The position numbers and the translations under genes are program-made. From Podospora anserina (lineage: Eukaryota): 64,000 bases of DNA. Below are positions 1 through 64,000 of this stretch, in pieces; positions within the stretch are counted from its first letter, which is position 1, and every line of letters begins with the position of its first letter. The stretch spans positions 124,001 to 188,000 of the forward strand of contig CM030335.1 in the NCBI GenBank assembly GCA_017654855.1, in the 5' to 3' direction. The notes beneath the pieces were generated by a model. That model was not told the DNA's origin. It did not search any database and worked only from the letters and a program-made list of their open reading frames with translations.

Positions 1-1058
1 GGTCGATCCAACGCAGAGTCAGCGGGGTTGTGAGCTTTTTCGGGTTGGGAGCAGAGCGGAGGTGGTGGTGGATGGGGTGGCCAGTGGTCCGTTGCGCTGC
101 AACGGGAAGGTCCGTGTGGTAGAGGGTGAAATCCCTTTCGAGCTTCATGGACTGGAGCACGCCGGAGACAAGGTCCCTTGCTGCGACCTTACGGGGCTGA
201 GGGAGCAAGCGATTGCGAGGAGAAGGAGAACCACGGCTTTCCGAAGCCGGTCTAGCCCCTGGATCTACACCAGAATTGCCCATCTCATCTTGTGCTATCA
301 CACTCACCAAAGCGCCGGTTCTGGGTAAACCAAACCGATGAGCTGAGAGTAAAGCCGCGTCGGCCCGTTCCTTTTCCAGGTCGTCTTCTGAAAGCCATTA
401 TAGCCTTGACAAGAGGCTGTAGATAGTAGCTCCTGCACGGTATTCTCCACCGGTGCTTTTCCGTTTTGCACACGTCTGCCCTACGAGATGACAGCAGTTA
501 GGTCGTCAGAGGTGCGTCCATCAGGGCGGTGTACTCGACAAGCAGTATACTGTGCAACATGCTCGGGGCATGGTCGAAGCCCCCAGGCCATGGGCCTGAA
601 CGGGGACTGTGGAGATGAAAGCGCAACTCAAGATCAGCGAGCGGGTTGAATAGGCCGGAATATCTATACAACATATGCCAAGGGGCAGTAGCATCATCAT
701 TTCAATGAAAATAACCAGCAAAAAGTTGAGTGGAATGGACACAACAGCATCGGGCGAGTATAATTTGGCGTTTTCTACGATTGGAGACTCGCTGGTCAAA
801 ACTGAAATTGGGCCTTTGTGATATAGGTTTTCCTGGGCTTTGCTTCACACTCTGAAGCAGTACCCCTGAACTCTCTAAGCCGTTGTTCCTAGGTCTATTA
901 TGGAAATAAAGAGACAAATAGCAAAGACATCAATGACGGCATCATCTTCTCTTCAAGATCAACACCCACTCATCCACCTATCAAGAAAGATAATGTGTCT
1001 CGCCTCTCTCCATCGTGCCTCCATCAGTTTAACCCCTACTTTGCACTCCATACATCAA

Positions 1059-1140
1059 GGCGTGGTGGCAGAGTGGTCTAATGCGCAAGACTAGAAATCT
1101 TGTTCCTTCGGGAGCGTCTGTTCGAATCAGGCCCACGTCG
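1059..1140 (+). tRNA. tRNA-Ser (anticodon AGA), intronless
   Basis: Cloverleaf: acceptor GGCGTGG/CCACGTC plus discriminator G; D arm TGGCAGAGTGGTCTAATGCG; anticodon stem CAAGA-CTAGAAA-TCTTG; long variable arm TTCCTTCGGGAG; T arm GTCTG-TTCGAAT-CAGGC. Confidence 0.96.
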
Positions 1141-1876
1141 TTGACAATTTCCTTTTTGTCCTGACCATCTTCTCTTGTAACGCAGCCTCCACTCTGTCTC
1201 CCCAGGCCCACCCCATCTTTCGATCAAGCACACAGACAGGGACACCACGCCACACCGCACCAAAGTCAATTCCACTTCCCCTGATTACAACCTGGAAGTG
1301 CTCCAACTTTTTAAGCGGATGCAGGCAGCTACCTAGAACCTACATGTACAAGGTGTCAACCTAATATCAAACAGAAACGAATTTGCAGCAGAGATCGATA
1401 ACCGGAGATAAAAAAAAACCCAAGAGGAGTCCATTTTTCCACAAAGCCCCTATCTACATCCGGAAACTCCTTCGCGAGGTATCTGACCATAGAAATGACA
1501 AAATGATAACAGAGGTGAACCTGTTTTCCCAGACAAATATTTCCAACTTTCAAAGGATAGACAAGAAGTTGTGGTTGTTGATGATGATGTCCCTTCCTGT
1601 CCATCCCCATAAATAACAGAGCAGGGTCTATATACACAAATGTCCCTCCCCACCCAAACACAGCAAAGGCATGACCAACAGCCCACCCATACACGCGCGC
1701 TGCCTCGCGACGACATTGGAGCTAAAATGAAAGGGGAAGGTTTTCCCAGATTGACGACGAGGTGCGACGCGACACTAAAAAGATTTACGGCCCATAGCAA
1801 AACGCAAAGAAATACCGGATATGCAAACAGATTCAAGGGAATATCGAGAAACAAGGAAATCACGCGGGTAACCGCT

Positions 1877-4226
1877 CTAGTCGTACCCGGCGCCACGTTG
1901 CCATTGACTGCCAAAACCGTTAGTAAGACCGTTAAGCATCATCCGATATTGAGCTAGAGACTCACTTTCCACCTTGCGGCTTTGGTGGTGACGAAGTCTT
2001 TGATAAACTGCCGTCGCTCCCCGACGCCGTCAAGGGGCTCGGTGCCCTGACACTCCCACTGGGCTGATTTCTCAGGTGGTGGCCCTGTCCACCCGGTTTC
2101 TCCGACATGTAGACACCGCCTGGAACAATCATGGAACTCCTCACGCTATTCCTCGCCGAGTCCCTGACGCTCTTGAGGGAATACCGATTGGGACTCGTGT
2201 TGGATCCTGCTGTGCCAGGGCGTGGGAGCCCACCGACGTTGGCAGGGCTCGACCGGGCACTCTCGTCATCGTCCAAGTCGATCGTCTTGCCAGTGCCGCG
2301 CGCTGTAGCGGCCAACGCATCCAACTCCGAGGTCGTGGCGATGTGCGTCTGGGACTTGATGAAGCTCGTGCGGTCGTCGTTCATAAACTGGTATCGTGTG
2401 TCGGGGTTGTTGTGGAACAGAATGATACCCGTGGTAATGATGAGCATGAGCAGGAGGATCAGCGAAAAGGCGGCGTTGGCAATCCAGAGAACGACACCAA
2501 CCACTCCAATCACAAGACCGGGAAGACCAAACACGTCGGTAAAAACGAAGAGGAAAATGGCGTTGACAAAGTTGAGGGAGCAAATGGCGATGTTGAAAGA
2601 GTTTGTCGACTTGTCCATGAAGGGACGGATCACACTGACGGTGATGAGGGCAGCTGCCTCAATGATGATCAGGGCGACAGCCTGGACGACACCGGAGCGC
2701 TGGGCCAGCGCAATAAACATGCCCTTGACCAGGATGTAGACAAGTGTCGGGACGATGAAGTAGTAAGCCGAAGCGCGGTACTGAACGTACAAGAAGCCCC
2801 ACTTGTTGAGAACGCGAGGCTCCGAGAACAGAATGTAGGCTGGGTTGCGGTGGAGCGCGACGCTGCGCCGGGCGATTTGGATAATTTTGAAAGCAGCGTA
2901 GCTCAAGGCGCCGAGCATGCTGAAAAGGAAGAACACGGCGAGAACAACGGCGCCCGGCGAGTCGACCTGCGTAAACTCCCACAGGCAAAGGATAACAACA
3001 GGGGGGAAGCAGACCAAGGTAAGGCGGAAGAGGATGCCCTTCAAGGTTGTCAACCAGCCGGTCCTGAACTCGGAAAACCGGTCGCCCTTGGAAACCTTGA
3101 GCTTGACAGCCAATTCCACGCCCACCTTGAACAGCAGTACCAGAATGACCAAGACCAAGCACAAGATGTAGAAGAAGGTGATGCCGGTCAAGAACAGGTT
3201 GGTTGTCTCAATCCGGGCCCGGAAGGCAACTCTTTGGATACCATAGACGATGTAGCTGCCCCACTCGGTCTTTTCGTAAGAACGCTTTCCAAGAGTGCTG
3301 GCGTGGTGAGCAATATCGGTCACCCTTTTCTGAATGGCCTGGACGGCAGGCTCCAGCACCGGCAATGAGCGCTTCATCTTTTCAACCTGAACCGACACAA
3401 TGCTGAGTGTGTCGAAAATGACGGAGGCTGTTCCGCCAGTGGAGCGCTGGTACCATGTCAGGATGGTTTGGATGAAGCCGACCCTGATGATACCCATAGT
3501 CCACTGGAAATCCTGAGTCCATGACTGCACGACGGGAGGTAGCGAGACGCTGCAGAGGCCGATCATGGCCTGTGACTGGAAGTAGGCGAGCAGAGCCAAG
3601 GTGTTGGCAGCAATATGGGAGGCGGCATTGGTGAAGCCCAGGCCCGCAACGATGGCGGATGCGATGAAAGCCACGAGGATCACCGCAGCCGCAGCCCATT
3701 TCACGCCAATAAGATCAACAGTCTTTCCGTTGGATACATCGGCCTCCAGACACGCGATGGTCTGACCCTTGTTCTCTCCGGACGTCATGTTGATGTAGAC
3801 CCTGACAGTCGCATCCAAGTCGGGGAATGTGTAGGCAATGCCTGGGATGACATCGAGCGCCTCTTTGTCGAAGGGTCCCAGGTTGAAGGGGTGCGTCATC
3901 TTTCCTGATACCATGGGACATAACCCCATGATTTTGGCCTCGCAGGGATCAACCGTGGTTTGAATTGCCTTGTAGCCATAGGCGATGATGGTGATGTCGA
4001 ACAACACATAGCCCTCGATGGATGATGTGGCCAGCAGGTCGATTGCAACGGTCCTGTTGTTGGGCGTGAAGACGACATCGAAGAGACTGGCTGTGAAGCC
4101 CGAGCTTGCCTGACAGGCGGCCAACGAACTCGATCGGAGGACAGATTCGGCGGTGACAACGACGGGTAGAAGGAGGGTAGCGAGAGTGGAGACGGCGAAA
4201 AGAGGGTTCAAAGATGGAAGCCGCAT
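1877..4226 (-). CDS. FLC/TRP-like (flavin carrier / Pkd2-like) ER membrane channel protein
   Basis: Starts at MRLPSLNPLFAVSTL (ATG 4226), a signal peptide. ML-like luminal domain, many TM helices, family motifs WTQDFQWTMGII, TWYQRSTGGT and KWGFLYVQYR. A terminal intron 1965..1908 (GTGAG...ACTAAC...CAG) gives the last exon QWQRGAGYD*. Confidence 0.9.
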
Positions 4227-5972
4227 CTTAGTTGATGGGAAGCCCGGCCGGGGCGGAAGGGCTTTGGATCGGTCGGGATTATGAGATGAAGGCTGGTCGG
4301 AGCTTGTTAATGGGTGGTCGACGGTTTGATGGCGGCTGGCGAGCAAACGAGACGGTCGGCGACGGTGTGGTTTTGGCCCAGTTTTTGTTCAGACTTGCAT
4401 TCTCCTGTCGTGGTTCCAACGGTGGCCAGGCCTGAGTCAGCGCGAGGATGGCCGGGCGGCCCTCGATAACGGGCGACGGTCGGTCGTTGGTTCGAGGTTC
4501 CGAATCGATGGTCGTGCGCATTCAAGCTTTCGAAAGTGTTCGTCCCAATTGGATTAGCGGAGATGGAGCGGGCGACGGGGGCTGGCTGGGGTTAGGTGAG
4601 AAGGGCACAAGAGTAATAAACGAGTGACAGAGATTGTTGTTGACAGCGACCGACAGGTTCCTAGCACGATGCCATCCAACAGTTCTTGGTAAGACAGACA
4701 GATCAACAAAGAACAGATCAATTGCGCAAAAGCTAGAAGGAGGTTGATGGCTAATTGATGATGGATGGAGACAGGCAATTCGACGGCGAGTGGGGGGGAG
4801 GGTCTGCCGAAAACAGCGCCGCCTGGGAAAAGCTCGTGTCAAAGCAGTTGGGCAGATGCAGCGACCAGGGGCAGCCATGGCAGCACAAAAACAAAGGCAC
4901 GGTGGCTGAGCCGCCCACGGGGAAAACGAGAATCCCGTCGAATTCAGCGTCAGCCAACAGTCAATTTCCTGCCGATGCGTCCTTGGCACACCCCGCTATG
5001 CCCCTTTGGGTGCTTATCGCCCTTATCGTGCCCTCCAGGATGAGGTCATCTGCAGAAGCGAGAGATCAACGGCCCCGTTTGGTTGGCTGGAAAAAGGCCT
5101 CGTCAGCTGAAAAGAGCGGGGCCGTCCCGATGCTTTGAGATGAACCACTTCAAAACTTAAAACTTCTACGAGATCAAACGAGAAATATCAAAAGCCACAG
5201 CCTCCTCCTCTACCAACCACATCTCCGTATGTCGATATGCCACCAGCCATCCAACAGACAAACACACGATTCGGTTGATTCCAGCGGACAAAAAATCAGG
5301 GCTGAGCTCTGCTGGCTAGCCGGATTCGCCTGATTTGTGGTTGGGATGGCGCGAGCAGCGTATGAGCTGTTCCAGACAACCTTCGCGGTCTCCACTTTCT
5401 ACCACAGGCTCTGCAAGCAAGTAAGCAGGGTTGAAGCAAGCCTTGACATGACAGAGGTGCGAGATAGCATCTCCAGGATGAGGATCCATGTTGCGAGCTA
5501 CTGCCCAAGTAACTATATGTAACCAGTATGTAGACGACCTGCCACCAGGTTGTTCGTAGTGTATCTAATCAATATCTAATTAGCAGGAATGATACGGTCA
5601 CCGTAAGGTAACTAGAACTGCATACCGGGACATAGTCGCCACTGCTTTTTGGACTTGTTGACCCAACAGTCGCTTTTGTCGGTGTTTTCATCTTCAGACC
5701 AGCTTGTTGAAGATAGCAGAGGGGTGCCCTTTGCGAATATCCTTGAGGACGCTTCTGTGGCGTTTTCCACTCATACTGGAGAGTATGATGCAATGAGGAG
5801 AAGTTGAATGAGGCATATGGATGAAATAGGATGAGGGGGAAGCTGCATTTGTTGTATTCGCGAAGTGAAGCGGGAAACGCGATTAAAATGTTGGCAATTT
5901 TGATGGGCAAGCCTGGAAAGCAGAATCTGACCGTACCTTACCACTGTACCTCACCACTGGCGAAAATCGACA

Positions 5973-8391
5973 ATGACTACCCTCACGACTATCGAACGAG
6001 CTACTGGGAACGATATGTGATGCACTCCGGGAAATGCCTGAGGGGTGCCATCCAGCAATGGAGAAGGGCCTTGGGGCCCTGTACACCCTCACCCTCACCA
6101 GCCACAGACTTCGCGGTGTTGCCGAATATCATCTCTACCGACTCGGGGTGGAAGAGTACAAGGCACTGCCTCTGGCGTGGGCGGCTCATACCGGCTGTGC
6201 TGTCACATTTCTCAAGGCCCTTGGCTACGGCGGTGCGGATCCGAACACTGAGTTCAAGTTTTTCTACTCAAGCCCTTTCTGGATGTCGTTCAAATGATAT
6301 CTTCGAACGTGATCTCCAACGTGGTCTCACCACAAGAGAACATGGAACGAGATGTTTCCTCAACCCCTCAAAACAAACTATCTCGCTATGCACGAGGTAT
6401 CCCGTCTCGTTATGCAGGACATATCACTCCTTGGTGCCTTCAGCTTGATGTTCTCGTGCCAACCCAACGCATCGTCTTTGGTGACGAAAGTTCGCACCTC
6501 TCGTGGGCCGACGCCGATCATTTGCCCCCTGGAAACCACCAACACAACGACCGAGACATGGAGGACGACCGGCAGGGCCTTGGGCAATGTGTCGAACTCA
6601 GCGAAGGCGATGGCGAGTGGGAAGCCCAGATGGTCGAGTCGGGCGAGAGGGTTACTCGTGCATACACCACGTTGCACATAGCGGCCGGGCGGGGGCATCT
6701 CGAAATTGTGACACTCTTGTTGGACCATGGCGCTGATCTCCAACGCCAGTCTACAGGGTTCTGCGGTTGCTCGCCTCCGCGTTCGGAATGGGAGAAGATT
6801 GAACGCGAATGGGCCTACGACTATTAGGAGGGTGGGGAAGAGACATGGACACCACTCTACGTCGCCTTGTGCTCTAATAATGACGAAGTAGCTCAGCTCC
6901 TCATCTCGCGCGGGGCTAACGTCAGAAACACGGGCAGCTGGAAGTGGTCTGTATATCACCAATTGGCCTTTTACGGCAAGCTCGACTTCCTCCGCATTGT
7001 CCTAGACAGGCTTCCCGTGCAGGTTGCCGAGATTCGCGACGTAGACGAGACAACTCCATTGACCTATGCCTGCTTGGGGCACCATGTCGACTCTCTCGTT
7101 CCGTTTCTCCTCAGTTATGGTGGGAGAATCAACGAGAAAACCTACATTCGCCTTTGTTTCCAAAAATGCGGTTTTTGCGAATCCACTGGGCCAGGCATTT
7201 GCTTTGGGCTACTTACAAGACGCTCTCCAGCTTCCCAAATACGGTTCCGATCCGACAGACGACATTCAGGTGGAAACGTCTGAGGCTCCAGTTGACAGGG
7301 AATCATGGACTCCTCCGTTAGTTATGTGCTGTTTGCCGGGACTCAGTAATGACAAATCACAAGAAGATGCCCGCCTCGAGCTACTACGTAGACTGGTCAA
7401 TCCCAAAGGCCCTTTCGATTGGCATATTCCGGGGCCCTACGATGGCCCTGGATACTACCCCTCTGTCGCCACTTTTCTTTCGTTGGCTGCTTGGTGTTCT
7501 ATCAAGGGGCTTGTCAAGACGTTATTAGAAGCCGGCGTCGACGTCAATTCGTGTGACAACCTGGACAGGAATGCGTTGATGACGTTGCTGGGCGACGTGT
7601 TTTCATGGGAGGCAGACCAGCTGGTGTTTCGCGGTCATTTCCATTTCCCTCAAGAAATGGAAGACAACGAGTACTACGACTCTGTTCTTGAGATGGTTCG
7701 ACTGCTGCTAGATGCCGGAATTCATCCCAACCATTGGGACGCGTTTGGAAGAACTGTGCTGCACCACCTGTTTATGGCGCAGCCCGGCTGGCGACCAGAC
7801 CGGTTAAAGCCTGACGAGGCAGGGGAAATCGTTGGATTGCTTCTTGCAAAAGGCACAGACCCCCTGATTCGAGCCAAGCAGGGCTGCTCCGCCCTAAGGA
7901 GAGCCGTCAGAAGCAAATGCAAATGGGCTCTGGAGGTCATGTGCCGGACATGCCGGTTTGAACTGAGGGACGCTTTCCCCACTCACGACGAGGTGTTTGA
8001 TGTGTTGGTCGACTGCGACAGCGACCGACGACCTGAATCCGAATTGCCGCGAAATCGTGATGTGGAGGGGGGTGCGTACGACGAGCTCGCAGAGTATTGC
8101 GGTTATAGACGCGCAAAGGATTATGATCGTGTACGTACACATCACTACAGTGATTATCCACTTGAGTCTTTCGATTCGGGTGGGCGATTTTTCTGCAGCA
8201 AGAGCCAGACCGAAGAGCTGGTCCAGTTGCTGTGCAATCTCGACCGCACAGCCAGTTGCGATCGAGGCCAGGAGATCGGCCATGACGAGAGCCACGCTCT
8301 TCGCTACGCGGGTTCTGTTATCAGGGAGCGTTTGGAAGAGGCGCTGGAAGCAGATTCCGCGTCAAGCCGACTCCGTCAAAGACAGAACTAG
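5973..8391 (+). pseudogene. F-box-like + ankyrin-repeat protein, disrupted
   Basis: Reconstructed MTTLTTI/NELLGTICDAL...HLYR...LAWAAHTG, then ankyrin repeats TTLHIAAGRGHLEIVTLLLDHGAD, TPLYVALCSNNDEVAQLLISRGANV and LLEAGVDVN. Frameshifts near 5993, 6295 and about 7170, and an in-frame TAG at 6825-6827. I found no introns that repair them. Confidence 0.75.
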
Positions 8392-9150
8392 GCAAGAAAG
8401 CCAGCACGGCACGAAAGACAGCAGAGAATACATCATTAGATACAACACAGGAGACAAGTCAAGTGTTGTGAGGCTCCATGGTCCTCTTCTTTGCAGGCCT
8501 TCTCTTTGCTCGCCGATATGCATTTGTGACCAGCATGTATACATAGCTACCTACCTTCAACTACGCACACTTTAGGCCACTGCCTTGCTTTTCTTCCTTT
8601 TCTTTCTTTCTAGATACATCACTAATATCACTTGCCCTGGTCTATACCTTTGGTGCCTCCACGCCAATGGGATCGTTATATTTCGGGGCATTTGACTGGC
8701 GAGGAGTTTGGTTGGGCAGTGGTCCCCGTTAAGTTCATCGCTTTGGCGGTTACCAAGAAGTCAGCGTGCTCGTGCTCGTGCCAGGAGGGTTGCTAAGCAT
8801 GGAAAGGCCTTGTGTTGTGAGGATATCTCTGTGAGAGCGAGGTAGATAGCCTCATAGCATGACCGACAACTACGGCTACTCATCGGTACTCTCGGAGTCT
8901 TCCCATTCGTTGGTGGGGTTTGACGATGGAAGTGGAGCAAAAGGGCATTGTGGGGCAGGGGCAGGGGCAGGGGCAGGGCGGCAGGGGTTACTATTATTAT
9001 CGGCGCTTATCGATAAGACGGTCCAAAAAAATGGCCCAAGAGTCTGTCGCAGAGCGGCCACTGAGATTTTCTTTGCGACTTTGCGCACACCACACCCCGG
9101 TCGGTCCATTTATCAATTGACTGCTTTTTCCGCTCTCGCAATCCGCCAAC

Positions 9151-11023
9151 ATGTCTGCCGGAAAGAAGCACGCCCGTCCCGACGGGGAGGAGCAGGCCGT
9201 TCGCTCCTCCAAGAAGGCAAAGACCGACGAGGTTGCCAATGCCACTACCGACGCCGATGGCTCCGACTTGAAGGCCGAGAAGAAGAAGCAGAAGAAGAAG
9301 GACAAGAAGGAGAAGGAGAAGAGGGAAAGGGGGGAGAAGAAGGAAAGGAAGGAGAAAAAAGAGAACAAGGAGGACGCCGACGAGCAAAAAGACACCGAGA
9401 TCCCCGACGCCGACGCCGACGCCGAGTCCGGGCCCAAGGCTGAGAAGACGGACAAGAAGAAGGATAAGAAGAAGTCTAACAAGTCCAAGTCATCCGAGGA
9501 GCCTATCGCCAGCGCTTCCGATGACGAGATAAACGCTTACCTGACCAAGGAGGAGATCAAAATCGAGGACCCCTCCAACAGCCCTCTGCAGCCCATCCTC
9601 AAGTTCACCCAGCTTCCCACCTCCAAGCTCATCGCCAAGAAGCCCTTCGCCGCCTACAATGCCCCCACTCCCATTCAGGCCGCTTCCTGGCCCTTCACCC
9701 TTGCCGGCCGCGATGCGATCGGTATTGCCGAGACGGGTTCTGGAAAGACCATGGCCTTCGCTCTGCCCTGCGTCGAGAAGCTTAGCATCCACTCCAAGAA
9801 GGCGTCCAAGGACTACCGCAGCACCCGCCCACGCGCCGTCATTGTGGCACCCACCCGTGAGCTGGCCATGCAGACGCACGAGGCTGTCTCTGGGCTGGCT
9901 TCTCAGGTCGGTCTCACGGCCGTCTGCATCTACGGTGGCGCGAGCAAGGATGACCAGCGCGCGCTTCTGCGCAAGAACAGCGGTGCCGATATCATCACGG
10001 CGACCCCCGGCAGATTGAAGGACTTCCTTTCCGACAACACTGTCAACCTCGGCGACGTCATGTTTGCCGTGCTCGACGAGGCCGATCGCATGCTGGACAA
10101 AGGTTTCGAGGACGACATCAAGCTGATCTTGGGCGGCTGCCCGCCAAAGGAGGAGCGCCAGACGCTGATGTTCACTGCGACATGGCCGACAAGTGTGCGT
10201 GTTCTCGCCGAGAGCTTCATGGTCAACCCCGTCAAGGTCACCATTGGCAACCGCACTCGCGCCGGCGAAGATGGGAACAGCAGTGGTACCGTCGAGTTGC
10301 AAGCCAACAGCAGAATCGAGCAAAAGGTCGAGGTCGTCGATCCCCGGGGCAAGGAGCAGCGGCTCTTGGAGCTTCTCCGTGAAGCACAGAAGGGCTCTGC
10401 CAAGAACGACAGGATATTGGTGTTTTGCCTGTACAAGAAGGAGGCGGTGCGCGTGGAGCAGTTCCTCGAAAGGCGAGGCATCCGCGTCGCTAGTATCCAC
10501 GGTGACCTCCGACAGGACCAGCGTACCAAGAGCCTGGAGGCCTTCAAGGCCGGTACCACATCGGTGCTTGTTGCCACAGATGTTGCCGCCCGTGGGTTGG
10601 ATATCCCCGAGGTTAAGCTTGTCATCAACGTCACCGTAAGCCCACTGTCGCCCCATGACAAAATCACCCAGGTGACTGACCTGTCTTAGTTCCCCTTGAC
10701 CATCGAAGACTATGTCCACCGCATTGGCCGAACAGGCCGTGCCGGAAAGACAGGCAAGGCCATCACGCTGTTCACCGAGCACGACAAGGCGCACTCTGGC
10801 TCGTAAGTTTCCGCTCTCCTGCATCTGATCTCTTGGTGGCGTCACCCTGACACTGACCGTCTCCGCCCACAGCCTCGTCAACATCCTCAAGGCCGCCAAG
10901 CAAGACGTGCCAGAAGATCTCTTGAAGTTTGGCACCACCGTCAAGAAGAAGGCCCACGACTCGTATGGTGCTTTTTACAAGGACGTGGACATGACCAAGA
11001 AGGCGACCAAGATTACTTTCTAA
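9151..11023 (+). CDS. DBP3: DEAD-box RNA helicase Dbp3 (ribosome biogenesis)
   Basis: K/E-rich N-terminus, Q motif [48 protein letters not shown] and [12 protein letters not shown]. Introns about 10636-10689 and 10803-10872. Dbp3-type tail [32 protein letters not shown]. Confidence 0.93.
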
Positions 11024-11090
11024 TTGCTTATACTATCGTACATAGAAGGGAGAAAACAGCGTGCTATTTTGCTTTTGGTCAATTACGTCT

Positions 11091-12876
11091 CTACACCTGC
11101 CTCCGTCCTTTGATCGCTTGGAATGCAGACAGTAAAAACTGTCGTTCGGAAAATGCCCTGGATTTTTTTTTTGGGTCACTGTCAGCCGTCATCATTTCTC
11201 CCATGTTCACGAGGCAACGGGTCAACTCACAGCACCCCCAATAACACCACCCCCACCCCGGCAATCTTCCCCAAACCGACCAACACCTCCTTCACCCCTC
11301 CCTTGCTGGTGAAGTGCAACCCCCTAACCAGACTCCCCGCCACCACGGCCGCCCCGACCCCAACCCCGCTCGGCAACACCTCCCTCACATCCGCTTCCAC
11401 CCCCCTCTGTTTGAACCAGTTGTTGATGAACCCCCAACACCAAACGATCCTACAAGCCATGTTCACCCCATTCGCCCAGACCAGCCCCTCTGCGCCCATG
11501 TCGAGGACCTTGAGGGTGATGAACCCGGCCGAGGCAAACACGAGACTAAACAGCCCCATCCAGGCTGACTGCTTGTGGACCTGCTTCTCCGTGGCGACGG
11601 ACGAGACGAAAGCCTCGGTTATACCGTTGATGGCGAGTAAGGGGATGTAATAGGTGTATAGAGAGAGGGTGGCACCTGCACCGGACGTGAGCCACTGCTT
11701 TCCTGCCACGAGGGACAACAACAAAGGAGCAGCGACGGGGGCGAGGGAGGTGATGATCAGGGAGAGGAGGAGGTAGGATTTGAGGAGAGAGAGGAGGGAC
11801 TGGGAGGCTGTTTTTTCCGGGGTGGGCGCGGTCTCTGTGGTCTGCTTTTCGGAACTTTTATCTGAAAGAGGGGTGGAAGGCGAGGAGAGCAACCGGGAAA
11901 AGTAACTGCGCGAGGACTCCTCGATGGGTTGGAAGACGAGACGGGCGAGGAGACCGCCGTAGTTGTTTGCTAATGCATAAACACCCTGCGAAGTGGGGGA
12001 GGAGAGGATAGAGACGAGAAAGGTGTCGCCTTGGGTGAGGAGGTGTTTTAAAACCGACTGAGAGAGCAAGGAAGACGTGAGTTTGAGGGTGGGAGGGTGG
12101 AGGTACTGCCCCGAGGAAGAAATTGGTCGGGGAAGCAAGGAGAAATTCTCTCTTGATGCAAGACCGGAGCCGCTGTGGAGATAGACGAGGAGAAGACCGG
12201 TTCCGTAGCCTAGCTGGCCGAGGGCGAAGGGCAGCACTCCAAGAGACAACCCCCGACGGGCACCATAGACGGCTGAGCCAAGGGTGATGGTGCAACGGAG
12301 GAAAGTAGCGATGGACTCGGCGGCGGCGCGAGCTGAGAATTGTAGCCGGGTTTGCATCACCATGAAGGCTGGTTCGGAGAGGAGTTCCACGATGGCGGCG
12401 AGGGCGTAGATGTAGAGTGCCACGACGAGATTCGGAGCTGAGGCGAGGGTGGAGGTGCTCAGTGAGTTGAGGTAAAGCCAGCCAAAGAAGAAGGACAAGG
12501 GAAAGCCTAGGCCAATGGCAAGGTAACCCAGGTTGACGACGGCTTGGGCGCCATTGTTTTGCTTCTTGCTGCCCTGGTCGTCTGAGGAAGAGTCCTGGCG
12601 CTGAATGGCCACACGCAGACTTTCCCTCGCAAAAAAGATGACAGAGAGATAGTAAACTTCAAGTTGGGTCGAAACGCCGAGCAGTTGAGCGGTTAGAAAA
12701 CGCAGCAGGACCTGGTTGGCGATGAAGGTGATGGCACGGGATATGATTTGAAGGAGGATGAGCACGGACGCGCCCCGGAGAAGGCGAGTGCTCGTCGTCG
12801 TGCTTGTCGTCATGCTTGCTGCCGAAACAATCAGTTCCGGTTTTGAAGCGGCAGCAACATCTTCCGGAGCGCCCAT
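11091..12876 (-). CDS. RFT1: Rft1 (Man5GlcNAc2-PP-dolichol translocation protein)
   Basis: Motifs LQIISRAITFIANQ, FFARESLR, KHLLTQGD, QGVYALANNYGGLLARLVFQPIEES and YIPLLAINGITEAF. Probable start MGAPEDV (12876). A terminal intron at about 11230-11158 adds AFSERQFLLSAFQAIKGRRQV*. Confidence 0.9.
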
Positions 12877-13432
12877 TCTTGACTTTTTTGGCGGGTTTCG
12901 TTGTCGATGTTTAGTTTGAGTTTGATGAAGCTCGTCGATGCGATCGCAACCGCGGTGGGTCGCCACGTGGCATCCCTGTCGCCCCTGAAGCCCCACTAAC
13001 ACCGCCTTCAGTGGCACAACAGGTACCCAGGTAGGTTTAGAAGTCTTGCTAGATACATACCTTGCCTTACTATTAGCCTTCCAGGTCACAGGCACCTGAA
13101 GATCCCGTCGGCTTGCACCCGCAGCGTTAGGCAGCGGGCCTTTGTCCTGTCCATAAAGTCCCTTCCATCGTCCAAGTTCTTGGAGAAAGGGGATTATTTT
13201 GACGAGGAGATGCATCCGGAAATGTGTGGGGTTGGGGAGAATTATCAGCTCAGAGGAAAGAACGGGGCTATTTTGTATGGGCTGGGGGGTTTATTATCCG
13301 AGGACTAGGGCTACTTCAATATGTGAGATAGAGGCTGCGTGTACTTCTTACCCTACCCAAACCCATCAACGGGCAAAACAATGATGGAACCGAGCCGCAA
13401 CTTCACATTTTGTCCTTCACACTCTGTCCTCC

Positions 13433-14250
13433 CTAAAGTATCGCGGCGAACCCAAGGGCCAGACCCAAGAAACCTCCAACAATGCCATTCTTTCCGGCAC
13501 CCGCTTGAACTGGTGTGCTGCTAGAGCTTGTGGGAAGAACCAGGCTGATAGTGCCATTGCCAGTCACCGAGACAGTGAGGCTCGCGGTAGGGGTCGGTTC
13601 AGGCTCAACGGAGATGGTCTCAGTTGCACTAGTAACAGTTGTAACCGTCCGAGAAGGAGTTGGCACGATCACGGTCCTAGTATATTCATTGTACAAGGAT
13701 GTGGCTGCGGCAGCGTTCGTTGCAGTCAAAGAGATGTCGGTAGACGTTGTGACGAGAGTAGAATAAAGGATCGTTGTAGTTGCATCGACGTGATAGGAGT
13801 AATAATAGTAGTAGTAATAGTATGTGAAGGTGTACCACGTATAGTCAATGACGTTAATCGTAGAGGCCGGGACCGTGGTGATGAGCGTGGTGATGGTAGG
13901 GGCTGGGTCGTTGATGGTGGCGGTAGCCAGGGGGGTTTGGCCGTCGGGACAATTACGGGGAGGCATCACGTACGTCACGCCGTCGGAGCAGCAGATGGCT
14001 CCCGGTGGAACGCACTGAAAGGGACCTGGACATCGAAGCCAACGAAGTCAGCAGTCAGTCGTGTCGAAGAAAAGTTCTAGGGGTGTCACTCACCGGGGCA
14101 CGCAGGAATCCACCCTGGAGTCCGGCAACGCTGACGTTCTTCGAGACGAGCATCTGGCTTGCCAATCGAGCCATCACTAGATGCCGCGGCGGAGCCAAAG
14201 AAAGAGTATAGTGCCAGTGGCAAGCAAAAGACTGCCTTTGAGCTGACCAT
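13433..14250 (-). CDS. Secreted, probably GPI-anchored Cys-rich/Thr-rich cell-surface protein with a poly-Tyr tract
   Basis: Exon 1 MVSSKAVFCLPLALYSFFGSAAA (signal peptide)...CRTPGWIPACP; intron about 14092-14026 (GTGAG...GCTGAC...CAG); exon 2 GPFQCVPPGAICCSDG...CPDG, then a Thr-rich stalk and hydrophobic C-terminus AGAGKNGIVGGFLGLALGFAAIL*. Confidence 0.8.
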
Positions 14251-15479
14251 GATGGGCTACTGAAGCGAGGATGTCGAACGAGTGACTTTTTGAGCAAGAA
14301 AACCCAAACACAACGGGGCAAGAGGATGATCTATCGAAGACAATCCAACAGACGAGCACTTAGCTCAGTTATTAGATTTATACTCATACTTGCATTCAAG
14401 GCCCTGCTCTGCATACCAACACCTCACGGTCAAAATCAGGAACAAGCCCTCTGATCCGAAGCCGCGGAGCGATGTCTGATTCGATTTGCTGGTATTAGCA
14501 TGCAGCCCTCTCTAACATTATGAGCGTGGCTGGTCCATGCATTCTTTCGGGATTGGACACCTGTATCTGCAAGATTCAGGGAATCCCAGGCAGTCGGGGC
14601 TGAAGTTGTCCCGCTTACGACACGATCCTTTATCCAAGACACGCAAAAGCCAGAGCCTTGCGGTTGAGCAACCACACCAATGTGGCCTTGTTTAAATTAA
14701 GGATGTGGCGGCGGTGCCCAGCCCGTTTCTGTGTGTAACCACTTGAATAGAATTAGAAGAGATAGTGATTTGTTCAGCATGAGGTACAAGTGTAGACTCG
14801 ACGACTGTAGCAGGTAGCTGCAATATCCGTGTCGAGGTTGAGGGTTCAGATTTCTGATTTCTCCATTTGCCCCCACATAATCCACACAGTCCACTATTTC
14901 TCTCCAATCAGAAGCCTCCTTTGCAGGTCTGCTTTGTCACTTAGTTCGAAGCTTGAGATATAAGCTGCTTGCTCTCAACCTCAACCCTTCTTGATATCTA
15001 CTTCATACACTAGTCCTCAATCTGCCTTCCACTCTTCTGGCCGTTATTATCATTTCCTTCTGATTCCCATCGCCCGTATTCTATCCAATAGCGAAAAATA
15101 CCGCAATCTAGCTTATGCAGCGCCGCACGTCTGGCGCATTTTACGGCCACAACAATGTTGTCGCCGCATGATGAACTCCCCCTCCACCCCCCAGGCTCTC
15201 TAGCTTTGAATCTAAACAAGAGAAAGAACATCGACAATCCCAACAGACTAAGTGCCATCGTAATGATGTAGATCAAGAAGTAGTATGTTGCTTGTCTAGT
15301 ACGCTAAGCTAGGCCGTTAACAACAGGTAGAAGTTTGTCATAAAGCCAGCAAAGTGCCTCGAGTTTCTGGAGGGAGAGACAGGCTTATAACTCGGCATAT
15401 ACCACAGCTCGTCTTCATTCCCTTAAGACTCAACAGTTCCCATCAATGTTCAGCCGAAGTTCAGAGTTAGCCAAGTGTG

Positions 15480-16200
15480 CAGATGTCGCCCTCCACCCAG
15501 TTTCAACCGCTTCACTGGCCTTCCTCTCAAACTACGTGCACAAACCCTTGGGTTTCTTCCAGACTTTCCCACGATGGAATTCTGACACAACTCTCACGCA
15601 GAGATATATCACAGGTGTTCATTCATATGGTTGTATCCGCACGAGGCTCTTGCTTGATACGCCAACACACCCTGGCGCCCGCAGGTGCGATTGATAGATG
15701 TCCACTCTAGACCTCTCCGAAACGGGACCTACGTCTCCTTCTGGGAGCCTTGGCTTTGCCCCGAGGCCGCATCGAGGTCATCTTCTTGCGATGGTGATCT
15801 TAGTTGCTTATCCCAATGGCTGAGGTGCGAGAAGTGACTGAAATTACATCACAGGAAAATAACAACCTCCTCGGTTTCCAGTCGAGCTATCCAATCGAAG
15901 GCTGAAGATCAGCTCCGTGCGACACAGCAGCATGGTTTGCCTAATGGTACAGTCGCATCCTGACACATATCATCTTTGATTTCCGGTCTCCTTGAGTGGT
16001 ACAGAGTCGCTCGAGGCCTGCTGCACTACGCCTGCATCGTGGATGGAGCCTGTAAACCAGCCGCTAAAATTTTAGATCTACTCCTCGCACTCAACACGTG
16101 GCTCTTCTCCAACGACGCGAGCAATCTCAGCAGCCCGTAGACGTATTCCGAACAGTGAGGTGTGACCCTGTACTATCCTTCACTGCCGTCATAATTATGT
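15480..16200 (+). pseudogene. Possible degenerate F-box/2EXR-like gene remnant
   Basis: One frame near 15500 reads SFNRFTGLPLKLRAQTLGFLPDF, resembling the FxRFxxLPxELRxxIW motif. Protein-like but stop-interrupted sequence follows. Boundaries are approximate. Confidence 0.3.
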
Positions 16201-16764
16201 TGGTCTAGAGAGCAAAAACAAGAATCAAGCATACCAATATTTGGTAAATCTTCAACAGTGGCCTGGTCTGTCCAAGTACTACTTCCAGATGTCACACGCT
16301 GTTAAGATATACAGCAATAAATGTCTATTGGCTACACATAGGACGTGTCGCACACTTCGCTGGCCATCAGGCCCGACAGCCTTGGCAGAGGCAATGGCTT
16401 ATGAGTATCTAGAAATCACAGGAACAAAGGCGGAAAGCATCGAATGGTTCGGTAAAGACAGTGTTTTGATTGCATGTTACATTATTCTCGGTCTTTGAGG
16501 AGAACATAGCACTGCTGGAATTGTTAAGGGGCCGATGGCACACTCAAGTGGGCAAGCTGCCTGTTGTGTTATTTTGAGTTTGTCCTGTAGGCTGATGTGC
16601 CGGTTCGAGAGGTCTTGCAAAGTTTGCCGTTGGTGTGGTGAGAAAGAAATGGAAAGAAATCGACGGGAAGGAGGGATTGCTGGTGCAGAGATTGCAGCTA
16701 GTCCTCGGCATTGGCTAGTAGGACTCATGGGATGGCCCACCGTGTCTGAGTCCATGCCAATAGA

Positions 16765-17654
16765 CTAAGCGACTTCAACTAGTTGAAGGGCATGGGAGAT
16801 GATGACGTGTGGCTCGGTCCTTTTGTGAAGAACCTCGCCGTTGATGGTGAGAGCAGAGTCCATGGGCGTCTCACCAGAGAAAGGATCAGGAGCATGGCCC
16901 AGATGGGTACCGTTGCGAGTTGTGCTGCACGTGACGTTGTAGTGACTACCGCTTCGAGTGGTCGTGCATTTGAGTTTGATGATACCGGGGACAGAGCCGC
17001 CAGCCTATTGCGCGTAGTCAACGGTTGCGACCCAGTCCGTAGATGTAGACGCCACGGTATCCTGGGCCGGCAGCCAACTAGCGTCGGAACCAAGGCTGTG
17101 GACAGGATGTGGCCCATCTCGAACTCGGTTAAGACCTTGTCTTGCGGGCAGATGGACAAGGCAGTGAGGACAAAAACATCCTGAACCCCATACTTGAGTA
17201 CAGAAGAGACGAATTTGGCGACGAAAGTCCTCGTGGGCGGACAGGTCTGCGCCTGGCTCGTGGTGAACTCATAGGCGATCATGCTTTCACCGGGGATAGC
17301 CTTGAAGTAGAGGTCACGTACGTTGGGGCACTTCTGCGGAACCCGGGGGCTGCATAGAACGAAGTCTTTACGGGCCTTGCTTTTGATCGTTTCGTAGGTC
17401 ATGATTCGTCCCTCCCGGATATCGAAGTGCTTGTGGACAAGATGGAGAGAAAAGGTTCCCGCCAGTCCATGGGCGGCAATGATTCCAAGAAGGACAGCAT
17501 GTGCCTTGGCATGGCTGGCTGCAGCTTCCATCATGTCGTCAATATGAGAAAGCTGATTGTACTCGGCCGAAGGGAGAGGTGTCTCCTGAAGACGAACATT
17601 ATTCAGGGAGTTGACAGGAGTGGGTATGTTGAACGGCGGATTGGGAAGACACAA
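16765..17654 (-). pseudogene. LHxHF-motif hypothetical protein with C-terminal C-x2-TR-x-G-x-H repeats, disrupted
   Basis: FSLHLVHKHFDIREG...MIAYEFTT; local frameshifts near 17260/17225 and 17087. The shifted frame reads DASWLP...TSTDWVATVDYAQ*AGGSVPGIIKLKCTTTRSGSHYNVTCSTTRNGTHLGH...LTINGEVL...ALQLVEVA* (stop at 16765). The start is uncertain. Confidence 0.6.
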
Positions 17655-18312
17655 AGAGTGCGGTTTCTGTCTTGATGAGGAAGGTCTCGAATCGAGTTGA
17701 CGACAACTGGGCCCTTGAGCTGGGCAATTGGAGGGTAAGTCGAGGAATGGCTATTAGTGTTAAGCCTGTGTCCGAGGTACGGACCCTGGATCTTAAATAT
17801 TCGAGGCGTCCCTGCGTAATTGTCCTTGCGGTGCTTCTTCAAGACGCTTGCCGCCCGACGGTCACTATTGCGGCCGTCGCCGAGTCAGCATGGCCTCGGA
17901 AATACCAGTGATTGCAACTCTCATTCGTCGTTGGAGAGGCTGTTGGTTCTCGAACACTTCCTCCCATGCACACTATTGGTCTCAGCGGTGCTCTGGTCCA
18001 TTGGTTCTGCGAGTCTTCAATATGGTTTAACCAAGGCTTTTGCCCAAAACGACATTTGTGACGGGTGTGCCTCCGGAAAGATGTATGATTTTGCTGCTGA
18101 AGGGTTTATATCAAGGCGAGATGTGCGGTTATCTGCGTGTCCCACTACTGAGTTCGCTAACCAACCCAAATTGCGACCAGAAACAATAAATAGTGCTCAC
18201 CGCCATTCTCCACCCGCAACTCTCATAATCCAAATCAACCGCCCCAATGACACAGTTCAAAGATCAGTCCTCGGTTTCTCATTTGCGCCCTCTCATCCTG
18301 TAATTCTTGACA

Positions 18313-19310
18313 ATGCCGCTGATTTCTTCTGACAAAGACCTCCCTAAATTGCTCGACACACCAACAAAGCAAGTCGAATGGGCAAAGAAACTGGTCGCTG
18401 AGCATCTAGGCAGCGCTGCAAAGCATATTGACAAACCCCCCATGCAGGGAATGTTCAGTAGGACCCTGTTCTTGACCTTGGCGGATGACCGTGAGGTAGT
18501 GCTACAGTTTCGCACTGAGTCACTCGAGCTGGACGCTTTCAAGATTGCGAGGAATGCTTTAGGCTCCATCGTGCCCGATATCAGAGCTTTGGAGGACAAG
18601 GCGCTTCTAAAGGAATATGTTTGGGCTTATTCCCTAACCCGTCTGTATGGCAAGATGTGGACCCACGGGGTTATCGGCAAGGGCGCCGAGGGCCGAATTG
18701 CTATCAACAGATCCCTCAGTCGCGTTCTTTCAAGGGCTACCTCACCAAGAGCAGCAGCGAGGCCGTCGATGGCAAGATCCGACCCCATCTGGAGGCCATC
18801 TTGGCATCGCCGTTACAGGAAATCCTCCCGTACCGGCATGACTTTCAAGGTTTCCTTGATAAGCTGGAACAGCTGAAAGAGCTCCCGCTTTGGGTCGCCC
18901 ACTACGACCTTAACGACCTGAGCATTCTGATCGACGAGGATTGCCACGTTACCGGCTTGATCGACTGGGAGCTGTCCTCCCCACGGCCATTTGGAGTTGG
19001 CTTCGGTCGCATTCACACCTTCGCGGGTGAAAACACCGGCGGGGAGTTTTGGATGCCTGATGAATTTGAGGTTGCGGAACGGGCCTTTTGGAACGAGTTG
19101 TTTGATGGGATGCCAGCAGATATTCGCGACATATTGAAGAAACAGATGGTCCTGGTCCAGGATGCAGTCATCCTGGGGACTTTCTTGAATTGCTTCTTCT
19201 TCGAGGACGGGAAGGTCGGCTTTAGCCAGGTTGCTCTAAAGGCTCTCCCCAAGTTTCTTACCTATCGAATCCCTTTTGTCAGAGGGAGTGAGGGCCTCTA
19301 CAGAGATTAG
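18313..19310 (+). pseudogene. APH/choline-kinase-like phosphotransferase, frameshifted
   Basis: N-lobe QGMFSRTLFLTL...VVLQFR in ORF 18307-18876. C-lobe HYDLNDLSILIDEDCHVTGLIDWE in the overlapping ORF 18621-19310. A single frameshift near 18730 (RVL/SKGYL) with no intron signals. Confidence 0.75.
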
Positions 19311-19624
19311 AGCTGCTTAGCTAGTGTACCCATATCTTGTTCATTACGGAGGACGAGGCACTGAGGTGAATGGTAAACGCGAAAGAAACGGCTCTGGGGT
19401 GGACAATCTTAAGGGGATAAGCATGAGGCTCTACTTTGCAGCTATCGCCCGAAGCCACACAGATCGCGATCGGCCAATCGAGCAGAGATGGAATGGGTGT
19501 GAGGTTAATCTGCCTGCTTGCTCCGTAACCGGCATGAGTTCCACCCGGAACTAGATGCCATCGGTCCTGCATGCGCCTGAAGGCCGCGTGCTTTTTCTGT
19601 ATAAGAGATAGCTCTTAGGCCTCC

Positions 19625-19890
19625 GAAAACATGCAGCAGTGATCGTCCCAACCTACGGAGTTATCGTCCACGGCATCCCCAGTAGCTCCATCAACATGAA
19701 AGACCAGAAAGCCACGATCCAGCAGATGCTTTGCAGACAATCACACAGTGATCCCACGAGCGGAGATCTCGCACATATAATGGCTCACTAAGGAGGCCGT
19801 GCACAAACGTGCATCTTCGCTGGTCGTAGAGTTTACAGGACCAGAGATGGCCAACGCTATCATCTACGCGGGGATGGTGTGGGAAAAGAC
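19625..19890 (+). mobile_element. Fragment of a Tad1-like non-LTR retrotransposon (LINE) ORF1/gag
   Basis: Reads AAVIVPTYGVIVHGIPSSSINMKDQKATIQQML/ADNHTVIPRAEISHI*WLTKEAVHKRASSLVVEFTGPEMANAIIYAGMVWE, matching the PTYGVxVHGI...WL...SSLVVEF...AN..I..G..W pattern of fungal LINE gag proteins. It has a frameshift and a stop. Confidence 0.7.
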
Positions 19891-22478
19891 AGCGATTGCA
19901 CCCCGTAGATATCCCGCTGCCGAGACCGCCGTATCGGGCCGCGCCCCTGCTTGGGCGGCTGCTCCGGGTTTTCTTAAGCGGACGTCATCACTAAGCTTAG
20001 GTGCACTTGTAGCGTCATTCACACGAAACCGCGTGCTTCCAGAGACCCATGTTGATCGGGCCGCGCAGAGTCCAGCTAATAGGCATGACCGAGAATAAGC
20101 GGTTGTGGTGGCCGTCAGGAGGAGCTGTATAAAGCTAGCGAAACTGGCAATCTGGTTTGAACCCTTAAAGAACCCTTGACCCGAGAAGAAATGCACGTTG
20201 ATAAGACTGGCCCGTCAGCCCGGACCTGGCCTTTGCCGTACAGCTAGCAACCTGATATATAGGAATCCGGATTCTGACGGGCTCCTCCATAGAAATCGTT
20301 CACGTGAGAAGACCGGTATCCCATCAGCAATCTAAGCGAGCCTTCCTGGATACGACTCGTAGCGCACCTACCTAGTCCGTTAATAAATTTTCGATGGCTC
20401 CTGTTTCAGTGAAATCCTCGTAGAATTGCTCCTCCGAAGCAATGGCGTCTTGAAGATGGGACCCCTTGAGCACAGTCCCTTCATGCTCAGCCATTCCAGG
20501 GTTGACTGCGAGAGCCGGGAGCTTGGGTTGAGCTGGGAAAATCGGGGCAAGATGCAGGTGTCTTTACCGTAGCGCGAGATACCCGACAGCCAATCGTTAG
20601 CTGCCCCCACGCCCTGATGATACCTAAAGAAGTGGATTTTCGTAGCAACGGATTCGTTCGAGCTGATTAAGGTCCAAAGCCTCAATTGGTTGATAGGACT
20701 GACCAGTCTGAGCAAGGCAAAACTCCATTCTGGATCTGGTGTGAGCAACACGGTGCGATACAGTGCGACGTAGCGCAACACATCCTAATACACTATTAGC
20801 CCAGCCACGGCACCTCTTTTCAAGGCCTTACAGCAGAGCGCGCGTTTCCCAGGTACAAGCGCAGGGACCCTAGCTCCACTAACGCTGCAGCCATAAAAAG
20901 TTGCGCCGTTATAGCAACACGATTTTGCAAGACTGTGTTAAAGAATAAGAAATTTGATCTAATGGAAACACCTAGAACGCAAGAAATAAAGCAGAGGGAC
21001 CGGCCTATATATGTTTTCCCCTCTTGGGTTCTTGCGTCCTGTTCTCTGGCTGCTGGCCACTTGAGTTCCGGGTCCCAGGCTCCTCATCAGCATTGCTTGG
21101 AGCTGCGCCGCCCACTGCGACGTGAACGCTGAATGCACTGTGTGGTGTATAGTGGATTCGAGAATTACATCTGTCCCGCCAAAAATGGTGGGTCTGGGCT
21201 TCCATTTTCGGAACCCCCAACATCGACACGGGTATTAAGAGTGTAATAGCATCAATCTCGGGTCGTGTCGTATATGTAGGTCAGTGTTTGGGGCACATGG
21301 TGCCAACAAGATGTGAAAGCTTTGAGCTGGGCTTTGATGTCAGTTGCTGGTTGGTAGCGGTGGGATCGTCTTTTTCCCTGACAATGATATGATCGAGGCA
21401 TACTAGTAAGAATTCCAGACGATAGCTGAATACCTACCTAGGTAGGTAAGTACCAGTTTAGTCCATCCATACCTGGTAGTTTTAACAACCACGGTTCCAA
21501 ACTCGATAACTCGTCGAGTACGCGGTCGTGGCAAAGACAGCATGATTCAAAGGTTTGGGAACAGAATGAAACCTCGAATTGGGCGACAAGAAGCCTGGAG
21601 GTGCCAACGAATGTAGGTATATTGTGGAAATAGGCCGAAATTTCTGTCCTCTTTGAGGTGGTAGGTATATTTCGCCATGCTGAAGGTGATAGGCGCGTCT
21701 ATGACATAACCAAACTTGGAAGCTTCTGTTCGACGGGCCGGAGATGGCGCGCGGTAGGTTCAGCCACGGGTCACGTCCAGTACAATATCGAAAAGTAGGT
21801 TGATAGCATGGCTGGAGGGAACAGTTCAAGCACCCGCCTCGACTGCACCCCTCCGCAATTCTTGCGCGAGGAGTCGCTCCGCAGCAAATGCCGAAAGCTG
21901 GTCGCGATGTTGCAACGCTCGACTCGGTTCCCGACATGGAGATCTTGGCTTGCTTCGGCTCCGTCGCCAGGGAACCGACTTCACTCTCAATCCGCACGGG
22001 GAAGGAGCCGCTTTGAGTGTTCTACGGAAATCCAACGCCGATTCGCTCTCTTGGTGAAATTTTCACTGCGGAATTCCAGCAATCGGGAGCTCCCGCTTGG
22101 TGTTCTATGGCAGTTCGCCAATCGCCGCCATGATGCGCGCCTATCATAGATCTGAGTACCGAGTCCATCAGCACCCGATGCTACTCTACTGGCTACCCCT
22201 AGGCTAGGTAGCAGACCTCTCCTAAGGCAAGTGACCCGTGTGTCGAGATGAAGAGATTCCGAATCTTGGTCATAACCTGGTGCCGACCTACCTGTGCCAT
22301 AGGAAAACCGTGCATGATAACAAGATGACTGGTGAGTAGGTAGTCAACACCTTTTTTCAACGGCGCTGATACGATGGGTGGCGTGACAACTATAAGAGAG
22401 GCAAAGTTTCCTCACTCCTCGTAGTTGCCTATCATTCAGCTCCCCCATCAGCACGATCCTGGTCCTCTTTTTCCAGCT

Positions 22479-23452
22479 ATGAAGTTGAATCTTGGAAGCC
22501 TCGCCCTCTGGGTGCTCTCAGCGGCACCGGTCGCTGAGGCCCATTACCGCTTCAGCAAACTGCTCGTGAACGGCAAGCTCTCCGGCGACTGGGAGTACAT
22601 GCGAGAGAACAGCAACGGCATTATGCCCACGAAACAGTTTCTCGCACCCAGTGACGACTTCCGGTGCAATTCCGGCAGCTTTGCCAATGCTGGAAAGACC
22701 AAAGTGGCCAAGGTCATGCCTGGAGATACCATCGGCTTCCAGCTGTGGTACTACGCGACGATGCAGCACCCAGGGCCGTTGACGATCCACATGTCCAAAG
22801 CCCCCGGCGATGTGCGCAACTATCGCGGTGATGGGGACTGGTTCAAAGTTCATCAGATGATCATCTGCAAGGCCCCGAACCAATACCTGGTAGGTCGTTC
22901 TCGCCGGGCACGTCTCTGATATACATGATACTAACAACAGTGGCCCGCTGCTAGAACGATAAGGACTGGTGCACGTGGGACCTTGCCACCGTCCAGTTCA
23001 CCCTCCCCCGCGACACCCCCCCCGGTCAATATCTCGTCCGCGTCGAGCACATCGCCCTGCACGGTGCCCAAAGCGGTGACACAGAGTTCTACTTCACTTG
23101 CGCACAGATTGAAGTCGGCGGCAATGGCAACGGTAAACCGGGACCCATGGTGAAGATCCCTGGACTCTATGACTCGAATGATCCGGCATTGCGTTTCTTC
23201 ATTTATGGCGCGCGGTCGTATCCTTATACCAACGTTGGCAAGCATGCGGTTTGGACAGGTGGCAGCGGTGGTGGGAGCTCGCCGGCGCCTAACCCGGCCC
23301 CGTCGAATCCGCCAGTCACCAACCCATCTCCGGGTGGTGGCACGGCGCCTCTTTGGGGTCAATGTGGAGGGAATGGCTGGACGGGCCCGACACGGTGCGC
23401 GGAGGGAACTTGCAAGTTTAGCAACGATTGGTATTCGCAGTGTGTGCCCTGA
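22479..23452 (+). CDS. AA9 lytic polysaccharide monooxygenase with C-terminal CBM1
   Basis: Signal peptide ending AEA, then N-terminal His (HYRF); second brace His in [12 protein letters not shown]; intron 22890-22954; [23 protein letters not shown]; Pro/Gly linker; CBM1 [15 protein letters not shown]...C...NDWYSQCVP*. Confidence 0.95.
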
Positions 23453-23855
23453 AGGATTCAGTCATCCACAGTGTGACAAGGGGAGGAAACTGGCTGAGAT
23501 AACCAGGAGAAATGAGGCACAGCTCTCCGGGGAAAGGTTTCCCCCAATCTTTCCAGGTTGTTATTGGTCAATCGGGAGGTACCTTGGTCAATAACACGTG
23601 CTTACCTACCTTATATGTACACTTTCGTGTCTCTTCCAAAACCAACAATGCCTGCCAAACTCAGGTCCCGCTCGTGATGTAACATGAAGTGAGCTACTAT
23701 CCCGATTAAAATCTGCACTGTGTGTTTGGTTGGTTACAGATGGTTCGGGAAGAGGAGGCAATTTGTGTCTGTCTAGCAGCTAGGTACCTATACAACGTGC
23801 GGGTAGGTATCCGTGTAGTCGTCTTCCTCAGCGATATCTCCTCCATCCCGCCATC

Positions 23856-24937
23856 ATGGTCCATTACGACATCACCCCTTCCAAGCAGGCCAGCCTCCCC
23901 CGCTACCTTTACCACCAAGCCACCTTCAGACCAGCCCCAGTTCACAGCGTCAACCTCGCCGGCCAAACTGCCATCGTAACAGGAGCGAACTCGGGCGTCG
24001 GCTTCGAAGCCAGCCGGCAGTTTCTCGACCTTGGGCTGACCAGGCTGAAGCCAAAGGCGCCGCTGCTGTACAAAAGCTTGCTCTCAAGCCTGATGGAACC
24101 AAACGTGAATCTGGCGCCACTGTCGAAGTCTGGAAGCTCGACCTTTTCGAGTATGGCTCTGTTCTGTCGTTTGCAAAGCGAGCAAAAGAGACGCTGGAGA
24201 GACTCGACATCATTATGCCGAACGCCGCGATGGGGGTCCCGTCCAAGCGTGCTTTCCACCCAGAAACGAGACACGATGAGACACTTCAGGTGAACTACCT
24301 TTCCACTGCGCTGCTGGCTACCCTGTTGCTCCCAGTGGTCAAACAGACAAGAGCGTATCAACCCGCTCCGACCCGCATCAGCTTGGGCAAAGTTCCCACT
24401 TGGCAAAAAGATCCCCATTCTTGAGGCGGTTGACAAGCCGGAGGAGAACGCGGACTTGGCAGATGGGATGTTTACCTCGAAGCTTCTCGGTCAGTTCTTT
24501 CTGCGGGAGCTGGCAAACGAGTGCCCGTCAAGATTGCGGTCATCAATGGGGCGTCGCCTGGCATGGTGAGTGACTCCGAGTTTGACCGCGAGGTTAAGAA
24601 GACGACCACGGGGGCATAATGCAGAGGATCAAGATGTGGGTGGGAAATAGCTCGGCTGTGGCGGCGAGAATGGTCACGTATGCGGCAGCGGGGTGTGGGG
24701 AGGACACGCATGGGGAGTTTTTGTCCTTTCAGAAGGTGGTACCGTAAGTCTTTTCCAACGTTTCATAAATATCTTTTCGGGAAAAAAAAAGAAGGATATG
24801 GCTGACTGGTTGGCGATAGCATGGCTCCCATTATTTACACGGGCGAAGGGGAGGCCATATCTGCTGGGTTGTGGAAGGAGACAATGGAAGAGTTCAAGTT
24901 TGCGAACGTGGACAACATCGTTAACAGTTTGGGCTGA
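23856..24937 (+). pseudogene. Short-chain dehydrogenase/reductase (retinol dehydrogenase-like), disrupted
   Basis: TAIVTGANSGVGFEASRQF Rossmann motif, VEVWKLDL, LQVNYLSTALL, SKLLGQFFLRELA. Deletions/frameshifts near 24045, 24380 and 24520 and a later stop; residual intron about 24744-24819. Confidence 0.8.
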
Positions 24938-24955
24938 GATCTTGCCGTACCAAAG

Positions 24956-26173
24956 TCATTCTACGTCTCCTTCGTTTCCTATCCTCGGGCGTCCGCATAA
25001 CACTTCTACCTCGTCATTTATCCAACTTGTAACCCAATTCCACAGAACTTTCGGCCACTCAACAAACACGATGGACAGTCCTACCACGCCCCCTTTGACA
25101 CTTCCGCCCCAACCCTGCCCTTGGACTTCCACAAGCCCAGGCAGCCCGTAATATCTCAAGATAACTCGCTTGTAACTTTTCCAGCGCCAACTGCTGTCTA
25201 GCTTGTCTGTCTGGAAAGGGCGAGGTGCCCAGAGACCTCTAACGTGGCTAGTAGAAAGGGCGTGAGAACAGGAAAAGATAACATGAATGTAGCCAGAGTC
25301 GAAGGGCGATGGGAGATTAGGCTTGTGCTTGGGTGCTTGTTTCCGAAGACGAGTGCGCGAAGTGATAGTGGTGGTGCGGGTGTAAATAGAACTGTGTGAT
25401 GTTCTTGAGCCGAAGACTGTTGTGTTTGGTAGATGGCTGCAGTGGTACAAATCGCGGTGTTCTTCTGGATATACCCTCATGCTCCCGTGTGTCTGTAGTA
25501 TTTCTGTTTCTTGTGAATATACCACACGACTCAAAGCAATGTGTGACGCGACTTCATTGGTGAACTCAGCGGGCCCGTACGGAGGCAGCCTGGGTGTGAA
25601 TGGAGCAACGTTGATGTAGCTTTGGTCTAAGCTGTGATCCTGCTCGAACTCTCGATGAATGTCGAATCCCGCGCGGTGTTCCTCCTCGGTGGTGAATGAA
25701 GACGGGGATTTCGAGACAGAGGTCCAGGAAGTAGCCAAGGCTGCCTCTGATTCAAGACTCCATGATCCAAACCCATGATCCGACAAAACGCTGTTCCTTC
25801 GATTCGGTATCCGATGCCGGACTTGTTGTGTGGATGAAATATATGGTCGTGTAGATGGAGACCCCGAGGTTTCAGTTTCGGTTGCTTTAGGCGATGAAAC
25901 GTTGTTTGTTGTGGTATCTGGTCGAGGACAGCCATAGTTTTCCAGCCAAAACTTGCATTGTTCGCAAACATTGGTTTTGGTTCTGCAATCGCTGCAGCGT
26001 TTCCAAGATCCTCTGGGCACCCGTCCATTCCATTCGGCGTCTGACCATTCCTCGCGGTCGGACACTATTTCGAATACATGCATATCTTCACAAAGGGCGT
26101 CCATGGTGAGGTATAGAAATCGGGTAACTAATGAGAGAAAATCGGTAAATACTGCAGCAGGTAAGGTAGTCAT
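24956..26173 (-). CDS. Hypothetical protein, 405 aa, with CxxC-x6-CxxC near the N-terminus
   Basis: Uninterrupted ATG ORF that does not overlap neighbouring genes; CSDCRTKTNVCEQC; otherwise low complexity, with no family recognised. Confidence 0.45.
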   Translation of the reverse strand: MTTLPAAVFTDFLSLVTRFLYLTMDALCEDMHVFEIVSDREEWSDAEWNGRVPRGSWKRCSDCRTKTNVCEQCKFWLENYGCPRPDTTTNNVSSPKATETETSGSPSTRPYISSTQQVRHRIPNRRNSVLSDHGFGSWSLESEAALATSWTSVSKSPSSFTTEEEHRAGFDIHREFEQDHSLDQSYINVAPFTPRLPPYGPAEFTNEVASHIALSRVVYSQETEILQTHGSMRVYPEEHRDLYHCSHLPNTTVFGSRTSHSSIYTRTTTITSRTRLRKQAPKHKPNLPSPFDSGYIHVIFSCSHALSTSHVRGLWAPRPFQTDKLDSSWRWKSYKRVILRYYGLPGLVEVQGQGWGGSVKGGVVGLSIVFVEWPKVLWNWVTSWINDEVEVLCGRPRIGNEGDVE

Positions 26174-26549
26174 GTCGAGGCCTCCTACCTAGCCCGTATT
26201 TGGACGATAGCGAGGGTGCACTCTTGGCTCACAGGCGGAATTGCCCGGGATCACCTGACAATGTCGCGTCGCTTCAAGTACTTACCTTGCATAACACATC
26301 TAGAATTGTGATATCTGGCAGCTGTCGAGATAGTTATGCTGTGCATTACCTCTTGTAATTTCATTGACATACATGCTAGGGACACAATGTTGATGTTCAA
26401 GCATCCCGAGACGTGACTGATCGGTGCGGGGTTCGCGTCTATTGACGCAATGGAAATACCAAGGAGATATCGAGCCCTCACAAAGTGTTGAAATTCCACA
26501 AATTCGCATCACTGTGTCAATGTCCCAAAGACACCTAGGTGCACTCACC

Positions 26550-27503
26550 ATGTCCACCGACCCAGTTCTTTCTGAAGCTGATGCCGCTCGCCTGGCCTCT
26601 CGGCGCCAGCTTCCACCTCCTGTGCCAGCCTACCTCCCGACCGGCCCCAACTCGCCTCTGGCTGTCGGCAAAGAGCTGTACTCCAAGATCCAATCTGCTC
26701 CTCGGGTCCTGGAACAGAGCTTTACCATCCCCATCCGCTCAGGCAAAGCTTGGACTGCCTCCGCCGGCTCCGTCATCCGCATCAGCACTCCCGAAGGACC
26801 TCAAGTAGGTGATCTGAACATCTGGTGCGCTTGACCCCTCGAGATATCATCGTCTGCCCATCGACTAACCCCCAGTAGGAATCAACACAACCCCTCCGAA
26901 CGCTTCTGGGCCTCTCGCACCCGCCAGCTCCACTCCACCCACCTCACCACGCACGACCGTCTCTGGTCCTGCCTCCCTTACATGCGCCCCCTCCTCACCA
27001 TCCTCTCCGACTCTCTATCCTGGTACGGCACCGACTCCAACGGCGGACGCGTCCACGATCTCCTCGGTACAAGGTGCGACCCCTACATCAACCACCTCTT
27101 GTCTGGGGGCCAAAGCTATGATCATCACTGCCATAGCAACCTTGTCCGAGCCGTCAGTGAGTTTGGCTTAGAAGAGAGGGACGTGCATGATGTGATCAAT
27201 TTGTTTCAGGTTACGGGGCTGGATGAGAAGGGAAGGTATTGTATGAGTGCTTGCCCAGCGGAAAAGGGGGACTACATTGAGTTTCTGGCCGAGGTGGATG
27301 TGCTGATGGGGTTGAGTACTTGCCCCGGGGGGGATTTGAGCCTCTGGGGCTTTGGGGCGGATAGCGAGAAGGAGATGGAGAAGTGTTGCCGGCCGTTGAA
27401 GGTGGAGGTTTTCCGGTTGGAGGATGGGGGTTTGTTGGAGCGGGAAGGGTGGAGGAAAGCGGAGGTGAGTGGGTACAAGGGGGGTCACGGACTCGGTGCT
27501 TGA
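26550..27503 (+). CDS. DUF1989 / urea-carboxylase-associated family protein
   Basis: GPQVGDLNIW, intron about 26825-26878, ERFWASRTRQL, DRLWSCLPYMRP, VHDLLGTRCDPY, HCHSNL, DVHDVINLFQVTGL, DYIEFLAEVDVLMGLSTCPGGDL. Confidence 0.88.
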
Positions 27504-27638
27504 TGTTTACACTTCTAATCCTCCACCAGGCAGTGGGGTCTACCTTAACTTTGGACACGACGTCGATGGGTTCACGCTTGGGACACATGTAAATGGTAAC
27601 AACTAACTCCTCAATGCTTCCCAGTATCAAAATACAAA

Positions 27639-29125
27639 CTAGTATTTGGTCAGCTCTGGCGTCCCAGCCGCCCGTGGATGCGAGAACTTGGTCTCAACAA
27701 ACACCTTCTGCATGCCGTCCTCCTTGTTGTCAAACTTGTAGTAGACCTTGTCCAAGTCCTCGAGGCGGACACGATGCGAAATCATCTGCACTGGGTCGAG
27801 CTCGCCCGTCTTGATCTTCTCTAGCAACTCCTCCCAGTACTTGTGCACGGGGGCCTGGCCGTTGCCAATCAGGCGGATGCCGCGCTGCATCAAGGATCCA
27901 ATGTTGAAGTGGTTTGTCTGTGATGAGGGTTAGCATGCTGGCAACAATTATAATCGTAGGAAGGAGTAAAGCATACGTATCCAACATAGACACCAGTAAC
28001 ACCGGCACGGCCGTAGTTCCTCACACCCTCAATCATCTCATTGATGATTTCACTCGTGTCCGTCTCGGCTCCCAAGCTCATTTCCAGCCAGTGCATCCAG
28101 CCCTTGGCGTACTCTCCAGCGGCGCACTCGATAGCAACGTCTGGGCCACGCCCACCTGTCAACTCCTTCAACTTGCTCACCACGGTGTCCTTGCTGGTCA
28201 CCCCAAAGCTGAGCTGCTTGAAATCCAGCACCTCAATCTTGTCCCGGTGCTGCTTGGGCCATCTCGACTTGATGATCGACAGCCTGGGCTCGGTATCGAC
28301 AAAGATAACCTTGCTGGCACCCTCGCCGACCGCAAAAACACCCGCCATCTGCCCAACAGGCCCCGCACCGAAGATAGCCACCACATCACCGGGGTACACG
28401 GCAGTATCCTTGACAGCATTGTAGGCCGTCGGCAAAACATCAGACAGCCACAACGCCTTCTCATCTGGAACATCATCCGGAATCTCCAGCAAGTTTACGT
28501 CGCCCAGCGGGACCCTCACATACTCGGCTTGACCACCAGCAAAACCACCCGTCAGATGCGAATACCCAAAGATGCCAGCTGTCCTCCCTCCGTACATGGC
28601 CTTGGTGGTGGTGTTCGAGTTGGTCGTTTCGCACTGCGACGAAAGCTTCTGCTTGCAGAAGAAGCAGTCACCGCAGGCAATCTGGAAGGAGACAACGTAT
28701 CGCTTGCCAACCTGAACCTTGTCACGGACGGCGGAGCCGACCTGGTCGACGACACCGCAGAATTCGTGGCCGAGGATATCGCCCTTGTGCATTTGGAGAA
28801 CGGCGCCGTGGAGCAGATGAAGATCGGAACCGCAAACGGTGGTGCCGGTCACCTTGAGGATGACGTCGCGGGGCTCGATGATTTTCGGTTTGGGAACGTC
28901 AACTGTTGTTGATGTGGTCGTTAGCGATTATTCTTGGGGAGAGTTGGCGGACGCAACCATACCAATCTCGACCTTTTGCTTGGTCTGCCATACTAGAGCC
29001 TTCATCGTCTCGTTAGGGTCGCCGGTGCCCTTCTGGTTGAAGTTGGAGACATCCTGCTGGATGATGTTGTTGTCATCGTGGCCGATGGCCTTCTCGACGG
29101 CATAGGCTGCTTCTGCTGTTGCCAT
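27639..29125 (-). CDS. Zn-dependent medium-chain dehydrogenase (formaldehyde-dehydrogenase-like MDR)
   Basis: CGSDLH, ILGHEFCG, structural Zn site CGDCFFC..C, GIFGYSHLTGGFAGGQAEYVRVP, LSDVLPTA and GAGPVG. Introns 28962-28903 and 27976-27918. Confidence 0.92.
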
Positions 29126-29429
29126 TTTGTCCGAGTATTGTGGCTGTCGTGTTCGATTTGCGTGTCCTGTGGTGGAACGGAGGTCAAGAGCCCCAAGTGC
29201 TGAAGGCCACTGCCACCTTTAATCACTGGTGTTGCTAGATCCATGGCGTCAGACGGTTGCAAGATAGGACTCGGATTGGGCTAGTGCCGTAGAGGGTATG
29301 ACGATGTTTCCCCGTCTTTGTCGATGGTGGTTGAAAGAAGCAGGCGAAAACGAACGGCCGACGTCATTGATCGAGATCTAAATCCTACTTTGGCCTCAAT
29401 TGTGGGCCAGCCTTGGCACGAACACAAGC

Positions 29430-29621
29430 CTTATCTTATCGCCCGTATTGCAGGAAGGTAAGTTCTCACCTCAGGGCGAGTTGCCAGGTAGCTCGCTGAC
29501 TGTCCCGACACAATGCGACATTCCACCGTCACCAAGCGACAGATAGAACTCTCGCAGCAGTTGATGAACATCATGATACAGCTGAATTCCACCGGCGGTG
29601 GCACACCGTAAGCCCCTTATC
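29430..29621. promoter_or_regulatory. Clustered GATAAG (AreA/NIT2-type GATA) elements in a divergent promoter
   Basis: CTTATCTTATC at 29430-29440 and CTTATC at 29616-29621, between the dehydrogenase and the Zn-cluster gene. Function is inferred only. Confidence 0.35.
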
Positions 29622-29774
29622 AGAACAACGCCACTCATAACACCTAGGTACTATTCAGTCAATTTATCCTCACCTTGCTCCATTGCTCGGTTATGAGTTG
29701 CTGCCTGAAATTTATGGGCGTTTTCTTTTTGTTCCAGGTCCCTATCAGATGATTGGTCTGACTAAGACAGATGC

Positions 29775-32216
29775 ATGTCAGCAGCACCCAGGAATTCCCC
29801 AAATTCCTTGGCAATGAACTCGGCAGCAATGGGTTCTCCAAATCCCGAGTCACCGGCAGTCCCACGGCCTTCATCAGATAACACGGGGTGGACAGCAAGC
29901 AGTTCGGGTTCCAGCCACAACGGCAACAATTCTCATGGCAACATGAGTTCTCGACAAGAAGTCTTCATCAGTTATCGTGGTTGGCCAGAGTACCGTCATC
30001 CACTGTTCACTCAACAGGACGCAACCGATAACCTGAACGGGACTCACTGGTCCAAAGGTCTTGAATCATGGTCGCCCTCTCTTGGCGGGCCTTTTCGGGG
30101 GTTGAATACAAGCCCCTTGAGGCATATCCCAACTGGGACTTACTTGCCGAGGCTGGGTGGTATGACACCACAGGAAAGAAAGGTCATCTCAAGGAATATG
30201 CTCCATCACCTCAGGAGGAGGTCTCAAGCTGCCTTCAGCGAAGTCTAGAATCAGAGGCTTTGGTGTCACGGTTTACTGAGGATGATTCCTGGCCATCGGA
30301 TTGTGGGAAGGTAGAGGGCACACCTACAGCCACCTCTCCTTGGACAGTCACTCCCCCTGAACATTCCGAAGAGAAGGCCAAGGAGCTGGCGCATGCCCAA
30401 TCTTTTGACTTGAAAGACTTTGCATATTTCTACGACCATGACGGCCGCGATCACGCAAGCACACACCTTGAAGGCCATGCGTTCCCCAAAACACCTATTT
30501 CGCAACCAGCAGTTACCAAGACTGCCCCCGTACTTGGACCAAGCAAAGTGTGGGCTCTTCCGCCAGTGAGTACAACGATAACGACCAGCCTCTTGAAAGA
30601 TACACTAACCTGTTCCAGCGAATCCGTCGCAGAAAGAAAACAAAGCCGGTTGGCGAGAGTCCGCCGAGCAGCAAGGTCAACCCCATCGATAAACCCAAAC
30701 CGAAGAAACGGGGTGCTTTTACCGACAAAGCCAAGAAACGCAGCACGGCCCTGACTCGCCAACTAAAGTCATGTATCAGGTGTCGTATGAACAGAGGGCG
30801 TGTATGTCTTCTTATCTAGGTATCACGGACTAGAACGAATTCTGACCGCCTCTTCCCCATCAGTGCCTTCCAAACCCCTCCTTCCCTTCCGGACCCTGCC
30901 TCACGTGTCAACTCATGACTGGCCCAACACTGAGCAAGATGCCATGCTACCGCTACATTATTACGGAAGCTTCCCTCTATCGCGAACAAAAGGCCCCCTG
31001 GCAGATCTTCAGCCGTCGCTGGCAAAGCATGGACATTGTCGACATTTCGTCGTCCGACTGGGCACCCTCTTCTCGTATCAGAACCATCATGGTCAGCCAC
31101 CTCAACGTTCCAACACAATTTGCATTTCAGGTCAGAGAGTTCATTCCCACTGCTGGTGACATCTTGGAAGACGAGGTTACCGACCCTGTGGAAGGGACAG
31201 TGACAAAAGTCCCGTTGCCGAGGTTTGCAGTAGCGGATATGAAGGCCACAGCGGAGAACATGAGGGGCTTTGTAGATGGAAATGTCCACAACTTCATCAC
31301 AGCCATGGTGGGGCGAGATGAGCTGTTGTGGGAGACGTATTTGATGGCTTTCAGGCAGGTTGGGTTGGCGAGGGTGAGTTTGATATTGAAACAACGTTCC
31401 AGTTCATCTTGACATGCTGATGGATCACAGACAAAACAAGAACAAACCCTCCTGTCAAACACATTCCGTCTCTGGGTTGTGTGCCGCATGACAAGCTCAC
31501 CAGTGTACATCTGCGGAGACGACAAGCTTGGAGGCACTCCGCACCCGCTTTACGACAACCGCGTCATGATGCCCTTGCTGATGACGGCACAGTTTGAGTG
31601 CATCAACTACACTACCTTTCTAAGACCATGGAGCAGGGCGGTGTTGAAACAGCTGAACGACTTGGTATTGGCGAAAAAGAGAGAATACTGGTTAACCATT
31701 TATTTGACAATGTTTGTGTTACTGCACAGCTGCGCCATGATCACCAAGCGGGACGAGGAAACCGCGAGGCAGTTTAGGATACCTGTCAGTGCCAACTACC
31801 CTGTACATATCCCGAATAGGGCTGACTGAAAAAATAGGGTAAATACGCCAACCCAGCCAGTATCAGAGAACATCACTGTGGTGCCCAGACGATGCTTGCC
31901 CACTTTCACTACATCAACCGAGGGGTCGTTCCCTTTTCGCTGCCACTGCATACAAAAGATGGAAGAAGTGATCTAGCCAAGGCAGCAAATTTGACCGAGG
32001 AGCAGGTCAGCTTTGTGAGAATGACAGCCGAGATGGTCAAAGACAGCGCAAGACGTATGGGGTCTCTTCATTTTCCCACCGTTGATGTCACAACACTGAC
32101 AGACAAGCACAGAAAGCACCATGAGAACTGTCCGGGGACAGGAAGATGTCGGTCATGATTTGTACTGGGTTTCTATGCTCTATGACCAGGAGTGGAGGCC
32201 AAAACAAAACGAGTGA
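29775..32216 (+). CDS. Zn-cluster-like fungal transcription factor (multi-exon, 5' end uncertain)
   Basis: Intron 30566-30618 joins ORF 30068 to the basic region KKRGAF...TALTRQLKSCIRCRMNRGR. Intron about 30802-30863 continues CLPN...GPCLTC...MPCYR. Further introns near 31374-31430, 31784-31838 and 32056-32110; conserved-looking WLTIYLTMFVLLHSC and LAHFHY; stop at 32214-32216. The start may be 29775 or 30068. Confidence 0.75.
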
Positions 32217-32342
32217 GGAGAAGAAAAAAGGCCTAGATGTACGACAAAGCCCCTTCCAAATACACGAAAGCAAAAACTAAACCACCACCCAAAAGACCAA
32301 GAAGAACAGACCTGCTGAAGAAGCACTATCGAAGAAGATTCC

Positions 32343-33665
32343 TCAGTCACAGGAACCACCCGTATTCAACACCCTCCCCGTCACGGGGTGCCTCAACGGA
32401 GCATAGTCCCAATACCTCCCCCTCTTATCACTCCCCTCCTCCTCAAAATCATCATCAAACACCCTCGCCCAAGCCAGCCTCAACGGCCGAGGCAGGTTCC
32501 AGCACATTCCCTCATCATTATTCAGCCAGATCCTCACCAGATGTCTCGGTTTACTCCCCTGTACATTCTCAAACGCCTCTCTTCTGTGAAGCAAGCCGAG
32601 GTTGTTCACAAACCTGATGTCACCCCTCTCCATCCGGGGTTTGATCTCATGTTTCTTGGCGATAAAATGAACCGCGTCGAGGGCCTCGGCTTGCGCCTCT
32701 GTCAACCCTGGAATAGCCTTGCTCCGCGGGGTGAAGGGTGCGTGGCCGACGAGAAGACGGCGGGAAAAGGAGGTGATGAGGCGGTGGTCGTGAAAATACA
32801 TCAGTGCCCGGCGGTAAAAGGGGGGGTCACGGCCGTAGGTGTCGAACGGCCAGTCGGGGGAGGCGAGGGTGTGGATGAGGTCCGGGCGGGTGGCCGCGAG
32901 CTCGTTGTAGACTGTCCAGGCTGAGGCAAAGGTGGATCTGCCGCCTGAAGAGGCGAGCTCTTGGGTGAAGAGACAGAGTGTGTCGGTTACGGTGTCGGTG
33001 TGGAAGGGTTTGTCGGAGGAGTAGATGCTGTCGTGGAGAGTGGACTCAGCGGATTGATCCCCGCGCTGCATGACGTGGATGAGCATCGAGCCGCGCTGGT
33101 CCTGGCGGCCGCGCCGGGAGGCGACGTAAGACGAGAGGCCGAGGTAGATGGCGGTCAGGTCGGCGAGGGGGTAGTCGTCGGGGTCAAGACCGCGGACGAT
33201 GTGAAAGCCTTTGCCGAGATAGATGTCGTTGCAGATGCCGGACAAGATCGGGCCAAGGTCGGGAAGGGGGAAGAGGAACTTGGTCACTTTCTGAGAGTCG
33301 AGGTTGTGGGATTTGAAGAAGGTGAGGGCGGCCAGAATCTCGGTCTTGTCAGACGGGGTGAGGTGGTAGACGTATTCGTCTTCAGAAGGGAATGAGTTTG
33401 AGGTCCAGACCAGGGGTCCTGAGAGCTTTGTCGGCCAGCCGTCAGGCACCGAGGTGGGAAGACCGCCTGCTTTGACACGAGCTGTCGACCGAGCACGGTA
33501 TTTGGCTTCGTCGACTTCATACTCAATGTCCGCGCATTTGCCTCCGTTCAGGCGAGCATCTACGTCGGCTTGTTCGAGCCGGACACGATCGATGTTGAAG
33601 CGGGCACGCAGACCCTGAGAGTAATAGGGTGCCGGAGCAGTAGGGGCATCACTGAGCATGGTCAT
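32343..33665 (-). CDS. TauD/TfdA / clavaminate-synthase-like Fe(II)/2-oxoglutarate dioxygenase
   Basis: GKGFHIVRGLDP, facial-triad FHTD, SAWTVYNELAATRPD, GDIRFVNNLGLLHRREAF and RHLVRIWL; intronless, 440 aa. Confidence 0.9.
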   Translation of the reverse strand: MTMLSDAPTAPAPYYSQGLRARFNIDRVRLEQADVDARLNGGKCADIEYEVDEAKYRARSTARVKAGGLPTSVPDGWPTKLSGPLVWTSNSFPSEDEYVYHLTPSDKTEILAALTFFKSHNLDSQKVTKFLFPLPDLGPILSGICNDIYLGKGFHIVRGLDPDDYPLADLTAIYLGLSSYVASRRGRQDQRGSMLIHVMQRGDQSAESTLHDSIYSSDKPFHTDTVTDTLCLFTQELASSGGRSTFASAWTVYNELAATRPDLIHTLASPDWPFDTYGRDPPFYRRALMYFHDHRLITSFSRRLLVGHAPFTPRSKAIPGLTEAQAEALDAVHFIAKKHEIKPRMERGDIRFVNNLGLLHRREAFENVQGSKPRHLVRIWLNNDEGMCWNLPRPLRLAWARVFDDDFEEEGSDKRGRYWDYAPLRHPVTGRVLNTGGSCD

Positions 33666-35723
33666 GTTGCGTACCTTATCCGACTAAAGAGTTGACATGG
33701 AAAATGGAAGCTGGGCGTGTTGGTGTATTGGTTTCGTGACAAGATGGCTGGCATGGAGAAAGAGACAGAACTTCGGTCGAGCATTTCTTCAGCTCTTATA
33801 GACTATTTCAGGATGACCGAAATCTCAACAGCCTCACATAGGCTTCAGACACCTGCTCCATAAGTGACGCAAGCCACTCGGAGGTAATCATCATCACCAG
33901 TGAGCTATTGTGGATACAAGCCAAGGCCTAAGGTGTGCTTTCAGTCGGCGATTGGGCTGACCTTCAAAGTGTCGGCCGCCTGCCCGTCGAGTGAGGTGCC
34001 GTGGGCCGATGGTCTAGACGAGTCCACTGGATGACTTGGGGGCCATGAGGAGGTAGATCATCACATTGGCCTTTCAGTGCGTTGAGTATCGCATTATTAT
34101 TATAGAACAACAAGACCGGATATTACCCCGTCGTGTGCTGGATTAGCCAGACCTGGAGAACTTGAAGGGTTTTTACTAAAACTCGTGACGAAATTTGTCT
34201 GTCAAGAACTATTGCTCAAGCATCCACCAACTGCGTCTTTGGGATGGGAACTGTCAGCCCACTTGAATAATCAAGAACTGAAGAAGTGAGAGGTGGGAGT
34301 AACATCTCACACCAAGCCAGGCTTCCGACAACGCGCAGGTGCGTACATTCTCACGTGTACAGATTTGATATAAGTCCTGTGACACAATACTAGTTTCATC
34401 AAGGTCTCCCACTGTCTAGTACTCCTGGTTTTATGTAATTGGCATGACCGAGACGACAGCACACTAGGTAAGTGAGTAAGCAGCCTTTACGAGGAACTCA
34501 GGCTGTACAAGCACCTACAAGAGCTGACAACACATTATCTGCATGACCAAGAAAGTCTGACTTGGAATCACGGTAAACATCCCGTCCACGGAATAGGCCA
34601 CTTTCTACACCGACTGACTTTAAATCAATCTGTACCTTAGGTATCTGGGCCATAAACATCGATGTATACTTCATTGAGACCATGACTCAAGTAAGTGTTA
34701 GAAACAATCAGAACAATACTCGGAAATAAAAGCCAAGGCAAGTAAGACCTAAGTTTGAAGGATCAAGCCTACAGCCTTACGTGTGTAACTGAAAACTAAA
34801 GCATGCTTAAAGTTCCTATCTAGGTAGGCAGCCATATTATGCTTGCACCGGGAAACTCTGATGTCAGCCAACGCCGCCGAACGGCAGTTGAGGGCCATTT
34901 CACAAGGACCAAGGAATGGTCGAAAATGGTTGGTGATTTTCAAGGGGGAGCCATGCTTGCAATCCCCGAAGATGTGCCAAAATGAATATTAGCTCAGCAG
35001 CACACATTTCCCACTTGGCCATGCTCCGAGCTGCCAGAGCTACCTTGGAACAGGGTGCGCCACAATCACGACGATATGAATGGGAGTTACCCGACAGTCA
35101 GCACTTTCATCATAGAGAACCTTGTGTCCCTGCTTTGTCGTCCGTAGACCCTAACCCTGATAAACATTCCCCTGAACCCCTGAGCCCCTAAATCATTGAA
35201 GCCTCTCATGATCAGACATGAGCCCTAGGCCATATGTTGACTAAGTGAAACGACGTCCTATGCGAGGCGACCAATGACCATGCATGTGGATTTATTGGTG
35301 GCTGAGAACTCGCGACGGCGCCAAGGCCATAGATGCAAAGCCCCAAACTCAACCAGGCAATTGGAAATGCGGGCAGCTCCAAAGAGGACCCCGGCTCTCC
35401 CCGCTCGCACCCCCAGGTTTTCGTCTTTCCAATCTTCCAGGGACGCCACAAGCGCGTAGATAAGACCGGCGCAATGTTTTGCCGACCGCCATCAGGCGCG
35501 TTCCATTTCAAACATGTTGGCAATGAGCTGAGCTGAATATTCCCTGAAATCTTGTGGCTACGTTTGAATGTCTCACACTTTATTCAACAGCAAACAACTT
35601 GGCTCAGGGTACTTCTTCAACGCTCCCGTCCACAACCTCACCGGGACTTTTCAGGTGTATTTTTGGAGAATGACATAACACAGCACCCCTGGATCCAGTC
35701 AGCAAGCCGCCCGTGTCTCCACC

Positions 35724-38700
35724 ATGACTACAATCACCCTGGCCGCGACAGGCCAAACTGGTGCTCATGGGACTCAACAATGGGATAACTCAACAGCCAT
35801 CAAAGCGCCGCGGGGATCCTTCGGTCGCCAGGGACGAGATGCCAGTTTTCCATCTTCCGGAACCAGCGGAGGAGAGATACATGTCGGGCTGAGCTTTGAC
35901 CCGGCCAGGCCAGGTATAATTCAGGTCACTGGACAGGCGCATCGCATGGGGGAGCGGTATCAGGTTGGGGGCAAACAGTCTTTGCTGCTGGACTGTCGAG
36001 GTGGAGATGGAGGGCACGGGGGAATCGGTGAGAATGGCCAGTCTGGGGGTGATGGGTTTGACGGACGGGATGCGACACAGACGAGCGAGGCTACTGATGG
36101 ATCGCCGGGGATGAACGGAGGAGAGTGAGTCCCTCTTCTGCTTTTCCAGAACGAAAAAAGAAACGCGTATCTGACATGGATGCAGTGGCGGCCGTGGAAC
36201 GAGTGGGGCGAATGGCGGCGCAGGAGGCCATGCTCATGTCACGGTAAATGAGGAAGATCTTGACACCCTCATCGGTGTTGAGTGGGACGTCAGAGGCGGC
36301 TATGGTGGTTGCGTCGGTGAACATGGCGCCGGGGGAGCCGGTGGCCATGGCGGTGACGGCGGTGCCGGTTGTACATGGTTTGACTCCCAAAAATGCATTC
36401 TCTATGAGCCCTGATCAAGACTGTCTGACTCAAGATATACAGGTCAGAGAGATATGTTGCAGCCGTACACACCAATGCAAACGGCCAACACTACACAGAG
36501 TATGCCACCAGGTATCATTCGAGACCTGCGGGGAGAGGAGGACCAGGAGGCATGGCCGGAAGAACTCCAAATGACTTGTTGTATCCTGGTCAAGACGGTC
36601 CGATGGGCTACTCTGAGGTCATTGTCAACTACAAAGATGGCAGGAGGGGAGTGTTCCAATCACGCTACATGCTCGAGGTTGTCGACTTCAAAGTGCATGA
36701 CGAGAACGGGGATGGCATCAACGAGCCCGGAGAACGGCTAATCATCAGCGACATCGTCATCAAGAACACAGGCCAAATGCCGTCACCAAAGATATCTCGC
36801 CTGCAAATCTTGGTCAGGGGCACAAAATGGCTGGAGCCCATCCTTGAGCCCTTGGAGATTCCAGCCGAGATTCCACCAGGACACAGTGTCAGGGTTCCGG
36901 GTGTGCTGAAGGCCTGGATCAAGAACGAAACCGTCGACCGCAGCTCGGGCACACTTCTCCGCGCACAAGATACCGTCTCACTCAGAGCCTACTCCCAGCG
37001 GTTGCAGAGAGATGTTCCCGAGTTTAGCGGCGGTGTGGGCATCGTCTGCCAATACCCGCTGCTCATGACCACGCCAAAGTATCTGGACAGCGTAGCAAAG
37101 GGTGATATTGTCACCTTTTCCTGGACGATACAAAACATCTCCACCAAGTCACAGGGTCGTATTGGCACTCTACAGCGCGAGGCTGGGACACATCTTTCCG
37201 ATCCCAACGGCATGTTCGATTTGAAGCGAGCTCCAAAGGACACGCCGCACGACATTATGGATATGATCGAAGTAATCGAGCCTGGCGAGGTTATTCCAAT
37301 CACTGTTGACTTTCAAGTATCGGAGCTGGTCAACGAATTCACCACAGGCAACATGTTTGTCACTCTGATTCTCTCAGATTCCCACGGAAAGCAGATGCGG
37401 AACGTGGTGGCATTTGACTTGCGCATTCAGATCTCGCCTTCATACCGCTACAACCCAGCAGCACGATTCCTGCTTGTCATCAACGGGTCTTCGCCCAATG
37501 CCTTTGTGCTGCACTTGCTCCACTTCCTTCAACTCGGGCTTCACCTTCCTGTGGACATCTTCAATCTCAGTCTCAGCGGCGCATACACGACAGCCGACAC
37601 TCGTGACGACATCTTGGCGAACTACAGCGGCAAGACCATCATCTTTCTGGGGAATCCCATGAACTATTTCCAAGACGGACAACGACACCCCTGGGAACTG
37701 CTGGACATTGATCAAGCCTCTGAGCTCGCAAGAGCAGGAACCAGCTTTCTCATCATCTCGCCCGAGAACATGCAGAGTCTAAAGGGGTTCAGTCATCTGG
37801 TCTCCAGCGGCGTCTCGCCCTTTCAACCAGCTGATGCTTTCACCCAAACCAGCAACATCAAGGACTTGCTGACCAAGCTGACCCCCAAGACAGCCCCGAC
37901 TCCTGCACGTGTTGTCTTGCCGGTCAAGAAGAAGTTCATGAAGAAGCTCGACAAGACCCTCGCCGCAACTGCCAAAACAGCCCAGCAGAAGCTCTCCGAC
38001 ACCTTTCCCCTTCGCCGCTTTCTCATTGCGCCCTCCAGCCCAATCAGCGACCCCAAAGCCAAGGAAACCGGCCTAGACATCATCGAAGGTCTTCCGCACT
38101 CCACCAAACTAGTCGCCACTCTCCAACCATTCCGCCCCGACTCCCCTGTGATTTCAGAGTACAACATGGTCATGCTCGCCCACTCCCTCCCCTTCTCTGA
38201 CCAATGCGCCATCTTCTGGAACCTCGCAGGAGTAGACACCACCTACGGAGTCGCCACCTCGACAATCTACAAGGGCTCCTCCCTCTCCCATCTCCGCGTC
38301 TACGGCGACGGCAGCACCGCCCAAAAGGTCAGCGGCAAAGCCCTCGAGTCCCTCACCTGGTCTCTCTCTACCCTCCTCGCCTCCGAGATAACCCACTTCC
38401 GCTCCGGCTCCGGCACCTCCTCCCTCCCCCTTTTGTCCCAACTCCCCCTCCTCTCCACCTTCATCACCTCCTTCCCCGGCAAGGGGTTCACACCCGCCGA
38501 AATAACAGCCACCTTCACCCCGCTGACCCAACTCCTCGGCTTCCTCAGGGGCGTCACCTCCCCCCTGACCCTCGGCCAAAAGTTGGGCGCCAACCTCACC
38601 AGAGCCGGCAAGCGCCGCACCAAACTCCGCAGCGTCGTCCTCAACCAACTCTGCAACCCCGTCGTCAAAGCCATGCCCCCCTTGCCAAAAAAGACGACCG

Positions 38701-39359
38701 ATCCTGAGGGCGTCGTGACCAAGAACAAACCCCCCGGCGAGGAAATCGCCGACGTGGAGAAAGAGACCAAGAAGCAGATTCTGGAGGTGAAAAGGTCGGG
38801 CGCGAGGGGAGGGAGGGGGATGAACAGGATCCAGAGGGTGAATATGGTTTGCTCGCTTCTGCTCGAGGCCCTGACCGGGACGGAAGGGGTGGGGTTTGTG
38901 GATGTGATTAACGATCCGGAGGCGGGGGGGGAGAGCGTAAGGGTGTTGGGTAGTTTTGCTGAGTATGACCAGTTGCTTGCCAAGTTGGAGGAGAGGAGGG
39001 GGAGGTTGGAACGGGATGTCGAGTATAGCTTTGGGAGGTTGAGCGGGATGGTTCTGAGGGGGGGGACGGTCAGGGCGGAACAGCAGCAGCAGCAACAGCC
39101 GCAGATACAGAGGCGGGCGACGGAGCCAGGTGGAGGAGGTGGTGGTGAGGGGGATGGGATTAGCTTCGTGAGTAGGTCCATGACTGTCAGTCCTGTCACG
39201 ACGGTGGCGTCGCCAATTGTGTTTGGAAGGGGGCCGGTCGAGGTGTTGCGGGGGGGTATTGGGAAAGAGGCGAGTGTGGCGGAGAAGGTGGAGGAGGTTG
39301 TGTATGCACATGAGTTACCTCTTACGGTTCCTATTCGTGGTGCTGAGTTGGCAGCTTGA
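35724..39359 (+). CDS. Large (about 1170 aa) protein with N-terminal GGxGG glycine repeats and downstream beta-rich domains
   Basis: Exons about 35724-36124, 36186-36377 and 36442-39359 joined by GT-AG introns, giving one frame. GGDGGHGGIGENGQSGGDG, GGRGTSGANGGAGG, GGYGG...GAGGAGGHGGDGGAG, then DENGDGINEPGE. No signal peptide. Confidence 0.78.
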
Positions 39360-39590
39360 AGGGGGATTTAATATACATCGGGTTTCTGGTTTAGGTACCG
39401 AGGTAGGTAGGTAAGGGGTGGTACAATCCATCCTTCGTTTTCCTTGGTCACAGCGCTTGCGATAGCTAATGACAACGCACACAGAAAGGTATATCGAGTA
39501 GAGGTGAAGGGGGCGTGCGATGGGAAAACAATATATAATTGGTGTTGCCAAACATAAGGTTTAAGCAGTAACAAAACTGGAAGTTCGGCC

Positions 39591-41435
39591 TCATTCTTCA
39601 TACATCTTCACCATCCTCCTTTTCTCAGTCTCCCATTCCGGGGGGCCATATAACTTCCAGATGCGCTCCCAATCATACTTGTTCACCCCGATGGGCGTGT
39701 GATCAACCTTAACTTCTAAATCAGGCAGAGGATCGAACAATCCGGCTGTCAAAAATCCATTATTAGCATTGATAAAGGGGAAAAGTAAACAAGGCAAGTG
39801 AGTATATGCTTACGTGCTCCTGCAGGTGGATCGGGATCGTATCTCGGAGCATGCTTCCACTGGTCGTACTCGTAGATGGCATTGAAGTCTGTCCACATAT
39901 TTCCCTTGACTTTGGGCCTGGGATGCCTTGTAGTGCTACGGCCGCCCTCGATATCCCCGTGGTTTCATGTCTGGATGACGAACCTATAGATGTCCCCACG
40001 CTTAAAGTCCAGACGCTGCAGCTTCTTTTTGAAGTTCTCTTCGATTACACTTCGACATATATGTGCAGGTGACATGCCTGTGCGAATAGACGGACCTAGT
40101 CGGTGAATATGGGACGGACGATCTGGGTCTTCTTGTCTTCTTTGGAGCCTTGCTTCCTTTCGTGGACCCCAAAACATCGCTCCGTCATTACCTTTCTGAG
40201 TGCCTTCCATTCCTGTTCTCAAGCTGCAAATGCAGCTCTGTTCTGAGCTCTGAGTGCGTAGTGCTGGACCGTATAGTGTATTGTGATCCATTTGTTTATG
40301 AAGTCGTGGTGTCTCTGAAGTCTCTCCCGTGCCCATTCACGCCCCTTGTCTTGTGGTAGGGTCCCGGCCATGGCTACGACTGGAGGCGACGCGCATGATA
40401 TGTTTGAGATTGATGGGAGGGTGGACCTCGGCCAGCATGTTGCCGTCGCCCGTCGAAACGCCGACCATTATGCGATCGACTTCGTCATCCACTCTCGTCG
40501 CTTCGCTGTTGTCGGGGTCGTATTTTAGCCAGCGTGACTTTCTCCCTGGTCCATTGGCCAACCCCCAATGCTGGAGAAGCGTGTGCAGTCGTATATCGGC
40601 CAGGTACTTGAAGCTCTCCTGTTGTGTCTTGACAATTGCTCTGTCTGCAACTCATATTCCTGCTTCAGTGCACCTATGGCTTTCCTGATCCTCCCTATGC
40701 CTGTCTCGTTGCCCTTCAGCACAGTTGCATTCATTCTCTTTTGTGCTTCAGGGTGACTCTGATAGGCATCAAGCAATGCTTCCAAGCGGCCATTTTCTTT
40801 TTCCGCCTCCCGGAGCCGTTTCGTCAGCCCGTTGATATTGCCAGCCACCCTCTCAAGCTCTTCAAACGTTGACTTTTCAGTGTCACCGGCCTCGTCCATA
40901 TCCTCGGCTATGACCAGTCTAGCTTGGTGGATTTGTTGCAGTTGTTCGTCGAATCGTTGTGTCCATCCCTTATAGATTTGTTCAATCGCTCGGCCCCCTT
41001 CCTCGCTCGCCCACCAGACCCTCTTGCCGGCTGGATCTCCAAGATCTTTGAACCGGAAGCTTCCCAAGTCGTTGTAGGCCTCACGTGCTTACCGGAGGGC
41101 ACATAGATCAATATCCACCTTCACTGTCTCGCCCAGATCGTTGTAATGCACCATATTGACCCACTGTTCTGGGGTAACAAAAACGGCGACAGACCTCTTA
41201 TAGTCTCCATCTACAGGGCCGTATTCAGGGCGAAGATATGGCTCGTTGAGAGGCTTGTGTTCTACGGTCAAGGTTGCTTCCAGCGTTTCGGCTAGCAACT
41301 TTTTCCAGCAAGTGATAGGCGTTTTATGTCTGGAAGAACAGCATCACTTCCAGAAGCCACAGTTGCAGCCACGGTCGGGGCAACCGGTTTGGGCTTATTG
41401 GGAGGCCTTTTTCTGTTATTCTTTCTGCCTGGCAT
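39591..41435 (-). pseudogene. Disrupted hypothetical coiled-coil protein next to the transposon
   Basis: MPGRKNNRKR (ATG 41435) frameshifts in an A-run near 41300. ORFs 41089-41298 and 40525-41067 share a frame separated by TAA; ORFs 40337-40561 and 39965-40336 share a frame separated by TGA. Coiled coil FEELERVAGNINGLTKRLREAEKENGRLEALL; probable last exon ending MVKMYEE*. Confidence 0.55.
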
Positions 41436-41589
41436 TTTTGCGACTGTCGTAGCAGTGTTGGGTTCAAAGAGTCTTGTGTTTTTGTGTCACAGAGTTTCGT
41501 GTTCCAGTTACCTAGCTGCCAGGGTGAGGAGTGCTCTTGATTATGCTTTTATCAACAAGGTCGGGACAAAAGCGCACGCTATACGGATA

Positions 41590-41636
41590 ACCTACTTTAT
41601 AAGCGAGTCGGTCATATAAGTGGGCTGGTCACTTTT
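41590..41636 (+). repeat. Left terminal inverted repeat
   Basis: ACCTACTTTATAAGCGAGTCGGTCATATAAGTGGGCTGGTCACTTTT. Confidence 0.92.
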
Positions 41637-43385
41637 CGACCGCGACGCGTCCTCCTACACTCAACATCAACTTTCTCTACAACCCAACATGCCTCCTACC
41701 TTAAATGAAGCCAGGATAATCTTAGCCCTTGAAGCTATTCAAAACACTCCGAAATTAAGCCTCCGAGCCGCAGCAAAGCTATATAACATACCATTCTTAA
41801 CCCTCCGTGACTGACGCGCCGGCCGGCCTACACGACGCGATACTACTCCCAAATCGAAGAAGCTTACTGAATCCGAAAAGAATGTTATTATTTAATACGT
41901 TATTAAGCTATGTGAGCGAGCTTTTTTACTAAGATTGCGTGGTGTGGAAGATATGGCTAACCAACTGCTGCGCGTACGCGACGCACCCTCTATTAGCAAG
42001 CTCTAGGCACGTAACTTCGTTAAATGCTAGCTATAGCTCCGTACGCGTTTTACGCATAAATATAATGACTAGAAGGCTAAATGCGAGGATCCAAAGGTTA
42101 TTACCGAGTGGTTTACGTTCGTACGGAATATTAAAGTTAAGTACGGTATTTTAAATAACGATATTTATAATTTTAACGAAACTAGGTTTATAATAAATAT
42201 TATTTTCCGGGTATAATAATTATTACTTTAGACGGCTTTAATAAGGTAAAACTAGCTTAGCTTAGTAATCGCGAATAGGTAAAAGTAATTTAATGAGTTA
42301 ATACCCTCGGCTAAACTATCTATTTATTTATTATTTTAATCGCGTAATATTACTTTACTAATTAAGATATCAAATATAATTTATGATTTATTTAATATAT
42401 TATAATTCTTAATATAAGAGGGCTAAATTAAATTAAATACTTTAATTATTATATAGTTTCCTATATAAAAAATAAATACCGGTTATTAATCCTCGACGGC
42501 TATAAAAATTACTACTCGACCGAATTTAAGCGCTATTATTAATAAAATAATATTATTACGCTCTATATACCTTTACATTCTTCTTACCTCTTCTAACTAC
42601 TCGATATTAGTTACTTTAGGCCGCTAAAATAAATATACGGTCGCTAAATTAAGGATTTAATATATATATATATTAATTATATAAGTAAGCTCGAGTTCCT
42701 TTATACTTTCCGCGAAACCTTCTTTACTTTTATAAAGAAAAAAATATATAGGATAGCTTTACGAGTATTAGCTTTGTACAGTATAATCCTAAAAGGGTAC
42801 TTTCTAAGTTAAATATAAAGCTTTGTACGTTAATATCCCCAATGTTACGGCCCAATACTCTATAGCTTTAGGTATACAAAATACTATAAAACCCCTAAGA
42901 AACTAATTTACAATTAATGCTTATTAAGACTCGCATTACTAACTATTAAAATAGCTCCACGACTTTAATGCTAACTGCGGTAAACTAGCTTACTAAAGGT
43001 ATAACGGCTATAATGCACTAGGTGGCTCTCCTTCGTGCAGAGGTCTCTTCGCTCCGTAAGGCTAATGAGGTACTAAGCAAGCGCTGGAGAGCTAAAAAGA
43101 CACGTGTGAGGCTTGGAGGGTAACTTACTGTACAAGAGGCACAGGATCTACTGGATCAGAAGGCCGTGAGTGAGCAGGTAATCCAGGAAAATCGACAAAG
43201 TGGTAGTGGTACAAGGGGGTCTCGTACGAAAACTCAGTGCTGTGGTGTATGCGGCAAGCCTGGCCATAATGCGCGGTCTTGCCAGGAGGCTGCAGATGCC
43301 TCAAGACTCAGCTGTTTCTGATGTTATTATAGTTGGTTGATAGTTTCGTTGTATTATAATGGAGGATGGTATTCGAAGGGTGGTC

Positions 43386-43432
43386 AAAAGTGACCGGTTC
43401 ACTTATATGACCGACTCGCTTATAAAGTACGT
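43386..43432 (-). repeat. Right terminal inverted repeat
   Basis: Reverse complement reads ACGTACTTTATAAGCGAGTCGGTCATATAAGTGAACCGGTCACTTTT, with 4 mismatches to the left TIR. Confidence 0.92.
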
Positions 43433-43879
43433 TAAAGGTGCCGTTAGTTACCTGTATGGTTTGTGACAAAGTAGCTTCGACGTCGCACATTAGTACCCGT
43501 AGAGGATTAAAAGGCAATAAAGGTACAGTGTAATCTGTATCTGATGAAAACCCCGGCCATTTTGTTGGTGTTGGATACGGGGTGATAAAAACCACAAGAT
43601 ATAGCTAATTCTGTATATCTCTGCAAACTCCAGACTGGTGTGAAGAAGTTGATTGAGATTCTGCATGACGCTTTTGCTTAACACGCGAGTTTCATCTGAA
43701 CGTTCTACCGTCCGTGGGATTACTCGATGCATCTGTCAAAGTGAGGTCATTGTCCGGTCACCAACCGCCTGCTCGCCAACCTCTATAACACTTTTTCTGT
43801 CTGTAACCCCAAAGTAATCCGGAAATTTGTGCCATCTTGCTTTCTCCCATAAGCTGACACATCTCTTCCACAAGTCACA

Positions 43880-44542
43880 ATGCTCTCCAAATCTCTCACC
43901 CAGCGGCTGCCGGGCGTTACACAAGCCCTCGCCAAACGCGCTCCGCGTGTAGTGGTCCCTTGCACACGTCCCATGCAGCTGCAACATCGACTGCAGGTGC
44001 AGCAGCTGCCCTCCTCGCCTTCATGTTTCCAACGCCGTACAGCCGTGTCGTTCCAGCCAAATCATGACTACCCGGGCCACGATCAAGCAAACGACATGGG
44101 AGGACCCGGAGGCCAAGAGTCCTTCCCGGCTAGTATGCCTTATCGAAGGTTTGTCTCTTGACTGTTTTCTCCTTCTTGGCATCGGCGCCAGAGCAGGTCT
44201 CTTCTTTTTATTTTTTTTTATTTACCTCGGTTTCTAGAATGACATGAACTAACCAAGGACTGTGGCTGAGTCGGGGAGAGTAGAAGAATTGAATACGAGA
44301 CATTCTACGGCGTGTTGCTGGCCATCGCCCTCATGTGTATCGCCAAGCTCGTGCAGCAGAACTACGACCCAAAGATGAATTATGTGTTGGTGCATGATAA
44401 TACAAAGGGGGAGCTGGACGATGTAAAGTACATCCCGATGCCCAAGGTGCGGGAGCAGCCGGTAGTTGCGGAGATCCGGGAGGAGGTGATTATCCCTATC
44501 AAGAAGGTTGATAGAGTTGACAAGGTGCAGAGGTGGGCTTGA
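43880..44542 (+). CDS. Small single-TM protein with a probable mitochondrial presequence
   Basis: Arg-rich, acid-free N-terminus MLSKSLTQRLPGVTQALAKRAPR. Intron about 44149-44283 (GTTTGT...ACTAAC...TAG) joins in frame to RIEYETFYGVLLAIALMCIAKLV (TM). Confidence 0.65.
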
Positions 44543-46151
44543 TTTGGATTTTGAATTGCCAAGATTGCATTTGGGGTTTTCGCTACGAAGGAGATAGTCG
44601 AAAGATTAGATCCATCAATTCATCATATCTACCTACTTACTCCTTCCCCATCACAGTTTGGACCCCAAACACCACTACAGCTTGTCACACTCGATCTGCG
44701 CTACAAGGTAGGTAGGTAGGGCTGTGGCTGGGTTGAGTGTTGGTTGTCCGAACAGGCTCGGCAGCTATCTTTGTGCGACGTGACACATGCGTAACCAGTC
44801 CTTTAAACTGTTGCCTGGATATCGTATTTCAGTTGTAGGTATGGTAGCAAGTTGGGGGCCACTTTCAACGTCGCAAGGAAGGACTAGAAGCATGGATCCG
44901 GCATGACTAGGTACGGTACCTAGGTACGGTTGGTGACAGAGTGGCAGCAGCCCGGAGTTATTTCAGGGTGAGGACGGATTTACTCCGGTCGGTTGAGCGG
45001 TTTATGACATGGCCGTTGCGGGGGCCTTTCCAGCATTGGCAGAAACTGGAGTAGTTCTGATTCGACACAGAGCGGACTGGCCAAGGTACCTTAGGTCAGA
45101 TGCTAAGGTAGGCAGAGACTGTTGTTCTAGAATACCTAGGTACCTACCTTATGTCGCCACTGCCCGAAAGTTTAAAACTTTAAACTGGCCCGTAAACAAG
45201 GTGTTGGGACGGGGAAGTGTGGCGGGTGTCGTCGTTATCGGCTGCTATTTGTGCGCTACAGATGCGCGGGCGTGGCACCAGCTCGGCGACCACACACAAT
45301 ATATCCGCGCCATGTGGCCGAGCCCTGGAGCGGGAGAAGGGGGCTGCGGCCTGGGTTGGCACACATCAACAGTGGCTGTGTGCGTCTACCCAGTCCCTCC
45401 ATCAATGTAAATCATGTCGAGGTATGACAACGGCATTAATATCGGTGGGATCTCACCGCATCTCAGCGGTTGTCCTTTCTGTTCCGTTAATCACACTCCA
45501 TCTCCGTCATAGTATCGTGTTGTCGGGTCTATCTGCCTTGCCAATGACCAGGGTTAGGGTTCTAGCCTTGTGTAACCGCCTCGAACTGTTGACGCCCCTA
45601 TTCCCCAGTTTGGATGCATTACTGTGTATGCAAAGGTCTAGTGGAGACGCAGAGAACTCGCTAGCCGCCAGACGACCCAATATGCCAAGCGTGTAGAGGT
45701 TGAAGAAGAGAAGATTATCAGCTTGTGTAACCTGAGCTGTTATGCGGTCCCTGTTCTGGTTCGTCCTCGATGGCTGCAGAGTGGACCAACGGTTCCAAAA
45801 TCATCCGTCTCGGCATCCGAAAAGATGCAAGTCTGCATGCTTGGATCTTGTGCTCTTCGCTTTGGTCGGTCTGCAACCAACGGGTGACAGGCAGACTGTC
45901 ACCTCCGCAACCTGCCCTGGGACACTGGGGAGATGGTGATCTTTGATACATATGGTCTTGGACCCCATTCCACCTCTTCCGTGTTTCCTCTGGATGACTT
46001 GGTCATTTTGTTAGTCTTAAAAGGACTGGAAGGCAGGCAATTCTTTGATCTTACGACAGCCCTGTTTTTGCCGCCATCAACCTAAGATAAGGTACGGGGC
46101 TTGCAAGCAAAGCAGCAGCTTTTTTGTTGCTCAATCGGGGGAAGTAAGACA

Positions 46152-48692
46152 ATGGAAGAGCAGGCCCAGCGCTCGGGATCCGATGCCAGACGACGAAAAG
46201 TCCGAAAGGGAACGCACAGTTGTTGGGAGTGTAAGTCCGCACAATCTCTCTTTTCGCATCTTACCTCCCGATCCGACGTGCATATGATAGCGGCCGCGAC
46301 CGACCCGACACGCTGGTAACACGCCCAGGGTTCACAACCTGATTAGCTCCAACGGCTTTCTCGCAGGCCATTGGTAGCAAGGCGCTGACATGTATTTGCA
46401 GGTCGACGACGAAAGATACGATGCCAGTTTGGAAAGCAAGCCGACACCGTGTGCTTGCCCTGCCAGGCACGCGGCAGCGTCTGTCGAAGTCAAGAATTCG
46501 TCGATGCTCAACCGCCACAGCTTCCTGACCGCCGTCTTGCCCAGCGCCTAGCCCGTCTCGAGGACCTTGTCGCCAAAGTCGTTGACCGCGTGATGCCTGA
46601 GACTGGATCGGGAACCAGTTCAGCTCAAGACCATTCACAGGCCAGTTCACCGACACCGTCTGATGAAACGTTGATGAGCGATGTGGATGGCCAAGAGACA
46701 TCCCATCTGGGCCTGGAAGTGATGGAGTCGCCTGTTGGTCATGAGGCCTCAATGGCTATGCTGCTGGGCATCCAAGGCAGCGTCAACTCTCTACAGCAAC
46801 CCACGGCGAGGCTTACAATACCATCACGTCGGTCAACAGAAAGTGTATCGAGCAAAGGGCCAGCTCGCAGACGATGCGAAAAGATTTGTCGAGCCCTACA
46901 TTCCTTGTTTCCGTCCCAACACGACGTTGACGTTCTTGTCAAATCAACGCCTGCACCCTACTTCATCATCGCACTGTTCCATAGCTACCAGGACATCATG
47001 GAGGGCCTTTCCGAGACTCCTGAGAACATCGCCACAATCCCGCCCCCGAACGCTCATCCCACCGTTTTAGCCAAAAGTTTGATACAGCTGTGCATTTGCA
47101 TCCAGCAGCAACCCCCAGGAAGCGTGATGTCACAGGAGAGACAGAAACATTTCAACCCCTACAGCTTGATGAACGGCATCGTCTCGAAAGTTTCGCAGCT
47201 GGTTACTTCCAACGATGACCTTGTTGGGACAGCTGAAGGGCTCCAGTGTCTTATTATTCTCGGACACTGGCATAGCAATGCAGGAAACATCCGCAAAGCC
47301 TGGCTCATCTTTCGAAAGGCACTTTCTCTCGCTACCATGGTGGGCTTGAGTCGTAATGGTACGCAAGCCCTCAGGTTTGCGGATCTGACAACCAACGAGG
47401 CCACACGCCCATCACCGATGGCTTTATGGTACTGCATCAACGCAGCTGATCGAAGCTTGTCTCTTATGCTTGGGCTTCCCGCGGGCAGTCCGGATAACAC
47501 GTTCGCGAGCGAAGAGGCAATGCACAGGGATAGCCCACGAGAACGTTTCACCAAGATTCACACCGTCATTGCGAAGCGGATACTCGACCACAACCTCTCG
47601 CTAGTGTCCGATTTCATCAACCAGAAGGCGGCGGTTTCATACCAGCAGATTGATCACGAGCTCGAGCACGCGGCCAAGATTATGCCTTCTGACTGGTGGT
47701 TCGTTCCCACATTGCCATCAGAATGGCAGGCAGACTGGGAACAGGCTAAAGCGGCCATCTGCCATCTCGTTCTCCAGATCAACCACTTCAACCTTTCGCT
47801 CATACTCCACCTGCCCTACATCATACGCAGCATATCAACTGGAACCCCTGTTGGCGATGACCACAAGCCCTCCCTCGGCCTCGCCCGCCAAATCCTGCAA
47901 CGCTACATGGCCTACCAAAACATCTCCCAATCCCACCCGACCTGGACGTGTTATCAAGTGTCCTACGCAGCCCTCATGGCCTCCACAGCCCTCTGTCTAT
48001 TTACCCTGACCAACCAGACCAGCGAAGCGGACATCAAGCTCGTCAGCCTCACTCTGTCAAAAATGCAGCACCTTGCCCTACTCCAACCCCATAACAGGCT
48101 ATCCCAGTCATCTGTCACCCTCATATCCCAACTCCTCGACATAATCGACTCGGGAATCAAGCAACCCCTCAACCTCAACCTCAACCTCAACCTCCCCTTC
48201 TTCGGCCTCATCAACATCAACAACGCCCGCACATCGCCTCCACCAACCATGCCACCACCATCACAGCAAGCAGCAAGAAGAAGTGTCAGCTCCTCTGCCC
48301 ACTCACCACACATGATCCCCGTGCCAGCTACCTCCCCCGGGCCGCCGGGCGGCAGCCTCTCCCCCCATCCACACCCACCACGAGGAAGGCAAAGAAATGT
48401 CACTGTCCCGATTGGGTTCCACACATCACTGACAGATCCTTCCCTTCAGGGCCATGGGCACGCACATCAGAGTCCCATCTCTGGTCATGGGGGAGAGGAT
48501 GGGTATCACAATTTGCATCACGGGATGGGGTTTGATGCTCACCAACATCAGCAGCAGCAGACGCAGCAGCAACACTCTGATGATGATAGAAGTAGTAGTT
48601 TGGGAGAGATTCCAATGGGATCAGGAGGGGAGAATTGGGTGTTTACTGGGATGGAGTCGGGTTATTGGGGTTTAATGAACCAGGGGTTGTGA
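46152..48692 (+). CDS. Zn2Cys6 transcription factor with fungal-specific middle domain
   Basis: RRRKVRKGTHSCWEC, intron 46231-46401, RRRKIRCQF...VCLPCQARGSVC, leucine linker RLARLEDLV, GNIRKAW...RKALSLA and DRSLSLMLGLP. Confidence 0.9.
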
Positions 48693-48888
48693 GTTGATTT
48701 GGGATGTAGCATATACATACCTAGGTGCGTTTGGGAGATAGAAATTATAGATAGGAATCAGAGGGTGTCGAACTTTGGATACCTTATAGAAAGAACGAAC
48801 AAGACACATTCCCCTCACCCACTTCGGCTTCATATTGGCCAAAGGGCTTGGGTTGTGGACAAAGGTGGTAAAGTAAGACTTTGTTGTC

Positions 48889-51486
48889 CTACGCCAGAAC
48901 GACTCTTTGTCGCTCCCAAGCAATGTTTTCCATCGCCATGTCTGAGTCGGCGGACCACACACCGATTCGCTCAAATATATTTGTGCCAACATCGTCCTTA
49001 CCCCTGATTACCAGCCCATAGCTCCGTACCTCGTCTTCAAAGAATACTTTGACCAAATGAATCACAAAGACTTCTTGTAGACCCTTTTCCATGTCATCCA
49101 ACTTCCAATCGGGAACCCATTTCAACACCTTGGCACTTTTAGTACTCGTGCCAGTCAGCCGAATTCCTTCTCCGTCCGCCAGACATCCCCTAGCAACCGG
49201 TCCACTGACGGTCAAGGTCCCGTTATCCACCAAACTCCTTGCCTCCGACACAAGCTTCCCATTCCGCCACACCTCCACATTTCCCACGCCTGTGCAAAAG
49301 ACAAGGTCATGCTCTTTGGAGTTGATCTTATCCAAGATCCCCCTCGGCAGAAACCCAATCCTACCACTGACCGACGCCCAAGACCAAGACGGCGCACAAT
49401 ACATCTCCTGCCTCTCCTCTATCTCCTTCACAACCCACAACAGCCCTAGAGCCAACAGCTCCGAGTCCCACAACCCAGCCAGATAACCCACCTTTCCTCT
49501 TTGCTGCACCAGCTCCGCCACTCCCGCCAACGCGACCAATCGATCTGTCTGCCTCGTCAGCTGCCCCTTGCTATAAACACTCACAATCTCATACCACCTC
49601 TTCCAAAACTCGACCTTCTCCCCGAACCTCTGCGTCTCCACCGGCCCCAACCTCTGCAGCACATCCAACGCCCCTCTTATCCCTCTCACCGCTCTCCTCT
49701 CCTGGGGAGTATGCCCCTCCCCATTGATGTTGTGCTGCCCCGTCAACGACCGAATCGCCTCGATCCAGTTGACCAACCTCCCATCCTGCACCATGTACGG
49801 CGTGCTGTCATATCCCACCCCGTTCACGTGCAGTTCGGACGCCTGGAGAGTGTTGCACTCAAACAGCACCACATCCTCGCAAAAGTGTATCACCCTCCTC
49901 GCCAGCAACCTCTCCTGGAAAGCCCACGCGCGGTTGGTGAGCGGCGATTGCTCCACCCTCCAGTAAAAGAGCGCTCTCAGCGGCGGCGGGTTGGAGACAA
50001 AGCACCTCCTTTCTTCGGAGGTCATGATGTTCTGCTCGACCCACGAGAGCGATCGGTCTCGGAAGCAGCCGCCGGTCGAATCGGACGATGCTGTCGCGGC
50101 GAGGACGCAGTGGGCGTGGGTGAAGACTTGGCCCATGGTGGGGGACTCGGCCGCCCAGTCGGCGGGGGAGTCTTGTATGATGCAGAGGGAGTCGATCCAG
50201 AGGTAGCAGATGCCTAGCCGGCGGGTGGTGGCGATGGCGTGGCGGAAGTTGAGGGGGAGGGTGTCCTCGGTGATGTAGTACTTCATGAACCTGTGCCTGG
50301 AGGTGGTGAGCTTGCAGGCGATGTTGCCGCCCCAGCAGTGGGAGAGGGCGACGTATTCGCCTGCGCCGTCCTTGAGGTCGATCAGGAAGTCCATGTCAGA
50401 TTTGGTGTCGATGAGGCGGAGTTTGGGATTCTTGACCGTGCCGACGGCGATGAGGCGGGTTGGTCGGAATGGAGGGGTGTTGTGGGGGAGCTGGCAGGCT
50501 TTATGGCTGGAACAGTCCTTCAGCCAGGTTGTGATGGTCTTGACCGTAGCATCTGAGCCGGTGAACCTGGGGATTTTCTGCTCGGCCGTTAAGAGTCCCT
50601 CTGACACTTGTAGACCCAGCTCCTTCTTGGCGCCACCCGCCTCGAGGGAGACGGCCAGGGCCGGCCCTTGTTCTGACCAAAGGGGGTTCCTGACAAACTC
50701 AAGCTTCAGCTTGACACCTCCCGCTTCGAGATCACGTTCCCCATAGCGAGTATTCACGGTACCGTAACCCCTGATGAGCATAGGTGCCCCCGTTTCCTCC
50801 TCATCTGCCAATCGCTGACTCAACAAAGCCTCACAGAGACTACACCCGCTATCCTCCATCTCCTGGATCCTGTCGCACAGCAGGTGACGCTCCTCTGCTC
50901 TCGTAAACATGGCCCATGTCCCAGACAAAAGGCCAGACTGACCGACAACCTCTTTGCACCTCTCGCAAAGTCTGACGTCCCCAAACCGATGCTTGCTCCG
51001 GAACCTGGGCCACCGAGTCACATATCTCCCCCCAGAAAGACGGTACACGATACTCGGAAAGTTGCGTATCGGTCGAAGCACAAAGTGGCACCCGAGCGAC
51101 CACGCAAACCCCAAGATGAAGTAAGCCATCACGCCATAGAAGACGGCCGCGAACGCGAACACCAAGATCATCGCCGGAGCCAGCGAAATGCATATGATGA
51201 ACTGCACCCTGGTATCGACATCCGCATGCGACAGTGCGGCGAAGATGACGGCGCCAATCAGGCTGGGAATGAAATAGATGACAAAAGCGGGTTCGTCGAA
51301 CGCGATGAGAATCGCCCAGATGATAAACTCGACGGCGAGAAAGCTTGACCCGATGTCCTCCTCCCCTGGCGTCGGAAAGTACCTCAAGTAGAGGTATGTG
51401 ACAAGTACGATGGGTAAACCGCCGAGGAATGTTTTGCCCATGTTCTTGGGCGGAGGGCGGCGCGTCCGGCCATATCGTCGTGGCAT
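48889..51486 (-). CDS. TOL-like HET-domain protein with an N-terminal multi-pass transmembrane region
   Basis: WLKDC..H..C, PTRLI, YVALSHCWG, LPLNFRHAI..TRRLGICYLWIDSLCIIQD..DW..ES..M, PLTNRAWAFQERLLARRVIHF, DRLVALAG, YLAGLW and APSWSWAS. The first 140 or so residues hold 4-5 hydrophobic segments; one 865-aa ORF. Confidence 0.92.
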   Translation of the reverse strand: MPRRYGRTRRPPPKNMGKTFLGGLPIVLVTYLYLRYFPTPGEEDIGSSFLAVEFIIWAILIAFDEPAFVIYFIPSLIGAVIFAALSHADVDTRVQFIICISLAPAMILVFAFAAVFYGVMAYFILGFAWSLGCHFVLRPIRNFPSIVYRLSGGRYVTRWPRFRSKHRFGDVRLCERCKEVVGQSGLLSGTWAMFTRAEERHLLCDRIQEMEDSGCSLCEALLSQRLADEEETGAPMLIRGYGTVNTRYGERDLEAGGVKLKLEFVRNPLWSEQGPALAVSLEAGGAKKELGLQVSEGLLTAEQKIPRFTGSDATVKTITTWLKDCSSHKACQLPHNTPPFRPTRLIAVGTVKNPKLRLIDTKSDMDFLIDLKDGAGEYVALSHCWGGNIACKLTTSRHRFMKYYITEDTLPLNFRHAIATTRRLGICYLWIDSLCIIQDSPADWAAESPTMGQVFTHAHCVLAATASSDSTGGCFRDRSLSWVEQNIMTSEERRCFVSNPPPLRALFYWRVEQSPLTNRAWAFQERLLARRVIHFCEDVVLFECNTLQASELHVNGVGYDSTPYMVQDGRLVNWIEAIRSLTGQHNINGEGHTPQERRAVRGIRGALDVLQRLGPVETQRFGEKVEFWKRWYEIVSVYSKGQLTRQTDRLVALAGVAELVQQRGKVGYLAGLWDSELLALGLLWVVKEIEERQEMYCAPSWSWASVSGRIGFLPRGILDKINSKEHDLVFCTGVGNVEVWRNGKLVSEARSLVDNGTLTVSGPVARGCLADGEGIRLTGTSTKSAKVLKWVPDWKLDDMEKGLQEVFVIHLVKVFFEDEVRSYGLVIRGKDDVGTNIFERIGVWSADSDMAMENIAWERQRVVLA

Positions 51487-52456
51487 GTTGGCGGCTCACA
51501 GTATTGTGGAAGCTAGTAGTGCAACACCATGGCTTCCGCTTGATCGTGTTGTTCGTTTGACGTGTGTCTACGCTTAGTATATCAACGAGACCCTTGATGC
51601 GAAGGAGGTGGCGTTTTGCGGCTGAGTTGGATGTTAACCCCCAGACTAGCCCAAAAGGGAAGCATTGCGACATATTATCGGTTTCGATTTACTCCAATCA
51701 CAGAGTTCCTGCGCTGTTGTGCCTTGTGAAACCCAGAAGCATGGGGCTCGAACTCACAGTAAAACCTGAAACTTGGAAATTCCAGCTTGGAGAGCCAATT
51801 ATCTCAGTTTATAGTGGTCCTGGCCACCCAACCTCCCAGCTTTCTTCGTCTTTCCGACCTATACCCCTAACCGTACATTATAAGCAGTTACGTTACTGCT
51901 ACTTACCTATTACTGTCCCAACGCCAACCCCAAGATGTCCAAAACGTTCGGCTCGCTCTCAATCGCAACAGGATTTGTAGGAATACACCCATCGGTCATT
52001 CAGTTCCCAATCAGACCGTCAAGAATATCCCTCCCGTCAGTCAGTGACCCTGCCCCCAATGTGATGATCAAATCGGGAGAGAGGCGGTGCAGGTCAGAGG
52101 TGACCTCTAGGATGCCAGGCCAGCGGACGTGTTGGCGTATGCCGATGATATGTCTTGGCCTAGGGCGTCGATGAGGCTGATGGCGATGGGGCGGCGAAGG
52201 TGTTGCTTGTATGGTGGAAGTTGTGTGGGTGTTTTGTTGGTCTGGTTTTGAGGTCCAAGTGTCACCGGTCATGGATGATGATAGGTAAAGTCTTTATTTC
52301 CTGTTTAATTCTCCCACCGCGGGCGCGCCCCCCCCCACAAGTCAACCCCGCTTGCCCTGAACACTTAGGAAGATAGGTAGTGAATTTGCTGGCATTGTCA
52401 TTTTCATCTTGTGCCTAGAAGTCTTCACGACAGCCATCGACTTCCTCCAAAACCTT

Positions 52457-52825
52457 TTATTCGGCCGTCAAGTTATTAATTCGTTTCCCATCCTCGGCCT
52501 GCCTCTCCCTCACCTCTTCTGTCGACGATGAGCCCTGATTATCCTGGGATTCCCGCGGCTGCACTTCTTGCCGGCTGGAAGATCGTGACCGTAAGCGCAT
52601 CTGGTTCAGAACATCCACCTCGGACAGGATCCCAGTGTGGGGGCTGTCCCACTGGTGATGATGACGGCGGTGATGGTGGTCAGTCGCACTGGCGCCTTCT
52701 TGTTGCTGCTGAGCATGATTTGGGGAAGGAGTAGTGGATTTCGACTGGGACTGTTGCGATTGGACCTGGGTGGTGAGTTCGGCCTCGGCCACTTGATCGG
52801 CCTGGGCTGAGCGGCGGGCTAACAT
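52457..52825 (-). CDS. Small hydrophilic hypothetical protein (Q/S/H-rich)
   Basis: ATG in good context (ACAATG) at 52825 starting MLARRSAQ; about 122 aa of low complexity; no family recognised. Confidence 0.4.
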   Translation of the reverse strand: MLARRSAQADQVAEAELTTQVQSQQSQSKSTTPSPNHAQQQQEGASATDHHHRRHHHQWDSPHTGILSEVDVLNQMRLRSRSSSRQEVQPRESQDNQGSSSTEEVRERQAEDGKRINNLTAE

Positions 52826-53941
52826 TGTGATGGTTTTTGTTTTTTGGCGAACTGATATTTCAAGGCTGATTCTTGTGAAGTTTATCAAGGAAATATCCGT
52901 GATTAATGACTGCTGTTTGGGAAATATTTGCCCTGGGAGATTTCTTATCTTTGCGGACTCGGAGTAGTGTTGCGAAAAGGTTTGAGTTTTTGATGGCAAA
53001 AAGACTTGGTATGACATCACCGAGCTTATTCACTCAGGATGAAGGGATGCTCCACTTATTGCCATTTTGTGACTGCCGTAGATATGGGCTTGGACGATCG
53101 CGACAAGAAGTTTGAAATGATTGGCAATGGTCACTTGAGGGACGACGTTTTGCACAGATAGAAGTCTGTTAACTTCGTTGATGATGTTGTCGTGCTTGGC
53201 ACTCTTGGCTGTGGTGTATGTTTTCCAGGTTCACGATGGTTGCAGCAGTTCAATCTTGCCTTTGCTTTACTTGCAGACTTGGGCTGTGCTATTGAGGTAC
53301 AGTGGTTGAATGATTATGCAATTTCCAGAAACTGAAAGGTGGCATAAGATGTTCGTTTGGGGCCATGTCTACCGCTTACTTGGGTCAATGATGATAGTAC
53401 CTAGGTGGGAATATAAACTTAAGCTAGAAGGCCTTACACAAGATAATGACCGATCTAACGAACCTACCCAGGGAAATGACGCTCTCGCACTTTCTTGTAT
53501 AGATATGGATTTCTTCACATGATACCTTAGGTAGTCCTATGTTGTCTAAGCCCAGTACAAATCATCTCCGTTGTTGGAGTTCAACATAGATATGTCCCTT
53601 TACCCACCGCGATATCCTGCCCTCGACCTCTTTTTCCAGTTTGATAATAAAACAGTATGTCAGGTGTCAGCATCGACACTTATGCCATATGTGATATATC
53701 CACTCACTGCCTTCATACACAATCCTCCATGCCAAGCCCACATACCCTGCAATGGCGCAAGGGCCCATCCTATCAGGCAGATAAGCGAATTTGTAAGCAC
53801 ACACGCACTCCATAGGTCTCTTGACCATGTCAGAACACCAACCGTCCACGCATATTTTCACATCCATACCTGTTCTCGACATCCTTCCACACTTAACACG
53901 CCTCATGATAGCAGGATTTATTGAATATCAGAGACAGCACC

Positions 53942-56203
53942 ATGGAGACGGTCTCCCAACTGAGCCGCAGAAAGGGTACGCAATTTTCCTCCTCGTTATC
54001 TGTGACCCCTGAAGTGGAACAATCGACTAAGATGGCTTCATAGCCTGCGACCTCTGCTTCGTCAAAAAGATCAAATGCGACATGATTAAACCTCAGTGCT
54101 CCAACTGCAAGCAATACAACACCGAGTGCAAAACAACAGCAGTGCGTCGTCGGATTGGCCGGCCGAAAGTGGCGAGGCACGACACCAATGCCAGCGCAGA
54201 GACAGACTCACCCGATGAGCACGAAGCAGCTGCGTCAAAGGTGGACAGGTGAGCTTCTTGGTGATTGATTGAGGAAGGCCACAAGCAATGCTGATGCCAC
54301 GCAGCGAGCATAGCGCTAAAATCCAGGGCCTGGAGTCACGTCTCGCCCGCATTGAGGAGCAGCTACAACAAGTCCTCAGTGTTGCCTCGGCCGCCCTAGC
54401 CAGCGCAAATCGAATTCCCGAGTCGAGGGTTATAACCATGTCCAGCGGCGAGGAGAGCGACTTCGACAACGCCATCAGGGTACGCAACACCCTTCTTATG
54501 CCCGGCTCGTCAACCGATACATCTGGCCCCAGTGCAGGCTCGACCACAACCTCCAGCCCAAGCGAATCCGTCATCCGCGCCTCCTCACCTAACCTGCCCC
54601 CACTAGAAGAAATTCTCCCCATCATCAACACGTACTTTTCCCAGATCAACCACGCCATCCCGTTGTTCAGCCAAGCTGAATTCATGCGCATGTTACATGA
54701 CTGGTACACCCATCCCGCCCGCAGGACTTGGGCGGCATGGGCGGCTGTCAACATTGTGTTGGCTCTTGGGTCATGGATCCCCACTACGCCGATCCAAGAT
54801 ATGAACTTTGCCGAGGCAGAGACGGCTTTCAAGGGATACATGAACAACGCCCAATCCGTCCTTGCCGAGCTGGTTACGCGCGAGCAAGATCTGTTGGGCC
54901 TTCAGACGTTGCTTGGACTCGTGATCCTCTACCAGACCATGGCAAACTCCAAGCAAGGAGCTGTACTGATAGGTGCTGCTGTTCGGCTAGTTCATCGGTT
55001 GCAGATGCAAAGTAGGAACAACATCGAGGTGTCGTACCCGCAAGAGCAAGGACTGCACAGGTGTCGTTTGTTTTGGATTGCCTACATGCTTGACAAGGAG
55101 ATCTCGTTGAAGCATCACACGCCGTCGATACAATTGGATGCTGATATCGACCAGAACCTTCCGTCAAGCGATCCGGCAGACGGGGTGGGCGACATATACA
55201 CGGGCGACGGTCTAGTGCGGGTGAATTACTTCCGTCTGCGCGTTCGCTTGGCGCATATTCAAGGCCGAACATATGACATGCTGTACTCCACGCGGAGCAG
55301 CAAGATATCCATGGCCGGGAGACAAGCGCGCGTGATCAGACTGACATATATGCTGGAAAACTGGAGGTCAAACATCCCGGCCGAGATGCTACCTGATGCC
55401 ATCAACAGTCGCCTGGGTCGGATGGAACGCATCCTGATGTCTGCGCTATATGGGTCATTTGTTGGTTGTATGGTCATGGTACATGGAATCTGGAGCCAGC
55501 AGGCTGCTTGGATGAAGATCATCTCGGACCGCAGCCTGATGGCGCTGCAGATGGGCAGGACCGACGAACGGAAGTCCTGCATTAACCAACAGCCCCCGCT
55601 GCCGTCGGCTTGGAAGAGATGTGTCCAGCTCAGCAGGGAATTTTCTCGAGCCCTGATGCAATTGCCCGAGAGTGATGTTAATATCTGGTAAGTGCCGCGG
55701 TACTTATGAGGATCATTCCAGCTGACCAGATCATCAGGGCCAATTTGGCGGCATTGCTGTCGTGCCTGGTCATTATCTTGACCAACATGTTCCAGTCCCC
55801 CGGACACGAGGACTTGGAAGAAGACAGGCAGATCACCCAATGGCTGGTTCGGATGTTGAACAAAGTAAAAGACTTGTCTGTCACGGTGCCGCTCACCCAA
55901 ATGCACGTTGTCGTTGCCGATCTAGAGCGGCGTGCTGAGGCGGCAGTCGCAACGGCTCAGATGAAGCGACAGGCGCTTCAGGAACGACTGCTCATGATGT
56001 CTGGCCAAGCGAGTTGGGGTCAGGAAATCGCCCAGCCTGAGCATGGCGATGATGAGAATGTCGAGCAACCATTGTTTTGGGATACCGAAGCAGTCGACTT
56101 TGGGGCGCTGGATATGAGCAATGGTCTGGGGGGGCAGACGATTGTCGACTGGCTAGATGGCCAATATCCACAGGGGATGGATCTGGGAGAGGCCATTTCC
56201 TAA
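53942..56203 (+). CDS. Zn2Cys6 transcription factor with Fungal_trans domain
   Basis: METVSQLSRRK, intron, ACDLCFVKKIKCDMIKPQCSNCKQYNTEC; GLESRLARIEEQL; YFSQINHAIPLF; RCRLFWIAYMLDKEISL. Introns about 53976-54043, 54250-54304 and 55688-55737. Confidence 0.9.
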
Positions 56204-56601
56204 ACGTGTTAATGAATGATTGACATGAAATTGCAACTGGACCTGTCCCTAAGATCGATGGCCTGTCTTGGCAAAGGGACGGCTCGCAGTGTCCACAGCC
56301 AAATCCCGGATCCACAATGACGACACCTCTTGTCGAACTTCATCCAATCAGAGTTCATAGATAACCTTATCAATTCTTGATTGACCAATGGGAGAGCTCC
56401 CGAATGCTGCTTACTGCCCCTCTTTGCCCCCCCCCCCCACCAAGATGCCCCCCCTCGAGCTGTCCGCAGCAGCTGCATGACAACGGGCCATTCCCCTCAC
56501 CTCCCACGCCTCCATCCCATATTCGTCTTCGTGCCATTGACGTGCTTCATCTTCTCTCCTGCGCCTGTCCCGCCTGATACCCTGCTTATAAATCACCCTT
56601 G

Positions 56602-58425
56602 ATGAGAGTTCTGTCGCGCCTTGTTCGCAATCGCAACACCCAAATAACAGCATCGGGATTGCCCCTCCACGTCCGACCGTTTGTTCCACGATTCTTTGCA
56701 ACATCCATAACGACCAGAATGGCTCAGGAATATAAGCTCAAGGGCGTCACGTCCCTGGATCTCAAGCCAGGTGACAAGCAAGAAGTGGAGGTCGAGGGTC
56801 TCGATGCCAAGGTTCTCCTCTTGAACGCCGGAGGTGTCGTCCAAGCCACCGGTCCCAGGTGTACCCACTACGGAGCACCTCTTGTCAAGGGTGTGCTGGG
56901 AACAGATGGCAAGCTCACTTGCCCGTGGCACGGTGGTACGCGTCTTCCCTGCTTGACATGCTCCCATGTCGTGCTGTGCTCTTACTGATCACTGTTCTTC
57001 CCAGCCTGCTTCAACGGAAAGACCGGCGACGTCGAAGATGCCCCCGCCCTCGATGCCCTTCCCATCTTCAAGGCTACCGAGAGAGACGGCGCTGTTTACA
57101 TCACCGGCGAGGCCGCTACCATCAAAGCCGGCCACCGCAAGCCCAAGTTCAAGTGCAAGGCCACGGGAGGCGACAAGGTCGTTATTGTTGGAGGTGGATC
57201 TGGAACTCTTGGGGCTGTAGAAGGCCTTCGCGAGACGGGGTATACCGGCCCCATCACAGTCATTAGCAACGAAGGCTACCTGCCCATTGACAGACCAAAG
57301 CTCAGCAAGGCTTTGTTGACCGACCTGAACAAGCTCCAGTGGAGAGACGCCGAGTGGTACAAGGAGGGCGATGTGGATATTGTCCAGGACGAGGTGGCTG
57401 GCGTGGACTTTGCCACCAAAACGGTGTCGACCAAATCTGGCGGCAAGTTTGCCTACAGCAAGCTTATTCTCGCGACGGGCGCCACGCCAAGAGTTCTTCC
57501 TCTCCAAGGCTTCAAGGTGTTGGGCAACATCTTCACCCTCAGAAACGTCCGCGATGCCGAGAACATCAACAGGGCCATTGGGGAGAAGGGCAAGAAGATT
57601 GTTATCGTCGGGTCCTCCTTCATCGGCATGGAGTTGGCTGTGGCCACTTCCAAGGACAATGATGTGACTGTGGTGGGAATGGAACAGGTTCCACTTCAGC
57701 GGGTTCTCGGTGAGAAGGTTGGTGGTGCCATCCAAAAGCTGGTGGAAAGCAAGGGCGTCAAGTTTTACATGTCGGCTGGCGTTGAGAAGGCCGAGCCCTC
57801 GGGCTCTGACCCGTCCGTGGTCGGGTCAGTTCACCTGAAGGATGGCACCAAGCTTGACGCTGATCTCGTTATTCTGGGTGTTGGCGTTGTTCCGGCGACT
57901 GAGTACCTCAAAGATAACAGCGTTGTCAGGTTGGAGGAGGATGGCAGCCTCAAGGTCGATGAGTCGTTCTCTGTGGTGGGTCTCAAGGACGTGTATGCTA
58001 TTGGAGACATCGCCTCGTTCCCCTACCACGGACCTGCTGGTGACGGCAAATACGTACGCATCGAGCACTGGAACGTTGCCCAGCAAGCCGGACGCATTGC
58101 GGCTGGACACATCACCAACCCGGCGCGCGCCAACCTCAAGTCGCAGCCATTCGCCCCCATCTTTTGGAGTGCCCTGGGTGCCCAGATGCGCTATTCCGGC
58201 AACACACAGGCCAGCGGGTTTGATGATGTGGTTGTTCAGGGCAGCTTTGACGAGGGCAAGTGGGTGGCTTACTACACCAAGGGGGAGACTGTCGTGGCCA
58301 TGGCCAGCATGGGCAAGGACCCAGTTATGGCTCAGTTTGCGCAGCTGCTGCCGCTGGGCAAGCTGCCGAGCAAGTCCGAGTTGCAAAATGGGCTCGACTT
58401 GCTGAGTCTCGGTCCACCGAATTAG
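56602..58425 (+). CDS. AIF-like protein: Rieske [2Fe-2S] domain fused to an FAD/NAD pyridine nucleotide-disulfide oxidoreductase
   Basis: Rieske CTHYGAPL...TCPWHG/ACF across intron 56936-57004; VIVGGGSG, PIDRPKLSK, LILATG, IVGSSFIGME, VYAIGDIA, RIEHWNVA and PIFWSA. Alternative ATG at 56719. Confidence 0.92.
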
Positions 58426-58827
58426 GATTGTGTTAACACAGGCTCTCTCAAGTTTCGGGGGGGTTGTTATCCGTGGCTTAAGGATGAGTGTATGACCTGA
58501 ACACTGGGCATTTTGAATTGTTTGTTTGATGGAGGGTTCAAGTTGAACTAGAAATATATGATCAATATCAAGAGGCCAATAATGCCAGCCACCTCGTTGA
58601 GATGATCCAAGATGATGGTACTAGTTGTTCAAAGCAACCAACCCTAACCCTATTTGTTCAGAGGAAAAACTGTGACGTTGCTTCAGCTTGTCACAGAAAA
58701 TGCGTGGCCGAGTCAACGTAGACCTGCGACAACACAACGGCCATGTTCCGCGACGATGCATTTTTCCGACGCTCTCTTTGCTTCAACCCCACTCTTTTGA
58801 TGTTTTTTTTTTTTGAATCTGTTATTA

Positions 58828-60670
58828 ATGAGCACAATTTTCACCGCTACCGCCCAGCTCCTGGGGTGGTCGCTCTGTTTTGTCTTGACCACCATCGCCA
58901 CGCTCGCCTTCTACAGGGTGTATCTGCATCCTTTGGCGGGGATACCAGGGCCGAAGCTCGCGGCGGTGTCGAATGTTTGGTTGGCAAGGTGGGTGGTTAA
59001 GGGACGGGTGAGGGAGCTGACCAAGTGGTTGCATCAGACATATGGGCCTGTCGTGAGGGTTGGGCCGGGGGAGGTGTGGGTTTGTGGGGTGGGGGGGTTC
59101 AAAGAGATTTATGGTAGGTACTGGGTACTCATCTGTTGGGGTTTGGTGATTGGGATGCTGATTTGGGGGGGTACCTACCTAATAAGGGGTCACGAGTGGG
59201 TTTGGGAAGGGGGAGTTTTATGGTGAGCTTTGAACCGACCAGAGATGGACCTTGCTTTGGTTGGAGGAGAGAAAGAGACTGATGGGAGAAGCAGTGGCGA
59301 CGGCGTTGAATAAACCGGCTTCGGTAAACCAGTGGAACTTGGGGCTTGTGTGGCCGGATACGTTGGATTTGCTGTCGGAGTTTGACGGGAAGAGGTATCG
59401 GTTGCAGAGGAGGTTGATCGGGCCGGTGTATACTGCCAGTAATGTTAAAAGGTTTGAGAGGGCGGTTGATGGGGTTGTTGCTGCTGCTGTTGCGAGGCTG
59501 AAGGTCATCGAAGGCTGTGGAGGGGGCGCGGGAACGGTTGACTTGAAGGAGTGGATGCATATCATTGCTGTTGAGTGCTTGGGGGCGGTGGTGCTGGGGT
59601 GGTCGCCAGGGTATATCAAGAGTGGGAGTGATGGGGGGACGAGTAAGCAGAGCTATATGGGATGGAAAAGGAAGAGCCTTTTTGGGTTGTTTCCTGCTGT
59701 GACAAAGGTGTCGCTGTTGGACTCTGGGATGGGGAAAAGGGTTGGGAAGTGGTTAGGGAGGTTTTGGGCGGATGCTTGGGGAGTTACCTTTGCGACGCCG
59801 AAGGGGTTCAAACCTTTCTTCACGGTATGTGTGTGATGGTGGTCTGTCAACGATTGAGCTGACAGAGAGTAGCCGGTGTATCAAAAGGTGTCGAAACGAA
59901 TCACCGCGGCTCTGGCCCCTTCACAAAGCGCAAAAGCTAAAGGGAAGAAAAACAAATCACCGGAAGTGAAAGAGGACCTGCTCACCGACTTGATACAGCT
60001 TCACCTCTCCCGGCCTGACGAATTTACTGACAACTACCTCCGGCGGATGGCAGTCACGAATTTCGGCGCGGGACACGAGACGTTGTGCGCTACACTGACC
60101 TCGGTTCTTGCCATGATTGGCTCGCATGCTGAAGTCGGGGCACGATGTTTTGCAGAGATTAGCAGCTGTCTGCAGGGTGGGCCACACAAGAGACAATATG
60201 ATTTGGAAGATGTTACGAAACTGAGATACACCCAAGCCGCCATCAAGGAAGCGCAGAGGCTGTGGCCGGTGATAGGCATGAGCTTGTCCCGAACAGTTCC
60301 GGAGGATGGATGTGTAATAGGGGGGTATGCCATTCCAGCCGGCACAACTGTGGGCTGTAGTCCGCTTGGGCTACATGCGTTCAATGAAGATGTGTTTGGG
60401 GTGGATGGGTTAGAGTACAGACCAGAGAGGTGGCTGATTGATGACCTGGAAAGATTAAGAGCGATGGAGAGAAGCAACTTAATATGGGGTGGGGGAGGCA
60501 GGACGTGTCCAGGGAGGTATTTGGCTGAGATGATTGTCTTCAAAGTGGTCACTGCGCTGCTGGCGGAGTTTCAAGTCGAAGTTGTCGAGATGCCGGAAGG
60601 AAACATGGAGTGCTACTTTATGGCGATGATGTCTGGCGTGGTGGTAAGACTCAGAGAGAGGTCTCGATAA
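58828..60670 (+). CDS. Cytochrome P450 monooxygenase
   Basis: N-terminal TM, YLHPLAGIPGPKLAA, YGPVVRVGP, I-helix AGHET, ExxR (KEAQR), PERW and heme motif WGGGGRTCPG. About three short introns (near 59114, 59223 and 59825). Confidence 0.9.
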
Positions 60671-60807
60671 CACTTGGACAGCAGAATGAGAATATCGGAA
60701 ACAAAAGTCTTTCCCTACTTACATGAAGATATTTCGCCAACCTAAGTATTACTATCAGTCCAACAACGTCAAAAGACCAACCAGTCTTCACCAGTGTCTA
60801 CCACCTC

Positions 60808-62019
60808 TCAGCCTTTAATCTCAAAAACCCTGCTCACAGCCCCTACCCCATTAGCCGAATACAGGCCCAAAAACCTCCTATCATCCAACCTGAACAACCC
60901 CGGCCAATGGCTCCCCCTCCCCGCAGCCACCGCCGCCCTCTCCCCTTCTCCATTCCCATCTCCTACCCCCTCCCATCTCCTGCCCCCATCCCTGCTCAAA
61001 ACAATCTTCATCTCCCCCCCATCCACTCCCTCCCCGCCCTCCGACTCACTCACCCCCTCATTCGTCATAAAGCTCACCACCAAAACCCCGCCCACGCTCA
61101 CGACCTGCGGCGCCCCAGCATCCTTCCCCTTCCTCGCCGTATAAACCCTCCTCCTCGTGCCCTGCCCCCATGTCTCCCCATCATCAAAACTCTCCACCAA
61201 ACCCACCGCAAACCTCCTCCCCCCCTCCTCCTCGGTAGTGGTCTCAAAAACACAAACCAACCTCCCCTCTTCCTCCCCCCCAACCTCAGCAACCCCCACC
61301 ATCCCATCCCTCGATTCTTTCCCCCCCCCCGCCCTCGACACCAAAACCTCCTCCCCCCAAGTCCGCCCACCATCGCCACTTACCCTGAGCATGTTATCCT
61401 GCCTGTTGATCCCCCTCTCACTGCTATAGTAAACCTGCACCCTCCCCCTCCCATCCACCCTCAAAAACGGCTCCCACAACCCGTTATTTTCTTTCTTCGC
61501 TGCCCGCTCAGAGGCGTGGGAGAGAAACTCCCATGTTCTTCCAAAGTCGGTGGAGACGCACAGCGTGATGCGGTAGTAGGTGTATTTTCTTGTTAGCGGG
61601 TCGATGTCGTGGTTGCGGAAGGCGTAGAGCATGTTTCCGTTGGGGAGCTGCAGGGCGAAGGGGTTGTCAATTTCGTGGGTCGACGCGTTGGCTGTCCAGA
61701 TGTGGGAGAGGAAGGTCCAGGTTTGGGTTGGATGATGGCTGGAGGTGCTGGCGGAGAGTGTTTTGAGGTCGTTTGAGTGGTGGGTGGTGGTGTAGGATGT
61801 TAGGAGTAGGGGGCTGTCGGGGGTGGGGGAGGAGAGGTTGAAGAGGGTGGTGGCGCGGGGGTAGACGGCGTTCGGGTGGATGAGGATCGGGGGGGAGATT
61901 GGGTTGAAGGAGAGGGTTGGTGGTGGTGAGCGGGGTGGGAGGAGGGGGGTTGCGGCGATGAGGGGGAGGGGGGATAGTAGCAGGTGGAGGAGGACCGAAA
62001 GGAAAAAGTAAGTAATCAT
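60808..62019 (-). CDS. Secreted BNR/Asp-box beta-propeller glycoside hydrolase, GH93 exo-arabinanase-like
   Basis: Signal peptide; YPRA, IDNPFALQLPNG, AFRNHD, Asp-boxes STDFGRTW, SGDGGRTW, SFDDGETW and SRDGGRRW; GLWEPF, SRDGM, CVFET and AGAPQV. Confidence 0.85.
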   Translation of the reverse strand: MITYFFLSVLLHLLLSPLPLIAATPLLPPRSPPPTLSFNPISPPILIHPNAVYPRATTLFNLSSPTPDSPLLLTSYTTTHHSNDLKTLSASTSSHHPTQTWTFLSHIWTANASTHEIDNPFALQLPNGNMLYAFRNHDIDPLTRKYTYYRITLCVSTDFGRTWEFLSHASERAAKKENNGLWEPFLRVDGRGRVQVYYSSERGINRQDNMLRVSGDGGRTWGEEVLVSRAGGGKESRDGMVGVAEVGGEEEGRLVCVFETTTEEEGGRRFAVGLVESFDDGETWGQGTRRRVYTARKGKDAGAPQVVSVGGVLVVSFMTNEGVSESEGGEGVDGGEMKIVLSRDGGRRWEGVGDGNGEGERAAVAAGRGSHWPGLFRLDDRRFLGLYSANGVGAVSRVFEIKG

Positions 62020-62703
62020 TGTGATTAAATAGTGGAGTGGATGCCCGTATTGACAAAGGAAAATGCTTTTCGAAAGCCAAGGCTGTGTAAGGTATGTGTA
62101 AAAAGTGAGAGTGAGTCCCTGACCCTGAAATGAAACTGCCCCTGCTCTCTGACATAAATGAGAAACAAAGGTTGGGACAGAGGGATATATACATGCATCA
62201 TCAGTCCATCAGAAACATCATGCCGGGCAGCCCAATCCCAACCCCCCCCCCCGCAATAATTATCAACAAAAGAATTTCCCCCCAGGCACCCGGGGGTTAG
62301 AGTTTGGCTCATACACAGGCTAACCAACGGCCTGGACGTTTTGCCCAAATCACTCGTACACTGACAAGAACCGGCCCTGAAGACCGGTCATCAAGCCGTC
62401 CAAACTGATGTTGGTTGGCTTCCTCGGCGGCTATTTTGGAGCTGCAAGATAACACACAACATCAGTATCACCGCTCCGGAAAGCAGCCTGGAGTGTCAAG
62501 ACCGCGAGGCAGTGCAATCTCACCTCGGAAGCAAGCAAACCACGTGGCCGCAAAGGCAACACACTCCACCGGATGGAGGTATCACAAGCCGTGTCGTATC
62601 AGTCAGCGGTGCCTCCCCTTCCAGAAACCCCAACTCGGGCGTGTAGGGTAAAGGGGTGTTGTGACGTGGTGCACATTCTCGGCCACCTATCGGTGTTCAA
62701 CTA

Positions 62704-63654
62704 CTACCCCTTCGCCGTGAGCGCCCTCCCACTCGGCCTCTCCACCCTGGAAAGTGACACCTCGTGTATAAAGTGTGACAGGGAAGGGTCCGACTTGGCG
62801 TATAACACCAAGAGGCTCCTCACTTCTCCTTCTGTGAGCAAATCCACCGACTGGCTCAGAGTTCTCTGCCGTGGCGGTGCGCGTTCGACTTGCTGGTCGT
62901 TTTCATCTTGTGAAGGTTCGTCCCAGTCGTCACTACGGCAGTCAATTGTTTCTTGGCTCGAGGCCGAGGTTGGAGGTGTGATATCCGCCAGGGGAGTTCG
63001 TGGGGTTTTGGAGAGTGGTGTTTCCGTCACGGGCTGGGTGTCGACCATGTCTTCCTGTGTCTCCTCATCCTGCCGAGGGTCTGGTGATATTCTCAGCGGA
63101 GAGACGGCGCGTCTTTTTCGGCGCTGCTGTGGTTGGAACATCTCGGCTTGTTGTCCGGGAGGTAGTGATCCTGAGAGGGATGCTGATGAAGGGGTGCGAG
63201 CGTGTCGGGGTGAACGTGGTGAGTGACTGTGAGATGATCGCGATGATTGCAGGTGGTGAGAAGGTCGTGGTGAGTGCGGCGGTGGTCTCATCGCAGGCAT
63301 ATCGGCATGGCTTGATGCTGGTCGACCTGATGTCCTCCGCAACATCTGCGTCGCAGCCCTCGCCGCTGGGCTCTCACTGGCACCCCTCTCGACATGATGG
63401 CTCTGTTTCTGCACACGTCCGCTAGCCACCTGATGCCCCGCCGTCATGAACCGCACCATTCGCGGCATCTTGGGGGAGGACTGGGCGGTAGGTGGACCAT
63501 TTTCGGCAGTGCCTGCTAGTCCAGGCCGGGGGTGGTTGCTGTGGCGTCTTCTTGACGATGGATGCGACGACGTCAGTGAGGACCTTCGAGAGTGACCGCG
63601 TTCGTGGCTGCTGCTGCCATGAGAGTTCATGGTCAGCTCGGGAGAGTATAACAT
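62704..63654 (-). CDS. Hypothetical Ser/His/Arg/Pro-rich disordered protein
   Basis: Long open frame of about 315 aa from MLYSPELTMNS; basic patch QRRKRR; helical C-terminal segment LLTEGEVRSLLVLYAKSDPSLSHFI. The 3' end may be spliced further. Confidence 0.55.
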   Translation of the reverse strand: MLYSPELTMNSHGSSSHERGHSRRSSLTSSHPSSRRRHSNHPRPGLAGTAENGPPTAQSSPKMPRMVRFMTAGHQVASGRVQKQSHHVERGASESPAARAATQMLRRTSGRPASSHADMPAMRPPPHSPRPSHHLQSSRSSHSHSPRSPRHARTPSSASLSGSLPPGQQAEMFQPQQRRKRRAVSPLRISPDPRQDEETQEDMVDTQPVTETPLSKTPRTPLADITPPTSASSQETIDCRSDDWDEPSQDENDQQVERAPPRQRTLSQSVDLLTEGEVRSLLVLYAKSDPSLSHFIHEVSLSRVERPSGRALTAKG

Positions 63655-64000
63655 CTTGTTGTCGACCGTGTGACGGCTGCGGTGTTTCTTCTTTTCACAT
63701 GCGCATGCGTGATATTTGTGTAAAGTTGGAAATAACAACAACAACAAAGACTTTGTCTGTATTTCTTTGTGCGAGGGGAACGCGCGACTGGGGGTCGTGT
63801 TTACGACAGGGATAACGCGTCCGCGATGCGACGTTGATGTATTTCATGTCATTACCTCCCCCACTTGCCCAAAGAGGTCAAGGCAGTCACAAAGAATTGT
63901 ATTGATTACACGCTCGGTATCGTTATTTCCATTCTTTTGTCAACAATCCCTCAAAACCCGCCAATATATCGCGCCCCAGCCACCACGACGACCAAGTTCA

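Follow-up and report, generated by a model that had tools for sequence, protein, structure and literature searches.

Membrane-bound proteins with TIR domains include the Toll-like and IL-1 receptors as well as SARM1, which resides at mitochondria. In fungi, N. crassa TOL is built from a coiled coil, an LRR region, and a HET domain, the coiled-coil and LRR features being weak in TOL itself. According to the available portions of PMC10197012, the HET domain induces cell death, HET genes are poorly conserved between distant species, and HET-S, with its HeLo domain, is a death protein of fungi with its action at a membrane. Cell-death induction by HET and a remote homology to TIR are stated in the accessible parts of both PMC10197012 and PMC12881547; in those parts, neither review assigns the HET domain a mechanism, an enzymatic activity, or a structure. 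No description of a transmembrane (TM)-bearing HET protein was found in the literature covered, which took in neither subscription journals nor supplements.

Within the window, the whole 64,000-nucleotide stretch of Podospora anserina DNA analyzed here, we studied an ORF encoding a HET-domain protein, P0001 (Table 1). Its ATG lies at position 51486, with an in-frame stop four codons upstream and further stops beyond. The preliminary description had claimed that one uninterrupted ORF encodes a TM block and a double-CxxC (4-Cys) motif together with an intact HET domain, and the ORF list and translation bore this out. The hydrophobic segments that it quoted were found at residues 20–34 (FLGGLPIVLVTYLYL), 49–63 (FLAVEFIIWAILIAF), 67–85 (AFVIYFIPSLIGAVIFAAL), and 94–131 (VQFIICISLAPAMILVFAFAAVFYGVMAYFILGFAWSL), and the quoted Cys/His motifs at residues 173–177 (LCERC), His-201, and residues 214–218 (GCSLC). 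Along the chain, a basic tail and the hydrophobic block are followed by a PRFR-containing basic juxtamembrane stretch, the 4-Cys module, a β-rich linker, the HET domain, and a C-terminal region. The surrounding genes encode two Fungal_trans transcription factors and a fragment of a pyridine nucleotide-disulphide oxidoreductase; none of these neighbors is an NLR, a patatin, or another evident partner.

Table 1. Features of the P0001 locus, with positions in the window
Feature	Position	Strand	Basis
Whole intronless ORF, P0001 (865 aa + stop)	48889..51486	(-)	ORF list and translation
Basic N-terminal tail, residues 1–15 (MPRRYGRTRRPPPKN)	51442..51486	(-)	Orthologue alignment, charge count
Hydrophobic (TM) block, residues 16–141, four to five predicted membrane-spanning helices	51064..51441	(-)	Hydropathy, AlphaFold2, orthologue identity
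Basic juxtamembrane stretch, residues 142–172, with NFPxIxY and PRFR motifs	50971..51063	(-)	Invariant residues, charge count
4-Cys module, residues 173–232 (LCxxC...GCxLC), candidate zinc site	50791..50970	(-)	Residues invariant in 31/31
β-rich linker, residues 233–340	50467..50790	(-)	Alignment invariants and AlphaFold2 strands
HET domain (Pfam PF06985), residues 378–525	49912..50355	(-)	Pfam, E 7.4e-31
Conserved post-HET region, residues 526–700, and more variable β-rich C-terminal part, residues 701–865	48892..49911	(-)	Orthologue identity, AlphaFold2 secondary structure
Probable 5′ untranslated leader (inferred)	51487..51598	(-)	Contig ends, indel at 51530, upstream in-frame stops

Kyte–Doolittle averaging over 19 residues gave four strong peaks in P0001, with means of 2.19, 2.39, 2.66, and 1.77 (windows starting at residues 45, 67, 97, and 119), and a weaker first segment at residues 16–34 (1.36), together spanning residues 16–137, in agreement with the four to five hydrophobic segments claimed beforehand (residues about 19–137); past residue 170, no window exceeded 1.42. 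The AlphaFold2 (AF2) model likewise contained helices at residues 16–36, 45–62, and 66–85 and one long helix at residues 90–141, all with low confidence (pLDDT only 45–70 in the TM block); the last helix, at 52 residues, is too long for a single span. Among the 44 double-CxxC relatives described below, 93 hydrophobic peaks (18.1 per 1000 aa) were counted ahead of the first Cys, over 5149 aa in total, versus three (0.10 per 1000 aa) in the 31140 aa that follow it, so the placement of the block ahead of the 4-Cys motif is more than chance. A VIA-align search with the full AF2 model returned only generic helix bundles (Z ≤ 6.8), and a re-check of Foldseek's list for the same model gave Z ≤ 4.6; on these matches, neither the TM block nor the C-terminal part could be given a named fold. 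A Foldseek search of the full model against the PDB returned nothing at E ≤ 0.001, and an ESM Atlas look-up of residues 1–235 gave no usable match.

Both flanks of the block are strongly basic. The N terminus before the first peak (Kyte–Doolittle mean ≥ 1.6, residue 45) carries eight Lys and Arg versus three Asp and Glu residues, and between the last peak and the first Cys the counts are ten and one; positive juxtamembrane charges were likewise in excess in 28 of the 33 TM-bearing relatives (two ties, three negative). Since basic flanks face the cytosol according to the positive-inside rule, the N-terminal tail and everything from residue 142 onward would be cytosolic, the number of spans being even and most probably four. 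Were there five spans, the HET side would instead face the lumen or the exterior; of the five segments, the first is the weak one. The block would be inserted co-translationally and serve as an anchor, and the HET domain, the cell-death–inducing module, would thus be held on the cytosolic face of a membrane, where its activation could be governed by two-dimensional crowding or by a membrane-located partner. From the sequence, P0001 is probably an integral membrane HET-domain protein, anchored by its multihelix block and with the HET domain facing the cytosol.

Starting at an identical Met, the TM block was retained in orthologues from six further genera or species of Sordariales: in all four full-length matches of the N-terminal search and also in the Lasiosphaeria hispida and Lasiosphaeris hirsuta proteins (47% overall identity). 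The order of parts set out above was preserved in Sordariales orthologues and also, where the TM sequence has diverged, in a large set of relatives from Sordariomycetes, Dothideomycetes, and Leotiomycetes. The basic tail was identical in three of the four orthologues and had two changes in the fourth. Identity was 63–77% in the TM block versus 86–92% in the HET part; for P0003 to P0005, it was 89–91% over residues 526–700 and 64–72% over residues 701–865. The 90% cluster had 10 members. Full-length orthologues were 74–98% identical across genera, which sets P0001 apart from known HET proteins as the available text of PMC10197012 describes their genes, namely as poorly conserved. Two haplotypes were about 1.3% apart (53 differences in about 3760 bases, flank included), no indel separating them inside the ORF and one of a single base, at 51530, lying 44 nt ahead of the ATG. 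Among the 20 ORF differences listed, 11 were synonymous and nine were not (15 further differences were unlisted), and the two haplotypes gave no sign of strong polymorphism. The gene appears to be a conserved one-to-one orthologue rather than a rapidly evolving allorecognition (het) locus.

The HET domain of P0001 matched the Pfam profile over its full length (positions 1–146 of 146; 107.9 bits against a cut-off of 22.5), and the Pfam scan detected no other family at E ≤ 1, including NACHT, WD40, lectin, TIR, LRR, and Ig. Ala-380, Leu-381, Trp-385, Gly-386, Trp-430, Asp-432, Ser-433, Ile-436, and Gln-438 were invariant in 31/31 aligned sequences, as were Arg-519, Trp-521, Phe-523, Gln-524, and Glu-525; the conserved blocks read ALSHCWG, WIDSLCIxQ, and RAWxFQE. 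In fold comparisons with the AF2 model of the domain (pLDDT 82), the 50 matches listed included 13 TIR domains, four ThsB proteins, and nine proteins of the nucleoside-deoxyribosyltransferase (NDT) type at Z 3.6–5.8 (NDT enzymes 5.2–5.8, TIR domains 3.6–5.1), all TIR and NDT matches falling below Z 8, under which matches may reflect common arrangements. The best match was a structural-genomics protein, 1t1j (Z 6.0). No PDB entry was detected at E ≤ 0.001 by Foldseek with the HET model or below E 0.7 by a sequence search with the HET profile. The model suggests a weak resemblance of the HET fold to TIR and nucleoside 2-deoxyribosyltransferase. NADase TIRs have a catalytic glutamate; Glu-525 and Glu-543, both invariant in the 31-sequence alignment, are candidates for such a residue.

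Between the membrane and the HET domain, Leu-173, Cys-174, Cys-177, Gly-189, Cys-215, and Cys-218 of the 4-Cys module were invariant in 31/31 sequences, and the module is a candidate zinc site. In the linker, the same alignment showed Cys-325 and Cys-331 to be invariant and Trp-321 and His-328 nearly so, and AF2 predicted strands at residues 258–265, 276–283, and 292–298 and a helix at residues 312–325. In a five-sequence alignment including the L. hispida protein, Asn-142, Phe-143, Pro-144, and Pro-160 to Arg-163 of the juxtamembrane stretch were invariant. A PR[FYW][RK] motif within 40 aa before the first Cys was present in 18 of 33 TM-bearing versus one of 11 TM-less 4-Cys relatives.

We examined how widespread this layout is in a set of 121 proteins comprising the query and the 120 closest relatives of its HET part. 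A double CxxC was present in 44 of them, and a hydrophobic peak preceded the first Cys in 33 of these 44 versus two of the 77 proteins without the module. The fusion is therefore not peculiar to P0001, which appears to belong to a widespread membrane-anchored HET subfamily; the TM-bearing double-CxxC relatives span three Pezizomycotina classes (Sordariomycetes, Dothideomycetes, and Leotiomycetes), with divergent TM sequences. In an unrooted FastTree phylogeny, all 33 TM-bearing rows fell in one half of 88 rows and nine of the 11 TM-less 4-Cys rows in the other half of 31 rows (split supported at 82), and only three changes were needed to account for TM presence among the 4-Cys rows. The two TM-less proteins in the TM-bearing half, P0025 and P0035, look like truncated gene models because they begin within, or immediately past, the final hydrophobic segment that their TM-bearing sisters have. 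Interspersed in that half were 51 rows with neither TM segments nor the 4-Cys motif, many of which we take to be cut gene models from metagenome contigs; some, from annotated genomes, may be true short forms.

By sequence, the TM block was found only in the family of P0001 and always with HET. A phmmer search with residues 1–170 against 1.84 billion representatives gave two matches, one a distant full-length relative; the other is an 87-aa piece that resembles a C-to-T converted copy. The six matches of a TM-block profile among longer proteins were all Sordariales HET proteins. In a 122-protein set, the N-terminal profile also matched P0010 to P0014, P0009, P0028, P0029, and P0020 (E 1e-21 to 1e-3), most matches covering the last helix and the juxtamembrane part. 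Fusions of the block to other effectors or NLRs were not found in the phmmer and profile searches, an absence that is weak evidence. The earlier view of the block as an added module held in part: 11 of the 44 4-Cys relatives begin at the CxxC without TM segments, but the TM-bearing form is the rule among the nearest kin, and since the tree is unrooted, gain and loss of the block are not distinguishable on it.

The preliminary description had read the block as a sensor or receptor for a ligand or membrane damage that switches on HET, in the manner of a TM-TIR immune receptor. A membrane block and a death-type domain do share one chain, some polar positions within the helices or close to them (Asp-64, Thr-92–Arg-93, and Ala-103–Pro-104) were invariant in the five-sequence alignment, and the conserved 4-Cys module between membrane and HET could relay a change. 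However, the loops joining the helices predicted from hydropathy and AF2 are 8, 3, and 4–8 residues long, which leaves no ectodomain and no structural room for a receptor; Glu-53, inside helix 2, is not retained in the Lasiosphaeria protein; relatives have anywhere from 1 to 5 hydrophobic segments; and between distant relatives, no part is less conserved than the TM block (4–25% identity versus 41–68% for HET). We consider a sensor unlikely. The short loops and the basic flanks favor a cytosol-facing anchor over a ligand sensor, and a tether also fits better because the TM sequence evolves faster and the segment number varies.

Could the block itself kill, as a latent membrane-disrupting or pore-forming module resembling the N-terminal helix of HeLo/HET-S, with HET being regulatory? 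It stands ahead of HET throughout a clade, but strongly hydrophobic consecutive segments are inserted into membranes during synthesis, so that four in a row at 1.8–2.7 would not stay latent. Membrane attack is known for fungal HeLo domains, but the HET domain alone is reported to suffice for death (both in the accessible part of PMC10197012), and the full-model matches carried no pore-former signal; we regard a killing block as very improbable. It is more improbable still that the block is absent from the protein made, transcription or translation starting downstream (for example, at Met-193 or Met-210) and the upstream ORF being an annotation artefact. No run recorded as RNA covers the TM block, and other fungi have TM-less 4-Cys HET proteins. 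Nevertheless, the block is in frame without stops or frameshifts at the above identity over four genera and keeps its hydrophobicity in two more genera at 22–25% identity, and the sole indel near the start between the haplotypes sits upstream of the ATG. In addition, contigs of four runs, presumed to be RNA, end at 51548, 51563, 51563, and 51598, 62–112 nt beyond the ATG (none of the four has cover at about 51600–51870), a weak hint of one transcript that includes the TM block.

Known HET proteins have in common with P0001 the HET domain and its conserved blocks; P0001 differs from them in its N-terminal multipass block and its juxtamembrane PRFR and 4-Cys module. The 4-Cys HET proteins whose sequence begins at the CxxC, such as P0083 (Paraphoma chrysanthemicola), P0102 (Xylographa bjoerkii), and P0111 (Hypoxylon cercidicola), share the double CxxC before HET but lack hydrophobic segments ahead of the first Cys, and 10 of the 11 are without PR[FYW][RK]. 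In comparison with TOL, Pfam showed no coiled coil or LRR beside HET in P0001, features that are weak in TOL itself. HeLo exposes a single helix only after activation, whereas in P0001 several hydrophobic helices would be constitutive, and its effector domain is another one. Membrane-bound TIR proteins place a TIR-like fold at the membrane facing the cytosol, as proposed for P0001, and the HET model aligned with the SARM1 TIR domain (Z 5.1, rmsd 3.2, 94 residues aligned) and the Hydra TRR-2 TIR domain (Z 5.0); unlike the Toll-like and IL-1 receptors, however, P0001 has a multipass anchor without an ectodomain, and it has no Pfam TIR and no SAM or ARM domain.

A broader and more doubtful proposal, which we put forward only tentatively, is that a large, old Pezizomycotina HET clade consists of resident membrane proteins in which activation of a TIR-like HET enzyme is coupled to the membrane, or to a partner within it, by a conserved juxtamembrane PR[FY]R motif and a zinc-type 4-Cys module. 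If true, this would be a fungal counterpart of membrane-based TIR signaling, and a cellular site of action would be defined for the HET domain for the first time. The recurrence of the layout in many related fungal proteins offers a hint about the site of action of a poorly understood domain. A conserved membrane-tethered HET subfamily would narrow the search for substrates and partners, offer natural comparisons of full-length and anchor-less forms, and make the proposed kinship with membrane-proximal TIR signaling testable in a harmless model fungus.

Features of the window and their coordinates
Feature	Coordinates	Strand	Description
P0001 ORF	48889-51486	minus	single open frame, 865 codons
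Overlapping ORF	50849-51673	minus	274 codons, other frame; overlaps the TM block and leader of P0001
Convergent neighbour	46593-48692	plus	699-aa Fungal_trans protein with an NLNLNL repeat and a Q-rich tail
Low-GC stretch	42001-44000		GC 0.379 vs 0.49-0.57 in the rest of the window; may be a repeat or RIP-affected

The frame encoding P0001, the window protein, is preceded by an in-frame stop four codons 5' of the ATG at 51486 and by more stops further upstream; this Met is therefore the earliest possible start in the exon. All of the segments quoted for the protein in the preliminary description were found in the translation. Pfam recognized one family, HET (PF06985; residues 378-525, E 7.4e-31), with the entire profile covered. 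Kyte-Doolittle hydropathy, averaged over 19 residues, displayed peaks of 2.19, 2.39, 2.66, and 1.77 at window starts 45, 67, 97, and 119 and a lesser peak of 1.36 at residues 16-34, and did not exceed 1.42 beyond residue 170. An AlphaFold2 model based on 31 full-length relatives (31 of the 33 TM-bearing proteins described below; P0015 and P0062 were omitted) had a mean pLDDT of 76 and a pTM of 0.70. In the hydrophobic TM block (residues 16-141), it contained helices at 16-36, 45-62, and 66-85 and a long one at 90-141, with a pLDDT of just 45-70 there.

A search scored on residues 1-340 detected four full-length proteins, from Podospora pseudoanserina, Triangularia setosa, Cercophora samala, and Apiosordaria backusii, all starting with MPRRYGR and 74-97% identical over the query part; the window accordingly derives from a close relative of P. 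pseudoanserina (Sordariales). The TM block is kept in all four orthologues. In the three from other genera (P0003-P0005), it was 63-77% identical to that of P0001, compared with 86-92% for the HET domain and 64-72% for the last 165 residues. Lasiosphaeria hispida and Lasiosphaeris hirsuta proteins had the same order of parts, with 47% identity overall. Conservation of the main-frame protein in orthologues argues that the overlapping 274-codon ORF is not coding.

We next consider the architecture among HET relatives. Of 8000 proteins scored in a search with residues 173-865, 1811 passed E<=1e-10; P0001 and the best 120 of these 1811 (121 proteins, excluding the 87-aa P0006) were scanned. A double CxxC (the 4-Cys module, residues 173-232 in P0001), with the pairs 25-62 residues apart, preceded the HET motif in 44 of the 121. 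Within this set, 33 of the 44 had a 19-residue hydropathy of at least 1.6 ahead of the first Cys (two or more such segments in 30; 31 and 28 passed at cut-offs of 1.9 and 2.2, respectively), vs 2 of the 77 proteins without a double CxxC having a peak within the first 200 residues. The 44 had 18.1 hydrophobic peaks per 1000 aa N-terminal to the first Cys vs 0.10 C-terminal to it. TM-bearing members included Lophium mytilinum and Clohesyomyces aquaticus (Dothideomycetes) and Cudoniella acicularis (Leotiomycetes). Among the 4-Cys proteins, 18 of 33 TM-bearing vs 1 of 11 TM-less ones had a PR[FYW][RK] motif no more than 40 residues ahead of the first Cys. An N-terminal profile run against a small set of 122 proteins also matched several of these relatives, P0010 (1e-21), P0011 (2e-9), P0014 (4e-9), and others down to P0020 (1e-3), chiefly over the last helix and juxtamembrane part. 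Judged from these sequences, the TM, 4-Cys, and HET layout is widespread well beyond P0001. Separately, P0038 (Podospora aff. communis, 958 aa), a HET relative without an N-terminal hydrophobic block, had four hydrophobic peaks C-terminal to its HET domain (residues 721, 782, 839, and 917), which may represent a second route for tethering HET to the membrane.

A FastTree tree built from the HET domain onward (119 rows, 407 columns; P0082 and P0094, with short HET matches, were left out) was unrooted and split into two halves with a support of only 82. One half (31 rows) comprised 22 proteins with neither feature and 9 with the 4-Cys module only; the other (88 rows) contained all 33 TM-bearing proteins. 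TM presence over the 4-Cys rows required three changes. The two TM-less 4-Cys rows of the TM half, P0025 and P0035, look like cut gene models, since they start inside or just past the last hydrophobic segment of close or near-identical sisters. Interspersed in this half were 51 rows with neither feature, many from metagenome contigs, which may also be cut models, and some from annotated genomes.

The preliminary description had proposed searching for the N-terminus fused to other effectors, and none was found: a phmmer search of 1.84 billion representatives with residues 1-170 had two matches, the L. hispida protein and an artefact-like 87-aa piece, and a profile from five N-terminal blocks, searched among longer proteins, gave six, each a Sordariales HET protein. 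By sequence, the TM block was found only in the P0001 family. The 87-aa piece, P0006, aligned with residues 14-94; nearly all its differences were of the C-to-T coding-strand type (P to L/F, A to V, T to I, H to Y, R to C), and it resembles the product of assembling bisulfite-converted reads rather than a real gene. No description of a TM-bearing HET protein was found in the literature searched, with most subscription journals outside its scope; such proteins are already public, annotated solely as HET-domain proteins.

Contigs of four runs tentatively taken as RNA (none is on record as such) covered the P0001 ORF without joints. They ended at 51548, 51563, 51563, and 51598, 62-112 nt 5' of the ATG, and two of the four runs broke between the convergent stop codons (48755-48815), together weakly hinting at a single transcript containing the TM block. 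A second haplotype was present in three of the four and in run X4 differed at 53 positions over ~3760 bases, the only indels being one of 6 bases in the neighbouring gene and one of 1 base at 51530, upstream of the ATG. Among 20 listed differences in the ORF, 11 were synonymous and 9 were not, with 15 more beyond the list; nothing in the two haplotypes compared points to a hyper-variable het locus. In the convergent Fungal_trans gene, the second haplotype had its 6-base insertion at 48166 and ~2% differences in the 3' part. The neighbours, two Fungal_trans transcription factors and an oxidoreductase fragment, included no obvious partner gene.

Passages of two reviews (PMC10197012, PMC12881547) report HET as sufficient for cell death and remotely TIR-related, with an activity yet unknown. 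Our HET model (residues 340-560, 17 sequences, pLDDT 82) best matched a structural-genomics protein (Z 6.0), followed by nucleoside 2-deoxyribosyltransferases (Z 5.2-5.8), SARM1 TIR (Z 5.1), and Hydra TIR (Z 5.0). The 50 matches listed, including 13 titled TIR, 4 ThsB, and 9 of deoxyribosyltransferase type, all fell below the Z 8 caution line, and Foldseek with this model gave no PDB match at E<=0.001; the likeness is therefore weak, though consistent with the literature.

The P0001 tail ahead of the first strong peak contained 8 K+R vs 3 D+E, and the region from the last peak to the first Cys 10 vs 1; the juxtamembrane net charge was positive in 28 of 33 TM-bearing relatives. Since basic flanks of membrane segments face the cytosol (the positive-inside rule), both the N-tail and the post-TM part would be cytosolic, and the span number would be even. 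The last hydrophobic stretch was 8 residues shorter in the C. samala protein and the two Lasiosphaeriaceae proteins (L. hispida and L. hirsuta); the ~36 residues that remain fit a single long span better than a hairpin, favouring four predicted spans. Hydropathy and AlphaFold2 predicted inter-helix loops of 8, 3, and 4-8 residues, which leave no room for a ligand-binding ectodomain and speak against the receptor or sensor role first proposed. We therefore read the predicted TM block as an anchor, not a sensor.
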